Positions 1 through 64,000 of a stretch of DNA of 64,000 nt are shown here, piece after piece (positions within the stretch are counted from its first letter, which is position 1; the number at the start of each line of letters is the position of its first letter). A model generated the notes under the pieces. That model was not told the origin of the DNA and did not search any database. It saw only the letters and a program-made list of their open reading frames with translations. Origin of the DNA: a phage; sequence record PX393108.1; one strand, given 5' to 3'. The position numbers and the translations under genes are program-made.

Positions 1-726
1 AATAAAAAGTGAATCTATAGGTCCTTCTAGAACATATACATCACCATCTTTAACTCGTTCAACGCCATAGATTTTTGTTGCTTCAGGATAAGCTTTGATG
101 GTGATATATTTTTGAGGAGCATCTTTCTTTAATGCACGTCCTTGAAAAGACTCAGCTTTTCCATTAGCATTATAAATTGGAATAACAAGACGAGGCTCAG
201 GTATTTCCTTTTTATATGTTCCCGGTGCTATGCTATTAACTAATTTAGGCCATTCGGTTGTAAACCAAAGATATTTCCATTTATCCTTTGGAATACAACG
301 AGCTTTTACATATTTTATAATTGGATGGTCTTCCGCCAGTTTATCTAATCTAATGCATGACGGAAGAGATTTAATTATTTTCTTCTCAGGTTGTTTAGGA
401 AGTTCTTTAGGTTTTTCTACTGGACGACTTTTACCTTTTTCTTTTCTTATTTCAAAGATATACTCACGATATAAATCAGGTTCAAACTCCTTTAAATATA
501 TTCCGATTGGTGCATGATAGTTGCAATTATAACAATGAATATTTCCTTCATTATTATCGCCATAATACCATCCACGGGCTTTATTTTGGTCGGTTTTTGA
601 ATCTCCACAAACAGGGCATCTAAACCGCAATTTAAAAGTTGAACTATTATTTACTTGTGTGAATTTAGGTAAATGAGCTAATGCACGGTATGCAAACTCA
701 TTATCAATCCAAGGTATTGATGACAT
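1..726 (-). CDS. 61: DNA primase gp61, partial (N-terminal part; gene continues past window start)
   Basis: Minus-strand ORF to window edge, start at 726; N-terminus MSSIPWIDNEF with CPVCGDS...HCYNC zinc ribbon; adjacent to helicase 41 region. Confidence 0.85.
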   Translation of the reverse strand, partial: MSSIPWIDNEFAYRALAHLPKFTQVNNSSTFKLRFRCPVCGDSKTDQNKARGWYYGDNNEGNIHCYNCNYHAPIGIYLKEFEPDLYREYIFEIRKEKGKSRPVEKPKELPKQPEKKIIKSLPSCIRLDKLAEDHPIIKYVKARCIPKDKWKYLWFTTEWPKLVNSIAPGTYKKEIPEPRLVIPIYNANGKAESFQGRALKKDAPQKYITIKAYPEATKIYGVERVKDGDVYVLEGPIDSLFI

Positions 727-728
727 TT

Positions 729-893
729 TTACTCTTCTTTTTCTTTAGATTCCTCTTTTTTCTTTTTAGGAATCTGTTCAGGACCTTTATTTACTACAGC
801 ACCTGACGTTGTTCCAGTAGAGATATTTTCAGGATTACCACCCGAATCTCCAGCTACCATATCTTCTTTAATAAATTCTTTATATGTTTTCAT
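729..893 (-). CDS. Small protein (54 aa), 61.1-like, N-terminus MKTYKEFIKE resembles capsid targeting sequence
   Basis: ORF below 60-aa track threshold, read manually; ATG at 893, stop TAA at 729-731. Confidence 0.45.
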   Translation of the reverse strand: MKTYKEFIKEDMVAGDSGGNPENISTGTTSGAVVNKGPEQIPKKKKEESKEKEE

Positions 894-894
894 A

Positions 895-1251
895 TTAACC
901 TCTATTCATAAAAGCATTAAAAATTTGGTCATCAATCGATGGAATAGCAACCTTTTCGGCATCATTTAGCAAATCATTAATTTCATCAGATAGCATAACG
1001 CATGTACCTTTATTTCCTGTAATTGTTACTGCGCAATTACGAACGTTTTCTTTATCAAATTTTAGGTTAATATTTTCGTAGTGAAAATCCTTTAATGCCG
1101 AATATATCTTTAAAATGAAATTGTCTTTTACTACAATAAACCCAACTTCACTATTAAAACGTGGTTCATGGAAACTGTAATAAACCTTTTCATCTATAAA
1201 ATCGTATGAAATTTTTTCCATTTTTAAATATGAAAATTCAGAACTATACAT
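895..1251 (-). CDS. Hypothetical early protein (118 aa) in 61-41 interval
   Basis: ORF track; position equivalent to T4 61.2. Confidence 0.45.
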   Translation of the reverse strand: MYSSEFSYLKMEKISYDFIDEKVYYSFHEPRFNSEVGFIVVKDNFILKIYSALKDFHYENINLKFDKENVRNCAVTITGNKGTCVMLSDEINDLLNDAEKVAIPSIDDQIFNAFMNRG

Positions 1252-1263
1252 ACTAACCTCTAA

Positions 1264-1557
1264 TTACTCACCTACCACTTCAGCGATGATATTTTTATTA
1301 TTGAAGTTTTTATCACAATACAGAACGTAATTATACTGCATTACACCACCAGACTTAAGCTGTTTTTGCACTTCAGCTTTCATTTCAGGACGATCACGCT
1401 CAACGATATTCATAATATCCGCTTCAATTTGAGTTTCAACTTCAGTCTGATCTGCAGTCATAGACCATTCACACAAATCTTTGTCATAACCCGCCATAGC
1501 AGGCTGAGCAGCGCAAGAAGATAAAGCAAAAATTGCAGCAAAGATAAATTTTTTCAT
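1264..1557 (-). CDS. sp: Spackle-like periplasmic protein (97 aa)
   Basis: Signal peptide MKKFIFAAIFALSSCAA; 97 aa; RBS GAGGAG; early promoter upstream; T4 sp position. Confidence 0.7.
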   Translation of the reverse strand: MKKFIFAAIFALSSCAAQPAMAGYDKDLCEWSMTADQTEVETQIEADIMNIVERDRPEMKAEVQKQLKSGGVMQYNYVLYCDKNFNNKNIIAEVVGE

Positions 1558-1581
1558 GATAATCTCCTCAGTAGTTTATGT

Positions 1582-1615
1582 TTATAGTATCTCAATTTTC
1601 AACAAAAGTAAACAC
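1582..1615 (-). promoter_or_regulatory. T4-type early promoter upstream of sp
   Basis: GTTTAC, 18-nt spacer, TACTAT on minus strand; RBS and ATG downstream. Confidence 0.5.
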
Positions 1616-1660
1616 TAGTAGAAGCAAACAGACAAATTGCAATAATTGGTGATTTCAGTT

Positions 1661-1855
1661 TCATTCTTCTCCTCCTTCATGTTGATGAACATATTCTTTT
1701 TCAAGTCTAGAGCACAAGTTTTCATATTCAACTAATAAAAATGAATCAAGTGCGTTATTTCTATGCTGACACCGTTCTTGTAAAGAATCCATCTCTGAAC
1801 GTTGTTCTTGTGTTAATAATTGATAACCTGATACTTTAGACATTTTGTTCTCCAT
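1661..1855 (-). CDS. Hypothetical small early protein (64 aa)
   Basis: ORF with RBS GGAGAA and own early promoter upstream. Confidence 0.5.
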   Translation of the reverse strand: MENKMSKVSGYQLLTQEQRSEMDSLQERCQHRNNALDSFLLVEYENLCSRLEKEYVHQHEGGEE

Positions 1856-1871
1856 TTACTCGTTTGTTTTG

Positions 1872-1900
1872 ATAGGTCTATAATAACATGTTTAAAACAA
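1872..1900 (-). promoter_or_regulatory. T4-type early promoter
   Basis: GTTTAC, 17 nt, TATTAT on minus strand upstream of ORF 1661..1855. Confidence 0.45.
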
Positions 1901-1907
1901 AAGTAAA

Positions 1908-2162
1908 CTATTTTATTTCCTCAAGTTCGTTAATCAATAAAAGTTCTCTGGCGCTAAAAACAAAGAAAAATGTGTTCCCATCAACCAGAGCATGACCGCT
2001 AATAGAACACCCTCTGCGGAATTTAGAAACTTCACAATCTAGAACTGTAAAGGGTTTTAATCCTATGACTTTAGCTGTGCGTCTATTCAGTTCACAACCA
2101 CTCGCGAATTTTTCCAAATCTTCTTCTGATTTAAACTGATATTCTCTATTAACTAGCATCAT
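1908..2162 (-). CDS. Hypothetical small early protein (84 aa)
   Basis: ORF with RBS and own early promoter (GTTTAC ... TATAGT) upstream. Confidence 0.5.
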   Translation of the reverse strand: MMLVNREYQFKSEEDLEKFASGCELNRRTAKVIGLKPFTVLDCEVSKFRRGCSISGHALVDGNTFFFVFSARELLLINELEEIK

Positions 2163-2187
2163 TTTCTTTTCTCCGCGATTAGCTGAT

Positions 2188-2225
2188 AGAATTACTATAA
2201 CACAACTCTATCAGCTTGTAAACTA
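2188..2225 (-). promoter_or_regulatory. T4-type early promoter
   Basis: GTTTAC ... TGTTATAGT on minus strand upstream of ORF 1908..2162. Confidence 0.5.
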
Positions 2226-2483
2226 CTATTTTAAAACTTCTGTATAATCACATGTTACAAACTGTTTCTCTAACTTGACGATTTTACGAAAGTATCTTTT
2301 GCATTGGCGAATCTGCCGCTTTGTAGGGCGCACAGCAAACTTAATAAATTCCACTCGACCAAATGGAGGGCTTTCTTCTGCTGGAATATCTAATACCAAT
2401 TCCCACGTATCTGCGATAAGTGCTTTGAATTGAGTATTTTTCCTGACGTTATACGGAGTAGGTTTAAATAAAACAATATGCAT
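2226..2483 (-). CDS. Hypothetical small early protein (about 85 aa; start moved to internal ATG with GAGGA RBS)
   Basis: ORF 2226..2525 trimmed; ATG 2 nt after dmd stop with RBS GAGGATAA. Confidence 0.45.
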   Translation of the reverse strand: MHIVLFKPTPYNVRKNTQFKALIADTWELVLDIPAEESPPFGRVEFIKFAVRPTKRQIRQCKRYFRKIVKLEKQFVTCDYTEVLK

Positions 2484-2484
2484 A

Positions 2485-2667
2485 TTATCCTCGGCAATCC
2501 ACTTCGCATACTTTCTTGTCATCAATGAAAGCTTTAACTAGCGCTTTATTAACTTCAGCATATTGAGTAGTAGCCCATTGAACGTCATCTTTCATCATTG
2601 TGATTTCTTTAGTAAACATGCTTTCATTCTTAAACCACCCCATAAAAACTACCTTTACCAATTCCAT
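2485..2667 (-). CDS. dmd: Dmd-like antitoxin (discriminator of mRNA degradation), 60 aa
   Basis: 60-aa ORF MELVKVVFMGWFKNESMF immediately upstream of gene 41 as in T4; strong RBS GAGGAG; early promoter upstream. Confidence 0.65.
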   Translation of the reverse strand: MELVKVVFMGWFKNESMFTKEITMMKDDVQWATTQYAEVNKALVKAFIDDKKVCEVDCRG

Positions 2668-2689
2668 AAAAATCTCCTCATTTAACCAA

Positions 2690-2730
2690 CAAGACTACTA
2701 TACCATAGTCTTGTCGGCTTGTAAACTAAA
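2690..2730 (-). promoter_or_regulatory. T4-type early promoter upstream of dmd
   Basis: GTTTAC, 18 nt, TATAGT preceded by TGG, on minus strand. Confidence 0.55.
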
Positions 2731-4153
2731 ATTTTAATTCATTTGCCAAAGCATCTAACTGAGCTCGAGCGGATTCGTTTCTTTGATAGCGATTCTGTTC
2801 AGCCTGAATCTGCTGTGAACCTGCTACTTCGTTCACTTCAGTTGGAGTAGAATCTTGTTCAATTTCTACCCATTTCTGATTTCCTTTTTGAACACCCATC
2901 AAAAACTTATTCCATTTATTCTTATCACCGTATCGTGATTTGATTTGCTTAATGAGTTGTTGTTCAGCAGCTGCTAACTCCTCGGTTTCAATGACCGCAA
3001 GCATAAAATCGGCTGTTGCTGGAAGACCGGCAGATTCTGCAATATCGCTCATGTTAACATCAGAAGAATCCCAAGCTTGTTTACCAACCTGTGCTGCAGT
3101 CCAAAGAACAGTTTCGGTTTCAACAGCCAGAGCACGCAATTCCTCTGCGATAGCTTTAACAGTTGTGTAACTATTTTCTGAATAAACTCTGATGCGACAA
3201 GATTTACAAATACCTAGATAGTCAACAATAATGATTGTTGGAACAAAATTCTTCTTGAGCTTTAATTCGTTTAAAAGCGATCGAAATGTATTAGCGTCTG
3301 CTCCACCAGTAGGATACTGTTTAACGATTAAACGTCCAAGAGTAGATTTCTCACGCCATTTTTCCATTTTTCCTTTATATTCAGCGTAAGAAATATGCCC
3401 ATCATCAATGTCATCAAGAGAAACGTCAAGCATATTAGCATCAATACGTTTAGCACAGACTTCTTCTGCCATTTCCATGGAAATGTAAAGAACATTGTGT
3501 CCGAGCTGCAAATAATCTGCTGCCAATGAACACAATCCTAATGACTTACCAACGTTAACACCAGCCATTAAAACGTTCAGTGTTCCAGTCTCAGCTCCGC
3601 CTTTAGTAATTTTATTTAGAATTTTGAGTTTAAATGGAACCTTACGAGCTTTATTCATATAAGATAGCCAACGTGCTTCGTAGTCATCCATCCAATCATG
3701 ACCAACGTAGCTATCAAATGAAATTGATAATGCTTGGCGCATGATGTCAGGAATAGCACCTACATCTGGCATTTTCTTATTTCGTTTTTCCGGAGGAAGC
3801 TCAGCATTAGTTTGAATTTCAATTATTTTAGATGTGGCGTTAAACATCGCCCTTTGCTGAACATATTTTTCTGTTTCTTTTACTAACCAGCTATGGTCTT
3901 CCGGAGAATCGGCCAGTTTTGAAATAAGTGTTTTTACACCAGAATATTCTGTTTCAGTAAATGAACTATTTTCTAATGCAACATTTAACGCATTAATAGA
4001 TGGAACGCTATGGTATTCATTAACATGAGATTTAATTAATTTGAATGTATTTTTAGCTGGACCACTTTCAAAATATTCTGAATCCATATATGGCCAAACT
4101 TTTGAAAAATAAGCTTGATCAAATATGAGATGAGAAAGAATAATTTCTACCAC
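2726..4153 (-). CDS. 41: Replicative DNA helicase gp41 (DnaB family)
   Basis: 475 aa; Walker A GVNVGKS; DnaB-like motifs; T4 gene order. Confidence 0.9.
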   Translation of the reverse strand: MVEIILSHLIFDQAYFSKVWPYMDSEYFESGPAKNTFKLIKSHVNEYHSVPSINALNVALENSSFTETEYSGVKTLISKLADSPEDHSWLVKETEKYVQQRAMFNATSKIIEIQTNAELPPEKRNKKMPDVGAIPDIMRQALSISFDSYVGHDWMDDYEARWLSYMNKARKVPFKLKILNKITKGGAETGTLNVLMAGVNVGKSLGLCSLAADYLQLGHNVLYISMEMAEEVCAKRIDANMLDVSLDDIDDGHISYAEYKGKMEKWREKSTLGRLIVKQYPTGGADANTFRSLLNELKLKKNFVPTIIIVDYLGICKSCRIRVYSENSYTTVKAIAEELRALAVETETVLWTAAQVGKQAWDSSDVNMSDIAESAGLPATADFMLAVIETEELAAAEQQLIKQIKSRYGDKNKWNKFLMGVQKGNQKWVEIEQDSTPTEVNEVAGSQQIQAEQNRYQRNESARAQLDALANELKF

Positions 4154-4162
4154 ACTTACTCC

Positions 4163-4525
4163 TTAAAAGAATTTAAATTTTTTCTTTGACCTTTTATTAA
4201 ATGCATCTTGTAGTTGCATTGTAATACATTTTTCTACATGAGGAGCTAACTCAGCTTTTCTTTCTTGGTCAAGAACAGCAAAGTCCATTACGACTTTTCC
4301 ATCAACCCAATCTAATTTTGTCACATACACAATGTGTGTAGAACCGTCTTCTAGTTTAATGACAATCTCCTGGATAACATTTTCCATGGCAGATTTAATT
4401 ATCTTAAGAGATTCATTAAAAAGACGTTCTTTTCTTTCTTCTTCCCCCTCCGAAGAGGGGGATTCATCGATAATTTCTAGATCTAAATCTAAATCATCTT
4501 TATTCATTAAATTCTTCCATATCAC
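4163..4525 (-). CDS. 40: gp40-like head assembly protein
   Basis: 120-aa ORF between 41 and uvsX as in T4. Confidence 0.5.
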   Translation of the reverse strand: MIWKNLMNKDDLDLDLEIIDESPSSEGEEERKERLFNESLKIIKSAMENVIQEIVIKLEDGSTHIVYVTKLDWVDGKVVMDFAVLDQERKAELAPHVEKCITMQLQDAFNKRSKKKFKFF

Positions 4526-5681
4526 TTAACTGATCTAGGTCAGTTTCTAAATCAGCTGCTGATTTACTTTTACTTTCTGGAGATTTAAATTTTTCAACCT
4601 TTGAGTTAATCAATTCATCAACTTCAGCTTCAACAATTTCATTACTATCAATAGCACCTAACTGATAAGCGCGTTTAATAGCATCTCGGAATGGTTGATG
4701 CTTAAATAAAGGACCCCAGAATGTAGTACAGTTGGTATCTTTTGCGCGCCAAGATTTTTCTTCGCGAATCATCTCGCCGGTTTCTTCATCAAGAAATTCA
4801 CGAGCATACCAGCCATTTTTAGGTTTTACTACAAATCCTAATTCAAGAGCCATATCTAACAATCCAGAATAAGGATCGATGCCACCGTCAAATTTAACAT
4901 CAATAAAGAATTTACTTTTTTCTTTAACTGTACGAGATTTTTCTACATTTAGAACAAATTGATACCCCTGAAGATCAGAACCATCTTTAATCTGGCGCTT
5001 ACCGATAATGAATACAGTATCAGCCGAATACATTACGCCTGTACCACCTGTCATCACGGTTTTACTAAACATTTCAATTGTTTCAATTGTATGGTTAACC
5101 GCAACGCACGGAATGTTTTTAATACTAAAATAAGGAGTAACAATACGGAATAATGACTTCAGTGATTTAGCACGAGTCATATCTGCCACAGATTTTTCAT
5201 TCAAGGCATCTTCCGTTTCTTTCTTAGAAGCCATATTACCGATTGAGTCGATGAATACAATAACTTTTTCACCGCGCTCAATAGCTTCAAGCTGATTCAC
5301 CATATCAATTTTCAGTTGTTCAACTGACTGGATTGGTGTATGAATTACACGTTCCGGGTCAACTCCCATGGATCGCAAATAAGCTGGAGTAATACCAAAT
5401 TCGCTATCATAGAATAAACAAACCGCATCAGGATATTTGTTCAAATACGCCGCAACCATAGTCAAAGACATATTTGATTTAAAGTGTTTAGAAGGACCTG
5501 CAAAAATGGTTAAACCAGACTGCATACCACCATCAATCGCGCCGGAAATAGCGATATTGAGCATTGGAATTTTTGTACGGATTACATCCTTTTCATTAAA
5601 GAATTTAGATGTAGTCAGTTCAGCAGTCATTTTAGAAGTGGAAGCTTTAATCAAACGGGATTTTAAATCTGCAATAGACAT
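4500..5681 (-). CDS. uvsX: UvsX recombinase (RecA/Rad51 family)
   Basis: 393 aa; N-terminus MSIADLKSRLIKAS; RecA fold ATPase motifs; T4 gene order. Confidence 0.9.
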   Translation of the reverse strand: MSIADLKSRLIKASTSKMTAELTTSKFFNEKDVIRTKIPMLNIAISGAIDGGMQSGLTIFAGPSKHFKSNMSLTMVAAYLNKYPDAVCLFYDSEFGITPAYLRSMGVDPERVIHTPIQSVEQLKIDMVNQLEAIERGEKVIVFIDSIGNMASKKETEDALNEKSVADMTRAKSLKSLFRIVTPYFSIKNIPCVAVNHTIETIEMFSKTVMTGGTGVMYSADTVFIIGKRQIKDGSDLQGYQFVLNVEKSRTVKEKSKFFIDVKFDGGIDPYSGLLDMALELGFVVKPKNGWYAREFLDEETGEMIREEKSWRAKDTNCTTFWGPLFKHQPFRDAIKRAYQLGAIDSNEIVEAEVDELINSKVEKFKSPESKSKSAADLETDLDQLSDMEEFNE

Positions 5682-5758
5682 TCATTTTTTCCATAGGCAT
5701 CATTATATTTTCCTCACTGGTTAAAGATAGAGTAATTATAACACAATAAATTTAGGCA

Positions 5759-6607
5759 TTAATCAACTGCTATTGGATGAATAGCATTAAACTTATGAAA
5801 CGCTTCTGATTTTTCTTTGCGCGAAACACACATGCGAAGAACCTTTAATGGCTCGTCTTCTTCACCTAATGATTTTCGTTTTTCAATATTAGAAGTTTTC
5901 CAACGAGCTTGCTCTGGAAACTCTCTATTGATTTGCTCAAGAGCTCTATTATGTTTTGAATTACTACGAATTGAACTACATCCGCCTGGAGCTTGTGCTT
6001 TTCCAGATACAACCAGATATTTGAACAAGGCCAAATGCGGATAACCTTGATTAATTAAATTGAGAAATGCATACATATCTTCGCATAAATCAATTTTTCC
6101 ATACCCAATTTGTTCTGTTGTAAGTTTTCCAAGGTCATACCATGTATTCGTGAATCCATATGAATTTTCACGATAATTACCCCAAGATGAAGTAATTTTA
6201 AAAATAGGTAGACGAGCATGACCGTGATAATACCCGCAATCCATGGCATCTTCAACGTATTGAATCAATTCATAGAACTGTTCACGAGTTAACTGATTAA
6301 TTTTATCTACGCAGCGACGATCATCTTTCTTTCGCATTGAACTCATACGAATAGTAGTATCATCGTCAATCATCCAAATTCGTTGACCTGCATACATATC
6401 AGTAATTGCTTTACGAGTACCAGCAATTCCGTTAACATCATCAGGAATAGTTATAATTTTAGCTCTAGACCCGTAAGCGTCATAATAAGCTTTTTCTTCG
6501 TGTTCACGTACTACAATATGAGGTTCATAATCAGATGGAAACATATCAAGGGCAGAAACTGCCCCTACGCGTTGATAGCTTGGAATTACGAATTGAATCA
6601 TTTCCAC
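5759..6607 (-). CDS. Putative GT-A fold glycosyltransferase at the position of T4 beta-glucosyltransferase
   Basis: 282 aa; N-terminal VIPSYQR nucleotide-sugar binding-like motif and WMIDDD (DXD) motif; lies between uvsX and 42; not the T4 beta-gt sequence. Confidence 0.55.
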   Translation of the reverse strand: MEMIQFVIPSYQRVGAVSALDMFPSDYEPHIVVREHEEKAYYDAYGSRAKIITIPDDVNGIAGTRKAITDMYAGQRIWMIDDDTTIRMSSMRKKDDRRCVDKINQLTREQFYELIQYVEDAMDCGYYHGHARLPIFKITSSWGNYRENSYGFTNTWYDLGKLTTEQIGYGKIDLCEDMYAFLNLINQGYPHLALFKYLVVSGKAQAPGGCSSIRSNSKHNRALEQINREFPEQARWKTSNIEKRKSLGEEDEPLKVLRMCVSRKEKSEAFHKFNAIHPIAVD

Positions 6608-7338
6608 TCACCGTTATAATCTTTTTTCGCAATATGGGTTTCGCCAGTTTTCCACCAATGGTCAACCAAATAAAAATGACGGGAATACACATGAAGGCTC
6701 CCGACATTCCATATAATGGAACCTGCTTTATACTGACGAGTTGAATCACCTGCATTCAAATCAGATACTAATTTATCTAGTACGTATTTTTGCCATGCAT
6801 AATCATTACGGAATCCGAAGACCACGTCATTTGAACGCATGTTAACCACTGCATTAATTTTCTTATCACGAATCAGGTACTGTACTGTATTAGTACACAT
6901 GAAATCTGACATGCCATCTTTATTGTAGTCAAATTGCATGGATGGACGAGTATAAATCATGATACCACGTCGAGAATCAGGATTTTGACCAAGTTCAGCT
7001 AAACACATATCATACTGGGCATAGTTATCTTCTGACCAGATGGCCCAACCATAATTCGAGTTAATTTCGCCTTTAGAAGATGCTACCTGCTGCCAAATCT
7101 TTGGTGTTTCACCTGGAATATCTTTAACAAACAGACTTTGAGACTTATACCATTCAAGTTCACGCTGAATGTATTCATCATTAAGAGCGCCAAAAATAAA
7201 AGGTTCATCTGCTACAAATGATGCACCAATAATTTCAATAGTTTTAACACCGGTTTTATCAATTACGAAATCTTTTTCCTTTAATGCAATTCCCAAATGA
7301 AGACGGATTTCTTCAACTGTCATAGAATCATTAATCAT
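6598..7338 (-). CDS. 42: dCMP hydroxymethylase gp42
   Basis: 246 aa, thymidylate synthase-like fold; near-identical to recalled T4 gp42. Confidence 0.9.
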   Translation of the reverse strand: MINDSMTVEEIRLHLGIALKEKDFVIDKTGVKTIEIIGASFVADEPFIFGALNDEYIQRELEWYKSQSLFVKDIPGETPKIWQQVASSKGEINSNYGWAIWSEDNYAQYDMCLAELGQNPDSRRGIMIYTRPSMQFDYNKDGMSDFMCTNTVQYLIRDKKINAVVNMRSNDVVFGFRNDYAWQKYVLDKLVSDLNAGDSTRQYKAGSIIWNVGSLHVYSRHFYLVDHWWKTGETHIAKKDYNGEWK

Positions 7339-7491
7339 TTAAACCTCAATTGATACATTCATATTTAACTTGTAACAGTAATAAACTCCACCCTATAATA
7401 AGCGTTGGAATCATACAAGGAACTGCTACGCTATAGTATATACTTATTATAATCATCAAGATTAAAAGCAATACTGCTAAAATTTTGCTTT

Positions 7492-7743
7492 TCATTCCTT
7501 CTCTCTGATGATAATTACTTGATTTTGCTGTACAGATTTTTTAGTTTCACCCGCAATTGACCAAATAAAGGTAATAAACCAACCAATAATTGACCAGTTA
7601 AACAGTAAAGATGTGAAAAAGATTCCTACTGTCGATTTTGACCCACGCATCAAGGCGATGAACCATGGAAGCATGTATATAATAATAGCCAACATGCCTG
7701 AAACTAAAACCATAAAAATTGAACCTGCTACTAAAGTTTCCAT
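7492..7743 (-). CDS. imm: Immunity to superinfection membrane protein
   Basis: 83 aa, two hydrophobic helices; adjacent to 42 and 43 as in T4. Confidence 0.8.
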   Translation of the reverse strand: METLVAGSIFMVLVSGMLAIIIYMLPWFIALMRGSKSTVGIFFTSLLFNWSIIGWFITFIWSIAGETKKSVQQNQVIIIREKE

Positions 7744-7750
7744 ATTTTCC

Positions 7751-8131
7751 TCACTTAGTCAAATTTTTTACACATGAATTATAAGAATTCACTACATACT
7801 CCATCGGAGCATTTTTACCTGTACGCCATTGGTAATTATTAGCCCAATTAGCCCAAAGCTCAGCGCAGTAGTTTTCAATTTTTTCTTCACGCGTAATTAC
7901 ATCTGAATTACGATATGCTTGCGCAGATTCATCTGGACGAATAGCTTCGTCAAAATTCGCCTGCATCTGTTCTACTGTCTGTTTTGGAGCCTCTTTATAG
8001 CACTTGACGTTAGGATTATAAAATTTGCTTGAACAGTTTACAATTTTTCCTACATCAGATTGATTTACTACCGGTCCTTGAGCTACACAGCCAGTAAGAC
8101 CTAATGCAATAACCAAAATAGCGATTTTCAT
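7751..8131 (-). CDS. Putative lipoprotein (imm.1-like)
   Basis: 126 aa with lipoprotein signal MKIAILVIALGLTGC. Confidence 0.5.
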   Translation of the reverse strand: MKIAILVIALGLTGCVAQGPVVNQSDVGKIVNCSSKFYNPNVKCYKEAPKQTVEQMQANFDEAIRPDESAQAYRNSDVITREEKIENYCAELWANWANNYQWRTGKNAPMEYVVNSYNSCVKNLTK

Positions 8132-8141
8132 AACAATTTCC

Positions 8142-8378
8142 TCAAATACAAGTAGTAATTACTCCAGTAGTGCTTACACAGGTATTACCTAATTGAACAC
8201 CCAACGTTCCATTAGTATTCATATGAAGATTATCATCAATTTTTGTTGATACTTTACCATTCATGTGAATAATAGTATTAGATTCAATCACATTCTGAGT
8301 GTCATTTTCAATATCAATAAATGGAACAGCTGCTAATGCAACTAAACACACTGCTAAACAACCATAAACAATTTTCAT
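8142..8378 (-). CDS. Small secreted protein (78 aa); listed ORF trimmed to ATG after early promoter
   Basis: Signal peptide MKIVYGCLAVCLVALAA; RBS GGAGAATAAAATG; the upstream part of ORF 8142..8567 is promoter sequence. Confidence 0.45.
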   Translation of the reverse strand: MKIVYGCLAVCLVALAAVPFIDIENDTQNVIESNTIIHMNGKVSTKIDDNLHMNTNGTLGVQLGNTCVSTTGVITTCI

Positions 8379-8379
8379 T

Positions 8380-8455
8380 TTATTCTCCAAATCCGTATCA
8401 GTTGATAGTTGTATAGTACCATGGAAGAACAGGGATGTAAATAGTTTTGTGAAAA
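8380..8455 (-). repeat. Repeated early promoter-leader module, copy 1 (other copies near 34921-34995 and 50328-50420)
   Basis: 45 nt identical between copies 1 and 2; promoter core near-identical between copies 1 and 3. Confidence 0.6.
8408..8445 (-). promoter_or_regulatory. T4-type early promoter (copy 1 of repeated promoter-leader module)
   Basis: ATTTAC ... TGGTACTATAC on minus strand; leader repeated near 34921 and 50328. Confidence 0.5.
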
Positions 8456-8528
8456 AATTTTTAATGAATTTAAAGGACCTAGAATCATCTATTTTTCCTA
8501 AGTATAGATTTATATTACTTGTATGAAA

Positions 8529-8546
8529 AAGGGACCCGGAGGTCCC
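8529..8546 (-). terminator. Hairpin terminator downstream of gene 43
   Basis: GGGACC-UCCG-GGUCCC stem-loop followed by U-run on minus strand. Confidence 0.5.
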
Positions 8547-8559
8547 TAGATTTATTCTA

Positions 8560-11256
8560 TCAGCCAAACAGGAAGTCTAACGAAGCTTTTTCTTCATAGT
8601 CCATACCCGCCGATTCACACATACCCGCAAGCGGTTTAACAAACGATTTTTGGAACAAAGTTGAGTAGTCAATCCAAGATAGTACATCAGAACGAATTTC
8701 TTTTGGAAGTTCCGTACCCGATGGCCAAGCAATGCACTTGTCACCAAATGGATTTCCCTCACGTAACGGAAGAACCATTACCTTATTTCCATCCAAAATT
8801 GGAGCTACACCTAAACCGCTAACAGCTCGACGATAAGTTAGCACCCCACGAATATGGAACGGGCATTTAAACCCTGGCCAACCTTTATCGTCATATTTCG
8901 CTATATCGTTCGCGGTTTTTACTTCAGCAATAACTTTATAGTCAAGTTGACGGTATTCTTTCTCAAAGTTCTTATAGTATTCTTGGACAGACTCTTCGCC
9001 TTCCTGAAGAATACGACGAATACTTTCTTCGAGAGCTTCTTGTACTGCTTTTGGCGTTGAACTCTGCTGAGTTTCCATACCCATGATTTTTAGATGTGGT
9101 TCAGCAAATCGCTTATCTTCCATATCATAAACGTTCAGAGCATAACGTTTTTTCGCTTTCCAAAATCCACCAACACCCTTTGAACCAAGTGGAGGGCAAG
9201 AAATAGCTTCACGGTCCATATGCATCAGATGCTCGCGGTTATTCATATAATCACATAACTCACGATATGCAACATCAATCATAGGTTCCATCTTTTTCTT
9301 ACCAAACTGATTCATGAATTCAACTAAATCATTTTGTTCTTTAAAGCGGTCAAGACCTACTTTTTCAATTACTTTATCTACACAAACATATACCGAATCA
9401 GTATCACCCGCGGCGATGAAATCTTCACCATCAGTTCCACATACTTTATTCAGATATTCATTAATTTTACGAGCAATCCACTGAATACCAACTTGACCAA
9501 AAATTGTGATAGCAGTAGCATTTCGCAAATCATAGTAACGGAAATGAATATTACCAAGAGCACCATAAAGACTGTTAATAAGAATTTTACGGTTCAGCTG
9601 ATTTGTGTTAGCAAGTGTAGCTGCTTTTTCACATTCTTCGATCAGACTATTAAGAACAGATTCGGTGTAATTCGATAATTCGTTTAAGAAATCATCACTG
9701 AACTTAACATATCGTTCAACTTCTGGTTTAGTTGAACAAGACCCTGCACCTTTCATAATAATCTTTTTAATAGCTTCGGCATTCATTTCTTCAGCGAACA
9801 TTTTCTTTTTCCAATCTTTACGCTGGAAAAATACTTTAGCGATTTCCTTTGGAATGATACCTTCTTGGTGCTTATCATACATCCATCCATTCGGAGAGCA
9901 AGAATATTCATCACTTGGCTTAGGAGCTGTTCCTGCGATATATTCATGAATTGGATGAACTTTAAATTGTCCACGAATAGTCTCAGGACTAATGTTAACC
10001 TGACGAATAATGCTAGGATACAGAGACGTCAAGTCAAAACTCATAATGTATCGACGAGCAATCGGTTTAGGTTCAAATACAAATGCACCTGGAAAACTCT
10101 GTTTAACGTGCGAACCTTGTTGAGGAATAACCTTATGTTCACCTTTCAGTGAGTTAAAAATAATAGCGTCCCAAGTTTTAATAGGACTCATTACACCAGA
10201 AAAAGGCATTTTAGCGTAATAAGACATACTTAAAACTAGATCGATAAACCCACGAATTTTATCAATTGCTTGAACTGATTCTACGTCAATGATGTTATAA
10301 CTAATGTATCGTTGATGATTAGTCTCACGAAGTTTATTAATAGGACCATCGTACGGCAATTTACCTTTTTTGGTTTCGTGCTGAGCAACTGATTCCAAAG
10401 AGAATGATGGCAAATTAGTAAATGCGAATTTCTTGTATAAATCTAAATAATCAAGAATAGATACGCCATCAATAGAATAAATTTCTTTGCTACCGTACAT
10501 ATTTTGAATTAGTTTAGATTTTACTCGACCGATTGGGGAGAAGCGTTTCATACTGCGTTCACCGAGAACCATTTTAACGCGATTCATGATATACGGAACG
10601 TCAAATCCCTCAATATTCCAACCGGTAAAAATAGCAGGTCGTTTCTGTTCCCAGAGATTAATATATTCCATGAGCATATCACGCTCATTATCGAATGGCA
10701 TATAAATTACTCGGTCAAGAATTTCTTGAGGAACTTCATCACCACCTTCACAGTCAAGCTTAGCAGCTAACTTTGCATCCCATTTTGATACTGAACCGTA
10801 CATTGAATTCAACAAATCAAAGACGTAAAAACGGTCGTCAATTGAATCATAATGAGTGATAGCATCAATTTCATATTCTGCTTTCATTGGGTCAGGAAAT
10901 TTATCACCAGTAACCTCAATGTCACAGTTAGCTACACGAACAAATTTTCGGTCATAAACAATTTCTGAACCATATGTATCACTGATATAAGCGAGTTTAA
11001 AATCGTTCATACCGAGAGCTTCGAGACCGATGTCTTCCATTCGTTTCATCCAATCTCGTGCATCTTTCATTGATGGAAATTTTTGAGGAGCGCAATTTTT
11101 ACCGTAAATGTCTTTGTACTTTGACTCTTCCTTACAATGCCTAAACATAGTCGGAAGATATTCTACTTCACGAGTACGTTCCTTTCCGTTTTCATCAATA
11201 TAACGCTCAACAATATTATTTCCGACTGTTTCGATAGAGATATAAAATTCTTTCAT
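8560..11256 (-). CDS. 43: DNA polymerase gp43 (family B)
   Basis: 898 aa; exonuclease and polymerase motifs including YGDTDS; RBS AAGGAAT. Confidence 0.95.
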   Translation of the reverse strand: MKEFYISIETVGNNIVERYIDENGKERTREVEYLPTMFRHCKEESKYKDIYGKNCAPQKFPSMKDARDWMKRMEDIGLEALGMNDFKLAYISDTYGSEIVYDRKFVRVANCDIEVTGDKFPDPMKAEYEIDAITHYDSIDDRFYVFDLLNSMYGSVSKWDAKLAAKLDCEGGDEVPQEILDRVIYMPFDNERDMLMEYINLWEQKRPAIFTGWNIEGFDVPYIMNRVKMVLGERSMKRFSPIGRVKSKLIQNMYGSKEIYSIDGVSILDYLDLYKKFAFTNLPSFSLESVAQHETKKGKLPYDGPINKLRETNHQRYISYNIIDVESVQAIDKIRGFIDLVLSMSYYAKMPFSGVMSPIKTWDAIIFNSLKGEHKVIPQQGSHVKQSFPGAFVFEPKPIARRYIMSFDLTSLYPSIIRQVNISPETIRGQFKVHPIHEYIAGTAPKPSDEYSCSPNGWMYDKHQEGIIPKEIAKVFFQRKDWKKKMFAEEMNAEAIKKIIMKGAGSCSTKPEVERYVKFSDDFLNELSNYTESVLNSLIEECEKAATLANTNQLNRKILINSLYGALGNIHFRYYDLRNATAITIFGQVGIQWIARKINEYLNKVCGTDGEDFIAAGDTDSVYVCVDKVIEKVGLDRFKEQNDLVEFMNQFGKKKMEPMIDVAYRELCDYMNNREHLMHMDREAISCPPLGSKGVGGFWKAKKRYALNVYDMEDKRFAEPHLKIMGMETQQSSTPKAVQEALEESIRRILQEGEESVQEYYKNFEKEYRQLDYKVIAEVKTANDIAKYDDKGWPGFKCPFHIRGVLTYRRAVSGLGVAPILDGNKVMVLPLREGNPFGDKCIAWPSGTELPKEIRSDVLSWIDYSTLFQKSFVKPLAGMCESAGMDYEEKASLDFLFG

Positions 11257-11317
11257 AGATATTCCTTAGTTTATAGCCCGAGTTATTAGGCTCTTGATAT
11301 ATTATACTCCAAATAAG

Positions 11318-11338
11318 GGGCCGAAGCCCCTTGCTTAA
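11318..11338 (-). terminator. C(UUCG)G tetraloop hairpin
   Basis: AAGGGGC-UUCG-GCCCCUU on minus-strand transcript. Confidence 0.45.
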
Positions 11339-11556
11339 ATTAATACCATTTGTCGGTGAAAAATTGTCAATCCATCTGCATTAATTGACTTAACCACTGC
11401 GGTAAAGTGTTTTTGTTCTGGGTGAACTAATTTTTGAAATTCTACCTGAAATTTTAGTTGGAGATTTTCTGGTAAATCAAAAAGTGTTTCTGTTGCAGAA
11501 AGATTATATTTTTCTTTAAGAGACGCCATGTATTCTTGCGGGGTTATAGCAGTCAT
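11335..11556 (-). CDS. Hypothetical protein (about 73 aa) downstream of regA
   Basis: ATG overlaps regA stop (TAATATG); ORF 11335..11598 trimmed. Confidence 0.35.
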   Translation of the reverse strand: MTAITPQEYMASLKEKYNLSATETLFDLPENLQLKFQVEFQKLVHPEQKHFTAVVKSINADGLTIFHRQMVLI

Positions 11557-11557
11557 A

Positions 11558-11926
11558 TTAATTACCAATCGTATATTTAGGAACGAGTTTCCATTCATGT
11601 TTTTGTTTAAAAGAAATAACTCGGAAGTTATTGGTTAAATCTTTCATAAAAGTTCTTTGACCAGGAACGATTTCAATCAGTCCCCAATCTTCTAACAACC
11701 ATGCAATCGAATCACGACGAACTTCATCTTCTTCTGTCATTTCAACCTGACGGCCATCCATACGAAGCATTTCTTTAAAATGAACGATATAGTATAGTCC
11801 TTTTTTCTGAAGAATGTGGCAGGACTGATACAGAACTTTATCTTTATTATTAGCAATTCCCATGCGAGTCAAAGTTTCTTTTACTTTCAGAAAATCTTCA
11901 GGTTTTTTAAGAGTAATTTCAATCAT
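11558..11926 (-). CDS. regA: Translational repressor RegA
   Basis: 122 aa; MIEITLKKPEDFLKVKETLTRMGIANN matches recalled T4 RegA. Confidence 0.85.
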   Translation of the reverse strand: MIEITLKKPEDFLKVKETLTRMGIANNKDKVLYQSCHILQKKGLYYIVHFKEMLRMDGRQVEMTEEDEVRRDSIAWLLEDWGLIEIVPGQRTFMKDLTNNFRVISFKQKHEWKLVPKYTIGN

Positions 11927-11927
11927 T

Positions 11928-12491
11928 TTACCATTCCAATGCTAGTTTTTTGAGTTGTTTCTGTTCTTTTACGTTCTTAGTCACTTCTTTCAAAAAATCA
12001 TCCGTGACTAAACCTTTTAGTTCTTTTAATACTAAAGGAAGTTTTCCATTTTTAGTAAGAATTGATTTATAGTTAATTGCATCATTTGTATTAACTTGAT
12101 ACCGCTTAGCAAGTAACTTAATAATCAATACTTCGGTAGAATCTTCAACCAGTTTTGCCCATTTACCATATCTTTTACCCCGAGGAACAGCAGCCATCAG
12201 ATAATTAAAATGGGCTTCATCGCTTAAACCTGATCCAATTAAATTCATAGCATATACAGCTGGCATGCACTCAGGAAATTGTGATAATGCATTCTCAACC
12301 ATGTATTTTGAATAATCTTTTTGAGCAATAGAGCATTTAGTTTTATTATTAATAGCTCCAATTATTTCAAAAAATTCATTTTCAGCTTTTTCCTTAAAAG
12401 AATCAGCAGCAGATTGGACAGCTGTCCAATCTTTTGAATACCAAGCAACTTGATGCTCGTTTAATTGAATATCATCTTCAAATAAGCTCAT
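11928..12491 (-). CDS. 62: Clamp loader small subunit gp62
   Basis: 187 aa, immediately downstream of gp44 as in T4. Confidence 0.8.
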
Positions 12492-12492
12492 A

Positions 12493-13467
12493 TCACTTCC
12501 ACTGCATTTCGCATGCCAATTGAATGAAAAGATATGCTAAATGTAATTCCGTATTAGCCGCAATTCCATGATACTGGTTATTTTCACCAACAATTTCATA
12601 CATACGAATAATACTTTGCGGAGTTACGCGTGTATAAATTTCTTCGGCAAGTTTACCAACGAACCACGAATAATCAGCTGCATATTTTGGTGCTAAAGCT
12701 CTGAGCTGTTTAACATCTTTATTTTTGAGAGACTCAAGAACATCATCAATAGCACCACGATCGTTAGTAACCAGTGATAAAATACCAGCATCCAAAACAC
12801 CTTTAGACGAATAACTATCGAGCTCGCCAATAGTTTTACGAAAATCAGGAAAATTCTTTTTAACCAAAGCTGCTACAACTTTCATATCAGCTATAGCAAT
12901 TCCTTCATGCTTACAGATTTCAGTCAATCGACGAATCATCTGCTTCATCATTTCAATTTTATCTTCATCGGTTGGTTGACCGAACGTAATAACTCGGCAG
13001 CGTGACTGAAGCGGTTTAATAATACCATCAATATTGTTAGCAGTAATAATAATACTACAGTTTGAACTATAAGCTTCCATAAAGGAACGAAGATGTCGCT
13101 GAGACTCTGCTAGCCCTGAGCGGTCAAATTCATCAATAACAATTACTTTTTGACGACCATCAAATGAAGCTGCACTAGCAAAATTAGTCAAAGGACCACG
13201 AACGAAATCAATTTTACAATCTGACCCATTCACAAACATCATATCAGCATTTACATCATGACACAATGCTTTCGCTACGGTTGTTTTACCTGTTCCTGGA
13301 GAAGGAGAATGAAGAATAATATGTGGAATTTTACCTTTACTTGTAATAGATTTAAAGGTTTCTTTATCAAAGGCGGGAAGAATACATTCATCGATAGTAG
13401 ATGGACGATATTTCTGTTCAAGAATGTGTTCTTTTTCATTTACAGTAATCATAATTTCCTCATTCAA
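12493..13467 (-). CDS. 44: Clamp loader ATPase gp44 (AAA+)
   Basis: 324 aa; Walker A GTGKTT; RFC-like motifs. Confidence 0.9.
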
Positions 13468-13481
13468 GTTTTAGTGTAAAT

Positions 13482-13500
13482 TATAAAGGGCCGAAGCCCT
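13482..13500 (-). terminator. C(UUCG)G tetraloop hairpin between 45 and 44
   Basis: AGGGC-UUCG-GCCCU on minus-strand transcript. Confidence 0.4.
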
Positions 13501-13503
13501 CTA

Positions 13504-14190
13504 TTAAAAATCGTGGGTAGAATCAGCTTCAAGAGCTACTACATAATTCGCGTGTTCACCTTCAAATTTAGCAGCGCCTTGTTTACCTTTTGCCCAGAGC
13601 AGAAGTTTATAATTTCCTGGTTGCATTTTCATATTTGCCATATTGATAATGAAATTAAATGTATTTTCACCATCATAATCACCAAGAGTCAAAGAATATT
13701 TAACACGGGTCAAAGCAGAATCTTCTACTTTATTAAAACCGTTAATTACGATTTTACCTTCTTTTACTGTGATAGCAATTGTATCAATTTGCAGACCACG
13801 AGATACACGCAACAACTGTTGAAGGTCTTCAGCTTTAATTTCAGTAACAACAGATGCTACCGGGAATGGAATTGGTTTATTAGGAGCAACTACTGTACTC
13901 GGATCGGCTGCTGGCCAAAAAATTGTTGAACGGGCATCAGCAATTTTAATATTACCATCTTCTGACTGGGAAATTTCTGCATCATCATTAACGAGAGACA
14001 GAATACCAAGAAAACCGTTCAAATCGTAAATCGCTACATCAAAATCAATAGTGTCAGAAATATTTGCTTCTGCATAAGTTGTACCATTAACCGCGCGAGT
14101 CATAATAAATTGACCAGATTTAAGCATAATACCAGAGTTAATAGTAGCGAAATTTTTGAGCAGAGCAGTAGTATCTTTAGACAGTTTCAT
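13504..14190 (-). CDS. 45: Sliding clamp gp45
   Basis: 228 aa; T4 gene order 45-44-62. Confidence 0.9.
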   Translation of the reverse strand: MKLSKDTTALLKNFATINSGIMLKSGQFIMTRAVNGTTYAEANISDTIDFDVAIYDLNGFLGILSLVNDDAEISQSEDGNIKIADARSTIFWPAADPSTVVAPNKPIPFPVASVVTEIKAEDLQQLLRVSRGLQIDTIAITVKEGKIVINGFNKVEDSALTRVKYSLTLGDYDGENTFNFIINMANMKMQPGNYKLLLWAKGKQGAAKFEGEHANYVVALEADSTHDF

Positions 14191-14245
14191 GTAATTTCCT
14201 TCAATTCAAATGAGATTTAATTTTATAACTAATTTAATAAAGCAA

Positions 14246-14635
14246 TTAACGATTAAAATCAGCAGCAATTGTTTCCGCAACAATTTGAGCAGCAACAATT
14301 AGACGTTCATCTGCATTACCACAATAACCATCTTCAAGGCGTTCACCACATGAAGTCATAATAAATTTAGCACCAGCATTTAGAGATTCTGCCGTATGTT
14401 TGCGCATCAGTTCAATCCATTTATCACTCACTTCACGATCGATAGCTTCATAATACGCATGACGAGCAGGTGCAGATTTAATTTTGCTCTGAATAACTTC
14501 CATTGCGTTATCAGAAAGAGACAAAACCCATGCTCGACGAATTTTATTTTGGTTTTGTGGATTTGAATCAGAACGCACGTGTTTTGGCTGAATATCTTTT
14601 ACATCAACAGTATAATTCACAGTAATTTTAGTCAT
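14246..14635 (-). CDS. rpbA: RNA polymerase binding protein RpbA-like
   Basis: 129 aa ORF between 45 and 46 as in T4. Confidence 0.55.
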
Positions 14636-14644
14636 AATACACCT

Positions 14645-14833
14645 TTAGTCATAATAATCAGTAACAGTCCAAGCTTCATTTCTGTTGGACATTATTTTCG
14701 TATATTCTGATTTAAATGCATTCTTAAGCATAGATTCAGTAACTATATGCTCTTCATTAGAAAAATTATTTCTCAGAATATATCGTTTTATTTCAGGAAT
14801 AGTTAATAGATGCTGTCCAGTTGAATATTCCAT
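14645..14833 (-). CDS. Hypothetical protein (45.2-like)
   Basis: 62-aa ORF between rpbA and 46. Confidence 0.4.
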   Translation of the reverse strand: MEYSTGQHLLTIPEIKRYILRNNFSNEEHIVTESMLKNAFKSEYTKIMSNRNEAWTVTDYYD

Positions 14834-14888
14834 GTTTTTCCTCCATAGAGATTATACTCTAATAAATTAAAGCATAATCTCTTATAAA

Positions 14889-16571
14889 TTAAACCATTAC
14901 AGTAAATCGACCAACTTTCTTCATTTGAAGATGCTGACCATATGCTTGTGGGTCATGGTCTCTATGCGAAATAACAAAAACATTAGTATTTTTTAAACTA
15001 TCTAAAATAGTTGAAATAGCTTTTACGCCTTCAACATCAGTTGCTGAATCAAAAACTTCATCAAGAATTAGTGTGTTTATTTTAACACCTGAAACTTTTT
15101 CAGCAATATCACGCCAAGTAAATAAAAGAGCAATATCAATTCGTGCTTTTTCGCCTTGACTAAATGAAGCATAACTAAAATCTTCACGACCACGGGATTT
15201 AATTGTCTCATTAAATTCTTCATCTAATGTAAACACATAATCCGCTTCCATTATTTTAAGATAATGGTTAATCTGCTTATTAAATAATGGAATGTACTTT
15301 TTAATAATAGCACCTTTAATACCAGAATCTTTGAGCATATCAGTCAAAATTCCTCTGTGGTATTTTTCCATTACTAAATTAGTTTTTGTCTTAACAATTT
15401 TATCAAGTTCTTCTTGAAGCAGTGCTATTTCATCAGCATGGTCAATAAACTCAGATGATGCTTTTTCTATAGCTGCTTTAACTTTTTTAGCTTTATCTAC
15501 AGTCGTGATTAGAGATTGCTTTTTATTGCGAATATCATTTGCCAACGTCTGCTGGGTTTTAATATTATCTCGGTATTCATCAACAAGAACTTTTAAATTA
15601 TCACGATGTGTTGAAAGCTGTTCAAATGAATGCGTGCATTCAGAAACTTTATCTTTAATTTTAGAAACAACTTTATCACCGGAACTTAATTGTGACAAAC
15701 AGGTTGGACATAATCCACCTTCGTGATACATATTAATAACTTTATTATACGAGTCAATTTTTGATTTAATTAAAAATGCTTCTTGACCGATTTTATTAAA
15801 TGCATCAGTCGGGTCTTCATCCAAAACAATATTAACTAATCTTTCATTAGCTTCTTCTATTTCCGATTTTAGCGTTCTAGCTTCTTTTGCTAAATCATCA
15901 TACATATTCTGCAGACGAGTAAGATTATCACCAGTTAATTTTTTCTGGCGTTCAACGTTATCATTATATATTTTAATTTGCTGGATAATACTATCTTTTT
16001 TAACATCAAGCACTTGGTTTTGTGAATTTAATTCACGTATTAGTGCTTTATTAAGCTTATCCATTTCAGCTAATGTTCCTACCTCGAGCAGGTCTTCCAC
16101 AAGCTTTCTTCGCGCAGGGGTCGACAAACCCATGAAAGGGGTATACCCTGCTGTACCAAGGACAACAATCTGCTTGAAACTGGCATATGACATTCCGATA
16201 AGCTGTTCAAATTCTGCTTGGAAATCTTTACTGCTGGCAGATTCATTAAGACGTGTACCGTTAACGGTGATTTCGAAAACGTTTGGTTTTTGTCCTCTTT
16301 TGATATAGTACTTTTTCTCATCATATTCCATCCACAATTCAACTAAAAGTTCTTTCTTATTTGTGCTGTTTATTAATTGACCTTTCTTTACATCACGAAA
16401 TGGCTTGCCAAAAAGCCCAAATGTGATGGCTTCTAACATAGTAGACTTACCACCGCCATTTCGTCCAGTAATAAGAGTTTTTTGAACCTTATCTAGTTGA
16501 ATGTCAATAGGATTTCCACCTACTGACATTATATTTTGATACCTAACTCGGTTTAGTTTAAAATTCTTCAC
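14889..16571 (-). CDS. 46: Recombination endonuclease subunit gp46 (Rad50/SbcC-like ATPase)
   Basis: 560 aa; Walker A GRNGGGKST; coiled-coil middle with CPTC zinc hook. Confidence 0.9.
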   Translation of the reverse strand: MKNFKLNRVRYQNIMSVGGNPIDIQLDKVQKTLITGRNGGGKSTMLEAITFGLFGKPFRDVKKGQLINSTNKKELLVELWMEYDEKKYYIKRGQKPNVFEITVNGTRLNESASSKDFQAEFEQLIGMSYASFKQIVVLGTAGYTPFMGLSTPARRKLVEDLLEVGTLAEMDKLNKALIRELNSQNQVLDVKKDSIIQQIKIYNDNVERQKKLTGDNLTRLQNMYDDLAKEARTLKSEIEEANERLVNIVLDEDPTDAFNKIGQEAFLIKSKIDSYNKVINMYHEGGLCPTCLSQLSSGDKVVSKIKDKVSECTHSFEQLSTHRDNLKVLVDEYRDNIKTQQTLANDIRNKKQSLITTVDKAKKVKAAIEKASSEFIDHADEIALLQEELDKIVKTKTNLVMEKYHRGILTDMLKDSGIKGAIIKKYIPLFNKQINHYLKIMEADYVFTLDEEFNETIKSRGREDFSYASFSQGEKARIDIALLFTWRDIAEKVSGVKINTLILDEVFDSATDVEGVKAISTILDSLKNTNVFVISHRDHDPQAYGQHLQMKKVGRFTVMV

Positions 16572-16831
16572 AAAAGATTCCTTTTAATGTATCTTTTAGA
16601 CCATTCTATCATATCATCATAATCTAAAAAGTATTCATCAAATTCAGCCATGCAAACAACACCTTGTGCTGCTTTTGATGTGATATAAATTATTCCAACA
16701 TATCTAGAATCTTCTTCGGTGTAATCAATATTTGCTATGAATTCATCGTTAATGTCAAATGTCGAAAACTTCACAGTATGCATCCTTAATACAAGATACA
16801 GCCATATCTTGTAATGATTTAGGTGTGTCAT
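16568..16831 (-). CDS. Hypothetical protein (46.1-like; real start may be internal)
   Basis: ORF track; overlaps next ORF in alternate frame. Confidence 0.35.
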   Translation of the reverse strand: MTHLNHYKIWLYLVLRMHTVKFSTFDINDEFIANIDYTEEDSRYVGIIYITSKAAQGVVCMAEFDEYFLDYDDMIEWSKRYIKRNLL

Positions 16832-17018
16832 TATCTAAAATGTTGAAGTTAAAAGATACAGCCCAGTCAGTGCAGACCGTGACCTTTTTAATACAATTAT
16901 CTTCAACCTCTAGCGGTTCAAACCAATATTCAATAATTTCTTTATGCCCAATATCATCTTTTACTTCGCATTCAAAATGCTGACTCATCATAGCATTTTT
17001 AAATTCATCAAAAGTCAT
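16755..17018 (-). CDS. Hypothetical protein (46.2-like)
   Basis: 87-aa ORF between 47 and 46. Confidence 0.4.
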   Translation of the reverse strand: MTFDEFKNAMMSQHFECEVKDDIGHKEIIEYWFEPLEVEDNCIKKVTVCTDWAVSFNFNILDNDTPKSLQDMAVSCIKDAYCEVFDI

Positions 17019-18034
17019 TGTGTTGCCTCTACATATAACTGATTTGCATATTGAATAAGTGCTTCGCGGTCAGAATCAGTGATGTCTGGAATTGCATTAA
17101 TGTATTCTTCCATCAGCGTCTGAAGAGATTGAACTTCAACTTCTTCACTATCATCTGACTCAACAGAGTTATCAATCTTTGACACAACTCGTAATGAATG
17201 CACAACTTTTTCTAGTTCAGATTCGAACTTCGTCAGATTTTTGTCTACCTCAGTTACTATAACACGTACTGATAGATTTGTAAAATCTTTATAGTCAATT
17301 TTTCCCTTAAATGGATATTGAATTCGACGATGCCAGGTAGTGTTGTTTGGAATAAATTCCATTCGTTCTGTTTCTGTATCAAACATCCAGAACCCGCGAG
17401 GGTCATTCTCGTCACCTGCAGTTAGTGTCCATGGTGTCCCAATATATCTGACGTTAGCAGCCTCAGAGATAGTATGGAAGTGACCAGACCACACTTCTTT
17501 ATAAGTCTTAAGGAAATCAGGTTCAAGACCGTGAGATTTCATTCCTTTATAAAAATAAAATCCATTCAGCTCCCAGTGACCGACACAAAAAGAAGCAGAT
17601 GAAGTTTTGATGTGTTCAAGAATTTCACCAGTATTTTCTTCACACATCCAAGGAATTAAATCAATCAAACATCCGTCAAAATCTACAGTAGTAGGCTTAT
17701 CATATACTTTAACATTAGGATATTTAGCCAAAAGCTCAGTAGAAGCATTTGGAGTTAAAGTATTTTTAAAGTGCATATCATGGTTTCCTACAACAGTATG
17801 CAGGGTAATACCAGCATCATCAAGCATTTGAACTATTTCACGGGCGAACTCCATAGTTTTATGCGTGATTGCTTTTCGCACATCAAAAATATCACCGTAT
17901 TGAATCCATGTAGTAATTCCATTTTTCTTAGAATATTCTATTGCTTGTTTAATTCCATCCAACTGAATAGATTGAACCCACTCATCATCGGCTTTAACAC
18001 CTAAATGCCAATCACCTAAATTTAAAATTTTCAT
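17015..18034 (-). CDS. 47: Recombination endonuclease subunit gp47 (Mre11/SbcD-like phosphoesterase)
   Basis: 339 aa; calcineurin-like phosphoesterase motifs LGDWHLG and GNHD. Confidence 0.9.
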   Translation of the reverse strand: MKILNLGDWHLGVKADDEWVQSIQLDGIKQAIEYSKKNGITTWIQYGDIFDVRKAITHKTMEFAREIVQMLDDAGITLHTVVGNHDMHFKNTLTPNASTELLAKYPNVKVYDKPTTVDFDGCLIDLIPWMCEENTGEILEHIKTSSASFCVGHWELNGFYFYKGMKSHGLEPDFLKTYKEVWSGHFHTISEAANVRYIGTPWTLTAGDENDPRGFWMFDTETERMEFIPNNTTWHRRIQYPFKGKIDYKDFTNLSVRVIVTEVDKNLTKFESELEKVVHSLRVVSKIDNSVESDDSEEVEVQSLQTLMEEYINAIPDITDSDREALIQYANQLYVEATQ

Positions 18035-18191
18035 ATATCAAGAACCGTCATTGAAATGCAAAATAAAATTATTGAAATAAATCCATCTGGAGTGCTAAAG
18101 AACCCAATCCAGCATGCTCTAGTGAATAGATAAAATGCGAGAAAAAGTATCACATATCCAAGAAATATCATTATATCAAACTCCGTATAAA

Positions 18192-18215
18192 GCTAAAGGG
18201 CCGAAGCCCTTTATT
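18192..18215 (-). terminator. C(UUCG)G tetraloop hairpin downstream of a-gt
   Basis: AAAGGGC-UUCG-GCCCUUU on minus-strand transcript. Confidence 0.45.
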
Positions 18216-19413
18216 TTGTAATAATGTCAAACTGCTCTTTAAAGCAGAAGCTTGAATCTTGATGCTGATACAAAAATTCATAAGCTTTTTCACGTTCACG
18301 GTCATAAAGAGCTCGGTCAGATGACAGTTCTTTAATACGTTCAAATGTTGATTCCATGTCATTTTCATCAAACCAAACGATACCGCTATCATGAGAAATT
18401 AACGGAGTATTATCAACACGGAATTTTAAATTTTCGCCAGTAGATTTCCAAAATACTGGAATTGTTCCACATGCACCAAGCTCGAGATGAGTATATTCTA
18501 AAGAACGTTGTAGATATTTTTTATCTAATTTACTCAGCTGATAACCAAATCCGGATTTACTCATGCGTTCAAGCATTTCGCTATTTACATAACGGTCGAG
18601 AATTTGCGTTGGCAAATTAGGAGCAATTTTAATTTGGTCTACTTGATGAAGACGATAATACTCGTATGGAATTCCTTTTTCTTTAATAGGAATGAACGCT
18701 GGAGAACGTTCCAGACCTTCCATAATAGTACTTAGTCCTGCAGGTTTAAGATGTTTTTCGTGAAAATCAAACATCTGATAAAAACCTTTCCATGTAGTCG
18801 TACGACCAATCCAACGGTTGATATTCATGTTAATTTCAGAAACATCTTTCCAGTAGGTTGATCGAACCTTCGCAATATCCATAGGAGGCTGAAAGTTATA
18901 TACGGTCGGTGCTTCTTCAATATCATCAAACAAAGAAACTGTTTCTGGATACCATTCTTTCATCAAAACTTTATTAAAGTCACCATTGTCAGAATGACTA
19001 AAAATAACATCAGCTCGACGAACAGTTTCTTCTAATCCCAAATTTCGGCGCAAAGAAAGAGAAGAATGGTCATGTTGATAAACTACAACACGAACCGAAG
19101 GTTTAATGTTATCAATAATTTTTTTATAGTTATTAATTGTGTCTTCTTCAACTGAAGTAGCAGGAACTGAATTGATAATTAGAATATCACAATCATTTAC
19201 CAGCTTAAGTGTTTTATCGTATTCTTTTGCCAATAAAACCGGAATTGAAAATGACTTATAATCATGTGCGCAATTACGAGTAAATGATTTATCTTTAGCA
19301 TAAACCAAAGTTACTTCATGACCATTTTTAATAAACCAATCACGTTGCTCAAGAGAAAATTTAGTTACACCACAACCTTCAAGACCTCGAGCCATAAAAA
19401 TACATACTTTCAT
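18211..19413 (-). CDS. a-gt: DNA alpha-glucosyltransferase
   Basis: 400 aa; MKVCIFMARGLEGCGVTKFSLEQRDWF very close to recalled T4 AGT. Confidence 0.9.
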   Translation of the reverse strand: MKVCIFMARGLEGCGVTKFSLEQRDWFIKNGHEVTLVYAKDKSFTRNCAHDYKSFSIPVLLAKEYDKTLKLVNDCDILIINSVPATSVEEDTINNYKKIIDNIKPSVRVVVYQHDHSSLSLRRNLGLEETVRRADVIFSHSDNGDFNKVLMKEWYPETVSLFDDIEEAPTVYNFQPPMDIAKVRSTYWKDVSEINMNINRWIGRTTTWKGFYQMFDFHEKHLKPAGLSTIMEGLERSPAFIPIKEKGIPYEYYRLHQVDQIKIAPNLPTQILDRYVNSEMLERMSKSGFGYQLSKLDKKYLQRSLEYTHLELGACGTIPVFWKSTGENLKFRVDNTPLISHDSGIVWFDENDMESTFERIKELSSDRALYDREREKAYEFLYQHQDSSFCFKEQFDIITK

Positions 19414-19656
19414 TTAATATCCTCATTGTTTTGGTTTATTTTACCAAAAATTTATAAAGCAATATAGGAGCCGAAGCTCCTATCCGCATAATACACCGTA
19501 CAGAGGCTCATTAGAGCTTCTAAATTTTATACGCTTATATGTTATAGTTCCTTCTGCTTTAGCTTTATCATGAGACTCTTTAAAGCGCCTCATCATTTCT
19601 ACTTTAGAGGAACGAATTTTATTATAATCTATTTCAGAAGTCTGGGTGTTCATCTT

Positions 19657-19863
19657 TCACAGTTGCCACCATTTTTTGACTTGATAGGAATCAACCCACA
19701 CTTTCATATTAGGGTCTGCTCTTACAATAGGAGGATTAACTTCTTTAATTGAACTATCATGGTATTCTTTTTCAGAAATTTTCACGCAAAGATGACCATT
19801 CAAAGATTCAGTAAATCCTGCATTAATTTTAAGACGCTTGAATTTTACGTGTGTAAGCATCAA
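19657..19863 (-). CDS. Hypothetical protein
   Basis: ORF track, 68 aa. Confidence 0.4.
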   Translation of the reverse strand: MMLTHVKFKRLKINAGFTESLNGHLCVKISEKEYHDSSIKEVNPPIVRADPNMKVWVDSYQVKKWWQL

Positions 19864-20146
19864 TCATATCCTCAATCTGCGATCTAGTAGTCTTCCAAAG
19901 AATACTAATGAGTTCATCGTTATATGGCTGTTTTAGAATATCCCGACTTTTCTTGATAGCATATTCGTATTGAGCAAAATTATTGTTTTCAGCTGCAATC
20001 TGAGCGTGTTTATAAAGACGGTTCAGTTCGCGTTTGTTTTTAGACAATAACTTATTTGCTTTTCTTTCTGCTTCAAGACGGTTCTTTTCTTCAATAGAAG
20101 AAATAAGCTTTTCCACTTCATCATTAATTTCGGGTTTATCAGTCAT
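19829..20146 (-). CDS. Hypothetical protein
   Basis: ORF track, 105 aa. Confidence 0.45.
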   Translation of the reverse strand: MTDKPEINDEVEKLISSIEEKNRLEAERKANKLLSKNKRELNRLYKHAQIAAENNNFAQYEYAIKKSRDILKQPYNDELISILWKTTRSQIEDMIDAYTRKIQAS

Positions 20147-20147
20147 A

Positions 20148-20366
20148 TTATTTCTCTAATATAAAATAAAAATCATCATCTGTTAAATGATACCGATAGT
20201 TTAATTCTACACCATTAGATTTAAAAGCGGTATCATACGGATTTTCTGGATCAATATCAATGTCAAGAGCTAAAACTTCCCTGAGATACATTTTAAGTAA
20301 ATAGGGAATAGCTTCAACTTCAGGTATTTCTTCCAAGAATCCGGAGAGGTTAATCGTTAGCCTCAT
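20148..20366 (-). CDS. Hypothetical protein
   Basis: ORF track, 72 aa. Confidence 0.4.
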
Positions 20367-20913
20367 ATAAAAAATCCAAACTAGGAGAATCGTCTACAAC
20401 ACTTTTCTTTTCAGCCCCCGGTGTTCTATAGGTTGATTCTTCGTAATGCGTCATTTTATCGTAGATGTCTTGAATAAAAGTTTCATCTACTAACGCAACC
20501 ATATCGTCGTCACGACTGTCATAGACATTGTGAACGAAGTAACTATATTTCTTTGCAACTTCCTTACGTTCTTTTTTAATACGTTGGACGAATGCATTAA
20601 AACAAGCTTGAGTTATATATGCATGTGGGTTTTTATATTTCGTTTCATCAAAATTATGAAGCCCCTTAATAGAAGCTTCTATACCATCTGCAATCATTTC
20701 TTGTTTCCAAGATTGGGTGTATCCTGAAAAGTTGAAACGTTTAGATAAGCCTTCTGCGATAAGCATAATGGCTAATCCGATAGTATCATTCTGACGAACT
20801 ACTTTATTTGGGTCTTTATTATTTGCTAATTCTGTTTTCCAATCAATAATAGCCTGTAAAAGCTCTTTATTGTTTACGTAATTATATTTAGGCTTAGTTT
20901 CTGACATTTTCAC
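20350..20913 (-). CDS. 55: Late transcription sigma factor gp55
   Basis: 187 aa; position between a-gt and nrd genes as in T4. Confidence 0.8.
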
Positions 20914-20985
20914 CTCTTAGCTCAATTCATAGATCTATTATATCATAATATTTGAAGATCTATCTTAAAGCATAGAGGATATCAG

Positions 20986-21255
20986 TTATCTAATTAAACA
21001 GTATGCTTGGAACACTTTCTCCATCATCTTTTTAAATTCATGAATATCTATGTAATGACTAGTTAAATCAGCATGATATAAAAAGTCTAAAAACTTTTCA
21101 TGTGTGCTAACATATTCGCTTTCATTTAATTCAGAAACATGGCTTTCCCAATATCCAACACCAGTCTTATTTGGGAAAAATGAAATTTTCATGTATTGGT
21201 CAACATAGAAAATTCCATAATTTTCAATAGTAATAGAAATATTAATAAATTTCAT
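20986..21255 (-). CDS. Hypothetical protein
   Basis: ORF track, 89 aa. Confidence 0.4.
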   Translation of the reverse strand: MKFINISITIENYGIFYVDQYMKISFFPNKTGVGYWESHVSELNESEYVSTHEKFLDFLYHADLTSHYIDIHEFKKMMEKVFQAYCLIR

Positions 21256-21473
21256 ACATTCATCAACTTAGCCGCTTCAAGAGCTGCATCTAGTGAATCA
21301 AACTGGTCAACGTATTCAATCAATTCGCCATAATTAGCGTATAACCACCATTGGCTAAATTCATACTCAAGGATGAATCCATTTCCTTCAATTTGAGTTA
21401 AACCAATGCCATTTGTATTTACTTCATATCCAGCAAGACGTAAATCGTTAATAAGAGCTTCGTTCATATTCAT
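21252..21473 (-). CDS. Hypothetical protein
   Basis: ORF track, 73 aa. Confidence 0.4.
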   Translation of the reverse strand: MNMNEALINDLRLAGYEVNTNGIGLTQIEGNGFILEYEFSQWWLYANYGELIEYVDQFDSLDAALEAAKLMNV

Positions 21474-21796
21474 ACCTTAGCAATTTTCAGGTCAGCAAAT
21501 TTTTTCTTGCGTTGATTTTTCATACGACGAATAGTTTTATCAGAAATTTCGTGCTTTTGATAAGCTTTAGATTCTACACCAAAAGCTTTAACATCAAATT
21601 CTGACAAGATATATTGAACCAACAATTCACGGACAGTATTGCGCCCAATTTTCTGATCATTCTGTTTCATCGTCTGATGAAGCTCTTTTTCCCATTTATC
21701 CAAAATTTGAGGAGTTACAATATCGCCTTTTTCTAGCAAAGAAACTACTTTATCATATGCATAAGAATTGATGGCGTTTTTAATTTGAATAGTCAT
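21470..21796 (-). CDS. Hypothetical protein
   Basis: ORF track, 108 aa. Confidence 0.4.
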   Translation of the reverse strand: MTIQIKNAINSYAYDKVVSLLEKGDIVTPQILDKWEKELHQTMKQNDQKIGRNTVRELLVQYILSEFDVKAFGVESKAYQKHEISDKTIRRMKNQRKKKFADLKIAKV

Positions 21797-21831
21797 ACAT
21801 TATCCTCAATTGCATTAAAATTTTATTATCC

Positions 21832-21852
21832 AAAAAGGGCCGAAGCCCTTAG
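21832..21852 (-). terminator. C(UUCG)G tetraloop hairpin
   Basis: AAGGGC-UUCG-GCCCUU followed by U-run on minus-strand transcript. Confidence 0.45.
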
Positions 21853-22049
21853 CTAAACTGTTTGGCACCCTTCCAGCCTTCGTACATCATTGCAGCTGAT
21901 ATTAATATTGCTCCTGCGCATTTTGAATATTTGTGATTCCAAAACCAGTTCAGAAAAACTTCGTCATCAATACCCTGGGCTATCATATTTTCAAAGAACT
22001 GGCGACGAGCTTCAGCAATTCGTTGCGATAATTTAGATTCAGGATTCAT
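21849..22049 (-). CDS. Hypothetical protein
   Basis: ORF track, 66 aa. Confidence 0.35.
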   Translation of the reverse strand: MNPESKLSQRIAEARRQFFENMIAQGIDDEVFLNWFWNHKYSKCAGAILISAAMMYEGWKGAKQFS

Positions 22050-22265
22050 TTAAATTTTCCAGTTACCGTTTTCATCAATGAATTTAATCCAGTCATTTAC
22101 TGACCACTTGGTCGTATCGCCTTTTGGAGCAATATTTAAAGTGTATAATCCTTGTTTAAAAAGCATGCGTTTGATATTCATATTTTCCTCAGCTGTAACG
22201 ATAGCACTCGTTTGATTTACGCTTAGCAACTCGTTGAGAAGTATTGTAATCAAAATCATCGTCAA
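22050..22265 (-). CDS. Hypothetical protein
   Basis: ORF track, 71 aa. Confidence 0.35.
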   Translation of the reverse strand: MTMILITILLNELLSVNQTSAIVTAEENMNIKRMLFKQGLYTLNIAPKGDTTKWSVNDWIKFIDENGNWKI

Positions 22266-22482
22266 TGTAAACTGATTTTTTCAACTTTCTTACTTCACCG
22301 CGTAATTGACGATTTAACTCATCTTTAACTTCTGAATCAATGCCTTTCATTCTACGCCATTTATCAGAGCGAAAAATGTTTTCAACCATATCTTTATGAC
22401 TTACACCATCAGGAGCTTTACGCTTTCCGAAATAGTCATAATCACGTACTTTTAAATCTTTACGACGATACGTTTTACCCAT
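22189..22482 (-). CDS. Hypothetical basic protein (start moved to ATG with AAGGAAAT RBS)
   Basis: ORF 22189..22527 trimmed to MGKTYRRKDLK. Confidence 0.4.
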   Translation of the reverse strand: MGKTYRRKDLKVRDYDYFGKRKAPDGVSHKDMVENIFRSDKWRRMKGIDSEVKDELNRQLRGEVRKLKKSVYIDDDFDYNTSQRVAKRKSNECYRYS

Positions 22483-22657
22483 GGAGTTTAATTTCCTTAG
22501 CAACTGAACTAAATACAGCACGATCACAAATCATCTGTTTATGTAACTTGAGTATAAGATAATAAACTTCAAAACCGTTTACATAAGTAACACGAACAAC
22601 ATTACCATTAATAAAATAATATTGTCCCTTTTTAATTTCTTTATCAACCAAAACCAT
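22475..22657 (-). CDS. Hypothetical protein
   Basis: 60-aa ORF with early promoter upstream at about 22684-22720. Confidence 0.4.
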   Translation of the reverse strand: MVLVDKEIKKGQYYFINGNVVRVTYVNGFEVYYLILKLHKQMICDRAVFSSVAKEIKLHG

Positions 22658-22683
22658 ATCAAATCCTCAAAGGCAATTCATAT

Positions 22684-22720
22684 GTTAATAATACCACAGT
22701 TTAAACTTCTTGTAAACAAC
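22684..22720 (-). promoter_or_regulatory. T4-type early promoter
   Basis: GTTTAC ... TGGTATTAT on minus strand. Confidence 0.5.
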
Positions 22721-22815
22721 TTTGTGAAAATTATTTTAGGGAATGATAAGAAGGGAACGATAGCTTAGAATGGTAATATACAGAATGTGAGAAAGAAAGG
22801 CCCAGAGGGCCTGTC

Positions 22816-23124
22816 TTAGTCTTCTATGATATCTCTATCATATCCAAGTGAAATGAGAGTTTCTTTGAAGTGTTTAATGTTCTTTTGTCTAGAATCATTG
22901 ATGAAAATGACTGGATAACGAATGTTAAGAGATGTGAATCCAGCGCGTTTAGCAAGAGATACAATCAGTGGACGATCATACTCAATCTTACCATTATTTG
23001 TAAGAACTTTATAGAAAGTAAAAGGAGCATTGAGCTCCTTTAGAAGTTTTGTAACTGATTGACATCCAGGACAACGACCTACTTCATCTGGAATTCCATA
23101 GACTTCAATCTTGTTTTGTTTCAC
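22816..23124 (-). CDS. nrdH: Glutaredoxin-like protein NrdH
   Basis: 102 aa; CPGC redox motif; adjacent to nrdG and nrdD. Confidence 0.7.
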   Translation of the reverse strand: MKQNKIEVYGIPDEVGRCPGCQSVTKLLKELNAPFTFYKVLTNNGKIEYDRPLIVSLAKRAGFTSLNIRYPVIFINDSRQKNIKHFKETLISLGYDRDIIED

Positions 23125-23126
23125 AA

Positions 23127-23363
23127 CTATTCCTTACTAAGAGCAGCATTCAGCTTATTAGTAATTTTATCCAGACGCTCATTGAACTCACTAGAAGATA
23201 GTCCTTTTTCTGGAGAAATCAAACTAATCACGAAAAATATAGCAATAAAAGGAATAAGGAAAATAGCTCCAACTGCCATAAACAAAAAGAATGTTACGGT
23301 TGTAAGAAAATCAGCTAAACCTTTACGAAATTTATACATATTTACCCTTAATTGATTAACCAA
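23127..23363 (-). CDS. Hypothetical membrane protein
   Basis: 78 aa with one long hydrophobic segment. Confidence 0.4.
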   Translation of the reverse strand: MVNQLRVNMYKFRKGLADFLTTVTFFLFMAVGAIFLIPFIAIFFVISLISPEKGLSSSEFNERLDKITNKLNAALSKE

Positions 23364-23453
23364 GCATTGATAAGCACTAAACTATATTGCGAATAAAATT
23401 CTGGACCAAAATGAAAAATCATATCATTTATAGTGTCCATAATATAATTCAAT

Positions 23454-23924
23454 TTAATCATGTTTCCACACCCCATCGGTATTTGACCAAAGTCGCTGAT
23501 TATCTGAACCTCGCCACAGCTTTTTGGTCGGAAGATTTTTCTCATACTTCCCATCAATAATAACATCAACATATTTAAGCATTTCTAGTTGTTTAATATC
23601 TTCAAACTTATATCCTGTCCACAACCAAATGCTTTTATTCGGATAAAGATTTTTTACTGTTTGAACAATGCAATGAACAACATCTCGGTTATCAGGATAA
23701 AGAGGGTCTCCTCCAGTTATAGTTAATCCTTCTATATAATCATTATTCAAACATTCAATTAATTGTTCTAGTGTTTCACCAGTGAATGGAACGCCATTTC
23801 TAGCATTCCACGTTGATTTATTATAACACCCTTCGCATTTATGCAAACAACCTGTAACGAAAAGAACGACCCTGCATCCAGGGCCATTCACAAAATCACA
23901 GGGATAAAATCTATCGTAATTCAT
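23454..23924 (-). CDS. nrdG: Anaerobic ribonucleotide reductase activating protein NrdG (radical SAM)
   Basis: 156 aa; CLHKCEGC (CX3CX2C) cluster motif. Confidence 0.85.
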   Translation of the reverse strand: MNYDRFYPCDFVNGPGCRVVLFVTGCLHKCEGCYNKSTWNARNGVPFTGETLEQLIECLNNDYIEGLTITGGDPLYPDNRDVVHCIVQTVKNLYPNKSIWLWTGYKFEDIKQLEMLKYVDVIIDGKYEKNLPTKKLWRGSDNQRLWSNTDGVWKHD

Positions 23925-25738
23925 TGGTGTTTAACCCTATGCATGATTTCTTTATTTTTGCCGAGATTAAATCCGCGTTCATTCGGATTTCCCAAATAAC
24001 CACAAGTTCTTCTTATTGTGTTCATCTTTTTAGGATCAGTTTCTCCACAAATAGAACAAACAAATCCGTTTTCAGTAGGAGTCATTTCATGGGTACTTCC
24101 ACACGTAAAACATTTATCTACTGGCATGTTAACGCCAAAATAATCTAAATGTTGCGCAGCATAATCCCATACAGCCTCAAGACCTTTTAGGTTATTTTTC
24201 ATATCAGGAAGTTCAACATAAGAAATGTGACCACCTGTCGCAATGAAATGATATGGTGCTTCACGAGAAATCTTTTCAAACGGAGTGATATTTTCTTCTA
24301 CTGAAACATGGAAACTGTTAGTGTACCAGCCTTTATCAGTAACATCTTTTACACTTCCATATTTTTCGGTATCAAGTTTACAGAAGCGATAGCACAGGTT
24401 TTCAGCAGGTGTAGAATACAAGCTAAAAGCAAAACCAGTTCTTTCAGTCCACTGCTTAAGACGAGCATTCATTTTAGTTAAAATTTCCTGTCCAATATCA
24501 CGACCGACAAGAATATTCAATTCGTGAATACCAATGTATCCTAAGGACACTGAACTTCTACCGTTTTTAAATAACTCAATTATATCGTCATCAGGTTTAA
24601 GACGAACCCCGAATGCACCTTCTTGGTAAAGAATAGGAGCAACAGTAGCTTTAACTCCTTTTAAGGAACTAATTCTACACATCAATGCTTCAAAACATAA
24701 ATCCATTCTCTCATTGAACAATTCGGCAAATTTCTGTTCATTGAACTGTGTTCCAATATAAGAATCTAGTGCAATGCGAGGAAGATTCAGTGTTACAACA
24801 CCAAGATTATTACGTCCATCAAGAATTTCATTACCAGTCGAATCTTTCCATACACCCAAGAAACTACGACAACCCATTGGAGAAACAGGAATAGATGAAC
24901 CGGTGATAGCTTTATTGTTCTTAGCCGAAATGATGTCAGGATACATTCTTTTACTTGCACATTCTAGAGCAAGCTGCTTAATATCATAGTTCGGATCGTC
25001 TTTATAAAGATTAACACCTTCTTCAACGAACATAACAAGCTTAGGGAAAATAGGAGTTATCCCATCACGACCAAGGCCTTTAATACGATTTTTCAGAATT
25101 GCTTTCTGAATCATTCGTTCAGTCCAGTCAGTTCCCGTACCAAATGTAATTGTTACAAAAGGCGTTTGTCCGTTTGAACTAAAGAGAGTATTTACTTCGT
25201 ATTCATAAGCTTGGAATGCATCGTATACATCTTTTTCTGTTTTAGATTGGGCATAATTCAACGCATCAGCGATTTGCCATTTTTCTGCGTCCTCAATATG
25301 TTTTGCATAGGTGCGTTTAACATAAGGAGAAAGTACTTTGTCTACATTCGCAAAAGTCGTTCCACCATATTGATGGGAAGCAACCTGTGCAGTAATTTGC
25401 GCCATAATTGCAGTAGCAACACCGATTGATTTAGGAGTTTCAATCTGTGCATTACCGAGCTTAAATCCGTTCTCAAGCATTCCTTTTAAATCTACTAAAC
25501 AGCAATTAGTAAATGGAAGAGCAGGGGAATAATCAATATCATGGAAATGAATAATTCCGCTTTCATGCGCTTTCATAATAAAAGACGGGACCATATTTTT
25601 GGCAATGTGTTTAGACACAATACCAGCCATAAGGTCCCGTTGAGTTGGAAAAACACGAGAATCTTTATTAGCATTCTCGTTTAAAAGGTCTTTATTAGTT
25701 TTATGAATCAATCCTTCAATTTCTTTTTCAATTGTCAT
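23921..25738 (-). CDS. nrdD: Anaerobic ribonucleoside-triphosphate reductase NrdD, uninterrupted
   Basis: 605 aa; C-terminal glycyl radical motif RRTCGYLG; zinc ribbon CFTCGS...CSICG. Confidence 0.9.
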   Translation of the reverse strand: MTIEKEIEGLIHKTNKDLLNENANKDSRVFPTQRDLMAGIVSKHIAKNMVPSFIMKAHESGIIHFHDIDYSPALPFTNCCLVDLKGMLENGFKLGNAQIETPKSIGVATAIMAQITAQVASHQYGGTTFANVDKVLSPYVKRTYAKHIEDAEKWQIADALNYAQSKTEKDVYDAFQAYEYEVNTLFSSNGQTPFVTITFGTGTDWTERMIQKAILKNRIKGLGRDGITPIFPKLVMFVEEGVNLYKDDPNYDIKQLALECASKRMYPDIISAKNNKAITGSSIPVSPMGCRSFLGVWKDSTGNEILDGRNNLGVVTLNLPRIALDSYIGTQFNEQKFAELFNERMDLCFEALMCRISSLKGVKATVAPILYQEGAFGVRLKPDDDIIELFKNGRSSVSLGYIGIHELNILVGRDIGQEILTKMNARLKQWTERTGFAFSLYSTPAENLCYRFCKLDTEKYGSVKDVTDKGWYTNSFHVSVEENITPFEKISREAPYHFIATGGHISYVELPDMKNNLKGLEAVWDYAAQHLDYFGVNMPVDKCFTCGSTHEMTPTENGFVCSICGETDPKKMNTIRRTCGYLGNPNERGFNLGKNKEIMHRVKHQ

Positions 25739-26208
25739 TTTAAACTCTTTCTAAGCTGCTTCTTAAATGAAGCTATTAATTGTGTTTTAGTGTCAGATTC
25801 ATTATATTCAAATCCTCTTTGAAGCATCTCAGCCATCATTTCCTCTTTTCCTAAACGAGAAAATTCCTTTGATTTATCTCCAACGAAGTTAGGGTGAATA
25901 TTATTTTGGGTGTAATCGGATTTTAAATAAGTAAGTAAATTTTCTAACCATTCAAGATAATCAACACCTTGTCCCTTTAAGCCAGAACGATTAAATTTAT
26001 GCTTCATTTGACCTTCCGCAGCATTGCAGAGATTACAGAGCAATCCACGTACCTTTCCTGCTTTTGGTCCATTTAATTCATGGTCATGGTCAAGGTGATT
26101 AGCTTGAACATCAGGATTTAGTTCTCGTTGGCAAATTAAGCATTTACCGTTTTGTGCATTATAAAATTTTTGTTTTTCTTCTTTGTATAATTTGCCAGTC
26201 AATAACAT
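25735..26208 (-). CDS. 49: Endonuclease VII (Holliday junction resolvase) gp49
   Basis: 157 aa; zinc-binding CLIC...HLDHDHE; T4 gene order. Confidence 0.85.
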   Translation of the reverse strand: MLLTGKLYKEEKQKFYNAQNGKCLICQRELNPDVQANHLDHDHELNGPKAGKVRGLLCNLCNAAEGQMKHKFNRSGLKGQGVDYLEWLENLLTYLKSDYTQNNIHPNFVGDKSKEFSRLGKEEMMAEMLQRGFEYNESDTKTQLIASFKKQLRKSLK

Positions 26209-26426
26209 AATAAAACCCTTACCTTAAATAGATAAGGGTATTTATTATTTTCAAGTATTGTAAAACATTCGATGCAATCGCTTATATTGTCGAATCATCT
26301 TTTTAGTAGGACGAGAATAAGTTCCTATACAAGTGGTCATATTAGGGTCAGTAGGACTTCCTTTAATAAAAAGTTTCCAAACCTTACCACCATTTAACTT
26401 TTCAGTATAAATTAATTCGGTTTTCA

Positions 26427-26891
26427 TTAAAACGCTCGGTCAGAAAAAGAAATTTGAGTTTCAAGCCATTCAATATATTCTGCCGCAGCTTGCATCAGGT
26501 TACCTTCATAACCATCGTTATTTTCTTGTGCAGCTAATTTAGCTAATGCATATGAAATGCGTTCACCTTGAAAAGCGGCTTTAGGTTTATGAATAACTTG
26601 ATCAACTCGTTCTACGACCTCTTCAATTTCGCCATTTTCTGCGGATTCAGTATTCCACAAGCACCAATACGTAATTGGCTTATCATAGATGTTAATAATC
26701 TTTCCATCAGAAAGTTCAATTTCAATAATTCCAGTATCAGGTTCTATATCATCTTCGCATTCTTTTGCGAGTTCACGAACTTTAAAGACAGTACCTGCAC
26801 TAAGTTCTGGCCAATAATTACATAGCCCTTTATCAGCACGATTAATTCTAAACCACTTATCTACTGTAATCATGTCCCATCTCCATATCAA
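26427..26891 (-). CDS. Hypothetical protein (T4 pin position)
   Basis: 154-aa ORF downstream of gene 49. Confidence 0.4.
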   Translation of the reverse strand: MIWRWDMITVDKWFRINRADKGLCNYWPELSAGTVFKVRELAKECEDDIEPDTGIIEIELSDGKIINIYDKPITYWCLWNTESAENGEIEEVVERVDQVIHKPKAAFQGERISYALAKLAAQENNDGYEGNLMQAAAEYIEWLETQISFSDRAF

Positions 26892-26996
26892 TTAAGTCAT
26901 TTATCGTTGGTTCATTATATACTGTTTCTTCATCAGTGTAAACCGGTTCTTCCGGTTCTGGCTCTACTGTTTCCCATCTAGCCGCCCACCAAGGTT

Positions 26997-27317
26997 TTAT
27001 AGCGTAATCCATTCTCGTACTGTCTGAGTTACTACACGTTCACGGGGCTCGACTAGTTCAACAGTCGGAACTGCATAATACCAGTCAGAATGGTAAGAAC
27101 CTGAGCGAGATTCATTTACAGACACATGAACGTTATGTTTTGGACTAAAATAAACACACTGACGATATTGGCATTTGCCATCTTGTACCCAATCTTCTAT
27201 TTCGACAGGTTTAAGATAATCCGAAAAATCGAAATCATAATTTTCTGAAAATGCATCATGGTCTTCGATGATTTCACTCAGAACTGCATCAACATCTAAT
27301 TTATTTTCAATATTCAT
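26997..27317 (-). CDS. Hypothetical protein
   Basis: ORF track, 106 aa. Confidence 0.4.
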   Translation of the reverse strand: MNIENKLDVDAVLSEIIEDHDAFSENYDFDFSDYLKPVEIEDWVQDGKCQYRQCVYFSPKHNVHVSVNESRSGSYHSDWYYAVPTVELVEPRERVVTQTVREWITL

Positions 27318-27328
27318 TTTTCACCACT

Positions 27329-27538
27329 TTAATTTCGCAATTTATTAAGTTCTTCATAATCAATCCAGGATTCTAGTCCTGATGGCAAATCAGATTCAAT
27401 TTCCCAAAGAAGCTCTTCAATTTTCTGAAGACGATCTAATTCTTCGGCTGGAATAGTAACCATTGACGGAGTTCTTGATACACTAATATCGTAAATCATA
27501 TTTACCCCAGTTTGACCATGCAATCGCCGTATTTCCAT
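27329..27538 (-). CDS. Hypothetical protein
   Basis: ORF track, 69 aa. Confidence 0.35.
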   Translation of the reverse strand: MEIRRLHGQTGVNMIYDISVSRTPSMVTIPAEELDRLQKIEELLWEIESDLPSGLESWIDYEELNKLRN

Positions 27539-27717
27539 TTAGAAATAGACTTTTCACCGTTAGAATAATAAACTTCGAGTTTAGCACGATTATTTTTAAT
27601 TTGAATAACCTTTGCTGTCATCAAAGTTCCATACCCGTAATAAACTGCAACCTCATCACCTACATATACCGCGCTTCCGCGGTAGTCATGGATATAATCA
27701 GTTCCTTCGAGCATCAT
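27502..27717 (-). CDS. Hypothetical protein
   Basis: ORF track, 71 aa. Confidence 0.35.
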   Translation of the reverse strand: MMLEGTDYIHDYRGSAVYVGDEVAVYYGYGTLMTAKVIQIKNNRAKLEVYYSNGEKSISKWKYGDCMVKLG

Positions 27718-27977
27718 TTAAAGTATTCCCGCAATTGGTCAAATCCACCAATATGACTTCCATCAGGAGCAAATACTTGCGGCATTGTCAAACCAATTTG
27801 AGTATCACGACCTAGTTTCGTCAGAAGCTCAGCGATTTTCTCATCATCAAAAACACCTTTTTCCGGCATAATATTGATAAATTCAAACGGCTGTTTCTTC
27901 ACAGTCAAAAGACGTTTTGCATTATCGCAATACACACATTTGTGGATGTTGCTATCATAACCATATACTTTAAACAT
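27714..27977 (-). CDS. nrdC: Phage thioredoxin/glutaredoxin NrdC
   Basis: 87 aa; CVYC active site; MFKVYGYDSNIHKCVYCDNAKRLL matches recalled T4 NrdC. Confidence 0.85.
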   Translation of the reverse strand: MFKVYGYDSNIHKCVYCDNAKRLLTVKKQPFEFINIMPEKGVFDDEKIAELLTKLGRDTQIGLTMPQVFAPDGSHIGGFDQLREYFK

Positions 27978-27978
27978 A

Positions 27979-28221
27979 TTATTCCTTAATTCCTAGTACT
28001 TGTTTAAAAGTCTCGTCGTAATCAAGACTTTGACCCGTTTGTTCTTTATGTTTGTATATAATATCACTTACTTCTGATAGCATATTTTTATATGAACGAG
28101 TTAAAGCAGATTTAAGCACGCTGTATCTATCAGGAAATTTACCGTGTTCATTATAATACGCTATTGCTAATTCACGGACTGCCTTTTCAGCAATCTCCAT
28201 ATATTCTTTACGCTTGGTCAT
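27979..28221 (-). CDS. Hypothetical protein (nrdC.1-like)
   Basis: ORF track, 80 aa. Confidence 0.45.
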
Positions 28222-28525
28222 TTTCTTCTCGGTTAAATCGGTGTTTACAATGACGACATTTATAACGAAGATTACTAGTCTGCCAATGAATTAATTGAAC
28301 CTGTTCAGTACCACATTTTGGACAGTTCGGAACATTCTTAGAAACCCTTTCGCGGCGTTCAACCATAACCATAATGGCATCCCAGGCTGGAGGTTTAAAA
28401 TCTAAATCATCACAACCATGAATCTTTCCACGCATTTCCAGATCGTCTTCTTCACCAGCCATAATAATTTTAATTAGACTGGAATTACTTGAAGCTGCAA
28501 TATCTTCTAATAGACGCTTTTTCAT
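28208..28525 (-). CDS. Hypothetical zinc-ribbon protein (nrdC.2-like)
   Basis: 105 aa; CPKCG ... CRHCKH four-cysteine motif. Confidence 0.45.
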
Positions 28526-29451
28526 TTCAATACCTCAATAGCATTACGTAAACCATTTGCTTTTGCATTAAGAGCTTTTAACAATTTAGTGTGTTCGGCA
28601 ATTTGGGCTTCAACTTCAATCAAACGAGCATTGAGATATTCGCGTTCTTCGCTCAAGCTATCAACCTTTTCTACTTTAGGTTCTTTTACAACTGGCTTAT
28701 ATGTATTAGGGTTCTTCAGTTTAATTAGAATACGTGAACTGTATAACATTGAACCATTATTTTCGATTTCGTCATACATTTCTACTACGTCCATGATTTT
28801 TAACATCATGCGGAGTTTATAAGATAACGAACGAATAGTTTTGTTGTGCTTATTAATTTCTCTAGCTGTCATGGTGCCGAGATTACGTGAGTAATAATAA
28901 GGAACCTGGATATTAATTAATACTGATGAACCACCTGGCTTGTGTGTTACTTCATCAGCAATAACCCAGTCCTTAACATGAACTGTATTTGTACGGTCAT
29001 CGCCCGCGGTAAATAGTTTACGAGCATGCTTAAAAAGCATATTCACTTGGTCATTGAATTGACAAGCAAATTTATCAGCAAATTTAGTTTCAGGAATGGT
29101 AGATAACCAATCAGCCAAATGGGTCTTTTTAACATCGTTAACAATAGTAAATTCAACCAAATCAGTTATAGATGTCTCAGATTTAATAAAGCTCGGCTTC
29201 ATAAAGTTTTTAATGTTATCGCGAGCTACAGTAGAAGATAACATACGAGAACGTTTAAACCATTGAAGCAAATTGCCCAACGAATGAGAATAAGCGTTCT
29301 GTGTATCTTTACAGATATGATTTTCCTGGCCAACATACTGAAGGAAATCACGAAGAATATTATTGATTACTGCTCTATGTCCTATCTGATAATTACGATG
29401 TTTAGTAATAAGACTGTCAAAATAATCAATATAATGTTTACGAGTTTTCAT
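28522..29451 (-). CDS. Hypothetical protein with C-terminal coiled coil (nrdC.3-like)
   Basis: 309 aa; heptad-like C-terminus. Confidence 0.5.
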   Translation of the reverse strand: MKTRKHYIDYFDSLITKHRNYQIGHRAVINNILRDFLQYVGQENHICKDTQNAYSHSLGNLLQWFKRSRMLSSTVARDNIKNFMKPSFIKSETSITDLVEFTIVNDVKKTHLADWLSTIPETKFADKFACQFNDQVNMLFKHARKLFTAGDDRTNTVHVKDWVIADEVTHKPGGSSVLINIQVPYYYSRNLGTMTAREINKHNKTIRSLSYKLRMMLKIMDVVEMYDEIENNGSMLYSSRILIKLKNPNTYKPVVKEPKVEKVDSLSEEREYLNARLIEVEAQIAEHTKLLKALNAKANGLRNAIEVLK

Positions 29452-29503
29452 GTTCTTCTCACTTGGTTAATGATTTATACTCCGAGCCATCCTTGGCTTT
29501 AAA

Positions 29504-30505
29504 TTACTTAATTAACTGTAAAGCTTGTTCCAAACGATCAAGGCGATTAACAGATTCTTCCCAAATCCTTTTAGCCTTCTCATATTCTTTCTGCGCTTTA
29601 TTAGAAATTTCTAGAACTTCTTTATAAGCTTTTTCTAGCGCAATAACTTCTGGACGAATTTCTACCGGTTCAGGCGAATCATCAAGATTATCCATTAGTT
29701 CCTCAAGTGTAGTTTCTTCTTTAGGAGTATTCACAATTTCATCACATTTTTGTTGGTAAATTTCTTTATCAGTCGGTGAGTACGTACGTTTCACTTCACG
29801 AAGGCTAATTATAATTTTATATCCTTCCCAACCACACATATTTTTGAAAGGATATGTATGAATACTTTTTACGGTTTCCATACAGCCCAAAGCCGCCTCT
29901 AATTGATAAGTTATAGTGCTAGCAATTGAGAAAAATTTATTAATATTCTTTTGGTTAGCGTTTGGTGTAAAAAATCCATAATTCACAAAAATAGCTACTT
30001 TATTTTTATCAAGCTCATATTCTTTTACGATAATCATATCAGAAGCCAAAGGATGAATTTGACGATAATCGCCATAACATAATTTAGAAGCTGATTTTAG
30101 AATCTGTCCTTTGAAAAGCCTGAAATTACTAATCCAACGACGAGTAAAAATATTCTCAGGGTCTTCTTTATTATTAAGATGATAAGAATTAACATCACCG
30201 AACCAATTATATCCTACTACATCTTTAGTTCGTTTAATTTCTTTCCCAAATTTACCAAGAATATCTCTGTTGACTAAGTATGAAAGAAGACGAGACCCTT
30301 TAAAGGTTTTCTTAATGTCATCTTTATCTGTACGACTAGAAATTTCACGAACTTCGTGAATAAATCTGCTGGAAGAAACAATGCTTACATCAATATTATT
30401 GAGCCATTGATTGATAATAGAAAGAACACTATTCTGACTAGACATAGGTTTAACTTTATCATCAATAACGCTATTGAATGATTTGATATATTCGTTACGA
30501 GTCAT
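29504..30505 (-). CDS. Hypothetical protein with C-terminal coiled coil (nrdC.4-like; start moved to ATG after GAGGAG RBS)
   Basis: ORF 29504..30556 trimmed; early promoter at about 30530-30566. Confidence 0.5.
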   Translation of the reverse strand: MTRNEYIKSFNSVIDDKVKPMSSQNSVLSIINQWLNNIDVSIVSSSRFIHEVREISSRTDKDDIKKTFKGSRLLSYLVNRDILGKFGKEIKRTKDVVGYNWFGDVNSYHLNNKEDPENIFTRRWISNFRLFKGQILKSASKLCYGDYRQIHPLASDMIIVKEYELDKNKVAIFVNYGFFTPNANQKNINKFFSIASTITYQLEAALGCMETVKSIHTYPFKNMCGWEGYKIIISLREVKRTYSPTDKEIYQQKCDEIVNTPKEETTLEELMDNLDDSPEPVEIRPEVIALEKAYKEVLEISNKAQKEYEKAKRIWEESVNRLDRLEQALQLIK

Positions 30506-30529
30506 ATTAATCTCCTCAATAGAAAGTAA

Positions 30530-30566
30530 GAACATTATACCACATCCTTGTGGCAAAGTAAACTAG
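30530..30566 (-). promoter_or_regulatory. T4-type early promoter
   Basis: GTTTAC ... GGTATAATG on minus strand upstream of ORF 29504..30505. Confidence 0.5.
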
Positions 30567-31591
30567 TTTAGTGCATTTAGTGCATTGTTCAGTTTAGAAC
30601 GTTGCTTCGTAAGATTTTTGACTTTTTCTTGAGCTTTTTCTAGCATCTTTTCAGCTTCTAGCACTTCATTAGTTGCTTTAACGAGTTCATCATCTACTGC
30701 CTTGATAGACTTCTCAATCGCATCCGCGTGCCATTTTTCAACAGGTTTAAGACTCGGATTTTCAACAGGAAGAAAATTCACTTTATTGAATTTCCATGCA
30801 TCCTTATTACCTGAACTATACATCCAAAATTTAGGATCGTTTGATGAGTAATTGGATAAATTTAAATTTAAGTTATCTTGCACTTCTTGCTTTTTCTCTT
30901 GCGTGACTTCGTCCTTTCTCAAAAAATCGTATTTAAATGAAACGATCATATCAAGTTCATATGTTGTTGTGTCTAATTTAAATCGTTCGAAATGCTGTGA
31001 AATCTTAGACTGAACAGCAGCAACAACGTCCATATACTTAAATGCTTCTGTCAACTGTGATTTAAGGCATTCGCAAATTGAAAGAGAATTTTTTGTATTA
31101 GGTTTAAAGCTAATTCGTGCAGTTCTGTTATTTTCTTTTAATGGTCTTACTTCCATCTGAAGAGTATAACCATCAAATTTCAGATTCTTTAAGTTAATAT
31201 CAGAACCTTTTAATCGACTCGCAGTTGATAAAATTTGCTTTAATTGTCTACGGAACAGAGCAATAAATCTCCATTCAATACGATAATGATTTGGATTGAA
31301 AAATCCAGATGATAAATCGACCTTACTTTGACCAACGCCTTGAACAAATAGAGGATTTTTATAATCGATAGTTTTACAGAAATCGGTGAGCTGCTCACGA
31401 GCCGTCATTTGTGTAATATAACCCGCTTTACTAAAATTACGCACCCATTCACTGCTATTCGTATACTTAAAGTGATGAATAACACGATTAACTTTATCAG
31501 GGTCTAAATTATTTTCACACAAAAATGTCATAACATCACGAGTATAACTGGCATTACGAACCATATCTTCAATTTGAGAACGAGTTTTCAT
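30563..31591 (-). CDS. Hypothetical protein with C-terminal coiled coil (nrdC.5-like)
   Basis: 342 aa; RBS AAGGAAT. Confidence 0.5.
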   Translation of the reverse strand: MKTRSQIEDMVRNASYTRDVMTFLCENNLDPDKVNRVIHHFKYTNSSEWVRNFSKAGYITQMTAREQLTDFCKTIDYKNPLFVQGVGQSKVDLSSGFFNPNHYRIEWRFIALFRRQLKQILSTASRLKGSDINLKNLKFDGYTLQMEVRPLKENNRTARISFKPNTKNSLSICECLKSQLTEAFKYMDVVAAVQSKISQHFERFKLDTTTYELDMIVSFKYDFLRKDEVTQEKKQEVQDNLNLNLSNYSSNDPKFWMYSSGNKDAWKFNKVNFLPVENPSLKPVEKWHADAIEKSIKAVDDELVKATNEVLEAEKMLEKAQEKVKNLTKQRSKLNNALNALN

Positions 31592-31599
31592 GGTATTCC

Positions 31600-32490
31600 T
31601 TAAGATTTAAGTAAATCAACAATTTTAATTAACTTTTCACGCTCAGATTTAGCTTTACTACTCAATCCAGATAGTCTGAAAATTTCATCGTCATATTGTT
31701 GAATAGAAATATTCAGCTCTTCAATCTGCTTATTAAAATAATCAATTTGTTCAGAATGTTTTTCGTTACTACGAACTGGTACAGGTTTTGTAGGCAATTT
31801 AGTTGAACTGGATTCATCCGGGCGATAAATTAAAATACAACTTGAACCAATAGGGCATTTTGCACCAGATGAATATTCTAATGTTCCAGCTTCTTTTAAA
31901 ACTTCAAAAGCTAAACAGAGATGATGCCCCATATTAACATAATCTGTAGAGTGAGCTCTGATATAATAATCATCTCCACGAATACTAAATTTAAAGCATT
32001 TAAGGTCTTCTGTATTATTGGTCTTAAAAATCATTTGTTTATCTAGACCTTTAGCTAATCGAGCACCCAATGCTAATAATCGTCGTTGATTTTCCCACAA
32101 ATCTGCAATCATTTGGTCGAATGATAATTTTGGCATTAGTCGACCATAAAGGTCATATCCTTTATTGTAATTACGAAGGATTTCACTCGCATTAATACGA
32201 GACAACGCTCCAATTTTATTAAGGGCTTTCATAATGCGATTAGATAAACTCATTCCAGACCCATTTGTTCGCTGTAAATGTTTTTCTAATCCAAATCCAA
32301 TATCAACTTTAAACTTATCTAAAATTTCAGCATGAACATCTCTGTCGATAACATTCAAATCCAAAGTTGGGTTAAATCTATGAAAAAATTTATCTGGCTC
32401 TCCACGGCGAAGTACAGTCCATTCATTCATCATTTTTTTATTAACTAAAGATTTAATTACTGCATTGACATTATTAATTACTACTGACAT
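31600..32490 (-). CDS. Hypothetical protein with C-terminal coiled coil (nrdC.6-like; start moved to ATG after GAGGAA RBS)
   Basis: ORF 31600..32526 trimmed. Confidence 0.45.
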   Translation of the reverse strand: MSVVINNVNAVIKSLVNKKMMNEWTVLRRGEPDKFFHRFNPTLDLNVIDRDVHAEILDKFKVDIGFGLEKHLQRTNGSGMSLSNRIMKALNKIGALSRINASEILRNYNKGYDLYGRLMPKLSFDQMIADLWENQRRLLALGARLAKGLDKQMIFKTNNTEDLKCFKFSIRGDDYYIRAHSTDYVNMGHHLCLAFEVLKEAGTLEYSSGAKCPIGSSCILIYRPDESSSTKLPTKPVPVRSNEKHSEQIDYFNKQIEELNISIQQYDDEIFRLSGLSSKAKSEREKLIKIVDLLKS

Positions 32491-32497
32491 ATTTTCC

Positions 32498-32905
32498 TCA
32501 CTCAATTTCAATTTTACTAAATACACAGAATATGATTGAACAGACTACATAAGCACCACACACAGATTGAACTAATACCATCCCAAAGAACCAAACAATA
32601 TTATCAAACAGTGTCTGTTTTACGTCGAAAGGACGTAAACTTACAGTAATATTATCACCTTTTTCTATTGAAGAATACATCTCTGGGGAAATATATTCAC
32701 TAAATCTATAACCGTCTTTGAGTTCATATACGGCAATAAACGATAAACTAGACCCTTTTCCTTGTGTTCCTGTAATGGTATTAACTACAGTAACATCATA
32801 ATCTCTATAATGCATATAATCATTAATTGCGTAATAACCATATGCAACTACTACACATAAACAACATATCAATAAATTCAATCTTTTAATTATCAACTGT
32901 TTCAT
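32498..32905 (-). CDS. Hypothetical membrane protein
   Basis: 135 aa; hydrophobic segments at N- and C-terminus. Confidence 0.45.
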   Translation of the reverse strand: MKQLIIKRLNLLICCLCVVVAYGYYAINDYMHYRDYDVTVVNTITGTQGKGSSLSFIAVYELKDGYRFSEYISPEMYSSIEKGDNITVSLRPFDVKQTLFDNIVWFFGMVLVQSVCGAYVVCSIIFCVFSKIEIE

Positions 32906-32960
32906 AATAATCTCAATTAAAAGGGCTTAGAACCATTATACCATCCTTGGTATAAAGCGG

Positions 32961-33488
32961 TTATGCGAGTACCGTCTTTAACCGTTCTTCAAACTTCCGA
33001 AGAGTATTTTGGCGTTCAGCTCTTTGCTTTTTGTAAGTTTCAATACGCTCTGAAATGAGAGTGTATCGTTCATTTACTGATTCTTTCATAAAATCAGGAA
33101 TTTCACGAGAAGCTTTAATCTCGTCAAATTTATCAATAACAGCTTGCTCTTCAGCAATTAAGTTATCATACATTAAAATATCTTTCTTGATGAACTCAAT
33201 ATCTTCTTGAGTTACACGAGATAATTTAGATGCTTTATCCTTTTTGTACTGTTCGTTAGTATCACGAGACCAGTGTAATGTACGATTTTTATTCGTATTT
33301 TTGTAAATTTCTACAATACCGATCTCATCAATAATAACGATCCAATTCCAACGCGATTTGTAAATTTGTCCTCCATCAACAGTGATTTCACCTCCGATTG
33401 AGATGTCATTAAAGAACTTGCTTTGTGCTTCAGATTTAAATTTACCATCGTTGTAATTTACCAAGTTGAAAATATCTTTAGCGTTCAT
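32961..33488 (-). CDS. Hypothetical protein
   Basis: 175 aa; RBS GGAGGAA; early promoter upstream. Confidence 0.5.
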   Translation of the reverse strand: MNAKDIFNLVNYNDGKFKSEAQSKFFNDISIGGEITVDGGQIYKSRWNWIVIIDEIGIVEIYKNTNKNRTLHWSRDTNEQYKKDKASKLSRVTQEDIEFIKKDILMYDNLIAEEQAVIDKFDEIKASREIPDFMKESVNERYTLISERIETYKKQRAERQNTLRKFEERLKTVLA

Positions 33489-33512
33489 TTTCTGTTCCTC
33501 CGTAGTTGATAG

Positions 33513-33548
33513 GGTAATAATACCACAGAGGAACAGTCTTGTAAACCA
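33513..33548 (-). promoter_or_regulatory. T4-type early promoter
   Basis: GTTTAC ... TGGTATTAT on minus strand upstream of ORF 32961..33488. Confidence 0.5.
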
Positions 33549-33851
33549 CTAAAAGAAACTTCTTTCACAATTTTTTCCACTGAACCATGCACTCACTGCT
33601 TTCTTAGTCTCAGGAGCAGTGTTATCCATAAACCATTCAAAGGCAGCCTTTTTATGATTCTGGAGGGCTTCTCGGGCTTTAATCTGCTCACGGTCTATTA
33701 ACACTAACATATGAGCCTTTCTTGTCACCATGGGCTTCTTATGATTTTTTGAATACTCCCAGTCATTTGTCCATCGCATTGTCGTTGCGAACTGAAATAC
33801 TGCTTCTTTAATCTTAGTTTCGTAAATTTCACGAGCCTTTGAGTATAACAT
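33549..33851 (-). CDS. Hypothetical protein
   Basis: ORF 33549..33863 trimmed to second ATG after GGAGGT RBS. Confidence 0.4.
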   Translation of the reverse strand: MLYSKAREIYETKIKEAVFQFATTMRWTNDWEYSKNHKKPMVTRKAHMLVLIDREQIKAREALQNHKKAAFEWFMDNTAPETKKAVSAWFSGKNCERSFF

Positions 33852-33952
33852 CACTACCTCCATTCACCAGTTTAATTCTAGTCATCTTTTTAATGGCAGT
33901 CCATATAATCTATTTCTGAACTGCCTTTTTGTCATAGAAGTCCTCTTATGAA

Positions 33953-34921
33953 TTATTTCAGAAGAGTAACCTCAGCAATTTCTTCCCAACCGTTTTTGTC
34001 GGTCATAATAAAGTCAGCAAGATAAAGAGCAGTACGCAGTGAAACATTGCGTAAACGATTAACATTAACTTTCATCCATGATAATGCTTTATAAGTTTCT
34101 TCATCAGAAAGACCGCGCTTTTGCATCATGTCAGTTGAAAGAATAACATCTTCAACCCTGACCATAATTTCTTCATTAGTGTGAACACCCAAATCCAAAT
34201 AAACCGAGCGGGACACTAATGCTTGTAAATGTGGAGCAAGTTTAGTACCACGGTCTAATTCGCGGTCAATGTCAACGTTTGTGATAAAAACAATCGTTCC
34301 TTTAAATTCAAACTCACGGTCAATGCCTTTTTCTTCTAAGTAAGAAGATGCAGTGCTCCAGCAGACTTTACGGGTCTCTCCAGTGTCCAGAGCAGCTTTT
34401 AGAAGATTAAGAATGTCCATATCAGAGAAAACATCCACATCATCAATCAAAAGGACAGAATTCTCTTCACGATTATTCCAAAGCTGTTCATAAAGACCAA
34501 TACCAGAGATTTTACCATTAATGCTTTTATACTCAATGTATCCAATATCATTTGCTTTATTTAAAGCTTTATCTAAAGAATACGTTTTACCAATACCTGC
34601 TGCGCCAGAGATAATCAATGAACGAATATTTCCGTTAATAATACCATTCGTCATCATTCCCATAACATTAAATCTTTTATTAATGCGGGTTTTCATATCT
34701 TCATACGATTCTTTAACTTCCTCAACTTTTACACTATCATATGAAATATCTGATTTGTAAACCCAAACACCGCGACGTTTACCGTCAATTTCAACAAAAA
34801 CTTTACCATCTCCTTGTGCATCTACCGGAGCATTATCTGGGAACCATTCGCCTAAGAGCTCAAAAGTTCCAGAGATTTCTTTACCAAAGTAGATACCCTT
34901 ATTGATAGTTACAGTTTTCAT
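33953..34921 (-). CDS. Putative P-loop ATPase (AAA+-like; nrdC.10-like)
   Basis: Walker A GAAGIGKTYS and Walker B-like LLIDDVD; start moved to ATG after promoter-leader repeat. Confidence 0.5.
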   Translation of the reverse strand: MKTVTINKGIYFGKEISGTFELLGEWFPDNAPVDAQGDGKVFVEIDGKRRGVWVYKSDISYDSVKVEEVKESYEDMKTRINKRFNVMGMMTNGIINGNIRSLIISGAAGIGKTYSLDKALNKANDIGYIEYKSINGKISGIGLYEQLWNNREENSVLLIDDVDVFSDMDILNLLKAALDTGETRKVCWSTASSYLEEKGIDREFEFKGTIVFITNVDIDRELDRGTKLAPHLQALVSRSVYLDLGVHTNEEIMVRVEDVILSTDMMQKRGLSDEETYKALSWMKVNVNRLRNVSLRTALYLADFIMTDKNGWEEIAEVTLLK

Positions 34922-34951
34922 TTTATTCTCCAAATCCGTATCAGTTGATAG

Positions 34952-34988
34952 TTGTATAGTACCATAAAGCTTTATGCTTGTAAACTGT
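34952..34988 (-). promoter_or_regulatory. T4-type early promoter (copy 2 of repeated promoter-leader module)
   Basis: GTTTAC ... GGTACTATAC; 45 nt identical to copy at 8380-8425. Confidence 0.5.
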
Positions 34989-35016
34989 TTTGTGAAAATT
35001 TTTTGAAATAAAAAAA

Positions 35017-35035
35017 GGGAGCCCGAAGGCTCCCT
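35017..35035 (-). terminator. Hairpin terminator downstream of nucleotidyltransferase-like gene
   Basis: GGGAGCC-UUCG-GGCUCCC followed by U-run on minus strand. Confidence 0.5.
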
Positions 35036-35036
35036 A

Positions 35037-36050
35037 TCATTTATAATAACTTCGGTGGTTTTCAAGATAAACCCTCTCAAGGAAGTCATCCCAGAAACCC
35101 ATGTCTACTTTTTGTTGCATACCGTTCTTAGAAGCTTCAATGGATGCTGCTTCTACTTGATCGACCACATCTTCCAAAAACTCTTGAACAGTTTTAAATG
35201 GATGCTTACCCAGCTTCACGTCGAGAATAAATGGAGCGTCTTGAAGTGGATAAACTAAGTCACCGGTTTTGTAAATTTCCAATAGTTGGAGTCCACCACG
35301 ACAAGCATGACTCAGAGCTTTCCAGTCAATACCCTCATTCGCTTCAGCTTTACGAGCACGTTCACCATATTCAGCATCAAGTTTATTCAAAGACTGCTTA
35401 AGCTCAATAAGAGAAAGTGTAGTCTGATATTTACGACCCAACACAGTGTAAAACGTTTGTGGGCCTGTTTTCTCATGATTATGGAATACCCATTCGCAGA
35501 ACTCGTTTTCTGGAAGACGATGCTTAATATCTTCAACTTTAGTGCGACGAAGTCTATCAGGGATTCCTTCTTGATAGTCGACCCACTGGTCAGGGATTTG
35601 ATTAACTACTTTCAATACATCACGCAATGCGGCCAAACGAGAACCCTTGACACCATATTTAGAAGCTTGCTTGCGGACATATCCTAAATAAGATTTCATG
35701 TTAGTTGTATAAAAACGAGAACGATTGTCTTGAATAAACTTCCATACATCAGGCAAATCAGATTTAACTACCAGTTCAGGTGGAGTGTGGAGCATATCCA
35801 ATGCTACAGTTTCACCATCTGCTGCTAATTTAAAGAAATACTTAAGACTGTATAGTTCATGGTCAATATCATCTTTAGTGTTTTTAGATGATGTGTTGTT
35901 AGTGTTTTTACTCATATGCTCTTTAACATTTCCAATAAGAATATCGCGAGCAGGAGGAACAAAGATTTCTTTAAAATCTACATCAGATTCTGGAGTAGAA
36001 GTTCCATAAAGATGACTACCAAAATAGCTTTTCATTACTGTTTTCATCAT
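35037..36050 (-). CDS. Putative Pol-beta superfamily nucleotidyltransferase (nrdC.11-like)
   Basis: 337 aa; N-terminal GSHLYGTSTPESDVD matches the GS ... D-x-D nucleotidyltransferase signature. Confidence 0.5.
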   Translation of the reverse strand: MMKTVMKSYFGSHLYGTSTPESDVDFKEIFVPPARDILIGNVKEHMSKNTNNTSSKNTKDDIDHELYSLKYFFKLAADGETVALDMLHTPPELVVKSDLPDVWKFIQDNRSRFYTTNMKSYLGYVRKQASKYGVKGSRLAALRDVLKVVNQIPDQWVDYQEGIPDRLRRTKVEDIKHRLPENEFCEWVFHNHEKTGPQTFYTVLGRKYQTTLSLIELKQSLNKLDAEYGERARKAEANEGIDWKALSHACRGGLQLLEIYKTGDLVYPLQDAPFILDVKLGKHPFKTVQEFLEDVVDQVEAASIEASKNGMQQKVDMGFWDDFLERVYLENHRSYYK

Positions 36051-36508
36051 TCAGCCTTATATTCAATAACAGGACATACTTTAGCTTTACGCGCTTTTAA
36101 AAATTCGACGATAATAGATTTCTTTGGTTGAATAGGAGGTAAACCTTTATACGCCCTATCAATATTTTCTACATGTAAAGCATAATCCTTTTTCCATTTA
36201 TAATCTTTATATTTTTCATGCAGTTGTGCAGGAATAACAAATGAACCAATAATAAGTAAAACAAGCAAAATAGCAAGTATAAATGCTGATGGAATAAGAG
36301 TCCATAAACTACCAAAAATAAGCCATTTCTGCATGATTTCTGCGCAGATGATAGTTAGACCTGCTAGTATAGTACATCCGAAAAAAGAAACGAAAAATGT
36401 AGGGATAACAATAGACCAAAAATATGCACACAGTGTCTTAGGTCGTTTCCATTCGTCGTTAAACATTTTGAATAATTTATAGTGCCAAGAGCTTTCATTA
36501 ATAATCAT
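36047..36508 (-). CDS. Hypothetical membrane protein
   Basis: 153 aa; about three hydrophobic helices. Confidence 0.45.
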   Translation of the reverse strand: MIINESSWHYKLFKMFNDEWKRPKTLCAYFWSIVIPTFFVSFFGCTILAGLTIICAEIMQKWLIFGSLWTLIPSAFILAILLVLLIIGSFVIPAQLHEKYKDYKWKKDYALHVENIDRAYKGLPPIQPKKSIIVEFLKARKAKVCPVIEYKAE

Positions 36509-36510
36509 AA

Positions 36511-37032
36511 TTATCCTTTCATTGAAGGTGTAACAGTTGTTAAATACTTAATCATAGCTTCAGCTTCTGATTTTGATAATGAAATTTCTCCATTGTTTTG
36601 ACGAATAGAAATAAAATCTGGATGACGGTCACCACCAGCTTTTAAAATACACATATAAGTATCAGTTTCATCTTCAATATCTGAAATGATTGAAGCAGTT
36701 CCGCATGAATGTGGTTTTTGATAAATCAATGCAGCTTTTCTTCCACCGTTTGACTGTTCATAAACTTTTAACACATCAAACAAATCACTTCTTTTATCAA
36801 TAGCTAAGATGTTGTTTTCATCTTCAATGTTAAATCCTTCGGATACTTCATAAAGTGTCACCCATAAATCGCCAATATCAATGACAGCATTCACCTTTCC
36901 ATGATTTTCAAGAGCATTACAAATTTTCTTAATTTCATCATAACTCATTTTAATAATATCATCTCCTTGAATAAGGAAGATGTCATTTTTAAATTCAACA
37001 CGAATTAAACCGCTTTCACTTGAAATAAACAT
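36511..37032 (-). CDS. Hypothetical protein, paralog A of a tandem pair
   Basis: 173 aa; shares EGFNIEDENN and C-terminal KSEAEAMIKYLTTVTPSM with neighbouring ORF. Confidence 0.45.
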   Translation of the reverse strand: MFISSESGLIRVEFKNDIFLIQGDDIIKMSYDEIKKICNALENHGKVNAVIDIGDLWVTLYEVSEGFNIEDENNILAIDKRSDLFDVLKVYEQSNGGRKAALIYQKPHSCGTASIISDIEDETDTYMCILKAGGDRHPDFISIRQNNGEISLSKSEAEAMIKYLTTVTPSMKG

Positions 37033-37038
37033 ATTTCC

Positions 37039-37602
37039 TCACTTTGAAATCATAGTTGGAATGACAGAATCAAGATAAGTCTTTAGCGCAATGGCTTCGT
37101 CTTTGGTAAATGTGACAATATGTGATCGAAAATCGTCAATTTGGCGAATAGTTAAGACATCTCCCTCTTCATAACATTTTGATACATTTAAAAGAGTTTC
37201 ATCATTTTGATCGCACTGATCGCAAGCGTTAGTAATAATAGCATTGCAATTTTTAAGCCATTTTAAACTATGTTTTCTTTCATTAGAATAATAAAAATAT
37301 TTAATGTAAGTTATAAAATTATCCCAATTATTAATTGATAAGCATATTGACTCGCTTTCAATGTTAAATCCTGGGCATGAAGAATAAAAATGAATTTTAT
37401 GCTCATCATTGATGCTTACAATTTTATCAGTGTAAGGTTTTTCAATTTGGGTTAAATGAATAATTTCGCTAGGCGTAAAATACAGCATATCGTCTTCTTG
37501 CGTCAAACGATACATATTATTTACTTTTTCTATAGCCAATTCACCAAAAAGTGAACTAACTTCTAGTACTAATCGTTTCATATTAATCCTTTTTATTGGC
37601 AT
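37039..37602 (-). CDS. Hypothetical protein, paralog B of a tandem pair
   Basis: 187 aa; PGFNIESES and C-terminal TKDEAIALKTYLDSVIPTM similar to upstream ORF. Confidence 0.45.
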   Translation of the reverse strand: MPIKRINMKRLVLEVSSLFGELAIEKVNNMYRLTQEDDMLYFTPSEIIHLTQIEKPYTDKIVSINDEHKIHFYSSCPGFNIESESICLSINNWDNFITYIKYFYYSNERKHSLKWLKNCNAIITNACDQCDQNDETLLNVSKCYEEGDVLTIRQIDDFRSHIVTFTKDEAIALKTYLDSVIPTMISK

Positions 37603-37861
37603 GAATTTTTTCTAAAATTTTAGAGTATTCCTTTGTATCAGATTTACGCACAATCGATACACTATAAGGCATACTATCAGTGTCTTTTATAAAGCGTTCC
37701 AAATGACACTCTAATAAAATTTCTGGATTATAAATCGTGTACATCAAATTACCTGTTGCTCCACGATATTGGCAGATTTCTACTGATTGAGCATCATTCC
37801 ACAATTTTGTTAAGACTAAATCACCTACTTCTAATTTCGGAAAGCTCACATTATTCACCAA
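37583..37861 (-). CDS. Hypothetical protein
   Basis: ORF track, 92 aa. Confidence 0.4.
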   Translation of the reverse strand: MVNNVSFPKLEVGDLVLTKLWNDAQSVEICQYRGATGNLMYTIYNPEILLECHLERFIKDTDSMPYSVSIVRKSDTKEYSKILEKIHANKKD

Positions 37862-38237
37862 TTAAAGTTTCAATTAATTCTCTTAACTTAAAAGCTTGTT
37901 CATTTGTCATTACATACTCCTTTGAATAATATCAATAATATTGTTAACCAGATTATAAGTAAACATTGGGTAATTATATTGAATCATCACATACACAACA
38001 AACAAAACTTTCATTCTCTTCTCCTTGGCAGTTGACAAGATTACTATACCATAACCTTGCCAACTTGTAAACCATTAAATGACGTTTTCAATAAAATTCT
38101 GAAGCTTTGTGTGAGCATCAACCATGATTTTCATTTCTTCCTTTGCGAAAGCTGTACCTCTTTCTCGAGCAGAATACTCATAGTCAGAAACTGCATTAGC
38201 ATATTCTTCAATTAGTTTCATTAAAAACATCTGCTTT

Positions 38238-38432
38238 TCAGTTTTCATTATTCCACCTAATCATTTCAAGATATTGAACTAACTTAGCTTTGGATTTATC
38301 CAAATCCTTTTTAGCTGCTTCTATACCATCGTATGAATATCCTTCACAATGCTCAACTGCCAATTGGTATGAATCTATTTCAATATCACGTGCTAATTTA
38401 ATGATTTTTTCAAACTGTTCACGTGTTAGCAT
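38238..38432 (-). CDS. Hypothetical protein
   Basis: ORF track, 64 aa. Confidence 0.4.
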   Translation of the reverse strand: MLTREQFEKIIKLARDIEIDSYQLAVEHCEGYSYDGIEAAKKDLDKSKAKLVQYLEMIRWNNEN

Positions 38433-38434
38433 AC

Positions 38435-38674
38435 TTAAACTCTCGTATTATGATCGATAATTTCATCAAGAAACATATCTAAAGCTTCTACAGCATTATC
38501 AACTTTAGCTTCAAGTTCTTCAGCGCCTTTATTTGCAATGCCTGCCGAAAACCAAGCAAAGTCACTAAGTTCCTCGTCTGCTTTGCGAATTAAAGCTACC
38601 AATTCTTTAATTTTATCTGCTTGTTCGATACTAATCATTATTCCACCACATATGAAAGAGAGAATATTGCACAC
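38435..38674 (-). CDS. Hypothetical protein
   Basis: ORF track, 79 aa. Confidence 0.4.
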
Positions 38675-38871
38675 GCCATATGAGTTGCAGCTTCATCACA
38701 CATATCATAACGTTTCTTAAGAAGTTTTTCAAGTTCTTCACTGGTAACTTCATCCATGTCGACGAAAAAATCGCCATTAATGATGACGTAGATATTTCCT
38801 TCTTGATTGAGTGCTTCAATTTTCATGATGTTCTCCTCTTTATCTGATGGTTGTATAGTATCACAGCTCAA
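38638..38871 (-). CDS. Hypothetical protein
   Basis: ORF track, 77 aa; preferred over overlapping 38631..38819. Confidence 0.35.
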
Positions 38872-38921
38872 ATGGAAAGTAAACCGGTAAAATGAAAAAA
38901 GTCTCCCGAAGGAGACTAATG

Positions 38922-39308
38922 TTATTCGAGGGAAAGAAGATATTTACTTTGATAAAACATCCCAGTAATATCATCTATCGTGCTTTGAATGGCTGGAGGC
39001 ATTTCTTTATAAATGCTGTTAGACTGGTCTAGTATGCGATCAATCATTTTAATTGTGTCGGTAGGAAGTTTACTGGCATCCGGAATTGACGGCGTGTATT
39101 TTCTACCAGAATACCCCAAATATTGCTCACCAAATTTATCAATCAAATCTGGTAACTCAGAGAAAATAAAATCGTATGCTTTGTGTCTAGCATAACTTTT
39201 AGTTTCAAAATGCGCAGAATGAAAATAAGCTTGTGCAGCCATTAATAAACCTAAGTATTCATCTGCCTTTGAAGGTTTTCCACTTTGTGAAAAGTCGCTG
39301 AATTTCAT
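38922..39308 (-). CDS. Hypothetical protein (rI.-1-like)
   Basis: 128-aa ORF immediately downstream of rI. Confidence 0.45.
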
Positions 39309-39598
39309 TCAGTCTCCAATTTAATGTTCATAATTCTAGCGTATGATTGTGCCATCTCCGCGCCTCGCTCTATACATTCAAAATCGGAAGAGCACGGGTC
39401 ATTTTTATAGGTCGTTCGCATAAAACTATAGAACTGTTCAGATGATTCTACGCTTTTATTTTCAAAAAGCATATAAACATGTCTAATACCAGATTCCATA
39501 AATTTATCAAAATGAGGATCGACATTCGCTTCAATCGGTGGAGATAAAGCAAACGCTAATCCTAGCATGGCAAATAGTGCCGTTGCTTTTAAGGCCAT
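39305..39598 (-). CDS. rI: Lysis inhibition regulator rI
   Basis: 97 aa; N-terminal signal-anchor MALKATALFAMLGLAFA; adjacent to tk. Confidence 0.75.
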   Translation of the reverse strand: MALKATALFAMLGLAFALSPPIEANVDPHFDKFMESGIRHVYMLFENKSVESSEQFYSFMRTTYKNDPCSSDFECIERGAEMAQSYARIMNIKLETE

Positions 39599-39610
39599 AA
39601 AGGCCTCCTA

Positions 39611-39823
39611 TCATTTTTGTCCTGTATTTACTTTGTGCCGATGCACGGCCTTAACTTTATCAAGGTATTTTTCAAAATTTCGCAATCTAGTATAGTCTGC
39701 CGGAGATTGGTTGAGTGATACTTCTCGACGCAAAGCTGAAATGATATTTCCAACTTCCCTACGAATTTCATCTAATTGAAGAACAGTAAGATTGCGAAGT
39801 TGCTTTTCAGTTAATTGTAGCAT
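39611..39823 (-). CDS. Hypothetical protein (rI.1-like)
   Basis: 70-aa ORF between tk and rI. Confidence 0.4.
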
Positions 39824-39865
39824 ATATACCCCTTTAGTTAGATAAACCTATTTATAACTTTTGCA

Positions 39866-40447
39866 CTAACCGAGCTTTTTAGTTAATTCATTCCAATGTT
39901 TTCTACACAAAGAAACATAAATTTCATCACCAATACAGATTTGATTACCTTCTTTAACTGGTGTTCCATCTTCCATTAATCGAGCTGTCATAATAGCTTT
40001 TTTACCACAATGACAAACTGCTTTTAGTTCAATAAGTTTATCTGCAATCGCCAAAAGTTCTTTAGAACCTTCAAATAATTTTCCAGCGAAATCAGTCCTT
40101 AGCCCATAAGCCATAACAGGAACATTGTATGTATCGACAATTCGGCTTAATTGATGCACCTGTTCAGTTTTTAAAAACTGAGCTTCATCTACAAATACGC
40201 AATGAATATCTTTTTGTGCTTCAGCCCATTTATAGAACTCAAAAATATCCATATCATCCGTAATAATATTCGCTTCCTGCTTAATTCCAATGCGAGAAAC
40301 GACTTCACAGACAGAATCGCGAGTATCAATAGCAGGTTTAAGAACTAATACACCCATTCCGCGTTCTTTATAATTATGCGCAGCAGTCAAAAGAGAAGCA
40401 GATTTTCCAGCATTCATTGCTGCATAAGTAAAAATTAAACTCGCCAT
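39866..40447 (-). CDS. tk: Thymidine kinase
   Basis: 193 aa; P-loop AMNAGKS; C-terminal zinc ribbon CHCG ... C. Confidence 0.9.
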   Translation of the reverse strand: MASLIFTYAAMNAGKSASLLTAAHNYKERGMGVLVLKPAIDTRDSVCEVVSRIGIKQEANIITDDMDIFEFYKWAEAQKDIHCVFVDEAQFLKTEQVHQLSRIVDTYNVPVMAYGLRTDFAGKLFEGSKELLAIADKLIELKAVCHCGKKAIMTARLMEDGTPVKEGNQICIGDEIYVSLCRKHWNELTKKLG

Positions 40448-40456
40448 ATCACCTTC

Positions 40457-40663
40457 TTAAAGCGTATTCACATAAGCTATTAATTCGTTTTCTTTCTTAT
40501 CAAACCGGTCAGCAAATTCTTCTTGCTGTTCGGGAGATAGCGGGCCGTATTCATCATAAAAGGTGTTTGCTTCTGTATGCTCATCTAGAAGTTCATGGAT
40601 AAGCTCAAACAATTTATCTTTTTGTTCTTTACTCAGACTCATAACCATGTAACCTTTAAGCAA
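40457..40663 (-). CDS. Hypothetical protein
   Basis: ORF track, 68 aa. Confidence 0.4.
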   Translation of the reverse strand: MLKGYMVMSLSKEQKDKLFELIHELLDEHTEANTFYDEYGPLSPEQQEEFADRFDKKENELIAYVNTL

Positions 40664-40851
40664 TATTCTTCTACATGTTGTTTACGACCTTTCCTATCAA
40701 TAAAGGTATATTCAACGAATGTTCCAATATAGTCTTTATCTACATCATGAGGACTATTAATTGGGCATTTAGTACGGCAAATGCGTTCCCATTGACGAAT
40801 AATTTCCGCTTTGTTTTTAGGATCAAACGGATGCGGGTAATGTACTTTCAT
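40639..40851 (-). CDS. Hypothetical protein
   Basis: ORF track, 70 aa. Confidence 0.4.
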   Translation of the reverse strand: MKVHYPHPFDPKNKAEIIRQWERICRTKCPINSPHDVDKDYIGTFVEYTFIDRKGRKQHVEEYCLKVTWL

Positions 40852-41302
40852 AATCCACCACTATCAAATCAATATCAGGAGTAAACATGTCGATTAATTT
40901 AGAAACCTTATCCCAATCACCGCCAGCAATACCACAACCTATGCGTGGAATATAAATTACTGGTTTAAACAAAAGGGTCTCTGCCTGTAGATTTAATTCT
41001 ATCATGCAATTTACTAAAGCACCATAATCAAGATTAGGACCCGGTTCGTATTGCGTATACAGGTTATAGCATATACCAAATCCCGTAGGACTATGTTTAA
41101 AAACAATAGACATATCGCCTAATTTATCGCGAGAACCGTACTCGGTAGTAGTTTTATCTATTTCTAAAATTTTGGGATAGGCTCTTGCTAATTGACCTGC
41201 CACACCTGAACCCATAGTATGAAAGCAGTTGCACCCGTGCGCAATAATATTACCTTGAAGAAATAGGGCGACAATATCGCCCTTGATATATTTTACAATC
41301 AT
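40823..41302 (-). CDS. Putative macrodomain (ADP-ribose binding/processing) protein
   Basis: 159 aa; KGDIVAL ... NIIAHGCNC ... MGSGVAGQLA and IPRIGCGIAGGDWDKV resemble macrodomain glycine-rich motifs. Confidence 0.5.
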   Translation of the reverse strand: MIVKYIKGDIVALFLQGNIIAHGCNCFHTMGSGVAGQLARAYPKILEIDKTTTEYGSRDKLGDMSIVFKHSPTGFGICYNLYTQYEPGPNLDYGALVNCMIELNLQAETLLFKPVIYIPRIGCGIAGGDWDKVSKLIDMFTPDIDLIVVDYESTLPASV

Positions 41303-41640
41303 CTAGTACTCAATCCTCGATTATAAGAATCTACCAAACGGTCAACCATTGAATGACAAGCGGCTTTATCTTTCTCCTCCGCAACTGAACATTCTAAGGT
41401 ATTCCACTTTTTAGCATATCGTTTTAATAAAGTATCGTTCTTGTATCTGCTTGATTTATCTCTTTCTCCGTCTTTATATGCATATATTAATTTCTGCGCA
41501 AATTCAGCTTGGCATGCTTTATTTTTCCCGCAATAATCCGCGGCAGTACGGTTTACATACTCTCTAATTTCAGTATATGATGTATTTGCTAACGCAGAAA
41601 ATGAAATTAATCCTATACATAAAACCAAAATTTTAGTCAT
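41299..41640 (-). CDS. Hypothetical secreted protein
   Basis: 113 aa; signal peptide MTKILVLCIGLISFSALA. Confidence 0.45.
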   Translation of the reverse strand: MTKILVLCIGLISFSALANTSYTEIREYVNRTAADYCGKNKACQAEFAQKLIYAYKDGERDKSSRYKNDTLLKRYAKKWNTLECSVAEEKDKAACHSMVDRLVDSYNRGLSTR

Positions 41641-42178
41641 TTACTATTTCCAAAAGTTTATTATTTTTAAGGTAGTTAGCCTTTTCTAGGACTTCAGAAG
41701 CATATTTAGAACCTGCTTTAACATTCCATCCCGAATTATAAGAGGATATAGCCTTTCTTATATCGCCCTTATGTATATTTAACCAATAAGAAAGTTCAAT
41801 GTACGCCCAGGAAGCTGAATTGGACCGTTTATTCAACATTCTTTTTATTTCGGCATCGGTCATATTATAACCAAGTTCCTTAACTCTTGCTCGCATAGTA
41901 GGCAAATAATTTTGGAACATTCCGTAGGCATGATGCTTTGGTTTAGATTTTAAATTAACTCCGGCAGAGCTTTCTTGCCATAAAATAGCAGCCATTATAT
42001 GACCTAATCCGCTCTTATGGATATTTTTGTGTGTTTTATATTTTCCATCCTTAGAAAATTGTTCCCCGAATTGATACGCGTAACGCATGTTATCGAGTTG
42101 GACATTACTGAAAGTATGCTCGGAGCTATGTGCCATCATTGAAATGGCCAATAGACCAGCGAGTAGTGCTTTTCTCAT
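41633..42178 (-). CDS. Putative secreted lytic transglycosylase-like protein
   Basis: 181 aa; signal peptide; WQESS and SSYNSGWN motifs resembling SLT domain. Confidence 0.45.
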   Translation of the reverse strand: MRKALLAGLLAISMMAHSSEHTFSNVQLDNMRYAYQFGEQFSKDGKYKTHKNIHKSGLGHIMAAILWQESSAGVNLKSKPKHHAYGMFQNYLPTMRARVKELGYNMTDAEIKRMLNKRSNSASWAYIELSYWLNIHKGDIRKAISSYNSGWNVKAGSKYASEVLEKANYLKNNKLLEIVND

Positions 42179-42185
42179 GCTTACC

Positions 42186-42647
42186 TCATTGAGTTTTAAT
42201 TACTGCTTTAGAAGCCTTTCCCGGTAAACGACGACTATTGATAATTGCCATCCTGCACTGAAGTGACGGGTCTTTGAACTTCGCATTAGGTTTACAAACT
42301 GTAAATCCAAGCCAAAGATTTCCATCTGTGATTTCTAAACGCCCAGGACGATATTCAACCCCATCAATAAAATCCTCGTCAATGTCAGGACGCGGAGGCA
42401 TACTCAGGAATTCATTAACTTCTAAAACATGGTCTTTTATTTTATGGAATAATTCAAAAACATATGTCTCATCAATCTCCCGTTGAATTGCACGATCAAG
42501 AAGATGCTGAGAATATTTTAGATGAAACGATGAGACCCCTGCTGCTTTTGATGCCTCACGAATCTCATTGTTAATTTGACGAAACTCCGACTCAAAGTGA
42601 CGACGGAGCTTATTTCGACGGATAAAAACTTCTGTGTTGATAGTCAT
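42186..42647 (-). CDS. regB: Endoribonuclease RegB
   Basis: 153 aa; MTINTEVFIRRNKLRRHFESEF matches recalled T4 RegB; early promoter upstream. Confidence 0.85.
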   Translation of the reverse strand: MTINTEVFIRRNKLRRHFESEFRQINNEIREASKAAGVSSFHLKYSQHLLDRAIQREIDETYVFELFHKIKDHVLEVNEFLSMPPRPDIDEDFIDGVEYRPGRLEITDGNLWLGFTVCKPNAKFKDPSLQCRMAIINSRRLPGKASKAVIKTQ

Positions 42648-42671
42648 GTTATTCTCCTCTTAACTGATAGA

Positions 42672-42706
42672 AAAATTATACCACAGTCAAGAGGAAAAGT
42701 AAACAG
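42672..42706 (-). promoter_or_regulatory. T4-type early promoter upstream of regB
   Basis: GTTTAC ... TGGTATAAT on minus strand. Confidence 0.55.
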
Positions 42707-43027
42707 TTATTCTTTAAATCTAATCAATTTATTCATAGACTTTGTAACTTCTGCACGAACCTCATGTAGGTTTTTGAGCTGTTCAAGACGTTGCTCATAG
42801 TAAGCAATTTCATCTTCTTCGAGACAGTCCTGTGAATCTTCTTTAAGATAACGTGCATAGTCCTGGAAAGCTTTACGGACTACTTCCTGGAAGTCATCAA
42901 GACTTTGAATTTTCTTAGGAGCAACAGATACACGACGAGGGGCAGTATAATACTCATAACCAAACCCTGCGCTTAATTGAGCCATTAATATTTTTCCTCT
43001 GGTTGGAACACAGCACGACAAGCCCAC
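42707..43027 (-). CDS. Hypothetical protein (vs.3-like)
   Basis: ORF track, 106 aa. Confidence 0.4.
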
Positions 43028-43251
43028 ATACTGGCTTCTTTGAGTTTCGTTTTAGCAATAGTTAACTGATCAAGACTTTCAGCATAATTCTTTGCGAATT
43101 CACAGTCTTCACAATTATCTAGTGCTTCCCAGAATTCATCATACAAAGCATCAAAGATAAGTCCTAAACGAACTTCAGCATCTTTGATAGCATTCACTTT
43201 ACCGATTTTCTCTTCAGTGTGCGGCTTATAACCCTTAATATCTTCAATCAT
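42985..43251 (-). CDS. Hypothetical protein (vs.4 position; possible Acb2-like)
   Basis: 88-aa ORF upstream of regB by position only. Confidence 0.35.
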
Positions 43252-43465
43252 ATTCTACTTCCTCACCAGTACATAAATCATATTCAACTAAACGAATAGG
43301 TTCATGAATGCCATATCCCTGAACAGAAATTTCTGTCGTAGGATAAATTCCATCAATATCACCCATATTCCATGCTTCATTAAATTGCTGTTCGCCTGAA
43401 TTACTAAACCACTCGGCGAAAGCATTTAGCACATCTTTAGAACCTTCAATAATTATCTTTGCCAT
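43244..43465 (-). CDS. Hypothetical protein
   Basis: ORF track, 73 aa. Confidence 0.4.
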   Translation of the reverse strand: MAKIIIEGSKDVLNAFAEWFSNSGEQQFNEAWNMGDIDGIYPTTEISVQGYGIHEPIRLVEYDLCTGEEVEYD

Positions 43466-43839
43466 TACAGACTCTCGGTAAAGGTACGAGCGATAACGTC
43501 GCGCTGCTGTTCCGGAGTCAGAGAGTTAAAGCGAACTGCATAACCGGATACACGGATGGTCAGCTGCGGATATTTTTCCGGATGCTTAACTGCATCTTCC
43601 AGAGTTTCACGACGCAGAACGTTAACGTTCAGGTGTTGACCACCTTCAATTTTAACTGTAGGTTGTGTTTCAATTTCAATTTCACGGGCATGCAAACCGT
43701 AGAAAATTTCTGGGTCTACAAAAGAGTCCTCTTTAAAGGTTTTAGAGACAATAATTCGTGCTTGAATACCGTCTTCAAAATAAATAGTACCTTTATGCGT
43801 GCCTTCAAGAATTTGATATGCTTTCATATAACCTCTCAA
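43465..43839 (-). CDS. Autonomous glycyl radical cofactor (GrcA/YfiD-like)
   Basis: 124 aa; C-terminus [29 protein letters not shown] carries the glycyl radical motif. Confidence 0.8.
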
Positions 43840-44216
43840 TTAGAAAATAAATTTATCCAAGACTGTTCTTTAATTAAAAATGGCTCAGAATCATATGCCA
43901 TTAAACTTTGGGTGATTAGTCCTTTAAAAGGTCCATCAATAAATTCCATGGTAAAATATGGAATTTTATTCATTAATCTTGCATTAGGAGCAGTACACAA
44001 AACTCTGCATCCTTTGAATACGCCTTTTTGTAATTTGTATTGCTTAGGATAAAATTCGCTCAAGACGTTGTTATTTGCCAAAATTTCAAAATGATTCACC
44101 AATTTATTTTTAATAGTTTTTGGCGAAAAATAAAGATATTCGAAAAGTTGCGTATCTGTCATCATTGCATCCCAATTACGAAAAACTGTGGACGAGTAAT
44201 ACCACCAATGCAACAT
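43836..44216 (-). CDS. Hypothetical protein
   Basis: ORF track, 126 aa. Confidence 0.4.
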
Positions 44217-44701
44217 TTACTATTGCAGCAGTGTTGCACAGTTTCAATATGAATATCGTAAATTTTATCCATATCAGGAGATTTAACAGGCTCATCAATT
44301 ATATACAAAATTCGTGAAAGCGATAAACCTCTGAACTTGCTACCTCTATTACCAACAAAACTACGGACAGAATCAGTAAATAAACGGAATCGAATATCAT
44401 CATTAGAATAACGTGAAAATTCTTTTTTAATGTGGCCCGCAGAAATTTTAGCGTAAGCTGAAGTATTAGAAAGAACAATAACTGTTCCACCGTCATACAA
44501 CCAATTAGCGGCAAAATTAGTTACTGCAGTTGATTTACCGGATTGACGTCCACCATCTAAACGAAGTGTGCAATACTGCTTAAGTAAGTCTTCAAATGGT
44601 GGGATATAATCGTTTTTACAAATTTCTTCTACTCTAGCATCAGAATGGTGTGTAAAAGCATTCATCAGGGATAGATAAGGACCAGTTAAAAATGTTCTCA
44701 T
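44162..44701 (-). CDS. Hypothetical P-loop NTPase (start moved to MRTFLTGPY)
   Basis: Walker A GGRQSGKST and DEP-type Walker B-like YIIDEP; ORF 44162..44749 trimmed. Confidence 0.4.
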   Translation of the reverse strand: MRTFLTGPYLSLMNAFTHHSDARVEEICKNDYIPPFEDLLKQYCTLRLDGGRQSGKSTAVTNFAANWLYDGGTVIVLSNTSAYAKISAGHIKKEFSRYSNDDIRFRLFTDSVRSFVGNRGSKFRGLSLSRILYIIDEPVKSPDMDKIYDIHIETVQHCCNSKCCIGGITRPQFFVIGMQ

Positions 44702-44842
44702 TTTATTCTCTCTAAATTTGGGCCATTCCATGGCGCATGAATTGTCCATTTCTGTATTTACCCATTACCGCACTTGGGCTCGACCTTATTACAGGTTGGC
44801 GGGAATCCCTCACAGAATCATGAGGTCCAGGTTGTTCCCATA

Positions 44843-45316
44843 TTATTTGAATGATTTGACGTACTGAATAGAACCTTTACTATTCACGAAAGCGATTTTA
44901 CCATTCTTATTATACATGGTAGCAGTACGCTGATAGCCATAAGTTTGCTTACCAGATTGATAACCAACTAATGCGAAATTATCTTCACCCATTTTATTCT
45001 GTTTAGCACGAATACGTTCATGACCGTGTGCCATAAGAACCTTAGCATCACCAGTTGAAATTGATCTACGAGTTTTTTCATCTTCAACTGTATTAACAAA
45101 GTCGTCAAATGAATCAAATTTAGCATGGGATTTATTATACAGTTTTCCATCTACTGCATAATTATATCCCTGTACATCCATCTCAACTTCTGTACCATCA
45201 TCCAATACAGCAGTGATTTTTTGACCTTTTTTAAATTTCAAAAGATCAGTAAAAGATTCAGCAATAATTTGAGAATTAATAGCTGCTTCAGTAATAAATT
45301 CTTGATATGTTTTCAT
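44843..45316 (-). CDS. Internal protein (IPIII-like) with capsid targeting sequence
   Basis: 157 aa; N-terminus MKTYQEFITEAA with (I/L)-x-E prohead protease site. Confidence 0.65.
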   Translation of the reverse strand: MKTYQEFITEAAINSQIIAESFTDLLKFKKGQKITAVLDDGTEVEMDVQGYNYAVDGKLYNKSHAKFDSFDDFVNTVEDEKTRRSISTGDAKVLMAHGHERIRAKQNKMGEDNFALVGYQSGKQTYGYQRTATMYNKNGKIAFVNSKGSIQYVKSFK

Positions 45317-45330
45317 GTGTATCCTTTAAT

Positions 45331-45648
45331 TTATTCTTTAGGGAAGTTTTTAGAATATGCATCATAAAGCTTATTTCCAATACGGCGGAAAACTCTAGCC
45401 GCAAAACGATTTTCTGGGTTTTTAATCATGATTTGCATCATATAAGTACCCGCGTCAGAAAGAGCTTCTTCATAGTACCCATTAATTTCTTTAAGAGTCC
45501 TACGTTTACCACCAGGACCATCAACAGTAATTTTCCATTTACCTGTAGAAGTGCGGCTCGGTGGCTCAACTTGTTCAATCCAAATATAACCTCCTTCTAC
45601 ACGTTGTCCTTGGGCAGATTCTGCAATAAATTCTTTATACGTTTTCAT
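45331..45648 (-). CDS. Internal protein (IPII-like) with capsid targeting sequence
   Basis: 105 aa; N-terminus MKTYKEFIAESA. Confidence 0.65.
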   Translation of the reverse strand: MKTYKEFIAESAQGQRVEGGYIWIEQVEPPSRTSTGKWKITVDGPGGKRRTLKEINGYYEEALSDAGTYMMQIMIKNPENRFAARVFRRIGNKLYDAYSKNFPKE

Positions 45649-45657
45649 ATGTTTCCT

Positions 45658-46074
45658 TTAAATGTAAATATTTTTGCCGTAATACTTGTACCAGTGTGGC
45701 TTTATTAAAATTTTTTCATCGAGTCGTTGTTGACTCAATTTAATAGCTGATTTGCATGGATTATAATCATTTTTCCATTCTGCTGGAATATCGCTGATGT
45801 CGGGAACTTCAGTATCTTTTATACTAAACCCACGTTTTAAGCATTCCGTTATAATGTCTGATTGACGCTTTCGCAAAAATTCTAACTTATCGTAAAAGAA
45901 CGTAACATGACCAGAACCTAAAATAAACTCGGAAGATATTTTAAAATCTTTAACCCGCTTACCATTTGCCACGTGTTTACGAACTATACCAAAAACACGT
46001 GGCAATTCACGGTATTCTGCGATTAAATGCTGATCAGCAAGTTCAGATACTAAAGTCAAATTAATACGAGTCAT
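45658..46074 (-). CDS. denV: Endonuclease V (pyrimidine dimer glycosylase)
   Basis: 138 aa; [17 protein letters not shown] ... WYKYYG close to recalled T4 EndoV. Confidence 0.9.
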
Positions 46075-46096
46075 TTTATCCCTCCAAGTAACTGTG

Positions 46097-46132
46097 AATA
46101 TACTATCACAGTTTTAGGAGAAAGTAAACAAC
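46097..46132 (-). promoter_or_regulatory. T4-type early promoter upstream of denV
   Basis: GTTTAC ... TGTGATAGTATAT on minus strand. Confidence 0.5.
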
Positions 46133-46133
46133 T

Positions 46134-46664
<531 letters not shown>

Positions 46665-47120
46665 TTAAAAGAGGCTGTTCATTATTCGGTAAAGTGAAGG
46701 ACCCATCACATATTGCCACTGAGTACGAGGAATAAGAGCAAAAGCATCCATCTCTGGAATCATAACGCCATCTTTATTTTCAAAATAAGACTCACAACGG
46801 CAATTTCTGAACATCTCATGCTCTACTGGAATCGTATAATAAAATAACTGTAAGTCTTTATTACTAGAATATTTAAATACACCTAGGTCTTCTAGAAGGT
46901 CTGGATTATAATTGTTAAAACCAGTCTCTTCTGAGCATTCTCTTCGTGCTGCATCTAATGCGCTTAAATCAGAATTTTCTACACGCCCCTTTGGAATATC
47001 CCAGCGATGTGCCATCATTCCAGGCTTACGAGAACCAGTAACTCGTCCCATAAATAAATCTTTATCTTCTGTCATAAAGATAATACCAGCTGATAATGTT
47101 TTCATTTTAATTTCCTGCAT
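46665..47120 (-). CDS. nudE: Nudix hydrolase NudE
   Basis: 151 aa; Nudix box GRVENSDLSALDAARRECSEETGF. Confidence 0.8.
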   Translation of the reverse strand: MQEIKMKTLSAGIIFMTEDKDLFMGRVTGSRKPGMMAHRWDIPKGRVENSDLSALDAARRECSEETGFNNYNPDLLEDLGVFKYSSNKDLQLFYYTIPVEHEMFRNCRCESYFENKDGVMIPEMDAFALIPRTQWQYVMGPSLYRIMNSLF

Positions 47121-47590
47121 TCAGTGATAAAGTTATTTAAATTTTGAGTATATTTCTTTTCATCAAAAATCTTTTGTTGTCTGCGTAGCCGCCATGGCAT
47201 TTCAATGAACGCGTACCATATCCCAGATAATATTGCTGCTGTAAAAATATTAACAAGTATGGTTAAAATAATCCAATCTCCCGTTCTGCCTACTGGACTT
47301 TCTCCAAAGAAGCAAAATACAAATGATGTCACAGGAAAACTAATAATGTACCACAGAATCATAATTTTATCTGTGAACCAATCAGCGTTCGTTAATTTAG
47401 CGCGACCATTATGAATACACACGAATTTATCATCTGTTGCAGTAGATGGCTTAACTGGTTGATATCCCATTCTAAACTCCCTAATTAATCGTTTCTTTGT
47501 ATCTTCAGAACAGCCGCTCCAGTCAACTCTATCGACTGAAATGCCATCGTCCCCATCATCTAAATCATACCAGCGAGTTTTTAAAATCAT
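47102..47590 (-). CDS. Hypothetical membrane protein (e.2 position), paralog family member
   Basis: 162 aa; two TM helices; C-terminal FITECRKLK. Confidence 0.45.
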   Translation of the reverse strand: MILKTRWYDLDDGDDGISVDRVDWSGCSEDTKKRLIREFRMGYQPVKPSTATDDKFVCIHNGRAKLTNADWFTDKIMILWYIISFPVTSFVFCFFGESPVGRTGDWIILTILVNIFTAAILSGIWYAFIEMPWRLRRQQKIFDEKKYTQNLNNFITECRKLK

Positions 47591-47949
47591 TTAATTTTCC
47601 TACAATCACTCACAAACTCTTCCATTGATTCATTTTCAATATAAGACATGTAGTTATTATATTCTTTTAATTGTATTTTGTAATCCTTTTTTCTTTGCCA
47701 ATTTATTTTAAAATTATCATAATGAAAATATAGCATGGTACCAAAGAATGAAAATAATGTAATCGCTATAGTAAAACGAAGTTCACTCCAAACCTCTGTT
47801 ATAATTGCTGAACCATCGATGTTTAAAATAATACAGTCAATTAACAATCCAATAAGACTACCAGCAAGAGCTGCAAATACTGACACGGCAAGAATTAATA
47901 GTGCCTCGGGAAACGAATATTTGACTTTATTTAGTTTTGGCTTTTGCAT
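47587..47949 (-). CDS. Hypothetical membrane protein (e.3 position), paralog family member
   Basis: 120 aa; two TM helices; C-terminal FVSDCRKIK. Confidence 0.45.
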   Translation of the reverse strand: MQKPKLNKVKYSFPEALLILAVSVFAALAGSLIGLLIDCIILNIDGSAIITEVWSELRFTIAITLFSFFGTMLYFHYDNFKINWQRKKDYKIQLKEYNNYMSYIENESMEEFVSDCRKIK

Positions 47950-48344
47950 CGTGATTCCTTAACAAATTTCATAATTTCATTAAATTCATACTCAGCAAGT
48001 TTAAGCTGGTGTTCCTTTTTAATCTTTTTACACTGTGCTTTCCAATCACGTACACGTTTACGATAATGTCTTCCTTGATACCAATATCCTATCCAATTTA
48101 CAGGTACTAATAAAAGTGGAACTATTAATGGAAGAATTAGCATTAACACAAGTATTTCGCCAGAATCAATATCAGTCATAACATCTAAAACACCTCCAAT
48201 AATCAATAGAATTACAAATGATATGAGTATAACAGGACCTATTAATACATCAGTAGGAATTAGCTGACGCTTTAGTTCATACTTCACAGGTTTACTTGGA
48301 AGGTATAGTGATGGCTTTGACATATTCTCTACATTCCTTAACAA
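47931..48344 (-). CDS. Hypothetical membrane protein (e.4 position), paralog family member
   Basis: 137 aa; two TM helices; C-terminal FVKESRCK. Confidence 0.45.
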   Translation of the reverse strand: MLRNVENMSKPSLYLPSKPVKYELKRQLIPTDVLIGPVILISFVILLIIGGVLDVMTDIDSGEILVLMLILPLIVPLLLVPVNWIGYWYQGRHYRKRVRDWKAQCKKIKKEHQLKLAEYEFNEIMKFVKESRCKSQN

Positions 48345-48897
48345 ATTTTTCTAATAATAAATCGCTTTCAAAATTAGGATTTTCCACGAATTTATCAAAA
48401 AGATCATCAACGATAGTTAAGATATTCTTTTTACTAAGAATACGCTTATTTTCATATTTTGTTTCAGAGTCAACTATAAGAGTAAAGAAATATTTCTTTC
48501 CCTGAAATTTTACCGTAGTATCAATATAGAACAAATTTGACTTTTGTAAATTACGTTTAAACCATGCGTCACTTAAACTGTAAACGCCAAGATAATCATA
48601 ATCGTCATTTAAATAACAAACTGTCCATTCAGGAGAAATGAAATCAGTAAATTCAACATCAAAATCACACGTCAATGAATGAATTGATTCAATACTTTTA
48701 ATGAGTATTCCAGGACGTATTAAAGACTTTTTACCTTTATAAAATCCAGAAAGACTTTCATCAGTTTCATATGAAGACCCCCAATAGTAATTACGTCCTT
48801 CTGCCATACGTTTAAGAGCATTTAGTAATTGGTCTGGAACATCAATCTGTCTTTGGAACTCTTCAAACATTGAATTGAAATCACTTTGCATTTTCAT
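48292..48897 (-). CDS. Hypothetical protein (e.5 position)
   Basis: 201 aa; C-terminal FVKECREYV motif similar to upstream membrane paralogs. Confidence 0.45.
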   Translation of the reverse strand: MKMQSDFNSMFEEFQRQIDVPDQLLNALKRMAEGRNYYWGSSYETDESLSGFYKGKKSLIRPGILIKSIESIHSLTCDFDVEFTDFISPEWTVCYLNDDYDYLGVYSLSDAWFKRNLQKSNLFYIDTTVKFQGKKYFFTLIVDSETKYENKRILSKKNILTIVDDLFDKFVENPNFESDLLLEKFVKECREYVKAITIPSK

Positions 48898-48917
48898 TCC
48901 TATTTACTCCAAGTAAT

Positions 48918-48938
48918 AGGGGCCGAAGCCCCTTATCA
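48918..48938 (-). terminator. C(UUCG)G tetraloop hairpin
   Basis: AAGGGGC-UUCG-GCCCCUA on minus-strand transcript. Confidence 0.45.
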
Positions 48939-49532
48939 TTATTTCAGAGAATTAATGTATTCCTGAACATCGGCAGAGGTAGTTTCAACCCCGGAAATAT
49001 TACCGTTAAAGGTTTCAACTCGAGCAAGGGTATCTTCAATATCAACCTTAGTCAGTGCTGCAATTTCAACTACATCATCGGCAGTACTAATTCCAAGAGC
49101 ATTTGCCGCACGAGTTTCACGGATATATTCCAATTTAACCGCAAGTTCTTGGCGAGCATCATCTAACTCAACTACTTTCTTGGCGATTTCAATTCGCATT
49201 TCAGCATAACCGTCAGCTTTAGTAGTCAACTGCTCAGCTGTTCGACGATATAGCAAACCGAGTTTAGCATGCATTGTTACATCTTGACCTTCGGAAAGAA
49301 GTTTACGAATTTCACGCTCTTTTGATTCGGCCTGTCGATTCTTTTCGATAACAAGTTCACGAATACGTTTTTCTTCATTAATAGATTTAATAGAAGCAGT
49401 TTTTAGATCTTTAATTTTATCAAGTAATTTTGCTGCTGCAGCAGTATACTGTTCTTCGACAGATAGATTTTTAGCCATAGCAGAACCAAGTTTAGTGCGA
49501 ATAAACTCAACAATTTTCTTCAGTGTGTTCAT
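48939..49532 (-). CDS. Hypothetical coiled-coil protein (e.6 position)
   Basis: ORF track, 197 aa. Confidence 0.45.
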
Positions 49533-49607
49533 AGTATTTCCTTAGGTTAATTGAGATTTAAAATCCGTTGGAGTATTATATCTTGTTCTCCGAGGGATGT
49601 AAACATG

Positions 49608-50006
49608 CTATTTCATTTTTGCGAGACAGATTTCGTTGGCTTCCCATTGAGCTTGCTTAATAATAGCTTTGGATACAGGAACCTTTTGACCATAAGTTTT
49701 TGATGTTGAGAGAACAATATATTTGTTTGCCTCATTATGCCAACCCCATGATTTTTCACCATGAGTACCTTTAACTACAGCTGACACCTCAACAGAACAA
49801 CCATCAGCTCCAATCTTGGTATCCACAATCCATTCATTTCTCTCGGCAGCTTCATTTTCCGACCTCATTTTTTCTTCATACACGGCGGCCCAATCAGTTT
49901 TTGTCAAGCTTAAACTAAGAGCTTTCTCTAATTCTTTGGCAGCTTTTTGTTGTTCGGGTGTTAATGAATTATATAACTCTCGCATTTCTTTATCTTCAAT
50001 ATTCAT
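49608..50006 (-). CDS. Hypothetical protein (e.7 position)
   Basis: ORF track, 132 aa. Confidence 0.45.
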   Translation of the reverse strand: MNIEDKEMRELYNSLTPEQQKAAKELEKALSLSLTKTDWAAVYEEKMRSENEAAERNEWIVDTKIGADGCSVEVSAVVKGTHGEKSWGWHNEANKYIVLSTSKTYGQKVPVSKAIIKQAQWEANEICLAKMK

Positions 50007-50061
50007 TATGTTCTCCTCAAGTTACAGGCTCATAATATCTCAATCATGAGCCTGTGTAAAC

Positions 50062-50325
50062 TTATTTCATATTATTGAAATATTCTTCTGCGATTTCGTC
50101 GTTATCATGGTAAACTTTAGAAGACAGTTTAACATAACCTTCTGCTGTAAACATGTTAATCACAACCTTTACAGTATACCACTGACCATCTTCATTACCC
50201 ATTACTGCGTAAGTTTCAAACATCGGATGATCAGGACCGATAACTTTAATATCATTCACTGTACGACCGAAATCTTCTGAAACACATTTCATAAAGAAGT
50301 TGAACAGTTCGCCGTAATTATCCAT
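50062..50325 (-). CDS. Hypothetical protein (e.8 position; start moved to MDNYGELF after GGAG RBS)
   Basis: ORF 50062..50388 trimmed; upstream portion is the promoter-leader repeat. Confidence 0.45.
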   Translation of the reverse strand: MDNYGELFNFFMKCVSEDFGRTVNDIKVIGPDHPMFETYAVMGNEDGQWYTVKVVINMFTAEGYVKLSSKVYHDNDEIAEEYFNNMK

Positions 50326-50363
50326 TTTATTCTCCAAGTTGTTTTCTGTATCAGTAGTTGATA

Positions 50364-50400
50364 TTGATATAGTACCACGGAAGAACATGGATGTAAACAG
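50364..50400 (-). promoter_or_regulatory. T4-type early promoter (copy 3 of repeated promoter-leader module)
   Basis: GTTTAC ... GGTACTATATC; near-identical to copy at 8408-8445. Confidence 0.5.
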
Positions 50401-50564
50401 TTTTGTGAAAAAAATTTTAAAAAGTTTTAGGGAATTCTAGGGCAGGGAGGGGCAATTAAAGGATAGGATAATATATTATAAAGGGTAGAAACTAAATGAT
50501 GCCTAGAGAGGTCCAGAAAGGCCTAGATACCAAAAAGCCCTATCATTTAGATAGGGATTTAAAA

Positions 50565-51128
50565 TTATTTATCTAGTTTAGTTATTATAGCTTCTGCGGC
50601 AGCTTTTAGCTTAGATGCAGTGTTAATACGATTTTTAATTTCAGTATACGCATCGCCAAGAACATCAAGGCTATCAGAATAAACACTTACACTATTGCGT
50701 TCGCTATTTGAAATAGAACCTTTAGTTTTACGATCAAAATCGGTGTACACGTCTTGAAGATCACGGGCTGCCTTCTTTGCATCATCCAATGCATCAAGAG
50801 CTTTATTCAAAGCATTAACGTATTTTTTAGTGTCGAACATATTCTTAGAAATTTTAACAGGTGCGCGTTCAGGAGTAGCTAATGCAGATTTAGGAACCTG
50901 AGCGCCAGATGCCAATTTCTTAGAAATTTTGAAAAACGCTTTATTGAATTTATTTTCTTGACTCATCGTAAAAGAACTATTATCGATGTTGTACATTTCA
51001 ATAGCTTTAGCTTTCCACTTAAGAAAATCGCCGCGGTCTTTTGGGTCCAAGTGGAAGAATACTTTAGTAAGATCTGCTTCAGATGGTAATTTTGCTGCTT
51101 CGGTTAAAAATTCGGCATAGGTTTTCAT
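50565..51128 (-). CDS. Capsid-targeting-sequence protein (internal-protein-like), 187 aa
   Basis: N-terminus MKTYAEFLTEAA with (I/L)-x-E site; RBS AAGGAT; GAAA-loop terminator downstream. Confidence 0.55.
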   Translation of the reverse strand: MKTYAEFLTEAAKLPSEADLTKVFFHLDPKDRGDFLKWKAKAIEMYNIDNSSFTMSQENKFNKAFFKISKKLASGAQVPKSALATPERAPVKISKNMFDTKKYVNALNKALDALDDAKKAARDLQDVYTDFDRKTKGSISNSERNSVSVYSDSLDVLGDAYTEIKNRINTASKLKAAAEAIITKLDK

Positions 51129-51215
51129 TTAAAATCCTTGAAATAATTTATCGGTTGGTTATTAATTATTTATTACTTTGTTATTATCCGTAACAGCATT
51201 CTCTATGTGATTCAA

Positions 51216-51240
51216 ACTAAAAACCCCAACCTTTCGGTCG
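51216..51240 (-). terminator. GAAA-tetraloop terminator downstream of CTS gene 51253..51727
   Basis: GCCCCGACC-GAAA-GGUUGGGG followed by UUUUU on minus strand; near-identical copy at 51782-51806. Confidence 0.55.
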
Positions 51241-51252
51241 GGGCTAAGAATG

Positions 51253-51727
51253 TTATTTGATTTGTTTAGCAGACCAAATGCGGTCTTTGATGATTTTTTG
51301 GATGTCTTCAACATACTCTAGGTCATGAGCATGTGGGTTATCTTTGAAACTATAAGCACGAGCTAGTTTTTGGCCTTCAGTTTTGATTACTAAAAGCTCT
51401 TTAAGGATAGCTTCATATTTAGCGATAATTCCTTTAACAATATTTTTTTTCTTGTGCAGCTTTAGGATCTGCTTTAGGAGCAGGTTTACCCGAAGCCTTT
51501 GCAAAAGCAGCACCAGTAGCAACTAAACTTTTCCAGGCCATACTAACCGCATTTCCTGTAAATCCTTCTGCTTTCATGTCGCGAGCAAACTGGAATCGTG
51601 ATTCGTCAGAAGCATCTTTATAGGAATATTTACCCGCTGCAATGGCTGCTTTTGCGACAGCTTGAATTTCGGTGCTAGATGCTTCATTTAACACCGCTTC
51701 ATTTAAAAATTGAGCATATGATTTCAT
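51253..51727 (-). CDS. Capsid-targeting-sequence protein gene split over two frames at an A8 run (possible frameshift or pseudogene)
   Basis: N-terminal frame 51434..51727 starts MKSYAQFLNEAV; C-terminal frame 51253..51522; frames meet at A8 (51443-51450); TATAAATA late promoter upstream; terminator downstream. Confidence 0.45.
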
Positions 51728-51766
51728 CTTATTTCCTGTTTTAATTCGTGATTTAATATACTACTA

Positions 51767-51774
51767 TATTTATA
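51767..51774 (-). promoter_or_regulatory. T4 late promoter upstream of CTS-protein gene
   Basis: TATAAATA on minus strand about 40 nt upstream of ATG at 51727. Confidence 0.5.
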
Positions 51775-51781
51775 CTAAAAA

Positions 51782-51806
51782 GCCCCAACCTTTCGGTCGG
51801 GGCTAA
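51782..51806 (-). terminator. GAAA-tetraloop hairpin (second copy) upstream of CTS gene late promoter
   Basis: Same GCCCCGACC-GAAA-GGUUGGGG plus U-run as at 51216-51240. Confidence 0.5.
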
Positions 51807-51829
51807 GCCTTGCGGCAACCTTGTCGGGG

Positions 51830-52115
51830 TTCCACCTGCTAAGGCAAGTGTTTGTACGAAACGCCGGGATTCGAACCCGGTTATTAAGCAGTTGACGCTA
51901 CTTAATATTTTTAAAAGGCCATATCTCGACCATATCCGAACGTTCCGTCAAAAACGCTACTCGGCTTACGGCAAAGATATTTCCTCGAATCGATAATTCG
52001 GTGCGCCGTTTCTGCTGTGATGTAAGAGGGCATCAACAAATCATAAAGATTTATTAACACAATTCCTTACTCAGGGAACATCAGTCCGACGACTTACCGG
52101 TAGCGACCCGGTTTC
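51830..52115 (-). ncRNA. Non-coding tRNA-like region, possibly small stable RNAs (T4 species 1/2-like)
   Basis: About 285 nt with no ORF beside the tRNA cluster; contains T-arm-like CCGGGTTCGAATCCCGG and an 8-bp hairpin but no complete cloverleaf. Confidence 0.3.
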
Positions 52116-52466
52116 TTAATATTCTTTTAAAGCATCAATCTGTTCACGACGTTTACGCCATAAATCAATTGCTTCATACGCAGATTCAGCATTTCGAATT
52201 GGACGGCATTTATATAAAGACTTGTGATTTTGATATTGCGTAGATAACGAAATTTTATCTAAAAGGTCTTTACGTTCAAAGTATTCGTAACCATCTAAGC
52301 CAAATGAACGATTTTTGAGAAATTGCCAATGACCATATTCGTTTTCGACATAAACATAATCCGCGTGTTGATAAAGCAAATTAATTACACGTTCAGAAAT
52401 AACAGTGTCATTGTGATTAAAATAAAATGTTAAATCATGAACTACTAAATAAACATTACCTTTCAT
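52116..52466 (-). CDS. Hypothetical protein inside tRNA region
   Basis: 116 aa; RBS GAGGAAAAT. Confidence 0.45.
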   Translation of the reverse strand: MKGNVYLVVHDLTFYFNHNDTVISERVINLLYQHADYVYVENEYGHWQFLKNRSFGLDGYEYFERKDLLDKISLSTQYQNHKSLYKCRPIRNAESAYEAIDLWRKRREQIDALKEY

Positions 52467-52484
52467 ATTTTCCTCACTTATAAT

Positions 52485-52560
52485 TGGTCGAGGCAGTAGG
52501 GATCGAACCTACGACCTAGGACTTAGAAGGTCCTTGCTCTTCCTTCTGAGCTATGCCCCG
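52485..52560 (-). tRNA. tRNA-Arg (anticodon UCU)
   Basis: Acceptor CGGGGCA/UGCCUCG, anticodon loop CUUCUAA, encoded CCA. Confidence 0.8.
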
Positions 52561-52564
52561 TAAT

Positions 52565-52640
52565 TGGGGTGACCGATGGGAGTCGAACCCATGACTACGA
52601 GAATCACAATCTCGAGTTCTACCAACTGAACTACGGCCAC
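52565..52640 (-). tRNA. tRNA-His (anticodon GUG)
   Basis: Acceptor GUGGCCG/CGGUCAC, discriminator C, anticodon loop UUGUGAU, encoded CCA. Confidence 0.7.
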
Positions 52641-52753
52641 ATTAATACCTACTCCAACAATCAAGATGTCTTCACACGAAATTAAGAGAAGAGTGATCAG
52701 TTCAACCCTATAATCGCGTCAAGTAGATATTAATGTGACAGTTGTCACAAATT

Positions 52754-52828
52754 TGGCGGACGTGATAGGATTCGAACCTATAACCAATCGCTTAACAGGC
52801 GATCGCTCTGCCATTGAGCTACACATCC
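52754..52828 (-). tRNA. tRNA-Asn (anticodon GUU)
   Basis: Acceptor GGAUGUG/CACGUCC, anticodon loop CUGUUAA, encoded CCA. Confidence 0.7.
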
Positions 52829-52832
52829 AAAT

Positions 52833-52919
52833 TGGTGGGGAGTGATGGAGTCGAACCACCCGAGTCGCAATGACAATGGATTTACAGTCCACACCGCTAC
52901 CTCTACGGGATAACTCCCC
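52833..52919 (-). tRNA. tRNA-Tyr (anticodon GUA)
   Basis: Acceptor GGGGAGU/ACUCCCC, anticodon loop CUGUAAA, long variable arm, encoded CCA. Confidence 0.7.
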
Positions 52920-52932
52920 TTAATTCTTAATT

Positions 52933-53007
52933 TGGTGGCCCTGGGTGGAATTGAACCACCATCTGGCGATTATGAGTCGCTTGCTTGAACCTTCCAGCTA
53001 CAGGGCC
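52933..53007 (-). tRNA. tRNA with anticodon CAU (Ile2-type or Met)
   Basis: Acceptor GGCCCUG/CAGGGCC, anticodon loop CUCAUAA, encoded CCA; T4 tRNA-Ile uses CAU. Confidence 0.7.
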
Positions 53008-53008
53008 T

Positions 53009-53084
53009 TGGTGCTGATTGACGGAATCGAACCGCCGACCTTCTCATTACAAGTGAGTTGCTCTACCTACTGAGCTAAATCAGC
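53009..53084 (-). tRNA. tRNA-Thr (anticodon UGU)
   Basis: Acceptor GCUGAUU/AAUCAGC, anticodon loop CUUGUAA, encoded CCA. Confidence 0.8.
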
Positions 53085-53089
53085 AAAAC

Positions 53090-53179
53090 TGGCGGAGGCG
53101 ATAGGATTTGAACCTATGAGTCGCCGGAGCGACTGCCGGTTTTCAAGACCGGTGCATTAAACCACTCTGCCACGCCTCC
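53090..53179 (-). tRNA. tRNA-Ser (anticodon UGA)
   Basis: Acceptor GGAGGCG/CGCCUCC, anticodon loop CUUGAAA, long variable arm, encoded CCA. Confidence 0.8.
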
Positions 53180-53181
53180 AG

Positions 53182-53255
53182 TCTCCATACAAGGATTTGA
53201 ACCTTGGACCTCCTGATCCCAAATCAGGCGCTCTACCAAACTGAGCTACACGGAG
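53182..53255 (-). tRNA. tRNA-Pro (anticodon UGG)
   Basis: Acceptor CUCCGUG with G-U pairs, anticodon loop UUUGGGA; CCA not encoded. Confidence 0.75.
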
Positions 53256-53265
53256 TAAATTAAAT

Positions 53266-53339
<74 letters not shown>

Positions 53340-53344
53340 AAATT

Positions 53345-53431
53345 TGGTGCGAGAAGTGGGACTCGAACCCACAAGGAAATCATTCCGCAGCATTTTAAGT
53401 GCTGTGCCTTTACCAATTTGACCATTCTCGC
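53345..53431 (-). tRNA. tRNA-Leu (anticodon UAA)
   Basis: Acceptor GCGAGAA/UUCUCGC, anticodon loop CUUAAAA, long variable arm, encoded CCA. Confidence 0.8.
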
Positions 53432-53432
53432 G

Positions 53433-53505
53433 CTGGGAATAAAGGACTCGAACCTTTGCATCCTGGAATCAAAATCCAGTGCCTTACCAACTTGGCTAAT
53501 TCCCA
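53433..53505 (-). tRNA. tRNA-Gln (anticodon UUG)
   Basis: Manual cloverleaf: acceptor UGGGAAU/AUUCCCA, anticodon loop UUUUGAU, T-arm GGTTCGAGTCC; CCA not encoded. Confidence 0.8.
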
Positions 53506-53591
53506 ATTATTAACAAAGGCTCTCAGGAAAGAACCCTTGATGATAGAGGGTATTAATCAATGCGATATGAGTTAATAATAACAAATAATTC

Positions 53592-54116
53592 TTAAAGCAA
53601 ATTAAACATTTTAACGGTCGGCAAAACAATTTCTTCTTCTATATAAGAGTATTTAACACTCTCAACTACACGCAAAAAATCATAATCATAATACTCAGAA
53701 GCATTACCTAAAATATTAATAAGTCCTTCAAGCACTTTATTACCATTCACAAAGAATAAGTCAAATACACGTTCTTCATCTTCTTCAGATTTATTACCAA
53801 GGTCAACTTCTATATCAAAGACCTTTTTAATGAATTCTGGATAAAGTTGGTCTGAGAACAGTCCTTCAACCAAGTATTCATAGATAAAAAGCGATTGCTC
53901 ACTGAACGAAGCATTACCACAATAGTGCTCAATTTTAGTACTAGAATGTCGGCTTTTAAACTTCTTTAAAAGATATTGGAATTGTAAGATTTCATGCTCT
54001 TCTACGCCAAACAGTGTTTTGGTTTTATAGTTGTCACCATCATTTTCCCAGGTAGTGACATCAATTACGTAACCCTGCGGAATTGTAGTACCCAAACAAA
54101 TATTCATTTTCATCAC
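53592..54116 (-). CDS. Hypothetical protein
   Basis: ORF track, 174 aa. Confidence 0.45.
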   Translation of the reverse strand: MMKMNICLGTTIPQGYVIDVTTWENDGDNYKTKTLFGVEEHEILQFQYLLKKFKSRHSSTKIEHYCGNASFSEQSLFIYEYLVEGLFSDQLYPEFIKKVFDIEVDLGNKSEEDEERVFDLFFVNGNKVLEGLINILGNASEYYDYDFLRVVESVKYSYIEEEIVLPTVKMFNLL

Positions 54117-54400
54117 GCTGCATTAATGTAAGTATATTTAATACATTCAAGATCTAAAGGATTCTTGAAAATATCATATTCAAGAGGACCTTTTTCCGTT
54201 TCAATAAAGAAATCAAAGTTAACTGTGTTAAATTTACGGTCTTCCTTCACTAATTTAACTTGAGAAGATGAACGGTCAATGTAAACCTTTTCAACTTCAA
54301 AATATGTTAAAATGCCATAATCATTAATCAAGGCTTTAGCCGCGTCTTGATCATATTTATATCCATTTTCAATGGACGATACTTTCGCATAAAGAATCAT
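54113..54400 (-). CDS. Hypothetical protein
   Basis: ORF track, 95 aa. Confidence 0.4.
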   Translation of the reverse strand: MILYAKVSSIENGYKYDQDAAKALINDYGILTYFEVEKVYIDRSSSQVKLVKEDRKFNTVNFDFFIETEKGPLEYDIFKNPLDLECIKYTYINAA

Positions 54401-54402
54401 TA

Positions 54403-54807
54403 TTAACCTTTATCAACAATAGTATGAGTATGGGCATTTACAATTTGCCACCAGTCGAAACTATCGCCAAATCGTTTTGATTTATTGTCTTCAATAATTT
54501 GGCGTAATTCATCTTCTGTTTCAGCATACGCAATCAAATCATCATATCCACCGCAAGGATAGTAATTATCGCCTGCGAACAAAAGAAAATTTACTTTAGA
54601 TGGGTCTACATAATAATGCTCTTTAGGATATTTAGTTCCTTTCCAATCAGTTACTTCAACATAACGGTAAGAAAATCCATTTTTACTTTCAACCCAACTC
54701 CACGCTTCAAAAGGAGTATTAAAAACTTTATCAGGTATTAAATTACCTTCAAAATGAGAAGGATTTGCATAATCCCCAGCATAAACATAGTATTCGTTAA
54801 TACTCAT
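54403..54807 (-). CDS. Hypothetical protein
   Basis: ORF track, 134 aa. Confidence 0.45.
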   Translation of the reverse strand: MSINEYYVYAGDYANPSHFEGNLIPDKVFNTPFEAWSWVESKNGFSYRYVEVTDWKGTKYPKEHYYVDPSKVNFLLFAGDNYYPCGGYDDLIAYAETEDELRQIIEDNKSKRFGDSFDWWQIVNAHTHTIVDKG

Positions 54808-54993
54808 CTATTCACCTTTAGAAATTTTATCCATAACAATAGCGATTAAACCAATTAAAAATGCTACTACAAGTGAAAACACATTTTCTGCTGTAGTTAA
54901 TAATCCACATATAAATCCAACAAACATTGAAAAACTAAAAGCAGAAGCAGAAATTGCAATAGCAACATTTCGAATTAATTCACAACGTTTCAT
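54808..54993 (-). CDS. Hypothetical small membrane protein
   Basis: 61 aa, two hydrophobic segments; early promoter upstream. Confidence 0.4.
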   Translation of the reverse strand: MKRCELIRNVAIAISASAFSFSMFVGFICGLLTTAENVFSLVVAFLIGLIAIVMDKISKGE

Positions 54994-55069
54994 TTTATTC
55001 TCCTCGGTAGTTGATAGGGTAATAGTATCACAACTAAAACCCTATGTAAACAACTTTGTGAAATATTTA

Positions 55070-55357
55070 TTACAAAAGATTTTTAGCAATAATCTTGAGA
55101 TGTGCCGCAGAAATGTGTTTAGCTTTAAACAACGCAGTTTCTTCAGCAGGAGAGATAATGATTGTAGCACCATCCTTTTTAGCAGACCACCCATCACCTA
55201 GGTAAACAGTACCTTTGATTTCTTCGCCATCAACCAAACTAATCATTGGTTTACCTTCTCGTCCTTTATTTGCTTTAATAACTTCAGAAGTAAGAGTAGC
55301 TTCAGTAATAGTAGAAACCGGGGTAGTTTTTGTAGTAAACTCTTTGAAAGTTTTCAT
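55070..55357 (-). CDS. ipI: Internal protein I-like (capsid-targeted)
   Basis: 95 aa; N-terminus MKTFKEF; position upstream of 57B as in T4; early promoter upstream. Confidence 0.6.
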   Translation of the reverse strand: MKTFKEFTTKTTPVSTITEATLTSEVIKANKGREGKPMISLVDGEEIKGTVYLGDGWSAKKDGATIIISPAEETALFKAKHISAAHLKIIAKNLL

Positions 55358-55384
55358 TTTATTTTCCTAATTAATTTTGATGAG

Positions 55385-55420
55385 ATAATAGTATCACTAC
55401 CTCATCAACGTGTAAACAAC
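55385..55420 (-). promoter_or_regulatory. T4-type early promoter upstream of ipI
   Basis: GTTTAC, 18 nt, TACTAT on minus strand. Confidence 0.5.
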
Positions 55421-55429
55421 TTTGTGAAA

Positions 55430-56126
<697 letters not shown>

Positions 56127-56127
<1 letters not shown>

Positions 56128-56840
56128 TATAGTACCTTTAGTGTATTTTTAATTTTAGAAAAAAGTTCTTCAAGAGAACCATCGTTTGTAATTACTAAAT
56201 CGCCATCACGAATTGGCAATCCAGCTTCTGTAATATGAGTATCATTGGATTTTTGACCAGGACGAACTACATGAATTACTGTAGCACCCATCGCCCTAGC
56301 CGCATCCATTTCATGATCTTGACGAGTATCAGGAACGATATAATAATCATAACCTGAGTTAAATTTATCAAGATAATCTAAAGCAAATAATTTTACCCAA
56401 TACATGCGGTCGAAGTTATTAACAATCAAATCCGTACCTAGGGCTTGCATCAGACGACGGACTGACCATTGATCTTCAATATTATTTATAACGTCAGCAA
56501 TCTTGTTAAATGCTACGAAATTAACTGCGTCATCAAAAATAAACACACCTTTAATTGGGCTTTTACTATTAAGATAGCAAAATGCTTGTTCCATAATCGT
56601 AATTACTTCTAATTTAGTCAGATTTAAATTAGTTTCACGATCATAGTCAATTCCTTCAAACTCTTTACGAGTTAAACAAGGATAGCCAGTGTTTGCTGCA
56701 AATACACCCCATGCATAAGCCAATGCATCCTTAATAGGACCAGCAAGTTGATATTTAACTGCAGAATAATTTTCCATGATAAAATCCGCAGTAGTATCTT
56801 TTCCGCTACGCTTTACACCACTTAAAAAGATTAGTTTCAT
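56127..56840 (-). CDS. 1: Deoxynucleoside monophosphate kinase gp1
   Basis: 237 aa; P-loop GVKRSGKDT; close to recalled T4 gp1. Confidence 0.9.
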
Positions 56841-56889
56841 ATGTTTCTCCTCAAATTTAGTTAAGATTATAACACATGAAACTGAAGCA

Positions 56890-57420
56890 TTAAACTTCTG
56901 CTATAATTTTGCCATCTTTTTCTACTTGAAAATACGTATAAGGAATCGTTGCTGTGCATACTAAGGCTGGGTCTGAATCTTCTGTGTAGCTAAATTCTAC
57001 TTCAGACAGGTCAGAAACCCAAGGCTTATAAAAATTTATTGACATCACGATTTCAGTTTTACTATTATCTAAAATGTAAAGCGTAATGTATTCAGGACCT
57101 GTTTTTTGGGCAGTATTTTCGCCTGTAAGATAGTTACTAGTTCCTAGCATCCATTCATACATTCCTATCCATGACTTAAGCTCTTCATCAACTATAAATC
57201 TCACGATGAGTGGGTCGTACTCAAATGTAACACCTGGACGTTGTGCTCGGCCTAGTCCAAACGGCCCAGTCACGGTATCAGTAACAGGTATCCTAATTCC
57301 CGGAATAGGAACTGACTGAGCATTTAAAGTAAAAGCAGATGTAGTATTACTATGCGGTATTGATACTACAAAGTTAGTTGTATTTGCTTGGTTAAAAATT
57401 TGTTGCAATGCTTGCGACAT
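56890..57420 (-). CDS. 3: Tail sheath stabiliser / tail completion protein gp3 (start moved to ATG after GAGGAA RBS)
   Basis: ORF 56890..57501 trimmed to 176 aa; T4 gene order 1-3-2-4. Confidence 0.7.
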   Translation of the reverse strand: MSQALQQIFNQANTTNFVVSIPHSNTTSAFTLNAQSVPIPGIRIPVTDTVTGPFGLGRAQRPGVTFEYDPLIVRFIVDEELKSWIGMYEWMLGTSNYLTGENTAQKTGPEYITLYILDNSKTEIVMSINFYKPWVSDLSEVEFSYTEDSDPALVCTATIPYTYFQVEKDGKIIAEV

Positions 57421-57526
57421 ATATTCCTCATAATGCTTCATAAATGTTGGTGGTATAATGGGTCTAAGTCCCTTCCATTCAATTCCAATTAGAACAAACA
57501 ATAGAAAAGAATGGAAGATAATAGAA

Positions 57527-58351
57527 TTAGATATTTGACCAGACTTTGTTTGCAGAGAAACGTTTTCCTTTTGAAACGAACTGCTGAAGTGGCATTAACA
57601 CAACGTTCGCCCAGTCTTTCGGGGCGATTTCAACAAGGCTACCCATAATATTACCGGGTATATATGCCTTAATCATTTGGTCTGCACCCCTAAATCCTTT
57701 CACTTGACTCCAATCAATTTTTAATTTCGTTTTATTAGTAATAGTAGGTGTATTCGAATATTGCTTTAAAAGCTCTTCTAGAAATTGCTGACGAGCTTTA
57801 GGTGGAATATAGTGCAAGTTCAATCCGTACATTAAATTATGTTTACCTAAACCGAGGTAAATTATCAAAGGAAATTTATCCCAGTAAGGAAGAGTTTCTT
57901 TGTGTTTAGCATCGTAAGCAAAAGCATATATTCGTCCCGGCTGCGGGCGAACAACTTTATGTCCTTTTACTTGCTTAATAGTTTCAGCAAACCACTTTCT
58001 GGTTTTATTATTAATTGCTGCACCTTCATTACGAATTTTATCACGCAATGTTTGCCTGAATGAATTTATCATAAGCAGTTGTCTTTCTTGCTTATTGAGT
58101 TTATTCATTGGTTTTGATTCAAGCTTTTGAATCTTTTCAGCCGTTTTAATTCCTGAAGCATATTTTGACATTGCCGAAGTAAACGTAGAGTATTTGATTC
58201 CTCTTTCTTCAGCAAATTGCTTTCCTGTCATTCCTTTTGCTTTGGCCTTTCTGTATTCAAGACCTATTTGAATCCATTTCTTTTCGTTTAATGATTGCTT
58301 AACCTTTGGAACTTGGGGAGTGCTTTCATTAATTATTTGAAAAATAGCCAT
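57527..58351 (-). CDS. 2: DNA end protector protein gp2
   Basis: 274 aa; T4 gene order. Confidence 0.75.
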
Positions 58352-58803
58352 TATGCCCCCTTAAAGCCAAGAGCTCTTAATCCATCTTCTGTTAGAATTC
58401 TAAATTTTATTCCACGCTTTTCAGCTAAAGCTTGCGCTGCTTTCCATTTGTCAGTATTAACGGAATATGTATAAATTTCATTCATAAATCTTTTCTTCGC
58501 TGCAGTTGTTAGATGTGCTGGTTTAACTGGTGGTTGTGTTTCTTTTTTAGGTTTTATTTCAATAAAAAATTCTTGTCCAGAAGAATCTTTCATCCAAATA
58601 TCCATGAAGTATCTACGTTTTTTCCCTTCTGCATTACAAAAATAAGGAATTACTGCTGTTTCACTACCCCATGCAATAATTTCTGGATTTTTATCTAACC
58701 ATTCAAAAAAGAATTTTTCCCAATTTGATCTATACGTAATTTTTTTAGGGTCACCTCTATATTTTGATATATTTTTAGGAACCCATTTTCCAGAATATGC
58801 CAT
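58351..58803 (-). CDS. 4: Head completion protein gp4
   Basis: 150 aa; late promoter TATAAATA and RBS AAGGAG upstream. Confidence 0.75.
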
Positions 58804-58814
58804 TGGATTCTCCT

Positions 58815-58837
58815 TATAAATAGATAATATATTTATA
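58815..58837. promoter_or_regulatory. Divergent late promoters between genes 4 and 53
   Basis: TATAAATA on plus strand (58815-58822) for gene 53 and on minus strand (58830-58837) for gene 4. Confidence 0.6.
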
Positions 58838-58850
58838 AACAGGAGGGCCC

Positions 58851-59441
58851 ATGCTCTTTACATTTTTTGATCCGATTGAATATGCGGCCAAAACGGTGAA
58901 TAAAAACGCGCCGACTATTCCTATGACAGATATTTTTAGAAACTATAAAGACTATTTCAAACGTGCTCTTGCGGGATACCGTTTACGCACTTATTATATC
59001 AAAGGTTCACCACGCCCGGAAGAATTAGCAAATGCTATATATGGAAATCCGCAGTTGTATTGGGTTTTATTGATGTGTAATGATAATTATGATCCGTATT
59101 ATGGATGGATTACTTCGCAAGAAGCTGCTTATCAAGCATCTATACAAAAATACAAAAATGTAGGTGGAGACCAAATAGTATATCATGTGAATGAGAACGG
59201 TGAAAAATTTTATAATTTAATATCATACGATGATAATCCATATGTTTGGTATGACAAAGGCGATAAAGCTAGAAAATATCCTCAATATGAAGGAGCACTT
59301 GCTGCGGTCGATACGTATGAAGCTGCTGTTCTTGAAAATGAAAAACTTCGTCAAATAAAAATAATAGCAAAATCAGACATCAATTCATTTATGAACGACC
59401 TTATACGTATAATGGAGAAATCTTATGGAAATGATAAGTAA
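58851..59441 (+). CDS. 53: Baseplate wedge protein gp53
   Basis: 196 aa; plus-strand late promoter TATAAATA upstream; RBS AGGAGG. Confidence 0.8.
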   Translation: MLFTFFDPIEYAAKTVNKNAPTIPMTDIFRNYKDYFKRALAGYRLRTYYIKGSPRPEELANAIYGNPQLYWVLLMCNDNYDPYYGWITSQEAAYQASIQKYKNVGGDQIVYHVNENGEKFYNLISYDDNPYVWYDKGDKARKYPQYEGALAAVDTYEAAVLENEKLRQIKIIAKSDINSFMNDLIRIMEKSYGNDK

Positions 59442-61152
59442 TAACCTTAATTGGTTTGTTGGTGTTGTTGAAGATAGAATGGACCCATTAAAATTAGGTC
59501 GTGTTCGTGTTCGTGTGGTTGGTCTGCATCCACCTCAAAGAGCACAAGGTGATGTAATGGGTATTCCAACCGATAAATTACCATGGATGTCAGTTATTCA
59601 ACCTATAACTTCTGCAGCAATGTCTGGAATTGGAGGCTCCGTTACTGGTCCGGTAGAAGGAACTAGAGTTTATGGTCATTTTTTAGACAAATGGAAAACT
59701 AACGGAATTGTCCTTGGCACGTATGGTGGAATAGTTCGCGAAAAGCCTAATAGACTTGAAGGATTTTCTGACCCGACTGGACAGTATCCTAGACGTCTAG
59801 GAAATGATACTAACGTATTAAACCAAGGCGGAGAAGTAGGATATGATTCGTCTTCTAATATTATCCAAGATAGTAATTTAGACACTGCGATAAATCCTGA
59901 TGATAGACCACTATCAGAGATTCCAACTGATGATAATCCAAATATGTCAATGGCTGAAATGCTTCGCCGCGATGAAGGATTAAGACTAAAAGTTTATTGG
60001 GATACCGAAGGATATCCGACAATTGGTATTGGTCATCTTATCATGAAGCAGCCAGTTCGTGATATGGCCCAAATTAATAAAGTTTTATCAAAACAAGTTG
60101 GTCGTGAAATTACCGGAAATCCAGGTTCTATTACAATGGAAGAAGCGGTAACTTTATTTGAACGTGATTTAGCTGATATGCAACGTGATATTAAATCACA
60201 TTCTAAAGTTGGCCCAGTTTGGCAGGCAGTTAATCGTTCTCGTCAAATGGCATTAGAAAATATGGCATTCCAAATGGGTGTTGGCGGTGTAGCTAAATTT
60301 AACACAATGTTAACTGCTATGTTAGCCGGAGATTGGGAAAAAGCATATAAAGCTGGTCGTGATTCATTGTGGTATCAACAAACAAAAGGCCGTGCATCCC
60401 GTGTTACCATGATTATTCTTACAGGGAATTTGGAATCATACGGCATTGAAGTGAAAACACCGGCTAGGTCTTTGTCAGCAATGGCTGCTGCTGTAGCAAA
60501 GTCTTCTGATCCAGCTGACCCTCCTATTCCGAATGATTCGAGAATTTTATTTAAAGAACCTGTTTCTTCATATAAAGGTGAATATCCGTATGTTCACACA
60601 ATGGAAACTGAAAGCGGTCATATTCAGGAATTTGACGATACCCCGGGACAAGAACGATACAGATTAGTTCATCCGACTGGAACATATGAGGAAGTATCAC
60701 CGTCAGGAAGAAGAACAAGAAAAACTGTTGATAATTTGTATGATATAACAAATGCTGATGGTAATTTTTTGGTAGCTGGCGATAAAAAGACTAACGTCGG
60801 TGGATCAGAAATTTATTACAACATGGATAATCGTCTCCACCAAATAGATGGAAGCAATACAATATTTGTACGTGGCGATGAAACTAAGACAGTTGAAGGT
60901 AATGGAACTATCCTAGTCAAAGGTAATGTTACTATTGTAGTCGAAGGTAATGCTGACATTACAGTTAAAGGTGATGCTACTACTTTAGTTGAAGGAAATC
61001 AAACTAACACAGTAAATGGAAATCTTTCTTGGAAAGTTGCTGGGACGGTTGATTGGGACGTTGGTGGTGATTGGACAGAAAAAATGGCATCTATGAATTC
61101 TATTTCATCTGGTCAATACACAATTGATGGATCGAGGATTGACATTGGCTAA
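59425..61152 (+). CDS. 5: Baseplate hub and tail lysozyme gp5
   Basis: 575 aa; internal lysozyme domain (GYPTIGIGHLI); C-terminal beta-helix V-x-G repeats. Confidence 0.9.
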   Translation: MEMISNNLNWFVGVVEDRMDPLKLGRVRVRVVGLHPPQRAQGDVMGIPTDKLPWMSVIQPITSAAMSGIGGSVTGPVEGTRVYGHFLDKWKTNGIVLGTYGGIVREKPNRLEGFSDPTGQYPRRLGNDTNVLNQGGEVGYDSSSNIIQDSNLDTAINPDDRPLSEIPTDDNPNMSMAEMLRRDEGLRLKVYWDTEGYPTIGIGHLIMKQPVRDMAQINKVLSKQVGREITGNPGSITMEEAVTLFERDLADMQRDIKSHSKVGPVWQAVNRSRQMALENMAFQMGVGGVAKFNTMLTAMLAGDWEKAYKAGRDSLWYQQTKGRASRVTMIILTGNLESYGIEVKTPARSLSAMAAAVAKSSDPADPPIPNDSRILFKEPVSSYKGEYPYVHTMETESGHIQEFDDTPGQERYRLVHPTGTYEEVSPSGRRTRKTVDNLYDITNADGNFLVAGDKKTNVGGSEIYYNMDNRLHQIDGSNTIFVRGDETKTVEGNGTILVKGNVTIVVEGNADITVKGDATTLVEGNQTNTVNGNLSWKVAGTVDWDVGGDWTEKMASMNSISSGQYTIDGSRIDIG

Positions 61153-61186
61153 TATACTTCCAATGAGCGCTGATTTAGGAGAATCC

Positions 61187-61681
61187 ATGGAAGGTTCTTC
61201 TATCGACGTCACCTTTACCGCTCAATTAGAAACAGGTGAAACGTTAGTATCTATAAATATAACTAGTTACGAAGAAACTCCTGGGGTTTTAGTAGAAGAA
61301 AATCGTTTATATGGAACGTATGAATCTGTATTTGGATTTGGAAATGATGCGCTGAAATATCGTTTAGATAATGAATTTAAAACCGCTACTTCATGGGAAG
61401 ACCTTCCAACTGATTCTAATACTCAGTTATATCTATGGAAGGCTCCTCAAAACCTCCAGAAGACATTCACTTACGAAGTAACATTAATATATGACTACCA
61501 AGAACAAGGTGAATCTGGAGGTTCTGGCAGTAATTCTAGGTCATCTTCTGATACTACTGAACCAACGAATCCTCCAGCTCCAATAAGAAAAACTCTTGTT
61601 AAAAATTACACAAAAACTATAGTTGGAAATTGGAGTCGTTGGGCTAATAAATTGAGAAGCTACGTGTATGAGAGGCCATAA
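61187..61681 (+). CDS. Hypothetical protein (5.1-like; start moved to ATG after GGAG RBS)
   Basis: ORF 61124..61681 trimmed; Ser/Gly-rich linker. Confidence 0.45.
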
Positions 61682-61975
61682 ATGTCAGGATTAAGTTATG
61701 ATAAGTGTGTTACTGCTGGCCATGAAGCGTGGCCTCCAACAGTTGTAAATGCTACACAAAGTAAAGTATTCACCGGAGGAATTGCTGTTCTCGTAGCAGG
61801 TGATCCAATTACAGAACATACAGAAATTAAAAAGCCATATGAAACACATGGCGGAGTGACACAACCTAGAACTTCTAAGGTATATGTCACTGGAAAGAAA
61901 GCTGTTCAAATGGCTGATCCAATATCATGCGGTGATACTGTGGCTCAGGCATCATCTAAAGTATTCATTAAATAG
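61682..61975 (+). CDS. 5.4: Baseplate spike tip protein gp5.4 (PAAR-like)
   Basis: 97 aa; position between 5 and 6. Confidence 0.65.
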
Positions 61976-61983
61976 GATTTAAA

Positions 61984-63966
61984 ATGGCAAATACCCCTGT
62001 AAATTATCAATTAACAAGAACAGCAAATGCTATTCCCGAGATATTCGTCGGGGGTACATTTGCTGAAATAAAACAAAACCTCATTGAATGGCTTAATGGC
62101 CAAAATGAATTTTTGGATTATGATTTTGAAGGCTCAAGATTAAACGTTCTGTGCGACCTTTTGGCTTATAATACATTATACATTCAGCAGTTTGGTAATG
62201 CTGCCGTGTATGAAAGCTTTATGCGTACTGCTAATTTGCGTAGTTCAGTAGTTCAAGCTGCACAAGATAATGGATATTTACCTACTTCAAAATCAGCTGC
62301 TCAAACTGAAATTATGCTAACTTGTACAGATGCATTGAATAGAAATTACATTACTATTCCTCGTGGTACTCGCTTTTTAGCATATGCAAAGGATACTTCC
62401 GTTAATCCTTACAACTTTGTATCTACCGAAGATGTTATTGCTATTCGCGATAAAAATAACCAATATTTTCCACGTTTAAAATTAGCCCAGGGACGTATAG
62501 TAAGAACTGAAATCATTTATGATAAATTAACACCTATTATCATTTATGACAAAAATATAGATAGAAACCAAGTTAAACTATATGTTGATGGAGCAGAATG
62601 GATTAACTGGACAAGAAAGTCAATGGTTCATGCTGGTTCTACATCAACAATTTACTACATGCGTGAAACTATTGATGGAAATACTGAGTTTTATTTTGGT
62701 GAAGGTGAGATTTCTGTTAATGCGGCAGAAGGAGCATTGACTGCTAATTATATTGGAGGTCTTAAACCTACCCAGAACTCTACGATTGTTATTGAGTACA
62801 TCAGTACTAACGGTGCAGATGCGAATGGCGCAGTCGGATTTTCATATGCAGATACATTAACAAATATAACTGTCATCAACATTAATGAAAATCCAAACGA
62901 TGACCCAGATTTTGTTGGGGCAGATGGCGGCGGTGATCCAGAAGATATTGAACGTATTCGCGAATTGGGTACTATTAAACGCGAAACCCAGCAGCGCTGC
63001 GTAACTGCGACTGACTATGATACATTCGTTTCAGAGAGATTTGGTTCTATTATTCAAGCAGTTCAGACGTTCACTGATTCTACTAAACCTGGTTATGCAT
63101 TTATTGCTGCTAAACCTAAATCAGGGCTATATTTAACTACTGTACAGCGCGAAGATATTAAAAATTATCTCAAAGACTATAATTTAGCTCCTATTACGCC
63201 ATCAATTATTTCTCCTAATTATCTTTTTATTAAGACTAATTTAAAAGTCACATATGCTTTAAATAAGCTGCAAGAATCCGAACAGTGGCTCGAAGGTCAA
63301 ATAATTGATAAAATTGATCGTTATTATACCGAAGATGTAGAAATTTTTAACTCATCTTTCGCTAAATCTAAGATGTTGACATATGTAGATGATGCAGATC
63401 ATTCTATCATTGGCTCATCAGCGACAATTCAAATTGTTCGTGAAGTACAAAACTTCTATAAAACGCCTGAAGCAGGTATTAAATACAATAATCAAATAAA
63501 AGATCGTTCTATGGAATCTAATACGTTTTCATTTAATTCTGGACGAAAGGTTGTAAATCCTGATACTGGTTTAGAAGAAGATGTATTATATGACGTTCGC
63601 ATAGTATCAACAGACCGAGATTCTAAAGGAATTGGTAAAGTTATTATTGGTCCATTTGCTTCTGGCGATGTTACAGAAAATGAAAACATTCAGCCGTATA
63701 CAGGCAACGATTTTAACAAATTAGCAAATTCTGATGGACGCGACAAATACTATGTTATCGGTGAAATAAATTATCCAGCTGATGTGATTTATTGGAATAT
63801 CGCTAAAATTAATTTAACATCTGAAAAATTTGAAGTTCAGACTATTGAATTATATTCTGACCCAACCGATGATGTTATCTTTACTCGCGATGGTTCACTG
63901 ATTGTATTTGAAAATGACTTACGTCCACAATACTTAACTATCGATTTGGAGCCTATATCACAATGA
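61984..63966 (+). CDS. 6: Baseplate wedge protein gp6
   Basis: 660 aa; T4 gene order. Confidence 0.85.
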   Translation: MANTPVNYQLTRTANAIPEIFVGGTFAEIKQNLIEWLNGQNEFLDYDFEGSRLNVLCDLLAYNTLYIQQFGNAAVYESFMRTANLRSSVVQAAQDNGYLPTSKSAAQTEIMLTCTDALNRNYITIPRGTRFLAYAKDTSVNPYNFVSTEDVIAIRDKNNQYFPRLKLAQGRIVRTEIIYDKLTPIIIYDKNIDRNQVKLYVDGAEWINWTRKSMVHAGSTSTIYYMRETIDGNTEFYFGEGEISVNAAEGALTANYIGGLKPTQNSTIVIEYISTNGADANGAVGFSYADTLTNITVININENPNDDPDFVGADGGGDPEDIERIRELGTIKRETQQRCVTATDYDTFVSERFGSIIQAVQTFTDSTKPGYAFIAAKPKSGLYLTTVQREDIKNYLKDYNLAPITPSIISPNYLFIKTNLKVTYALNKLQESEQWLEGQIIDKIDRYYTEDVEIFNSSFAKSKMLTYVDDADHSIIGSSATIQIVREVQNFYKTPEAGIKYNNQIKDRSMESNTFSFNSGRKVVNPDTGLEEDVLYDVRIVSTDRDSKGIGKVIIGPFASGDVTENENIQPYTGNDFNKLANSDGRDKYYVIGEINYPADVIYWNIAKINLTSEKFEVQTIELYSDPTDDVIFTRDGSLIVFENDLRPQYLTIDLEPISQ

Positions 63967-64000
63967 CAGTAAAAGCACCTTCAGTCACTAGTCTCAGAAT
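63963..64000 (+). CDS. 7: Baseplate wedge protein gp7, first 12 codons only
   Basis: ATG overlapping gp6 stop (ATGA); MTVKAPSVTSLR. Confidence 0.5.
   Translation, partial: MTVKAPSVTSLR

Follow-up and report, generated by a model that had tools for sequence, protein, structure and literature searches.

The interval between primase gene 61 and helicase gene 41 of the window, by which we mean the whole stretch of 64,000 nucleotides of phage DNA analysed here (PX393108.1), holds an island of seven small co-oriented ORFs on the minus strand (729..2667), coding for proteins of 54, 118, 97, 64 or 60, 84, 85 and 60 aa. An earlier, sequence-only reading of this DNA had counted six small ORFs between primase and helicase; the small ORFs are real, but there are seven of them, all on the minus strand. 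The island is bounded by the start of gene 61 (726) and by gene 41 (2726..4153), and its features are the following:

1..727, minus strand: start of primase gene 61 (only the 5' part, the rest lying beyond the window edge); borders the island on the downstream side
729..893, minus strand: gene 61.1, 54 aa, with a low-complexity lysine/glutamate-rich tail; 96.3% identical to T4 gp61.1; phrog_1823, E 7e-34
885..919, minus strand: MotA-dependent middle promoter P61; MotA box 918-910, 12-nt spacer, -10 element TAATAT at 897-892, start site ~885
895..1251, minus strand: T2-type gp61.2, 118 aa, paralogue of the C-terminal half of AdfA, the anti-DarT factor A; Pfam AdfA PF23813; phrog_4122, E 6.7e-73
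1264..1557, minus strand: sp (spackle); 96.9% identical to T4 Sp; Pfam T4_Spackle PF25676, E 2.8e-45
1584..1613, minus strand: early promoter for sp, 61.2 and 61.1, of the GTTTACTTTTGTT type, no stem-loop; left insertion boundary
1615..2217, no strand assigned: insertion of 603 bp, absent from T4 and T2, consisting of two cassettes with a promoter and an ORF each; blastn breakpoints 1614/2218
1661..1843, minus strand: ORF60, a 60-aa acidic protein, pI 4.9; phrog_37915, E 1.2e-45
1880..1908, minus strand: early promoter of ORF60, sharing a repeat with the sp promoter in its -35 region (89% over 18 nt)
1908..2162, minus strand: ORF84, 84 aa, homologous to the N-terminal GoF domain of T4 and encoded on its own; phrog_2980, E 1.8e-20
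2181..2223, minus strand: early promoter driving ORF84, a PeSL-like stem-loop of 14 bp surrounding its -10 element; right insertion boundary
2226..2483, minus strand: tifA (61.4), ToxN inhibitor; 97.6% identical to T4 gp61.4 over 85 aa; Pfam DUF7279, E 2.2e-20
2485..2667, minus strand: dmd (61.5), RnlA/LsoA toxin inhibitor; 100% identical to T4 Dmd; Pfam Dmd PF17587, E 1.6e-46
2686..2726, minus strand: early promoter that serves dmd and tifA; a stem-loop of 15 bp surrounds its -10 element
2726..4153, minus strand: replicative helicase gene 41; 99.6% identical to T4 gp41 over 475 aa; upstream boundary of the island

The phage is a Tequatrovirus. Window positions 1-939 align to T4 at 97.2%, and the primase ORF starts with the same N-terminus as T4 gp61, MSSIPWIDNEFAYRA (MSSIPWIDNE...). 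The locus was matched in 522 phage records and its whole architecture in 29 GenBank phage records.

BLASTP against the T4 island proteins identified dmd, 61.4, sp and 61.1 as close orthologues (96-100%), whereas the 118-aa protein matches only the C-terminal half of gp61.2. The island thus departs from T4 in one divergent gene (35% identity) and in two genes without a T4 counterpart at this locus; it is not a mere set of close orthologues of T4 proteins, which would have spoken against the earlier reading. Two ORFs that had been called Dmd-like and Spackle-like from the letters alone are indeed dmd and sp. The Spackle match covers PF25676 in full (positions 1-96 of 96), and the protein has a hydrophobic leader, MKKFIFAAIFALSSCAAQPAMA, at its N-terminus; Spackle of T4 is a periplasmic protein that blocks the gp5 lysozyme of superinfecting phages, and its close orthologue here would act likewise. 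The match of Dmd is also full-length (positions 1-60 of 60 of PF17587), and the gene lies directly downstream of gene 41. Given its complete identity to the characterised T4 protein, Dmd would be expected to bind and block the RNase toxins RnlA and LsoA. The ORF at 2226..2483, previously left unassigned, turned out to be tifA, which directly follows dmd in the same operon. Its product differs from T4 gp61.4 by two substitutions, both in the C-terminal stretch (CDYAEILK to CDYTEVLK), while the segment RPTKRQIRQCKRYFRK with the central basic cluster is unchanged. TifA of T4 and RB69 inhibits ToxN and binds both ToxN and RNA (PMC9391042, PMC10853763), and its near-identical counterpart in the window probably inhibits ToxN in the same way, binding the toxin and RNA and so trapping ToxN. 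No relatives of TifA were found in the PDB by sequence, and gene 61.1 had no Pfam match at E up to 10.

Four early promoters fit the pattern GTTTAC-N16-18-TAYWRT (2726-2697, 2223-2194, 1908-1880 and 1613-1584). In the 64-kb window this pattern has 19 matches, all on the minus strand, where 0.35 are expected from shuffled sequence, and 4 of the 19 fall within the 2-kb stretch of the island; the early-promoter signal is therefore far above chance. Most of the small ORFs had been credited with an early promoter of their own and a strong ribosome-binding site. The second part stands, as a Shine-Dalgarno sequence of the GAGG/GGAG type lies 5-9 nt upstream of each island ORF, but the four promoters leave only the 84-aa and the 60-aa ORF as single-gene units, with dmd and tifA served by one promoter and sp, 61.2 and 61.1 by another. 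An early promoter driving dmd-tifA has been reported (PMC9391042). Here it carries a stem-loop with a folding energy of -21.8 kcal/mol (z -6.11); that of the ORF84 promoter (72% similarity to the promoter region of T4 dmd) folds at -18 kcal/mol (z -4.05), and the ORF60 and sp promoters show no stem-loop (z 0.01 and -0.32). No terminators were found between the cassettes.

The alignments to T4 and T2 break at 1614, and the breakpoints of the insertion show a 7-bp overlap at GTTTAC in both phages (blastn). In SH7 only the ORF60 cassette is missing (1614-1895); the aligned flanks overlap by 13 bp within the direct repeat 1596-1613 / 1891-1908. Other combinations occur in KFS-EC3, GEP001, Ozark and RB69, the last of which carries imm and imm.1 at this very place, flanked by sp and 61.4. 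Between phages that differ by 3-6% in the flanking tifA and sp genes, the identity of ORF84 and of ORF60 is 99.2-99.6%. We propose that the two cassettes have entered and left genomes by recombination at the early promoters, the sequences of which are nearly identical.

The 118-aa gene had also been listed as unassigned, yet its product belongs to the AdfA family, scoring 34.1 bits against PF23813 (cutoff 27), with residues 22-118 aligned to positions 113-211 of the 211 in the profile. It is 35% identical to residues 109-208 of T4 gp61.2 and 94% identical to T2 gp61.2, and the families phrog_4122 and phrog_3781 match each other reciprocally. Nothing in the protein aligns to the N-terminal half of AdfA (~110 residues, NPVxFTYxNxMDLAYDYNWFNHD...), so that it lacks the ~210-aa architecture of the family. 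A truncated adfA orthologue was considered and rejected: GEP001 and Ozark have the short gp61.2 and a long AdfA in tandem, which makes the short gene a paralogue. This short paralogue is present in 337 phage records, among them T2, and synonymous differences in the gene outnumber non-synonymous ones. The C-terminal half of AdfA carries the residue that decides DarT1 binding: a histidine at position 164 of RB69 AdfA enables binding and neutralisation of DarT1, according to the AdfA study. Asn72 of the 118-aa protein aligns with RB69 R164 and T4 H165, and the DarT1-neutralising histidine is thus not found at this site. Deletion of adfA in T4 gave no DarTG1 phenotype, and the same authors treat T2 as lacking adfA. 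The 118-aa protein is probably a stand-alone binding module, directed at a different toxin variant from the DarT1 that was tested. Its AF2 model is of low confidence (pLDDT 59.9), the fold search returned weak matches only, and the AdfA family has no PDB relatives by sequence.

The middle promoter P61 lies within coding sequence, spanning the final codons of the 118-aa gene and the initial ones of 61.1. The T4 P61 start site at T4 19122 (Table 1, PMC2988021) maps to window position 885 through the window-T4 alignment, and the promoter (46-49 nt) is 87-92% conserved in RB69 and SP18, against ~67-70% for its flanks. The odd conservation pattern of the C-terminal dodecapeptide, invariant in all AdfA paralogues, is explained by this overlap of P61 with its coding sequence, which cautions against taking the invariant tail as purely a protein-function motif.

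ORF84 was recognized as a homologue of the N-terminal domain of T4 GoF. T4 GoF matches both phrog_622, its best-matching family, and phrog_2980, the latter with residues 11-91; ORF84 matches phrog_622 with E 1e-4 and T4 GoF directly with 37% identity over 41 aa (BLASTP, E 2e-8). The alignment spans GoF residues 1 to ~92, and ORF84 ends where this domain ends, the GoF C-terminal domain (residues ~93-141) being missing. Homologues were found in 84 phage records, including SP18-type proteins at 57% identity, and in SP18 the gene is syntenic, next to gene 41. C23, C43, C52 and H57 are conserved in the family. For the GoF/MotB.1/Frd.2 family an LSm-like fold has been predicted (Kim et al. 2025, PMC12152347). 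In a reporter assay neither wild-type GoF nor MotB.1 showed an effect, and wild-type GoF is without a demonstrated function. The AF2 model of ORF84 is of low confidence (pLDDT 63.7) and does not confirm a five-stranded, antiparallel LSm-like beta-barrel, with weak matches only in the fold search; neither ORF84 nor T4 GoF matched a Pfam family at E up to 10, and no PDB relatives of the ORF84 family were found by sequence. Zinc-finger matches of ORF84 in the PDB (E 0.35-0.9) were rejected as noise. The target of ORF84 would most likely be a host factor that acts on RNA.

For ORF60, the second ATG at 1843 (60 aa) is more likely the start than the ATG at 1855 (64 aa), because GGAG lies 7 nt upstream, the cluster representative has 60 aa and the family alignment begins there. 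The gene occurs in 21 of 50,697 phage records and forms one cluster among 5.8 billion proteins, with nine remote representatives (47-69% identical) among 1.84 billion, and it had no match in the genomes of 185,579 bacterial and archaeal species. Judged by these searches, the family is very small and phage-only. These remote relatives share the motif GYxLLTxEQRxEMDxLxER..H...LD..L.EYE.L..RL with 14 invariant residues. This motif, together with a 3-nt, in-frame indel in the GEP001 gene, argues that ORF60 is a real protein, and its fold may be read as a helical hairpin. Relatives were located on one IMG/VR contig and three metagenome contigs; the neighbours inspected in L010 and L012 are small ORFs of the early region that carry no annotation, and they offered no hint of function. 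The N-terminal extensions of two relatives contain no domain known to Pfam or PHROG, and no PDB relatives of the family were found by sequence; a zinc-ribbon Pfam match of 14 bits (E up to 10) was rejected as meaningless.

Taken together, we propose with a probability of about 70% that the locus is a 41-61 anti-TA island of the T2/PP01 type, organised in four early units, in which variable cassettes are exchanged at promoter repeats and code for small binders of host factors. The sigma-70-type GTTTAC promoters would drive early transcription of dmd-tifA, of ORF84, of ORF60 and of sp-61.2-61.1, the last running into gene 61. ORF84 and ORF60 would then act as small stoichiometric binders of host factors, like their neighbours. 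The data show the gene identities, the promoters, the cassette boundaries and the family memberships; what the 118-aa, 84-aa and 60-aa proteins target is inferred. The earlier reading had noted that this interval of T4 holds genes reported to counter ToxN and DarT, and the published anti-TA island bears this out (PMC9391042). As toxin-inhibitor candidates, the ORFs at 1661..1855 and 1908..2162 keep the argument from location; we found no anti-toxin evidence for either, and ORF84 is the GoF-domain homologue described above. The 118-aa, 84-aa and 60-aa proteins had no informative homology to any toxin or defence system, none of the 564 six-frame ORFs of the 64-kb window was a paralogue of the small proteins (phmmer), and PADLOC, the models of which represent defence proteins and not their inhibitors, returned zero matches for five island ORFs. 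We regard the three uncharacterised genes as reasonable counter-defence candidates, with location as the one argument for the two extra ORFs. That at least one of the three proteins directly inhibits a toxin of host defence, and does so with a so far undescribed specificity, is a tentative idea for which we see a modest chance. In its sharpest version, the short paralogue may be the smallest module of AdfA that binds a toxin, now directed at a different DarT or at another toxin. In a second version, the family of GoF-like domains may in general shield phage RNA from host RNase toxins; if this were true, GoF would finally gain a function.

ORF84, and possibly ORF60, might instead modulate phage gene expression, with ORF84 acting on RNA as a GoF-like small beta-barrel that adjusts how stable early or middle phage transcripts are or how well they are translated, for example the neighbouring 41/61 mRNAs. 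We consider this doubtful in view of the lack of effect of wild-type GoF and MotB.1 in the reporter assay and the low confidence of the ORF84 model. In addition, ORF84 is present in 84 of the 522 locus-bearing records and absent from T4, T2 and most relatives, and is therefore dispensable for core expression. The idea also overlaps with our main account, as guarding mRNA from host RNase toxins would be counter-defence too.

The presence of sp in the island and of imm and imm.1 in the corresponding slot of RB69 could suggest that the variable genes serve competition between phages, that is superinfection exclusion or immunity. However, Sp and Imm act in the envelope, whereas ORF60, ORF84 and the 118-aa protein have GRAVY values of -1.05, -0.08 and -0.27, respectively, hydrophilic to neutral, and show no signal peptide or membrane segment when inspected by eye, which makes a role of this kind improbable. 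Least probable of all, to the point that we give it hardly any weight, is that ORF60, ORF84 or both are spurious, or are carried without a function in mobile promoter modules. Both are dispensable, being absent from T4 and T2, ORF60 is very rare, and the substitutions among close relatives are too few for selection to be estimated from synonymous and non-synonymous counts. Against this, each has a Shine-Dalgarno sequence and its own early promoter, an intact ORF84 homologue persists at 57% identity in another genus with the cysteines and the histidine conserved, the 47-69% identical relatives of ORF60 retain the 14 invariant residues, and the sole ORF60 indel is in frame.

The island as such is known, from textbook T4 biology and from counter-defence work published between 2022 and 2025. 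What the analysis adds is a short list of testable genes, namely the widespread short AdfA paralogue and the two cassettes, which bear promoters, have spread recently and sit in a proven anti-toxin neighbourhood. Natural variants (short form only, long form only, tandem, with or without ORF60 and ORF84) offer ready-made, isogenic-like comparisons of host range.

The interval between genes 41 and 61 of T4 was named the 'anti-TA island' for dmd, tifA (61.4) and adfA (61.2), and its remaining genes were rated attractive antitoxin candidates (Srikant et al. 2022, PMC9391042). The locus described here resembles it in position, orientation, flanking genes and the early promoter upstream of dmd, and the Dmd, TifA, Sp and 61.1 proteins are 96-100% identical. 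In contrast, T4 has a 208-aa adfA in place of the 118-aa paralogue, with only the C-terminal half in common (35%), and lacks the 603-bp insertion with its two promoter-ORF cassettes between sp and tifA. Phage T2 has a similar short gp61.2 (94% identical) but not the insertion, whereas PP01, ime09, SH-1 and ADUt possess the entire architecture with a DNA identity of 97.6-99.0%; in the records of these four phages and of T2, the three genes are labelled only as hypothetical or 'goF-like'. With the long AdfA of RB69 and T4 (gp61.2), the 118-aa protein shares the C-terminal ~100 residues, including the region of RB69 R164 / T4 H165, the invariant tail DDQIFNAFM(N/K)RG and the slot upstream of 61.1; the long form differs in having the N-terminal ~110 residues, and the 118-aa protein in having Asn72 at the specificity position. 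T4 GoF (comC-alpha) is similar to ORF84 in its predicted LSm-like N-terminal domain (residues 1 to ~92), but has a C-terminal domain and is encoded at another locus, and the Cys/Cys/Cys/His pattern is specific to the ORF84 family. The PeSL (promoter-early stem-loop) modules of PST/T4-type phages, which fit TTTACW-N17-TAYWAT (Arbiol et al. 2010; Comeau et al. 2014, PMC4122927), provide the closest model for the cassettes. While a significant stem-loop is present at only two of the four promoters here (dmd and ORF84), the promoter consensus is shared, the adjoining ORFs vary among close relatives, and the breakpoints within promoter repeats fit the published promoter-mediated cassette shuffling of T4-type phages.

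Positions 1-6000 of the window hold the T4-like (Tequatrovirus) replication-gene region on the minus strand, in the order uvsX, 40, 41, seven small ORFs and primase gene 61, which starts with an ATG at 726 and is truncated by the window edge. In a megablast search with 600-2800, 522 phage records were matched, 29 of which carry at least 80% of this interval in one piece; the best matches were Shigella phage SH-1 (99.0%), SH-2, ADUt, ime09 and PP01. With a probability above 0.95, this stretch is the already known island between genes 41 and 61, as the sequence-only reading had correctly recognized, though that reading counted six small ORFs where we find seven.

ORFs of the 41-61 interval, with T4 identities taken from the T4 annotation and protein comparisons
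2726..4153, minus strand: gp41, 475 aa, 99.6% identical to T4
2485..2667, minus strand: Dmd, 60 aa, 100% identical to T4
2226..2483, minus strand: gp61.4 (TifA), 85 aa, 97.6% identical to T4
1908..2162, minus strand: ORF84, 84 aa, no counterpart at the T4 locus
1661..1855 or 1661..1843, minus strand: ORF64/60, 64 or 60 aa, no counterpart at the T4 locus
1264..1557, minus strand: Sp (Spackle), 97 aa, 96.9% identical to T4
895..1251, minus strand: 118-aa ORF, 35% identical to residues 109-208 of T4 gp61.2
729..893, minus strand: gp61.1, 54 aa, 96.3% identical to T4

T4 61.4 has been renamed tifA, encoding a ToxN inhibitor and co-transcribed with dmd; the same study noted that 61.2 is adfA (anti-DarT), named the region an anti-TA island and regarded the remaining genes as attractive candidates (Srikant et al., 2022, PMC9391042). 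TifA binds both ToxN and RNA (Guegler et al., 2023, PMC10853763). Hence two of the four ORFs initially left unassigned can be placed from the literature, 2226..2483 being, judged by its sequence, TifA and 895..1251 a member of the 61.2/AdfA family; the T4 locus lacks counterparts of ORF84 and ORF60. Part of the island consists of ordinary orthologues (Dmd, TifA, Spackle and gp61.1); the gene of the short AdfA paralogue and those in the two cassettes are genuine accessory genes.

DNA alignment showed that 603 bp (1615..2217), containing ORF60 and ORF84, are missing from T4 and T2, with a 7-bp overlap at GTTTAC at the junctions. In phage SH7, only the ORF60 cassette (1614..1895) is absent, and the junction falls inside an 18-nt direct repeat, to which the sp and ORF60 promoters contribute their -35 regions.

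Content of the 61.1-to-tifA interval in the phages compared
T4: long adfA, sp
T2: short 61.2, sp
Window, PP01: short 61.2, sp, ORF60, ORF84
SH7: short 61.2, sp, ORF84
KFS-EC3: long adfA, sp, ORF60, ORF84
GEP001: short 61.2, long adfA, sp, ORF60, ORF84
Ozark: short 61.2, long adfA, sp, ORF84
RB69: long adfA, sp, then imm and imm.1 between sp and 61.4

The whole 41-61 interval is a cassette hotspot. In RB69, the superinfection-immunity genes imm and imm.1 occupy the exact ORF60/ORF84 slot (L004 5012-5690), and further ORFs lie between dmd and 41 as well as between 61.1 and 61.2. When the window was compared with L006, L007, L008 and L009, the DNA of ORF84 and ORF60 (1661-2162) was 99.2-99.6% identical among phages that differ by 3-6% in the flanking tifA and sp genes. 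The cassettes thus seem to be younger than the genes around them and to have spread laterally in recent times.

The early-promoter pattern GTTTAC-N16-18-TAYWRT has 19 matches in the 64-kb window, all on the minus strand, where shuffled sequences would give 0.35. Four of these are located in the island (2726, 2223, 1908 and 1613) and define the transcription units dmd-tifA, ORF84, ORF60 and sp-61.2-61.1, so that seven genes share four promoters, where the sequence-only reading had given most of the ORFs one of their own; a GAGG/GGAG Shine-Dalgarno sequence is present at all seven. Other clusters, near 22.2-22.7, 37.9-38.9, 49.6-50.4 and 55.0-55.4 kb, probably mark further hyperplastic early regions. 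Among the four island promoters, a significant stem-loop was found at those of dmd (2686-2717; -21.8 kcal/mol, z -6.1) and ORF84 (2181-2216; -18 kcal/mol, z -4.05), and none at those of ORF60 and sp; both are on the minus strand, with 14-15 bp around the -10 hexamer. The ORF84 promoter region resembles that of dmd, and 2170-2234 shares 72% identity with the promoter region of T4 dmd. Neither stem-loop is followed by a U-tract, and we therefore rejected them as classical terminators.

The 118-aa ORF is the T2-type gp61.2 and shares 94% identity with its T2 counterpart. Against the Pfam AdfA profile it scores 34.1 bits (threshold 27), aligned only to profile positions 113-211 of 211, and belongs to a separate PHROG, phrog_4122, which cross-matches the AdfA PHROG. 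The short form is found in 337 phage records and the N-terminal half of long AdfA in 487. T4 carries only the long copy, T2 and the window only the short one. One might take the short gene for a truncated adfA orthologue; yet GEP001 (L006 496-1486) and Ozark (L009 496-1486) encode the 210-aa and the 118-aa forms in tandem, compared with 895-1262 in the window, and the short gene is thus a paralogue. An identical 49-nt tail closes both tandem copies, and this repeat is a likely crossover point at which either of them could be lost.

In every AdfA-family paralogue, the last 46-49 nt encode DDQIFNAFM(N/K)RG, and this DNA is 87-92% identical even in RB69 and SP18; its flanks show about 67-70%. Within it, on the minus strand, a MotA box, AATGCTTTT (918-910), is followed by a 12-nt spacer and TAATAT (897-892), and these elements overlap the 61.2 stop codon and the 61.1 ATG. 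They make up P61, a middle promoter already known from T4 (885-919, minus strand, within the final codons of the 118-aa gene and the opening codons of 61.1); its start site at T4 19122 (PMC2988021) maps to about 885 in the window. As P61 is located in the tail, the conserved peptide is at least partly a promoter constraint. Transcripts from P61 would miss the 61.1 start codon.

Asn72 of the short form aligns with RB69 R164 and T4 H165, and an R164H change enables RB69 AdfA to bind DarT1 (AdfA study). The short protein thus retains the half with the specificity position but not the neutralizing residue. Since, in addition, T2 was described by the AdfA study group as lacking adfA and a T4 adfA deletion had no DarTG1 phenotype (AdfA study), DarT1 is an unlikely target; another toxin variant is possible.

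ORF84 matches phrog_2980 ("goF"; E 1.8e-20) and gives a weaker match to phrog_622, to which T4 GoF has its best match; with T4 GoF itself, ORF84 shares 37% identity over 41 residues (BLASTP, E 2e-8). The alignment covers GoF residues 1 to about 92, the entire N-terminal domain, predicted to adopt an LSm-like fold; RNA with the gene 41 5' region is stabilized only by GoF D25Y, not by the wild-type protein (Kim et al., 2025, PMC12152347). ORF84 is carried by 84 phage records, among them those of SP18-type phages, whose 57% identical homologues lie in the same island directly after gene 41 (SP18, L011 2501-2749). The C-terminal domain of GoF is missing from ORF84. C23, C43, C52 and H57 of ORF84 are kept in the SP18-type homologue, are all absent from T4 GoF and may form a metal-binding site specific to short GoF-like proteins.

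Of the two possible starts of the 64-aa ORF, the second ATG (1843) is preferable, as GGAG precedes it by 7 nt, the representative of its sole database cluster has 60 aa and the family alignment begins there. ORF60 is acidic (pI 4.9) and present in 21 of 50,697 phage records, always at least 95% identical. It forms one cluster among 5.8 billion proteins, and nine remote representatives (47-69% identical) among 1.84 billion proteins have 14 invariant residues in common, spread over two segments that read as helical. Family members were found on four contigs, one from IMG/VR and three from metagenomes; a search through the genomes of 185,579 species of bacteria and archaea gave no hit, nor were relatives found in Pfam, PADLOC or PDB. 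ORF60 is a real protein, and its family is small and phage-only. The two contigs inspected contain arrays of small early-type ORFs; the remote relatives (L012 2986-3192; L010 4007-4162) sit in these long same-strand arrays on unrelated viral/metagenomic contigs, and the L012 array starts with an Xre-type repressor-like ORF.

By their neighbourhood, and for the AdfA paralogue also by partial family membership, the three accessory proteins are candidates for a counter-defence role. That at least one of the 118-aa, 84-aa and 60-aa proteins inhibits a defence toxin directly and with novel specificity is a tentative proposal, to which we give well below even odds. The cassette pattern itself matches the promoter-mediated modular shuffling by promoter-early stem-loop (PeSL) elements of T4-type phages, with the PST/T4-type promoter consensus TTTACW-N17-TAYWAT (PMC4122927), but differs from it in that only two of the four island promoters, those of dmd and ORF84, have a significant stem-loop.

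Follow-up and report, generated by a model that had tools for sequence, protein, structure and literature searches.

The 64,000-nt stretch of phage DNA analysed here (sequence record PX393108.1, referred to below as the window) carries an unbroken open reading frame (ORF) on the minus strand at 5759..6607, which comprises 282 codons when counted from a GTG. The ORF is flanked downstream by uvsX (4500..5681, minus strand; PHROG 97, E=1e-109) and upstream by gene 42 (6598..7338, minus strand). A preliminary description of the sequence had placed it where T4 encodes the 351-aa beta-glucosyltransferase (b-gt), and the T4 interval between uvsX and gene 42 does indeed hold segA and the 351-aa b-gt. 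The protein length of 282 aa given in the same description fits the ORF counted from the GTG but not the probable protein. The third codon of this mechanically defined ORF is an ATG at 6601, which overlaps the stop codon of gene 42 in an ATGA arrangement, is preceded at a distance of 5 nt by the Shine-Dalgarno-like sequence GGTGAG, and yields a product of 280 aa, i.e., the annotated length of the T2 coding sequence and the length reported for the T2 enzyme (PMC6024577). On these three points (the overlap with gene 42, the position of the Shine-Dalgarno-like sequence and the length in T2 and the literature), the GTG at 6607 was rejected as the start, and the ATG at 6601, two codons further in, is most likely the true one. 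On this evidence, the gene, hereafter ba-gt, probably spans 5759..6601 (280 codons and a stop) and is probably translationally coupled to gene 42 through the overlap.

In the window, as in T2 and T6, a 77-nt spacer (5682-5758) is all that separates uvsX from the glucosyltransferase gene, and the segA homing endonuclease gene that T4 carries there is absent. A scan of positions 5600-7600 for promoters and terminators returned counts at the level of shuffled sequence. The one terminator-like hairpin, at 6547-6567 on the minus strand, falls within codons 12-18 of ba-gt; it consists of a G+C-rich stem-loop (GGGGCAG TTT CTGCCC) ahead of a T-rich stretch, and T2 and T6 have the identical sequence. 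With one such site found in the scan against 0.8 expected, the frequency is that of chance, and no function is claimed for it as a separate regulatory element. Two further features were observed elsewhere in the window. Between the DNA polymerase gene (gene 43) and imm.1, an ORF at 8142-8567 (minus strand) contains an internal ATG from which a protein of 83 aa would start, its N-terminus being hydrophobic (MKIVYGCLAVCLVALAAVPF...); T2 has an annotated coding sequence of the same length that matches it, and the corresponding T4 gap has no annotated gene. The segment 52485-53505 (minus strand) holds 11 tRNA genes (Arg, His, Asn, Tyr, Met-CAT, Thr, Ser, Pro, Gly, Leu and Gln), more than the eight of T4.

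In a large protein database, the E-values of homologues of the ba-gt product range between about 1e-189 and 1e-70, which places the ORF far above chance. Comparison with the T2/T6 beta-alpha-glucosyltransferase, proposed in the preliminary description as a check, gave a direct answer: the protein aligns without gaps to the T2 beta-glucosyl-HMC-alpha-glucosyltransferase and is identical to it at 275 of 280 positions (UniProt Q06717, cited in PMC6024577; coding sequences in PV648364 and AP018813), and is 98% identical to the enzyme in both T2 records and in a T6 record. Family searches agree with this assignment. PHROG 842, annotated as beta-glucosyl-HMC-alpha-glucosyltransferase, matches with E=3.5e-89 over profile positions 3-269 of 270, and Pfam PF20691 ("TET-associated glycosyltransferase", TAGT) matches over profile positions 2-205 of 205 with 38.7 bits against a gathering score of 27.5 bits. 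No NCBIfam model matches the protein, and a sequence search of the PDB returned a single chance match (E=0.77), so that sequence comparison reveals no relative of solved structure. The locus between gene 42 and uvsX is common to the window, T2 and T6, and the 4-nt ATGA overlap is also found in T2.

The absence of a relationship to the T4 enzyme, as described earlier, was confirmed. In a BLASTP comparison, the window protein and T4 b-gt share only chance fragments, the best having E=3.3 over 8 residues, and homology to b-gt was rejected on this result. The two enzymes share their position in the genome and, as far as the activity of the window enzyme can be judged from its T2/T6 counterparts, a chemistry linked to hmC-DNA, the use of UDP-glucose and a beta linkage. 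They differ in that T4 b-gt has a GT-B fold and acts on bare hmC, whereas ba-gt acts on alpha-glucosyl-hmC (PMC13216743, PMC6024577). RB69-type phages, which encode arabinosyltransferases, lack alpha-gt, unlike the window phage, and a BlastP search with T2 ba-gt found no homologue in RB69 (PMC6024577).

Conserved residues were examined in a family alignment of the window protein and ten homologues from a large protein database (31-99% identical), which also served as input for structure prediction. All 32 invariant columns of this alignment are kept in the window protein. The VIPSYQR and WMIDDD motifs reported earlier are both present in the ORF. The IPSYQR segment (codons 6-11; 6569..6586, minus strand), in which I6, P7, S8, Y9 and R11 do not vary among 11 homologues as distant as 31% identity, contributes to strand E3-7 of the predicted model and would form the first beta-strand and following loop of a GT-A nucleotide-binding half, with an inferred role in nucleotide binding. 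The three aspartates of the DXD motif (D79, D80 and D81; codons 79-81, 6359..6367, minus strand) are likewise invariant and directly follow strand E74-78 of the model, the canonical position of the GT-A DXD; they probably hold the divalent metal and the diphosphate of the UDP-sugar. The E-D pair at codons 174-175 (6077..6082, minus strand), which opens helix H174-184 of the model, is a candidate for the "xED" motif of inverting GT-A enzymes; D175 is invariant and E174 nearly so, and by general knowledge of GT-A enzymes the pair would plausibly supply the catalytic base.

The AlphaFold model of the protein has a mean pLDDT of 77 and a pTM of 0.80; residues 131-148 and 202-210 are modelled with low confidence. 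In a Foldseek search of the PDB, the top matches were GT-A enzymes, namely the WrtF fucosyltransferase, RmlT, the K4 chondroitin polymerase (K4CP), TarP and TarS, with E-values of 1e-5 to about 1e-4, a probability of 1.00 and moderate TM scores of about 0.45-0.50; structurally related sugar-nucleotidyltransferases were also returned. These five cellular enzymes of the GT2 family share with the model the Rossmann-like nucleotide-binding half and a DXD after strand 4, but they are only 11-14% identical in sequence, with TM scores of about 0.4-0.5, and they act on teichoic acid or polysaccharide rather than on DNA. The model thus predicts a GT-A (GT2-like) fold with a DXD motif, and the earlier assignment to the GT-A type, made from the motifs, is upheld by the PF20691 match, the model and the Foldseek result. 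This agrees with the published AlphaFold3 model of T6 TAGT, which has a GT-A fold and groups next to GT2 enzymes; the T4 alpha-GT and beta-GT are both GT-B (PMC13216743).

The other genes needed for such a modification are present as well, and the T4-like dCMP hydroxymethylase and alpha-glucosyltransferase noted earlier were both recovered. Gene 42, whose product is the dCMP hydroxymethylase that provides the hmC precursor, is 97% identical to T4 gp42 at the protein level (237/245; PHROG 160). The alpha-glucosyltransferase gene (a-gt; 18211..19413, minus strand; PHROG 2888, E=3.8e-222), which would make the alpha-glucosyl-hmC that serves as the acceptor for ba-gt, encodes a protein identical to T4 a-gt (NP_049673) at 364 of 400 positions (91%). 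Identity of a-gt to T4 is listed as 91% for T2 and the RB phages and 99% for T6 (PMC6024577 Table 1), which places the glucosylation genes of the window with the T2/RB type.

Any two of the T2, T6 and window ba-gt enzymes are about 98% identical. Five substitutions separate the window protein from that of T2, namely R11 (H in T2), S23 (T), K92 (R), I101 (V) and P251 (S). At S23, K92 and I101, which all fall in variable columns, the window differs from both T2 and T6. At codon 11 (6569-6571 in the window), both T2 records encode His, and Arg is the family-invariant residue, kept in the window and in the T6 record AP018814. The difference between His11 and Arg11 might be related to the reported gap in gentiobiosyl-hmC content between T2 (5%) and T6 (72%). 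It is quite improbable that the substitutions, chiefly the retention of Arg11, make the window enzyme a high-activity variant with position 11 as the determinant of that gap.

T6 ba-gt, for which deletion genetics (PMC11078745) and a GT-A model (PMC13216743) are available, occupies the same locus as the window gene. Both public T6 records bear a lesion in ba-gt, and the window has neither. In MH550421 (4951-4953 region), codon 10 is a TAG and the annotated coding sequence restarts at Met20, which would delete the conserved first strand. In AP018814 (7135-7974), one Asp of the invariant DDD is lost, leaving 279 aa. These lesions may be stock-specific mutations or sequencing errors, since T6 is reported to carry 72% gentiobiosyl-hmC. 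T6 also differs from the window in its alpha-gt, as given above (PMC6024577).

The chemistry of the T2/T6 enzymes is described in the literature. Their product is gentiobiosyl-hmC (PMC6024577), and deletion of ba-gt from T6 abolishes this product and, according to the authors, leaves only alpha-glucosylated hmC (PMC11078745). Wild-type T6 DNA, which contains gentiobiosyl-hmC, withstands the Brig1 glycosylase in vitro, while the deletion increases the sensitivity of the phage to Brig1, and Brig1 treatment leads to degradation of the mutant DNA (PMC11078745). In environmental Tequatrovirus phages that carry alpha-GT and a TAGT gene syntenic with T4 beta-GT, HPLC/MS revealed 5-hmdC and its alpha-glucosyl- and alpha-gentiobiosyl-methyl-dC derivatives, and the beta-glucosyl form was undetected (PMC13390438). 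The ratio of hmC to alpha-glucosyl to alpha-gentiobiosyl forms was about 1:2:2 in phages EL, BGP and Geo (PMC13390438).

Altogether, near-identity to the T2/T6 enzymes, PHROG and Pfam membership, synteny, partner genes, fold and the literature lead us to regard the gene at 5759..6601 as the orthologue of the T2/T6 beta-glucosyl-HMC-alpha-glucosyltransferase (ba-gt; Pfam TAGT) that adds a second glucose, with a probability of about 0.94. By analogy with the near-identical T2/T6 enzymes (PMC6024577, PMC11078745), the window enzyme would transfer glucose in a beta-1,6 linkage. The corresponding pathway would begin with gp42, which would make hm-dCMP, and the phage polymerase would then build hmC into DNA. 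Alpha-gt would add glucose from UDP-glucose to hmC in an alpha linkage, and the 280-aa GT-A enzyme, its gene presumably co-transcribed with gene 42 and probably coupled to it in translation, would transfer the glucose of a second UDP-glucose, with inversion, to the 6-OH of the first. The expected product is beta-1,6-glucosyl-alpha-glucosyl (gentiobiosyl)-hmC, a disaccharide that would alter which host defences act on the DNA, for instance by conferring resistance to Brig1 in vitro.

The share of hmC that would carry the second sugar in this phage is a separate matter, as T2 and T6, with near-identical enzymes, reportedly have very different extents of gentiobiosyl-hmC (PMC6024577, PMC11078745) and sequence identity thus does not predict the extent of di-glucosylation. 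One could therefore suppose that the orthologue has little effect, as reported for T2 with its roughly 5% gentiobiose, and that the DNA is essentially mono-alpha-glucosylated. Together with the 5% and 72% extents of enzymes that are about 98% identical (PMC6024577, PMC11078745), the 91% identity of the window alpha-gt to that of T4, the value of T2 and the RB phages and not the 99% of T6 (PMC6024577 Table 1), speaks for such an outcome. We consider it unlikely, given that the window protein keeps the invariant Arg11 where both T2 records have His11, and that EL, BGP and Geo, which likewise combine alpha-GT and TAGT, contain substantial gentiobiosyl-hmC (about 1:2:2; PMC13390438).

Other readings concern the reaction itself. 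The preliminary description had offered two options for the second glycosylation step, a T2/T6-type second-sugar transferase or a new sugar specificity. The former is what the 98% identity to T2 and T6 indicates, and the latter finds no support, because of that same identity, the retention of the 32 invariant columns and the location of S23, K92 and I101 in variable columns. A TAGT member may accompany either alpha-GT or beta-GT or be present alone, and the family may hold more than one kind of enzyme according to the authors (PMC13216743), which leaves some room for a changed donor or acceptor specificity, i.e., a non-glucose sugar or attachment to alpha-glucosyl-hmC through some linkage besides beta-1,6. 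With the sequence evidence just given against it, such a change is very improbable, and less likely still than a high-activity variant based on Arg11. It could also be argued that the enzyme takes over the function of T4 beta-gt by adding glucose in a beta linkage straight to bare hmC, as the gene occupies the T4 b-gt locus and about 25% of the hmC of T2/T6 is reported to be unglucosylated, so that a free acceptor exists. This, too, is very improbable: beta-glucosyl-hmC is reported to be absent from T2/T6 DNA (PMC11078745), HPLC/MS did not detect the beta form in Tequatrovirus phages with alpha-GT and TAGT (PMC13390438), and the protein has no sequence similarity to b-gt, from which it also differs by a GT-A as opposed to a GT-B fold (PMC13216743).

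The gene is widespread among related phages. A tblastn search found ba-gt in 690 of 50,697 phage records. In 472 of these the identity is at least 95%, and nearly all of the 472 come from T4-like phages of Escherichia, Shigella, Yersinia or Salmonella. A DNA comparison gives 475 records that match the full length of the gene at 90% or more. Many Tequatrovirus genomes share the gene order of the surrounding 5 kb and are 97-98% identical to it. A second tblastn group, at 60-80% identity, includes CC31 and phages of Klebsiella, Cronobacter, Salmonella and Citrobacter. The TAGT homologues of CC31 and of T4-like phages of Klebsiella, Salmonella, Citrobacter and Serratia belong to the same Pfam family, align over their full length, keep the invariant motifs and adjoin gene 42, all as in the window, but are only 47-65% identical to the window protein. 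In CC31, STML-198, Moon and PS2, the ba-gt-type gene is paired with a beta-gt homologue and not with alpha-gt (PMC6024577), so the acceptor may differ in these phages.

The preliminary description had implied that the arrangement in the window is unusual, which is contradicted by these numbers. Besides the 472 records at 95% or more, a-gt and ba-gt occur together in 12/14 T4-like RB phages (PMC6024577), alpha-GT with TAGT is reported as the common pairing, and the T4 pairing of alpha-GT with beta-GT is found in 6/753 genomes (PMC13216743). In Tequatrovirus, alpha-GT with TAGT is thus the normal arrangement, from which T4 departs, and most T4-like coliphages have ba-gt at this locus. All of this, from the gene and its product to the fold class and the distribution, is already known from published work, so the window adds nothing new on the biology, and the result matters only as correct annotation. 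The annotation predicts alpha-glucosyl-hmC and gentiobiosyl-hmC in the DNA of the window phage, in contrast to the mix of alpha- and beta-glucosyl-hmC found in T4. The predicted modification would bear on sensitivity to modification-dependent defences: GmrSD-type enzymes are reported to target gentiobiosyl-hmC DNA too (PMC13216743), and Brig1 is a defence that such DNA resists in vitro (PMC11078745).

Follow-up and report, generated by a model that had tools for sequence, protein, structure and literature searches.

The repair of PrrC-cleaved tRNA by the T4 enzymes PseT and Rnl1 is the founding case of RNA repair in the arms race between phages and their hosts, and RloC has been proposed to defeat this repair by nucleotide removal, as a 'repair-proof' nuclease. 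It has been predicted that RlaP replaces the nucleotides removed by RloC, ahead of ligation (PMC7824862). Pseudomonas RlaP extends RNA at its 3'-OH by one or two NMPs in a reaction stimulated by Mn2+, favours the 5' half of broken tRNA, and increases the aminoacylation of tRNA missing one nucleotide (bioRxiv 10.64898/2025.12.29.696909, December 2025). Its 3'-OH product suits 5'-phosphate ligases such as Rnl1; addition of 1-2 nt to RNA 3' ends is demonstrated for canonical Pseudomonas enzymes only, and T4 NrdC.11 is listed as an uncharacterised member of PF10127, in SSN cluster 5 (bioRxiv 10.64898/2025.12.29.696909). In a T4 genome-reduction study nrdC.11 was lost without loss of viability (PMC9825161), which fits an accessory role and gives no positive phenotype. 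The locus presented here is no new kind of system: the RlaP family, its T4 member and the proposed role in RNA repair have all been published already.

The nrdC.11 and nrdC.10 genes of a T-even phage

The window, that is the whole stretch of 64,000 nucleotides that was analysed (PX393108.1), belongs to a T-even phage, and its closest relative is phage ime09 (97.7% nucleotide identity). Two genes of the ORF list are considered:

35037..36050, minus strand: nrdC.11 CDS, RlaP-family Pol-beta nucleotidyltransferase of the nrdC.11 clade, 337 aa plus stop (ORF, Pfam, phrog, ime09 annotation, AF2 model)
33953..34921, minus strand: nrdC.10 CDS, stand-alone AAA+ ATPase, 322 aa plus stop

Both are real, conserved genes: ime09 is annotated with nrdC.11 and nrdC.10 of sizes equal to those of the two window ORFs, and tblastn retrieved nrdC.11 in 1565 phage records and nrdC.10 in 1313. 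An earlier note on this DNA, made from the sequence alone, had likened them by size to T4 nrdC.11 and nrdC.10; they are indeed the orthologues (337 aa and 322 aa), with the motifs that it had claimed. Its remark that the functions of these genes are unknown holds experimentally for the T4 proteins, and no functional study of either was found in the literature, but the family and a predicted role have already been published (PMC1524935; PMC7824862; bioRxiv 10.64898/2025.12.29.696909). The label 'thioredoxin', which is widespread on both genes, is wrong.

NrdC.11 belongs to the RlaP family

Membership of RlaP was defined as a match to the family HMM above its curated gathering score (23 bits). 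NrdC.11 matches PF10127 with 43.8 bits over residues 7-136 (E = 3.3e-11), as do all 39 of its 39 aligned homologues (best E = 3e-16), and phrog_388 (nucleotidyltransferase) matches at E = 2.5e-136. The assignment of this ORF to the Pol-beta superfamily in the earlier note is thereby upheld, both by family membership and by the conserved motif. The Pol-beta catalytic set, comprising a G-S turn, DxD and a third Asp, is present, each of its five residues being at least 98% conserved:

35976..36020, minus strand: G11-S12 ... D23-x-D25 motif (GSHLYGTSTPESDVD, residues 11-25), with G11, S12, D23 and D25 showing little or no variation among 141 representatives (33-55% identity)
35862..35864, minus strand: D63, putative third catalytic aspartate, 98% conserved

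Alignment to canonical RlaP by hhalign (94% probability) pairs G11-S12 with G27/S28, D23/D25 with D39/D41, and D63 with D72, which is invariant in canonical RlaP. Judging from this pairing, D63 is presumably the third catalytic aspartate.

Beyond the catalytic core, NrdC.11 departs from its characterised relatives. The AF2 model (mean pLDDT 89) displays three parts:

35706..36050, minus strand: NTase core domain, residues 1-115
35424..35588, minus strand: beta-rich insert between helical segments, residues 155-209 (AF2 secondary structure)
35043..35411, minus strand: C-terminal helical domain, residues 214-336, in which the basic residues R231, K244, H248, R251 and K279 are conserved

The insert is found in 137 of the 145 aligned clade sequences and falls outside the hhalign alignment, which reaches only columns 10-102; the Pfam alignment covers model positions 23-143 of 249. 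NrdC.11 can thus be aligned to characterised RlaP over its N-terminal ~100 residues and not over its C-terminal two thirds. Searches of PDB sequences, as single proteins and as profiles, returned no relative of NrdC.11 or NrdC.10, the PfRlaP structure evidently lying outside the set searched. Foldseek against the PDB gave nothing for NrdC.11 at E <= 0.001, and its best match was the kanamycin nucleotidyltransferase ANT(4') (E = 4e-3, TM ~0.3, 9% identity).

These searches also bear on other activities known for this fold. NrdC.11 might nucleotidylate a protein, for example by AMPylating a HEPN RNase toxin as MntA does, or a metabolite, in the manner of kanamycin nucleotidyltransferase. We consider this improbable: the matches are weak (TM 0.2-0.37), and NCBIfam returned only noise, the MntA similarity being confined to an 18-residue motif (E = 0.06, 13.2 bits for a cutoff of 60), so that the antitoxin role envisaged in the earlier note finds no footing. 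The genes adjoining nrdC.11 are a membrane-protein ORF and nrdC.10, neither of them a HEPN toxin gene, and Pseudomonas RlaP left E. coli proteins and DNA unlabelled (bioRxiv 10.64898/2025.12.29.696909). Least probable of all, in our judgement, is that NrdC.11 synthesises a signal or decoy made of oligonucleotides or cyclic nucleotides, whether a HalB-like oligodeoxyadenylate holding a host Hailong channel shut or a CD-NTase-like product. The similarity is confined to the generic NTase core. Neither Pfam nor PADLOC matched NrdC.11 to CD-NTases (cGAS/DncV-like), PADLOC had no match for NrdC.10 either, and the Foldseek probabilities for CdnD and DwCdnB were an insignificant 0.10-0.13; the suggestion that the enzyme makes or destroys nucleotide signals is accordingly not supported. 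The PDB profile search gave no match to HalB, and a HalA-like channel partner is lacking. CD-NTase, antitoxin and HalB-like identities were all rejected, nothing being shared with them beyond the core fold.

RNA-repair neighbourhoods of nrdC.11-type genes

Full-length nrdC.11-type proteins are encoded at 80 bacterial or archaeal loci, and at 29 of these at least one of Pnkp, RtcB, Ro60, T4-type PNK or a canonical RlaP paralogue is encoded nearby. The bacterial Pnkp gene overlaps the upstream end of the nrdC.11-type gene at six loci, RtcB lies within ~4 kb at seven, Ro60 is found upstream at four and T4-type PNK at three, while a canonical RlaP paralogue accompanies 18, in most of them directly downstream; RtcA occurs twice in addition. 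The other 51 loci have no recognised RNA-repair neighbour, many of their contigs being short. That bacterial operons with Pnkp, RtcB and Ro60 encode full-length nrdC.11-type enzymes, as a rule next to canonical RlaP, is new here. Together with the Pfam assignment, it indicates that the earlier suggestion of an RNA- or tRNA-modifying enzyme pointed in the right direction, and such RNA-repair neighbourhoods, which are not those of toxin-antitoxin systems, tell further against a protein or small-molecule target and against a signal or decoy. In bacteria the nrdC.11 clade forms a paralogue of its own, found in tandem with canonical RlaP; its specificity may therefore differ from that of characterised RlaP (in the nucleotide, in the end, or by service as a partner subunit), and the two may have different, non-redundant activities. 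T-even phages carry the nrdC.11-type RlaP only.

In phages the surroundings are less uniform. Distant homologues adjoin a CCA-type NTase, as in Vibrio phage 1.084.O, where the nrdC.11 homologue overlaps a PolyA_pol/CCA-type NTase gene, two RNA ligases, which lie within 5 kb in phage phiM7, or Ro60. Pfam scans around these distant phage homologues revealed scattered Ro60, CCA-type NTase and 3'-5' exoribonuclease genes and no fixed partner, and in an all-against-all BLAST no recurrent neighbour was common to more than three loci. In the window itself nrdC.11 is not associated with an RNA ligase or end-healing gene; pseT and rnlA are encoded by ime09, ~80 kb from nrdC.11.

A proposed role in tRNA repair

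Based on this evidence, we favour, with a probability of about 55%, the reading that NrdC.11 is an RlaP-type RNA nucleotidyltransferase serving tRNA repair by PseT and Rnl1, and that NrdC.10 acts independently. We infer an activity of the RlaP kind, exercised jointly with PseT and Rnl1 to counter nucleases that excise nucleotides. In this scheme a host anticodon nuclease of the RloC type would cleave tRNA and remove at least one nucleotide as well; PseT, the polynucleotide kinase/phosphatase of the phage, would convert the ends into 3'-OH and 5'-phosphate; NrdC.11, by means of D23, D25 and D63 and a pair of divalent metal ions, would lengthen the 5' fragment at its 3'-OH by one or two NMPs; and RNA ligase 1 (or 2) would join the break, so that part of the tRNA becomes functional again. 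More tentatively, and with the odds somewhat against it, NrdC.11 could be the missing third enzyme of T-even tRNA repair, restoring for PseT and Rnl1 the wobble nucleotide(s) excised by RloC. If true, this restoration would constitute a phage counter-counter-defence and a further documented round of the arms race, and would give a function to a T4 gene orphaned for 30 years.

Alternatively, NrdC.11 may extend RNA 3' ends for other purposes, such as rebuilding damaged 3'-CCA ends of tRNA or tailing host or phage RNAs so that their stability changes. The family evidence (Pfam RlaP, hhalign) fits this equally well, the overlap with the CCA-type NTase gene of phage 1.084.O speaks for it, and the substrates labelled by Pseudomonas RlaP, which has little NTP specificity, include full-length tRNA and rRNA-sized species (bioRxiv 10.64898/2025.12.29.696909). 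Nevertheless, we regard it as unlikely: the commonest bacterial neighbours, which are enzymes that heal and seal RNA ends (Pnkp, RtcB, PNK) and Ro60, point to the repair of broken RNA and not to tailing, and RlaP adds only 1-2 nt (bioRxiv 10.64898/2025.12.29.696909).

A candidate terminator and promoter separate the two genes

The region between the two genes contains three signals:

35006..35035, minus strand: intrinsic terminator-like hairpin (8-bp stem, UUCG loop) and U-run, right after the nrdC.11 stop (folding, conservation)
34956..34984, minus strand: early-type sigma-70 promoter-like site upstream of nrdC.10, TTTACA-17-TACTAT with a TG extension (sequence match, conservation)
34928..34931, minus strand: GGAG ribosome-binding site of nrdC.10, read from the sequence, its GGA conserved

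The hairpin has a folding energy of -17.5 kcal/mol (z = -3.8) and exhibits compensatory stem changes in other genera. Matches to the promoter pattern numbered 20 for 11.7 +/- 3.2 expected, a match alone being weak; the GTTTACA and TGnTAnnAT elements are kept even where protein identity between genera falls to 76-82%. With a terminator-like hairpin before a conserved promoter-like site, the claim that the ATPase gene has its own early promoter appears well founded. The 322-aa start of nrdC.10 is correct, because a 378-aa ORF, from the ATG at 35089, would span both terminator and promoter and because homologues start with MKTVTI; the longer form was rejected. The 378-aa version is called in one large metagenomic cluster (P0121).

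NrdC.10 is an AAA+ ATPase

NrdC.10 possesses the whole AAA+ feature set, with Walker A, Walker B, sensor 1, arginine finger and alpha-helical lid, to which an insertion ahead of sensor 1 and a small beta domain at the N terminus are added:

34736..34921, minus strand: N-terminal small beta domain, residues 1-62 (AF2 model)
34583..34609, minus strand: Walker A, S105-T113, SGAAGIGKT, with invariant G106, A107, G109, G111 and K112
34439..34456, minus strand: Walker B, V156-D161, VLLIDD, with invariant D160 and D161
33962..34177, minus strand: AAA+ lid domain, residues 249-320, in which the sensor-2 candidates R291 and R296 are invariant (AF2 model, conservation)

Walker A GAAGIGKT (106-113) and Walker B LLIDD (157-161) are invariant in 74 homologues, as befits the Walker A/B ATPase announced in the earlier note. 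The homologues of jumbo phages and of a Roseobacter siphophage lack the N-terminal beta domain and match NrdC.10 over residues 76-322 alone. In Pfam, AAA_14, AAA_22, AAA_16, nSTAND3 and AAA all remained below their cutoffs, and NCBIfam returned only Hda at noise level (E = 0.017). NrdC.10 is a true AAA+ ATPase, probably an oligomeric remodelling motor, whose clade is not assignable because identities to known groups are 9-17% and no Pfam AAA family reaches its threshold. No conserved partner of nrdC.10 emerged in Aeromonas, KVP40-like, Ackermannviridae, Xiamenvirus and Eneladusvirus phages or in Vibrio chromosomal elements, the synteny being lineage-specific.

Adjacency of nrdC.10 and nrdC.11

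The two genes had been presented as a pair, and a two-component system can be imagined in which, for instance, the ATPase delivers or remodels the RNA substrate of the NTase. Wherever a phage has both genes locally (40 of 78 NTase loci, within 8 kb), they share one strand and one order, and the arrangement is kept at identities as low as 51% (NTase) and 60% (ATPase), including enterobacterial and Acinetobacter T4-like phages, so a loose functional link may exist. On the other hand, the conserved terminator-like and promoter-like elements separate them, their spacing varies from 112 to 2290 bp, and single occurrence is common. The ATPase is missing within 8 kb at 38/78 phage NTase loci, and an NTase, found near 39 of 55 phage ATPase loci, is missing at 16. 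Database records of NTase and ATPase number 286 vs 149 in Klebsiella phages and 59 vs 121 in Vibrio phages. In Aeromonas and KVP40-like phages the genes are unlinked, lying 40-110 kb apart on five contigs; no NTase is found near the ATPase homologues of Ackermannviridae, Xiamenvirus, jumbo phages and Vibrio elements, and no nrdC.10-like ATPase at any of the 80 bacterial or archaeal nrdC.11-type loci. By the test of co-transcription and linkage across lineages, nrdC.10 and nrdC.11 do not qualify as an operon. A two-component system is therefore very doubtful, and the pairing claim is not supported; the adjacency would reflect nothing more than the synteny of the nrdC-mobD region in this phage group. 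The best reading, drawn from sequence comparisons, is that they are independent early accessory genes, with nrdC.10 probably transcribed separately and nothing linking their functions. In annotation, nrdC.10 should not be counted with nrdC.11 as one system.

Comparison with known systems

NrdC.10 resembles the MoxR-type ATPases CbbQ/NorQ and the NtrC-type activators, AAA+ ATPases which also have an insertion before sensor 1, and shares 9-17% identity with these and with the initiator/clamp-loader group (DnaA, ORC/Cdc6, RFC). It differs from all of them by a Walker B ending in DD instead of DE and by its unique N-terminal beta domain; the typical partners, vWA proteins for MoxR and the partners of the loaders, are not encoded near nrdC.10.

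As for NrdC.11, ANT(4') and related minimal NTases with a HEPN-like C-domain likewise combine an NTase domain with a helical bundle, but the match is very weak and an antibiotic or small-molecule substrate is not suggested. Hailong HalB shares only the core fold, whereas its sequence is unrelated, its gene context is different and nrdC.11 has no HalA-like partner. The repair of PrrC damage by T4 PseT and Rnl1 offers common points: pseT and rnlA occur in the same genome type as nrdC.11, and their 3'-OH/5'-phosphate chemistry is what the RlaP product requires; however, the classical pathway needs no nucleotide addition, and nrdC.11 is ~80 kb away. The closest system is canonical RlaP (PF10127), with which NrdC.11 shares a score above the Pfam threshold, the aligned G-S, DxD and third-Asp set, a predicted two-part architecture of NTase domain followed by helical domain, and bacterial orthologues accompanying RtcB, Pnkp, PNK and Ro60. 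NrdC.11 is nevertheless longer (337 aa vs ~250-270 aa), has the beta insert (155-209) and a divergent C-terminal bundle, and in T-even phages adjoins no ligase gene, while its bacterial counterparts stand in tandem with canonical RlaP, which suggests a distinct role.

Identity of the two genes

The 3.1 kb around nrdC.11 and nrdC.10 shares 97.7% identity with Escherichia phage ime09 (Tequatrovirus) and finds matches in 782 phage records. The ime09 annotation places nrdC.11 (1011 nt) and nrdC.10 (969 nt) within the nrdC-mobD accessory region. Both are ORFs already known from T4; the T4 names given in the earlier note are correct, and its coordinates and motifs (the NTase signature and Walker A/B) were also accurate:

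35037..36050, minus strand: nrdC.11, nucleotidyltransferase (NTase), 337 aa
33953..34921, minus strand: nrdC.10, AAA+ ATPase, 322 aa

The window is AT-rich (~35% GC), has nearly all its genes on the minus strand and, by comparison with ime09, spans gene 61 to gene 7. In ime09, a beta-glucosyl-HMC-alpha-glucosyltransferase gene (23107-23949, homologous to window ~6200-7050) adjoins gene 42, which is the T2/T6-type and not the T4-type pattern of DNA glucosylation; by this homology the window's phage is probably T2/T6-like. Upstream of nrdC.11, a 153-aa predicted membrane-protein ORF resembling RB69ORF104c (36047..36508, minus strand) overlaps the nrdC.11 start through its terminal ATGA, and nrdC.11 is probably translationally coupled to it. 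The homing endonuclease gene mobD, which takes the place of this ORF in T4 (PMC2988022), is absent at this position in the window's phage.

Many homologues of both genes are labelled 'thioredoxin' in GenBank and UniRef, evidently from the locus name nrdC, and others 'HNH homing endonuclease', 'clamp loader' or 'RarA'; domain content supports none of these names.

NrdC.11 is a divergent RlaP protein

NrdC.11 scores above the Pfam gathering threshold for RlaP (PF10127; E = 3.3e-11, residues 7-136), as do all 39 of its aligned non-redundant homologues, and PHROGs places it in phrog_388, nucleotidyltransferase; the Pol-beta fold proposed in the earlier note is right. Searched exhaustively, 1.8 billion cluster representatives yielded 826 related clusters at E <= 1e-30, and nearly all of the matches listed (150 of the 826 clusters) align over near-full length. 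Across 141 of the cluster representatives (33-55% identity), G11, S12, D23, D25, D61, D63 and D85 are invariant or nearly so, as are the C-terminal basic residues K131, R138, R231, K244, H248, R251 and K279. The AlphaFold2 model (mean pLDDT 89) has four parts, with a low-complexity loop in the first:

Residues 1-115: NTase core
Residues 119-149: helices
Residues 155-209: beta-rich insert
Residues 214-336: helical bundle
Residues 40-60 (window 35871..35933, minus strand): Asn/Ser/Thr/Lys-rich loop, SKNTNNTSSKNTKDD

This loop lies between the DxD strand and the D61/D63 strand and is modelled with lower confidence (pLDDT ~69); N57 within it is 99% conserved.

A role in nucleotide signalling had also been suggested. 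Readings of the protein as a CD-NTase, an antitoxin (MntA) or a HalB-like signal synthase go back to no more than the shared core fold or an 18-residue motif, and the suggestion is not supported.

The name RlaP was given to PF10127 by Burroughs and Aravind because its genes occur alongside RNA ligases; as summarised in PMC7824862 and PMC6514570, they predicted that RlaP puts back nucleotides that broken RNA has lost, such as the wobble base taken out by RloC, ahead of ligation. Two Pseudomonas RlaP enzymes have since been characterised in a December 2025 preprint by Carruthers, Fatma and Huang (bioRxiv 10.64898/2025.12.29.696909): the enzymes extend RNA 3'-OH ends by one or two NMPs (or dNMPs), prefer Mn2+ and the 5' half of broken tRNA, do not act on DNA or protein, and raise the aminoacylation of re-ligated minus-one-nucleotide tRNA-Asp. 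The same preprint lists T4 NrdC.11 as a PF10127 member of unknown function in network cluster 5. Nolan et al. 2006 had assigned nrdC.11 to the COG3541 nucleotidyltransferase domain and, weakly, nrdC.10 to AAA (PMC1524935), and a genome-reduction study obtained viable T4 lacking nrdC.11 to mobD.3 (PMC9825161); we found no functional study of either gene in the literature. The family assignment and predicted role of nrdC.11 are already published; new here are the clade-specific neighbourhood evidence, the tandem paralogues and the finding that nrdC.10 is unlinked.

Genomic neighbourhoods tie the clade to RNA repair

Because the characterised RlaP enzymes are only ~250-270 aa long and the Pfam model covers just the N-terminal part of NrdC.11, the link to RNA repair was tested directly for the nrdC.11 clade. 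A clade profile, scanned against one genome per bacterial and archaeal species, recovered 80 loci with full-length relatives (32-54% identity, residues ~2-324), many of them on megabase-scale chromosomal contigs, and their neighbours were clustered and then scanned with Pfam.

Neighbours of nrdC.11-type genes at the 80 bacterial and archaeal loci
Canonical full-length RlaP (E = 5e-79): 18 loci; same strand, mostly within ~110 bp downstream, 1.2-4.3 kb in 5
Bacterial Pnkp (kinase, phosphoesterase and ligase domains): 6 loci; overlapping or just upstream in 5, 2.2 kb downstream in 1
RtcB: 7 loci; within ~4 kb
Ro60 (TROVE): 4 loci (L158, L184, L201, L224); just upstream
T4-type polynucleotide kinase/phosphatase: 3 loci; nearby
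RtcA: 2 loci; nearby

At least one of canonical RlaP, Pnkp, RtcB, Ro60 and T4-type polynucleotide kinase occurs at 29 of the 80 loci, and at 20 of the 48 flanked by 3 kb or more on each side. Very often the nrdC.11-type gene is followed at 2-110 bp by canonical RlaP on the same strand (loci L152, L154, L162, L172, L184, L199, L204, L215, L216, L223 and others), sometimes inside Pnkp or RtcB operons; this frequent tandem suggests that the two divergent paralogues have non-redundant roles or form a heteromer. In profile-profile comparison, the clade matches the neighbouring canonical RlaP over the NTase core (94% probability, E = 1e-7): D23, D25 and D63 of NrdC.11 align with D39, D41 and D72, D85 pairs with E94, and the C-terminal halves do not align. 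Core alignment and neighbourhoods together identify the clade as a true but divergent RlaP branch that is independently associated with RNA repair; the earlier note's idea that the NTase could modify RNA or tRNA pointed the right way. T-even phages carry only the nrdC.11 type; the 86 phage records with canonical RlaP are mostly phiKZ-like and include no Escherichia T4-like phage.

Distant phage homologues have comparable surroundings. Sinorhizobium phage phiM7 carries two RNA ligase genes within 5 kb of its nrdC.11 homologue, and on two IMG/VR metagenomic phage contigs (L075:4210-5847; L078:9876-11495) a Ro60 orthologue (TROVE + vWA) lies within ~2 kb of a distant homologue. In Vibrio phage 1.084.O (L003:3610-5924), a 446-aa gene whose product bears a poly(A)-polymerase/CCA-adding head domain (PF01743, E = 4e-14) has its 3' end overlapped by the homologue; in this phage, which is not T4-like, the two may form an RNA 3'-end module of two NTases. 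A different role of NrdC.11 at RNA 3' ends, such as CCA repair or tailing, is possible and is the main rival to break repair.

Evidence against a functional pair of nrdC.11 and nrdC.10

Directly 3' of the nrdC.11 stop codon lies a terminator-like hairpin (UUCG loop) plus U-run (z = -3.8). Next come a TTTACA-17-TACTAT site carrying a TG extension and the GGAG ribosome-binding site of nrdC.10. Among genera with protein identities of only 76-82%, the stem still pairs owing to compensatory changes and both the -35 and the extended -10 elements persist, in agreement with the separate promoter, here a predicted one, that had been proposed for nrdC.10. The ATPase gene lies within 8 kb of the NTase gene in 40 of 78 phage contigs and is absent there from the other 38; where present, it follows the NTase gene on the same strand in every case, 112-2290 bp away, a range (viral loci L006-L057) probably reflecting repeated insertion of extra genes between the two in T4-like phages. 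The NTase is missing upstream in 16 of 55 contigs with the ATPase, and five contigs, including Aeromonas phages and the KVP40-like phage VH7D, have the genes 40-110 kb apart. Records number 286 for the NTase versus 149 for the ATPase in Klebsiella phages, and 59 versus 121 in Vibrio phages; an nrdC.10-like gene occurs at none of the 80 bacterial loci.

Together these transcription signals, partial linkage, separation, record counts and bacterial loci argue against a pair, and the adjacency is best explained as conserved accessory-region synteny in the enterobacterial and Acinetobacter T4-like lineage. A loose functional link between the two is the less likely reading, with nothing specific in its favour. 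The earlier note's observation is confirmed, and its interpretation is right on identity, on fold and on RNA being the likely target; its gene pair, like the signalling role, is not supported.

nrdC.10 is an AAA+ ATPase found beyond T4-like phages

Among 74 homologues of nrdC.10 (55-89% identity), Walker A (GAAGIGKT), Walker B (LLIDD), N215, R238, R291 and R296 are invariant, bearing out the ATPase identity first read from the two Walker motifs. The AlphaFold2 model (mean pLDDT 89.9) starts with a small beta domain (residues 1-62) and continues through a long helix into an AAA+ core, where an insertion separates helix 3 from the sensor-1 strand; a helical lid makes up the fourth part. All Pfam AAA models score below threshold and PHROGs gives 'unknown function'; nrdC.10 is a real AAA+ ATPase of no assignable clade.

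Beyond T4-like phages, homologues occur in an Ackermannviridae phage, in Eneladusvirus jumbo phages, in a Roseobacter siphophage (near replication genes) and in Vibrio chromosomal elements with large serine recombinases; none of these has an NTase nearby, and no neighbour of nrdC.10 was found conserved across lineages. The homologues in the Vibrio elements L145 (Vibrio sp. ER1A, JPJA01000037.1) and L146 (V. parahaemolyticus, ABQCSY010000007.1), which also hold AntA, an antirestriction-like gene and small phage-like ORFs, are 55-58% identical; this type of ATPase thus passes between lytic phages of the T4-like group and integrative elements.

A metagenomic cluster of 246 members (P0121) has as its representative a 377-aa gene call for nrdC.10 that starts from an ATG at 35089. 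The N-terminal extension of this call (34922..35089, minus strand) overlaps the nrdC.11 3' end; as this version reads through the predicted terminator and promoter, it was rejected and is most likely an automatic-annotation artefact.

A possible place for NrdC.11 in tRNA repair

When the anticodon nuclease PrrC cuts tRNA-Lys, the break is repaired by PseT (polynucleotide kinase/phosphatase) and Rnl1 (RNA ligase 1, encoded by rnlA); RloC, beyond cutting, excises the wobble nucleotide. RlaP products end in the 3'-OH that 5'-phosphate ligases such as Rnl1 require (bioRxiv 10.64898/2025.12.29.696909, discussion). From these facts, and by analogy with the addition chemistry described for other RlaP members, we favour an order in which PseT would heal the RNA ends, NrdC.11 would add 1-2 nt and Rnl1 would seal; the pseT and rnlA genes of ime09 lie ~80 kb from nrdC.11. 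Family membership, catalytic residues and neighbourhoods are shown here, whereas we infer that NrdC.11 has nucleotide-adding activity and works with PseT and Rnl1. This repair hypothesis is testable and will not surprise a specialist; it bears on a classic arms race, in which PseT, NrdC.11 and Rnl1, acting in turn, would be a countermeasure against nucleotide-removing nucleases.

What the first reader, a model, noticed from the sequence alone, without database searches (positions are those of the whole stretch)
40823..41302. Macrodomain-like protein in the tk-vs early region
The 159-aa protein has KGDIVAL ... NIIAHGCNC ... MGSGVAGQLA near the N-terminus and IPRIGCGIAGGDWDKV near the C-terminus, resembling the two glycine-rich ADP-ribose-binding motifs of macrodomains. 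A phage macrodomain could remove or bind ADP-ribose, for example reversing host ADP-ribosylation defences or tuning the phage's own ADP-ribosyltransferases. It sits among early genes next to regB.
Basis: partly seen in the sequence, partly recalled or inferred. Interest (0 to 1): 0.6.

Follow-up and report, generated by a model that had tools for sequence, protein, structure and literature searches.

The report
T4 tk.4 macrodomain, anti-DarTG2 factor AdfM
This is the well-known T4-type phage gene tk.4, a macrodomain enzyme already shown in phage T4 to protect the phage from a bacterial defence that tags DNA with ADP-ribose, so the finding is correct but not new.

Summary
The 159-aa ORF at 40823..41302 (- strand) is real and carries the quoted motifs. 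It is a macrodomain: Pfam Macro scores 32 bits against a cut-off of 22. The AlphaFold2 model has pLDDT 92.6, and its best solved-structure matches are TARG1, BT1257, Poa1p, DarG and SCO6735. The window is a Tequatrovirus (T4-like phage), and the gene sits in the slot of T4 tk.4, between vs and tk.3. T4 tk.4 has long been annotated 'A1pp phosphatase / macro domain'. A November 2025 preprint (HIDEN-SEQ) showed that deleting tk.4 makes T4 sensitive to the DarTG2 defence and renamed it adfM.

I add three small points:
- **Divergent allele.** This copy is only 58% identical to T4 Tk.4, although flanking genes are 93-100% identical. It is a swapped allele cassette, and a chimeric allele exists in another phage.
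- **Catalytic residue.** The catalytic position holds an invariant Gln84, as in Streptomyces SCO6735 (Gln85), not the Lys of DarG and TARG1.
- **PhiKZ 'AdfM'.** The protein of that name in phage PhiKZ is a barely related, Lys-type macrodomain.

No biochemistry exists for T4 Tk.4 or for this allele. regB is two genes away, not adjacent.

The parts
40823..41302 (-). tk.4 / adfM coding sequence, a 159-aa single-domain macrodomain protein
   Evidence: ORF list. Pfam Macro 32 bits, above the gathering score of 22. 58% identical to T4 Tk.4, E=1e-70, in the same slot between vs and tk.3. AF2 pLDDT 92.6 and Foldseek macrodomain hits.
41192..41239 (-). Loop 1 region, H22-GCNCFHTMGSGVAG-Q37. It holds H22 and N25 (nearly invariant in 121 sequences, invariant in the 40-sequence set) and G33 and A35 (invariant in both).
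   Evidence: Translation check and conservation in 40 and 121 homologues. H22 and N25 align with SCO6735 H24 and N27, and H22 with Poa1p H23.
41039..41065 (-). Catalytic-loop motif N80-LYTQYEP-G88. The Gln84 codon CAA lies at 41051..41053.
   Evidence: Q84, N80 and Y82 are invariant in 121 homologues. Q84 aligns with TARG1 Lys84. Through family member P0094 it aligns with SCO6735 Gln85 and M. tuberculosis DarG Lys80. The SCO6735 Q85A mutant is inactive (PMC9411070).
40913..40948 (-). Loop 2, P119-RIGCGIAGGD-W130, the diphosphate-binding glycine-rich loop
   Evidence: Translation check. It aligns with PRIGCGLAGGKW of BT1257 and PRIGCGLAGGTW of SCO6735. A126 occupies the position of TARG1 Asp125.
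41299..41302 (-). ATGA overlap between the vs stop codon (TGA) and the tk.4 start codon (ATG), an arrangement typical of translational coupling
   Evidence: Read directly from the sequence.
40823..40851 (-). 29-nt overlap of the tk.4 3' end with the tk.3 start. In T4 the overlap is 4 nt; this allele carries four extra C-terminal residues.
   Evidence: ORF coordinates, T4 annotation and sequence.
40851..41264 (.). Divergent allele block relative to T4: 42-82% nucleotide identity inside the block, 93-100% on both sides
   Evidence: Sliding identity against T4, and against T4 and phage SCS4.
42675..42703 (-). Sigma-70-like promoter (TTTACT, 17 nt, TG-TATAAT) upstream of regB. It is the nearest candidate for a transcript running through regB, vs.1, vs and tk.4.
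   Evidence: Consensus scan. The region holds no more such sites than shuffled sequence (13 found against 18.4 expected), so this assignment is tentative.

Best explanation
The gene is the orthologue of phage T4 tk.4 (adfM), in a T4-like Tequatrovirus genome. It encodes a free-standing macrodomain of the TARG1/DarG/SCO6735 (ALC1-like) class. The most likely mechanism is as follows. The gene is probably expressed early with its neighbours. The enzyme binds the ADP-ribose that the host DarT2 toxin of the DarTG2 defence attaches to thymidine in single-stranded phage DNA. It then hydrolyses the ribose-base bond, restoring replicable DNA and cancelling the defence. Catalysis probably follows the SCO6735 route, with Gln84 positioning the distal ribose and a water molecule, not the lysine route of DarG and TARG1.

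Shown here: the fold, the family, the synteny, the conservation pattern and the Gln at the catalytic position. Shown elsewhere, for the T4 allele only: the DarTG2-specific knockout phenotype. Inferred: that this 58%-identical allele does the same job, and that the job is enzymatic removal of ADP-ribose from DNA.
For: Pfam Macro is above threshold. PDB sequence hits are BT1257 (E=3.7e-10), Poa1p, SCO6735 (8.5e-8), Mtb DarG (4.9e-5) and TARG1, and they are stronger with the family profile. The AF2 model has pLDDT 92.6 and pTM 0.88. Foldseek ranks TARG1, BT1257, Poa1p, DarG and SCO6735 at the top with probability 1.00 and TM-scores of 0.63-0.84.

The gene occupies the same slot as T4 tk.4, with 58% identity at E=1e-70. 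The T4 tk.4 knockout is sensitive to DarTG2, and tk.4 was the only hit in that screen. T4 lacking adfA and adfN stays DarTG2-resistant, which had predicted a further factor (PMC11825919).

The invariant Q84 aligns with SCO6735 Gln85, DarG Lys80 and TARG1 Lys84. SCO6735 removes thymidine-linked ADP-ribose from DNA, and its Q85A mutant is inactive. All family-invariant residues are present in this allele.
Against: No biochemical assay exists for T4 Tk.4 or for this allele; the preprint infers the mechanism from structural similarity. This allele differs from the tested one at 42% of positions, including loop 2 (GCGIAGGDW here, GAGIGKGNW in T4). The SCO6735 residues Lys34 and Lys89, which contribute to DNA activity, are not conserved: Tk.4 has Ser32 and a substrate loop 6 residues shorter than in BT1257. 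Catalytically dead SCO6735 still inhibits DarT in vitro, so hydrolysis need not be the only mode of action.
Confidence: 0.75

Rival explanations
1. The protein neutralises DarT2 mainly by binding and blocking the toxin (stoichiometric inhibition), and hydrolysis of ADP-ribosylated DNA is secondary or dispensable.
For: Catalytically inactive SCO6735 (Q85A) efficiently inhibits DarT in vitro, more strongly than DarG K80A or TARG1 K84A (PMC9411070). The T4 preprint did not test catalytic mutants in the passages read.
Against: The protein is a bare 159-aa macrodomain without the C-terminal DarT-binding domain of DarG2. The catalytic-site residues Q84, N80, Y82, G33 and A35 are invariant, and H22 and N25 nearly so, across 121 homologues from many phage groups. 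That pattern fits a conserved enzymatic pocket better than a toxin-specific binding surface. PhiKZ AdfM removes ADP-ribose from DNA in vitro, although it belongs to a different subfamily.
Confidence: 0.1
2. It is an eraser for other ADP-ribose conjugates: protein ADP-ribosylation (including marks made by the phage's own Alt, ModA and ModB enzymes), or RNA ADP-ribosylation such as uracil-linked ADP-ribose. Under this reading DarTG2 resistance would be one of several roles, or a side activity.
For: SCO6735 also removes glutamate-linked ADP-ribose from PARP1 and uracil-linked ADP-ribose from RNA (PMC13036486). Macrodomains are versatile (PMC9503650). T4-like phages carry three ADP-ribosyltransferases (own knowledge).
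Against: Alt, ModA and ModB modify arginine (own knowledge). The solved relatives matched here (TARG1, DarG, SCO6735) are reported to act on acidic-residue esters and pyrimidine bases. In the T4 screen tk.4 was depleted specifically under DarTG2. No ADP-ribosyltransferase gene lies next to tk.4.
Confidence: 0.1
3. It is a small-molecule enzyme, as the legacy annotation 'phosphatase' implies: an ADP-ribose-1''-phosphate phosphatase (Poa1p-like) or an O-acetyl-ADP-ribose deacetylase.
For: T4 tk.4 is annotated 'phosphatase; contains A1pp phosphatase motif'. PHROG 335 is named 'phosphatase'. The N-terminal half matches yeast Poa1p at E=1.6e-9, and H22 aligns with Poa1p His23, a residue mutated in the H23A structure 6lfs.
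Against: The residue aligned with Poa1p Ser30 (Thr29 here) varies freely within the family. The annotation comes from domain naming, not from an assay. The only phenotype on record is DarTG2-specific.
Confidence: 0.05

Closest known systems
Phage T4 Tk.4 = AdfM (anti-DarT factor Macrodomain), NP_049723; HIDEN-SEQ preprint 10.1101/2025.11.20.689424
   Same: It occupies the same genomic slot between vs and tk.3, with the same ATGA coupling to vs. Length is similar (155 against 159 aa), the fold is the same, and identity is 58% with no gaps. Both share the NLYTQ motif and the loop 1 sequence.
   Different: 42% of residues differ, although the neighbouring genes are 93-100% identical. Loop 2 differs (GCGIAGGDW here, GAGIGKGNW in T4). 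This allele has four extra C-terminal residues that run 29 nt into tk.3. Only the T4 allele has a tested phenotype.
Streptomyces coelicolor SCO6735 (PDB 5e3b), a stand-alone macrodomain that cleaves thymidine-linked ADP-ribose on DNA
   Same: It is a stand-alone ALC1-like macrodomain with Gln, not Lys, at the catalytic position (Gln85 = Tk.4 Gln84). The His-x-x-Asn motif (H24/N27 = H22/N25) and the PRIGCG(L/I)AGG(T/D)W loop 2 are shared. It is not encoded next to a DarT toxin; the same holds for the bacterial family member P0094.
   Different: Identity is about 25%. SCO6735 has a longer mobile loop carrying Lys89 and Lys94, and Lys34 in loop 1. Tk.4 has a short loop and Ser32. Val25 of SCO6735 is an invariant Gly23 here. 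SCO6735 is a cellular, DNA-damage-inducible gene, not a phage gene.
DarG2 antitoxin macrodomain (T. aquaticus 5m31/5m3e, M. tuberculosis 5m3i)
   Same: The fold is the same (Foldseek probability 1.00, TM about 0.72-0.77), and so is the presumed substrate, thymidine-linked ADP-ribose made by DarT2.
   Different: DarG uses a catalytic Lys80 in an FPTK motif, where Tk.4 has Gln. DarG carries a C-terminal DarT-binding domain and is encoded beside darT. Its sequence match is weaker than that of BT1257, TARG1, SCO6735 or Poa1p (46.8 bits for 5m3i and 39.2 for 5m31, against 57-72 bits).
PhiKZ gp104 'AdfM' (Cell Rep 2026, PMC13309987)
   Same: It is a phage-encoded free-standing macrodomain of similar size (162 aa) that counteracts DarTG2, and it has been given the same name. 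Its removal of ADP-ribose from TNTC DNA was shown in vitro.
   Different: It is barely alignable to Tk.4 (BLASTP E=0.001 over 23 residues). It carries the DarG-type FPTK lysine motif, not LYTQ. It is imported into the phage nucleus. The two 'AdfM' proteins belong to different macrodomain subfamilies and are probably independent acquisitions.
Human TARG1/OARD1 (4j5r) and Bacteroides BT1257 (2fg1/2afc)
   Same: TARG1 is the best structural match and BT1257 the best sequence match. BT1257 shares the Gln at the catalytic position.
   Different: The TARG1 catalytic dyad Lys84/Asp125 is replaced by Gln84/Ala126. In the PDB, BT1257 is deposited as a protein of unknown function.

Membership tests
Macro domain (Pfam PF01661) | Match to the family HMM above the curated gathering score | tested here: met
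   32 bits against a cut-off of 22, E=1.3e-7, covering profile positions 2-117 of 118.
Macro domain (Pfam PF01661) | Three-layer alpha/beta/alpha macrodomain fold | tested here: met
   The AF2 model has pLDDT 92.6 and pTM 0.88, with six core strands alternating with helices. Foldseek finds 167 PDB matches at E<=0.001; the 50 best listed are all macrodomains or designed hydrolases related to the macrodomain protein TTHA0132.
Macro domain (Pfam PF01661) | Two glycine-rich ADP-ribose/diphosphate-binding loops | tested here: met
   MGSGVAG (30-36) and GCGIAGG (122-128) align with the corresponding loops of BT1257, SCO6735, TARG1 and Poa1p.
Macro domain (Pfam PF01661) | Binds ADP-ribose | not testable with these tools
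   Needs ITC, thermal shift or co-crystallisation.
T4 Tk.4 / AdfM orthologous group | Sequence homology to T4 Tk.4 over the full length | tested here: met
   58% identity over 155 aa, no gaps, E=1e-70.
T4 Tk.4 / AdfM orthologous group | Conserved position between vs and tk.3 in a Tequatrovirus genome | tested here: met
   Flanking genes are 93-100% identical to T4 vs, vs.1, regB, tk.3 and tk. The window is 98-99% identical to Tequatrovirus genomes.
T4 Tk.4 / AdfM orthologous group | Confers resistance to DarTG2 | not testable with these tools
   Shown only for the T4 allele. Needs plaque assays with this allele.
SCO6735-type (Gln) ALC1-like macrodomain hydrolases | Glutamine at the position of DarG Lys80 / TARG1 Lys84 | tested here: met
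   Q84 is invariant in 121 homologues and aligns with TARG1 K84, SCO6735 Q85 and Mtb DarG K80. The residue numbering was checked against the mutants named in PMC9411070.
SCO6735-type (Gln) ALC1-like macrodomain hydrolases | Extended, lysine-bearing mobile substrate loop (Lys89, Lys94) and Lys34 | tested here: not met
   The Tk.4 loop after Q84 is 6 residues shorter than in BT1257, and 2 residues shorter again than that of family member P0094, which is itself shorter than SCO6735. It has no lysines (QYEPGPNLDY), and Ser32 replaces Lys34.
DarG2 antitoxin | Catalytic lysine (Lys80) in the macrodomain | tested here: not met
   Gln84 occupies that position.
DarG2 antitoxin | C-terminal DarT-binding domain and an adjacent darT gene | tested here: not met
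   The protein is 159 aa and a single domain. Its neighbours are vs and tk.3.
Poa1p-like ADP-ribose-1''-phosphate phosphatase | Residues His23 and Ser30, both mutated in deposited Poa1p structures (6lfs, 6lft) | tested here: inconclusive
   H22 aligns with His23 and is conserved. Thr29 aligns with Ser30, but that column is variable in the family. Activity was not tested.

The most novel reading that the evidence does not exclude
The T4-type 'AdfM' family may not derive from the DarG2 antitoxin at all. It may be an independently recruited Gln-type (SCO6735/BT1257-like) macrodomain with a different catalytic mechanism and possibly a broader substrate range, such as thymidine-ADPr on DNA plus uracil-ADPr on RNA. 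Under this reading, the sharply divergent alleles that recombine in the tk.4 slot of otherwise near-identical phages (window-type, T4-type and chimeras such as the one in phage SCS4) would reflect selection for different specificities against different host ADP-ribosylating toxins.
Probability: 0.2. Interest if true: 0.45.

Novelty: already known. Interest (0 to 1): 0.15.

Why it matters
Phage macrodomains that erase DNA ADP-ribosylation explain why T-even phages resist DarTG2, and they are one layer of a multi-layered anti-DarTG arsenal (AdfA, AdfN, AdfM). That point is already in the literature for T4. The remaining value here is modest. By number of clustered database sequences, the window's allele cluster (304 members) is larger than the two T4-type clusters (184 and 122 members), yet it is 42% different from the allele that was tested. 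In addition, the family uses a Gln-type active site like SCO6735, unlike DarG and unlike PhiKZ 'AdfM'. Both points matter for anyone generalising the T4 result, designing catalytic-dead controls, or annotating 'AdfM' across phages.

Tried and rejected
- **Residue-level alignment to SCO6735.** I tried to get it directly from Tk.4. In the full-length PDB search 5e3b ranked sixth, outside the printed alignments. A C-terminal fragment query aligned only loop 2. Using the bacterial family member P0094 as a bridge solved this.
- **First structure job.** It was rerun without that row.
- **Hairpin inside tk.4 (41265..41283).** I considered that this terminator-like hairpin might be a regulatory element. 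The local fold is not unusual (z=-1.25), so it is only noted.
- **Promoter assignment.** The scan found no excess of sigma-70-like sites over shuffled sequence, so only the regB-proximal site is mentioned, and tentatively.
- **Origin from a DarT-linked antitoxin.** One bacterial homologue (P0094, Pelagimonas chromosome) has no DarT neighbour. A single case is not a survey.
- **Literature.** I looked for biochemical work on T4 Tk.4 and found none beyond the HIDEN-SEQ preprint.
- **Model coordinates.** They are not available to scripts, so the distance from invariant D49 to the active site could not be measured.

Full report
**Observation.** It is a real gene. Pfam Macro (PF01661) matches residues 22-136 over nearly the whole profile, at 32 bits against a gathering score of 22. 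The large protein database holds 794 homologues at E<=1e-3, and tblastn finds matches in 2,860 phage records. PHROGs places it in phrog_335, 'phosphatase'. One detail of the finding is inaccurate: regB is not adjacent. The order on the - strand is regB, vs.1 (SLT-domain protein), vs, tk.4, tk.3 (DUF7202), a tk.2-like gene (DUF7438), then tk.

**Identity of the locus.** The window is a Tequatrovirus. A 6-kb stretch around the gene is 98-98.7% identical to Shigella phage SH-1, Escherichia phage sutha and other phages. The gene order matches phage T4 (NC_000866), where the corresponding gene is tk.4, annotated 'phosphatase; Tk.4; contains A1pp phosphatase motif'. Other records call it 'macro domain protein'. 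The macrodomain nature of this gene has therefore been in public annotation for a long time.

**Fold.** An AlphaFold2 model built from 39 homologues is confident: mean pLDDT 92.6 and pTM 0.88, with only the last five residues disordered. Foldseek against the PDB ranks TARG1 (4j5r), BT1257 (2fg1), Poa1p (6lfq), T. aquaticus DarG (5m31), SCO6735 (5e3b) and M. tuberculosis DarG (5m3i) at the top. All have probability 1.00, with TM-scores of 0.63-0.84. Sequence searches of the PDB give the same set.

**Function, from the literature.**
- The HIDEN-SEQ preprint (10.1101/2025.11.20.689424) infected a DarTG2-expressing host with a T4 transposon library. [quoted passage not shown] A clean knockout sensitised T4 to DarTG2, and the gene was renamed adfM, anti-DarT factor Macrodomain. 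Its authors infer, but do not show, that it removes ADP-ribose from DNA.
- This fits the earlier finding that T4 lacking adfA and adfN remains DarTG2-resistant (PMC11825919).
- A Cell Reports 2026 paper gives the same name to PhiKZ gp104 and shows in vitro removal of ADP-ribose from TNTC DNA (PMC13309987).
- I found no biochemical work on T4 Tk.4 itself.

**What the sequence adds: active site.** The family motif NLYTQ contains an invariant Gln84 (121 homologues).
- The family profile aligns this Gln with TARG1 Lys84, and Ala126 with TARG1 Asp125.
- Through family member P0094, the Gln aligns with Gln85 of SCO6735 and with the catalytic Lys80 of M. tuberculosis DarG. The chain numbering reproduces the residues H24, V25, N27, K34, Q85 and K89 named in PMC9411070.
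- That paper shows that SCO6735 cleaves thymidine-linked ADP-ribose on DNA. It lacks the Lys/Asp dyad, and Q85A abolishes activity.
- BT1257 also has Gln at this position.

Tk.4 is therefore a Gln-type enzyme like SCO6735, not a Lys-type enzyme like DarG. It differs from SCO6735 in lacking the extended lysine-bearing loop and Lys34. PhiKZ AdfM has the DarG-type FPTK motif and is almost unalignable with Tk.4 (E=0.001 over 23 residues). The two 'AdfM' proteins thus belong to different subfamilies. One bacterial family member lies in a chromosome with no DarT neighbour.

**What the sequence adds: allele structure.** The window protein is only 58% identical to T4 Tk.4. By contrast, rI, rI.1, tk, tk.3, vs, vs.1 and regB are 93-100% identical.
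- Nucleotide identity to T4 falls from 95-100% to 42-67% between about 40851 and 41204. It recovers through the conserved 5' part of the gene.
- A second divergent block covers the tk.1/tk.2 position. tk.1 is absent here, and the tk.2-like gene is 54% identical to T4 tk.2.
- Phage vB_EcoM_SCS4 carries a chimeric tk.4: residues 1-49 are of the window type and residues 50-155 of the T4 type. It combines this with a window-type tk.2. Alleles in this region therefore recombine.
- The identity histogram over phage records is discontinuous: 313 records at >=90%, 7 at 80-90%, 103 at 60-80%, and the rest below 60%.
- The window's allele cluster has 304 member sequences, against 184 and 122 for the two T4-type clusters.

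**Mechanism and rivals.** Best supported (confidence about 0.75): an early-expressed, free-standing ADP-ribosylglycohydrolase that removes DarT2-installed ADP-ribose from thymidine in phage DNA through a Gln84-dependent, SCO6735-like mechanism. The rivals are:
- Toxin binding without catalysis. Dead SCO6735 still inhibits DarT.
- Erasure of other protein or RNA ADP-ribose marks. SCO6735 also acts on Glu-linked protein ADP-ribose and on uracil-linked RNA ADP-ribose.
- The legacy small-molecule 'phosphatase' role. The Poa1p His23 equivalent is conserved, but the Ser30 equivalent is not.

**Expression signals.** The tk.4 start overlaps the vs stop (ATGA), and its 3' end overlaps tk.3 by 29 nt. 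This fits co-translation within a tightly packed operon. The nearest good sigma-70-like site on the - strand lies upstream of regB, but such sites are not enriched in the region.

**Verdict.** Interest is low. The residual points of interest are the divergent, recombining allele and the Gln-type active site. Neither is noted in the passages of the papers I read.

Noticed in passing
window 40447..40663: Relative to T4, tk.1 is absent; only 9 nt separate tk from the next ORF. The tk.2-like gene (DUF7438; probable start at the ATG at 40642, giving 61 aa and an ATGA overlap with the tk.3 stop) is only 54% identical to T4 tk.2. This is a second swapped block within a few hundred bases of the tk.4 block.
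   Followed up: partly
L005 (Escherichia phage vB_EcoM_SCS4) 1501..1968: This phage has a chimeric tk.4: residues 1-49 match the window allele and residues 50-155 match the T4 allele. It also has a window-type tk.2 and an extra small ORF between tk.3 and tk.2. This shows recombination inside and around tk.4 among Tequatrovirus phages.
   Followed up: partly
window 52485..53505 (- strand): A cluster of 11 tRNA genes: Arg, His, Asn, Tyr, Met(CAT), Thr, Ser, Pro, Gly, Leu and Gln. T4 itself has 8 (own knowledge), so this phage carries additional His, Asn and Tyr tRNAs.
   Followed up: no
window 41265..41283 (- strand): A perfect 8-bp GC-rich hairpin (AGGGCGAUAUUGUCGCCCU) followed by a U-rich run lies inside codons 7-13 of tk.4 (KGDIVAL). 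It sits at the edge of the stretch that is 100% identical to T4. The fold of the surrounding 91 nt is not unusual (z=-1.25), so it may be coincidental.
   Followed up: partly
window 41156..41158 (codon of Asp49 of tk.4): Asp49 is invariant in all 121 homologues aligned but has no counterpart in SCO6735, where the alignment places a Tyr. Its role is unknown.
   Followed up: no
L002 (phage PhiKZ) 12518..13006: PhiKZ gp104, published as 'AdfM', has the DarG-type FPTK lysine motif and shares almost no detectable sequence similarity with T4-type Tk.4/'AdfM'. The same name now covers two different macrodomain subfamilies.
   Followed up: yes
window 41299..41640 (vs): The HIDEN-SEQ preprint reports that the neighbouring gene vs (valyl-tRNA synthetase modifier) is the most strongly depleted T4 gene in minimal medium compared with LB. 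The window's vs is 96.5% identical to T4 vs.
   Followed up: no
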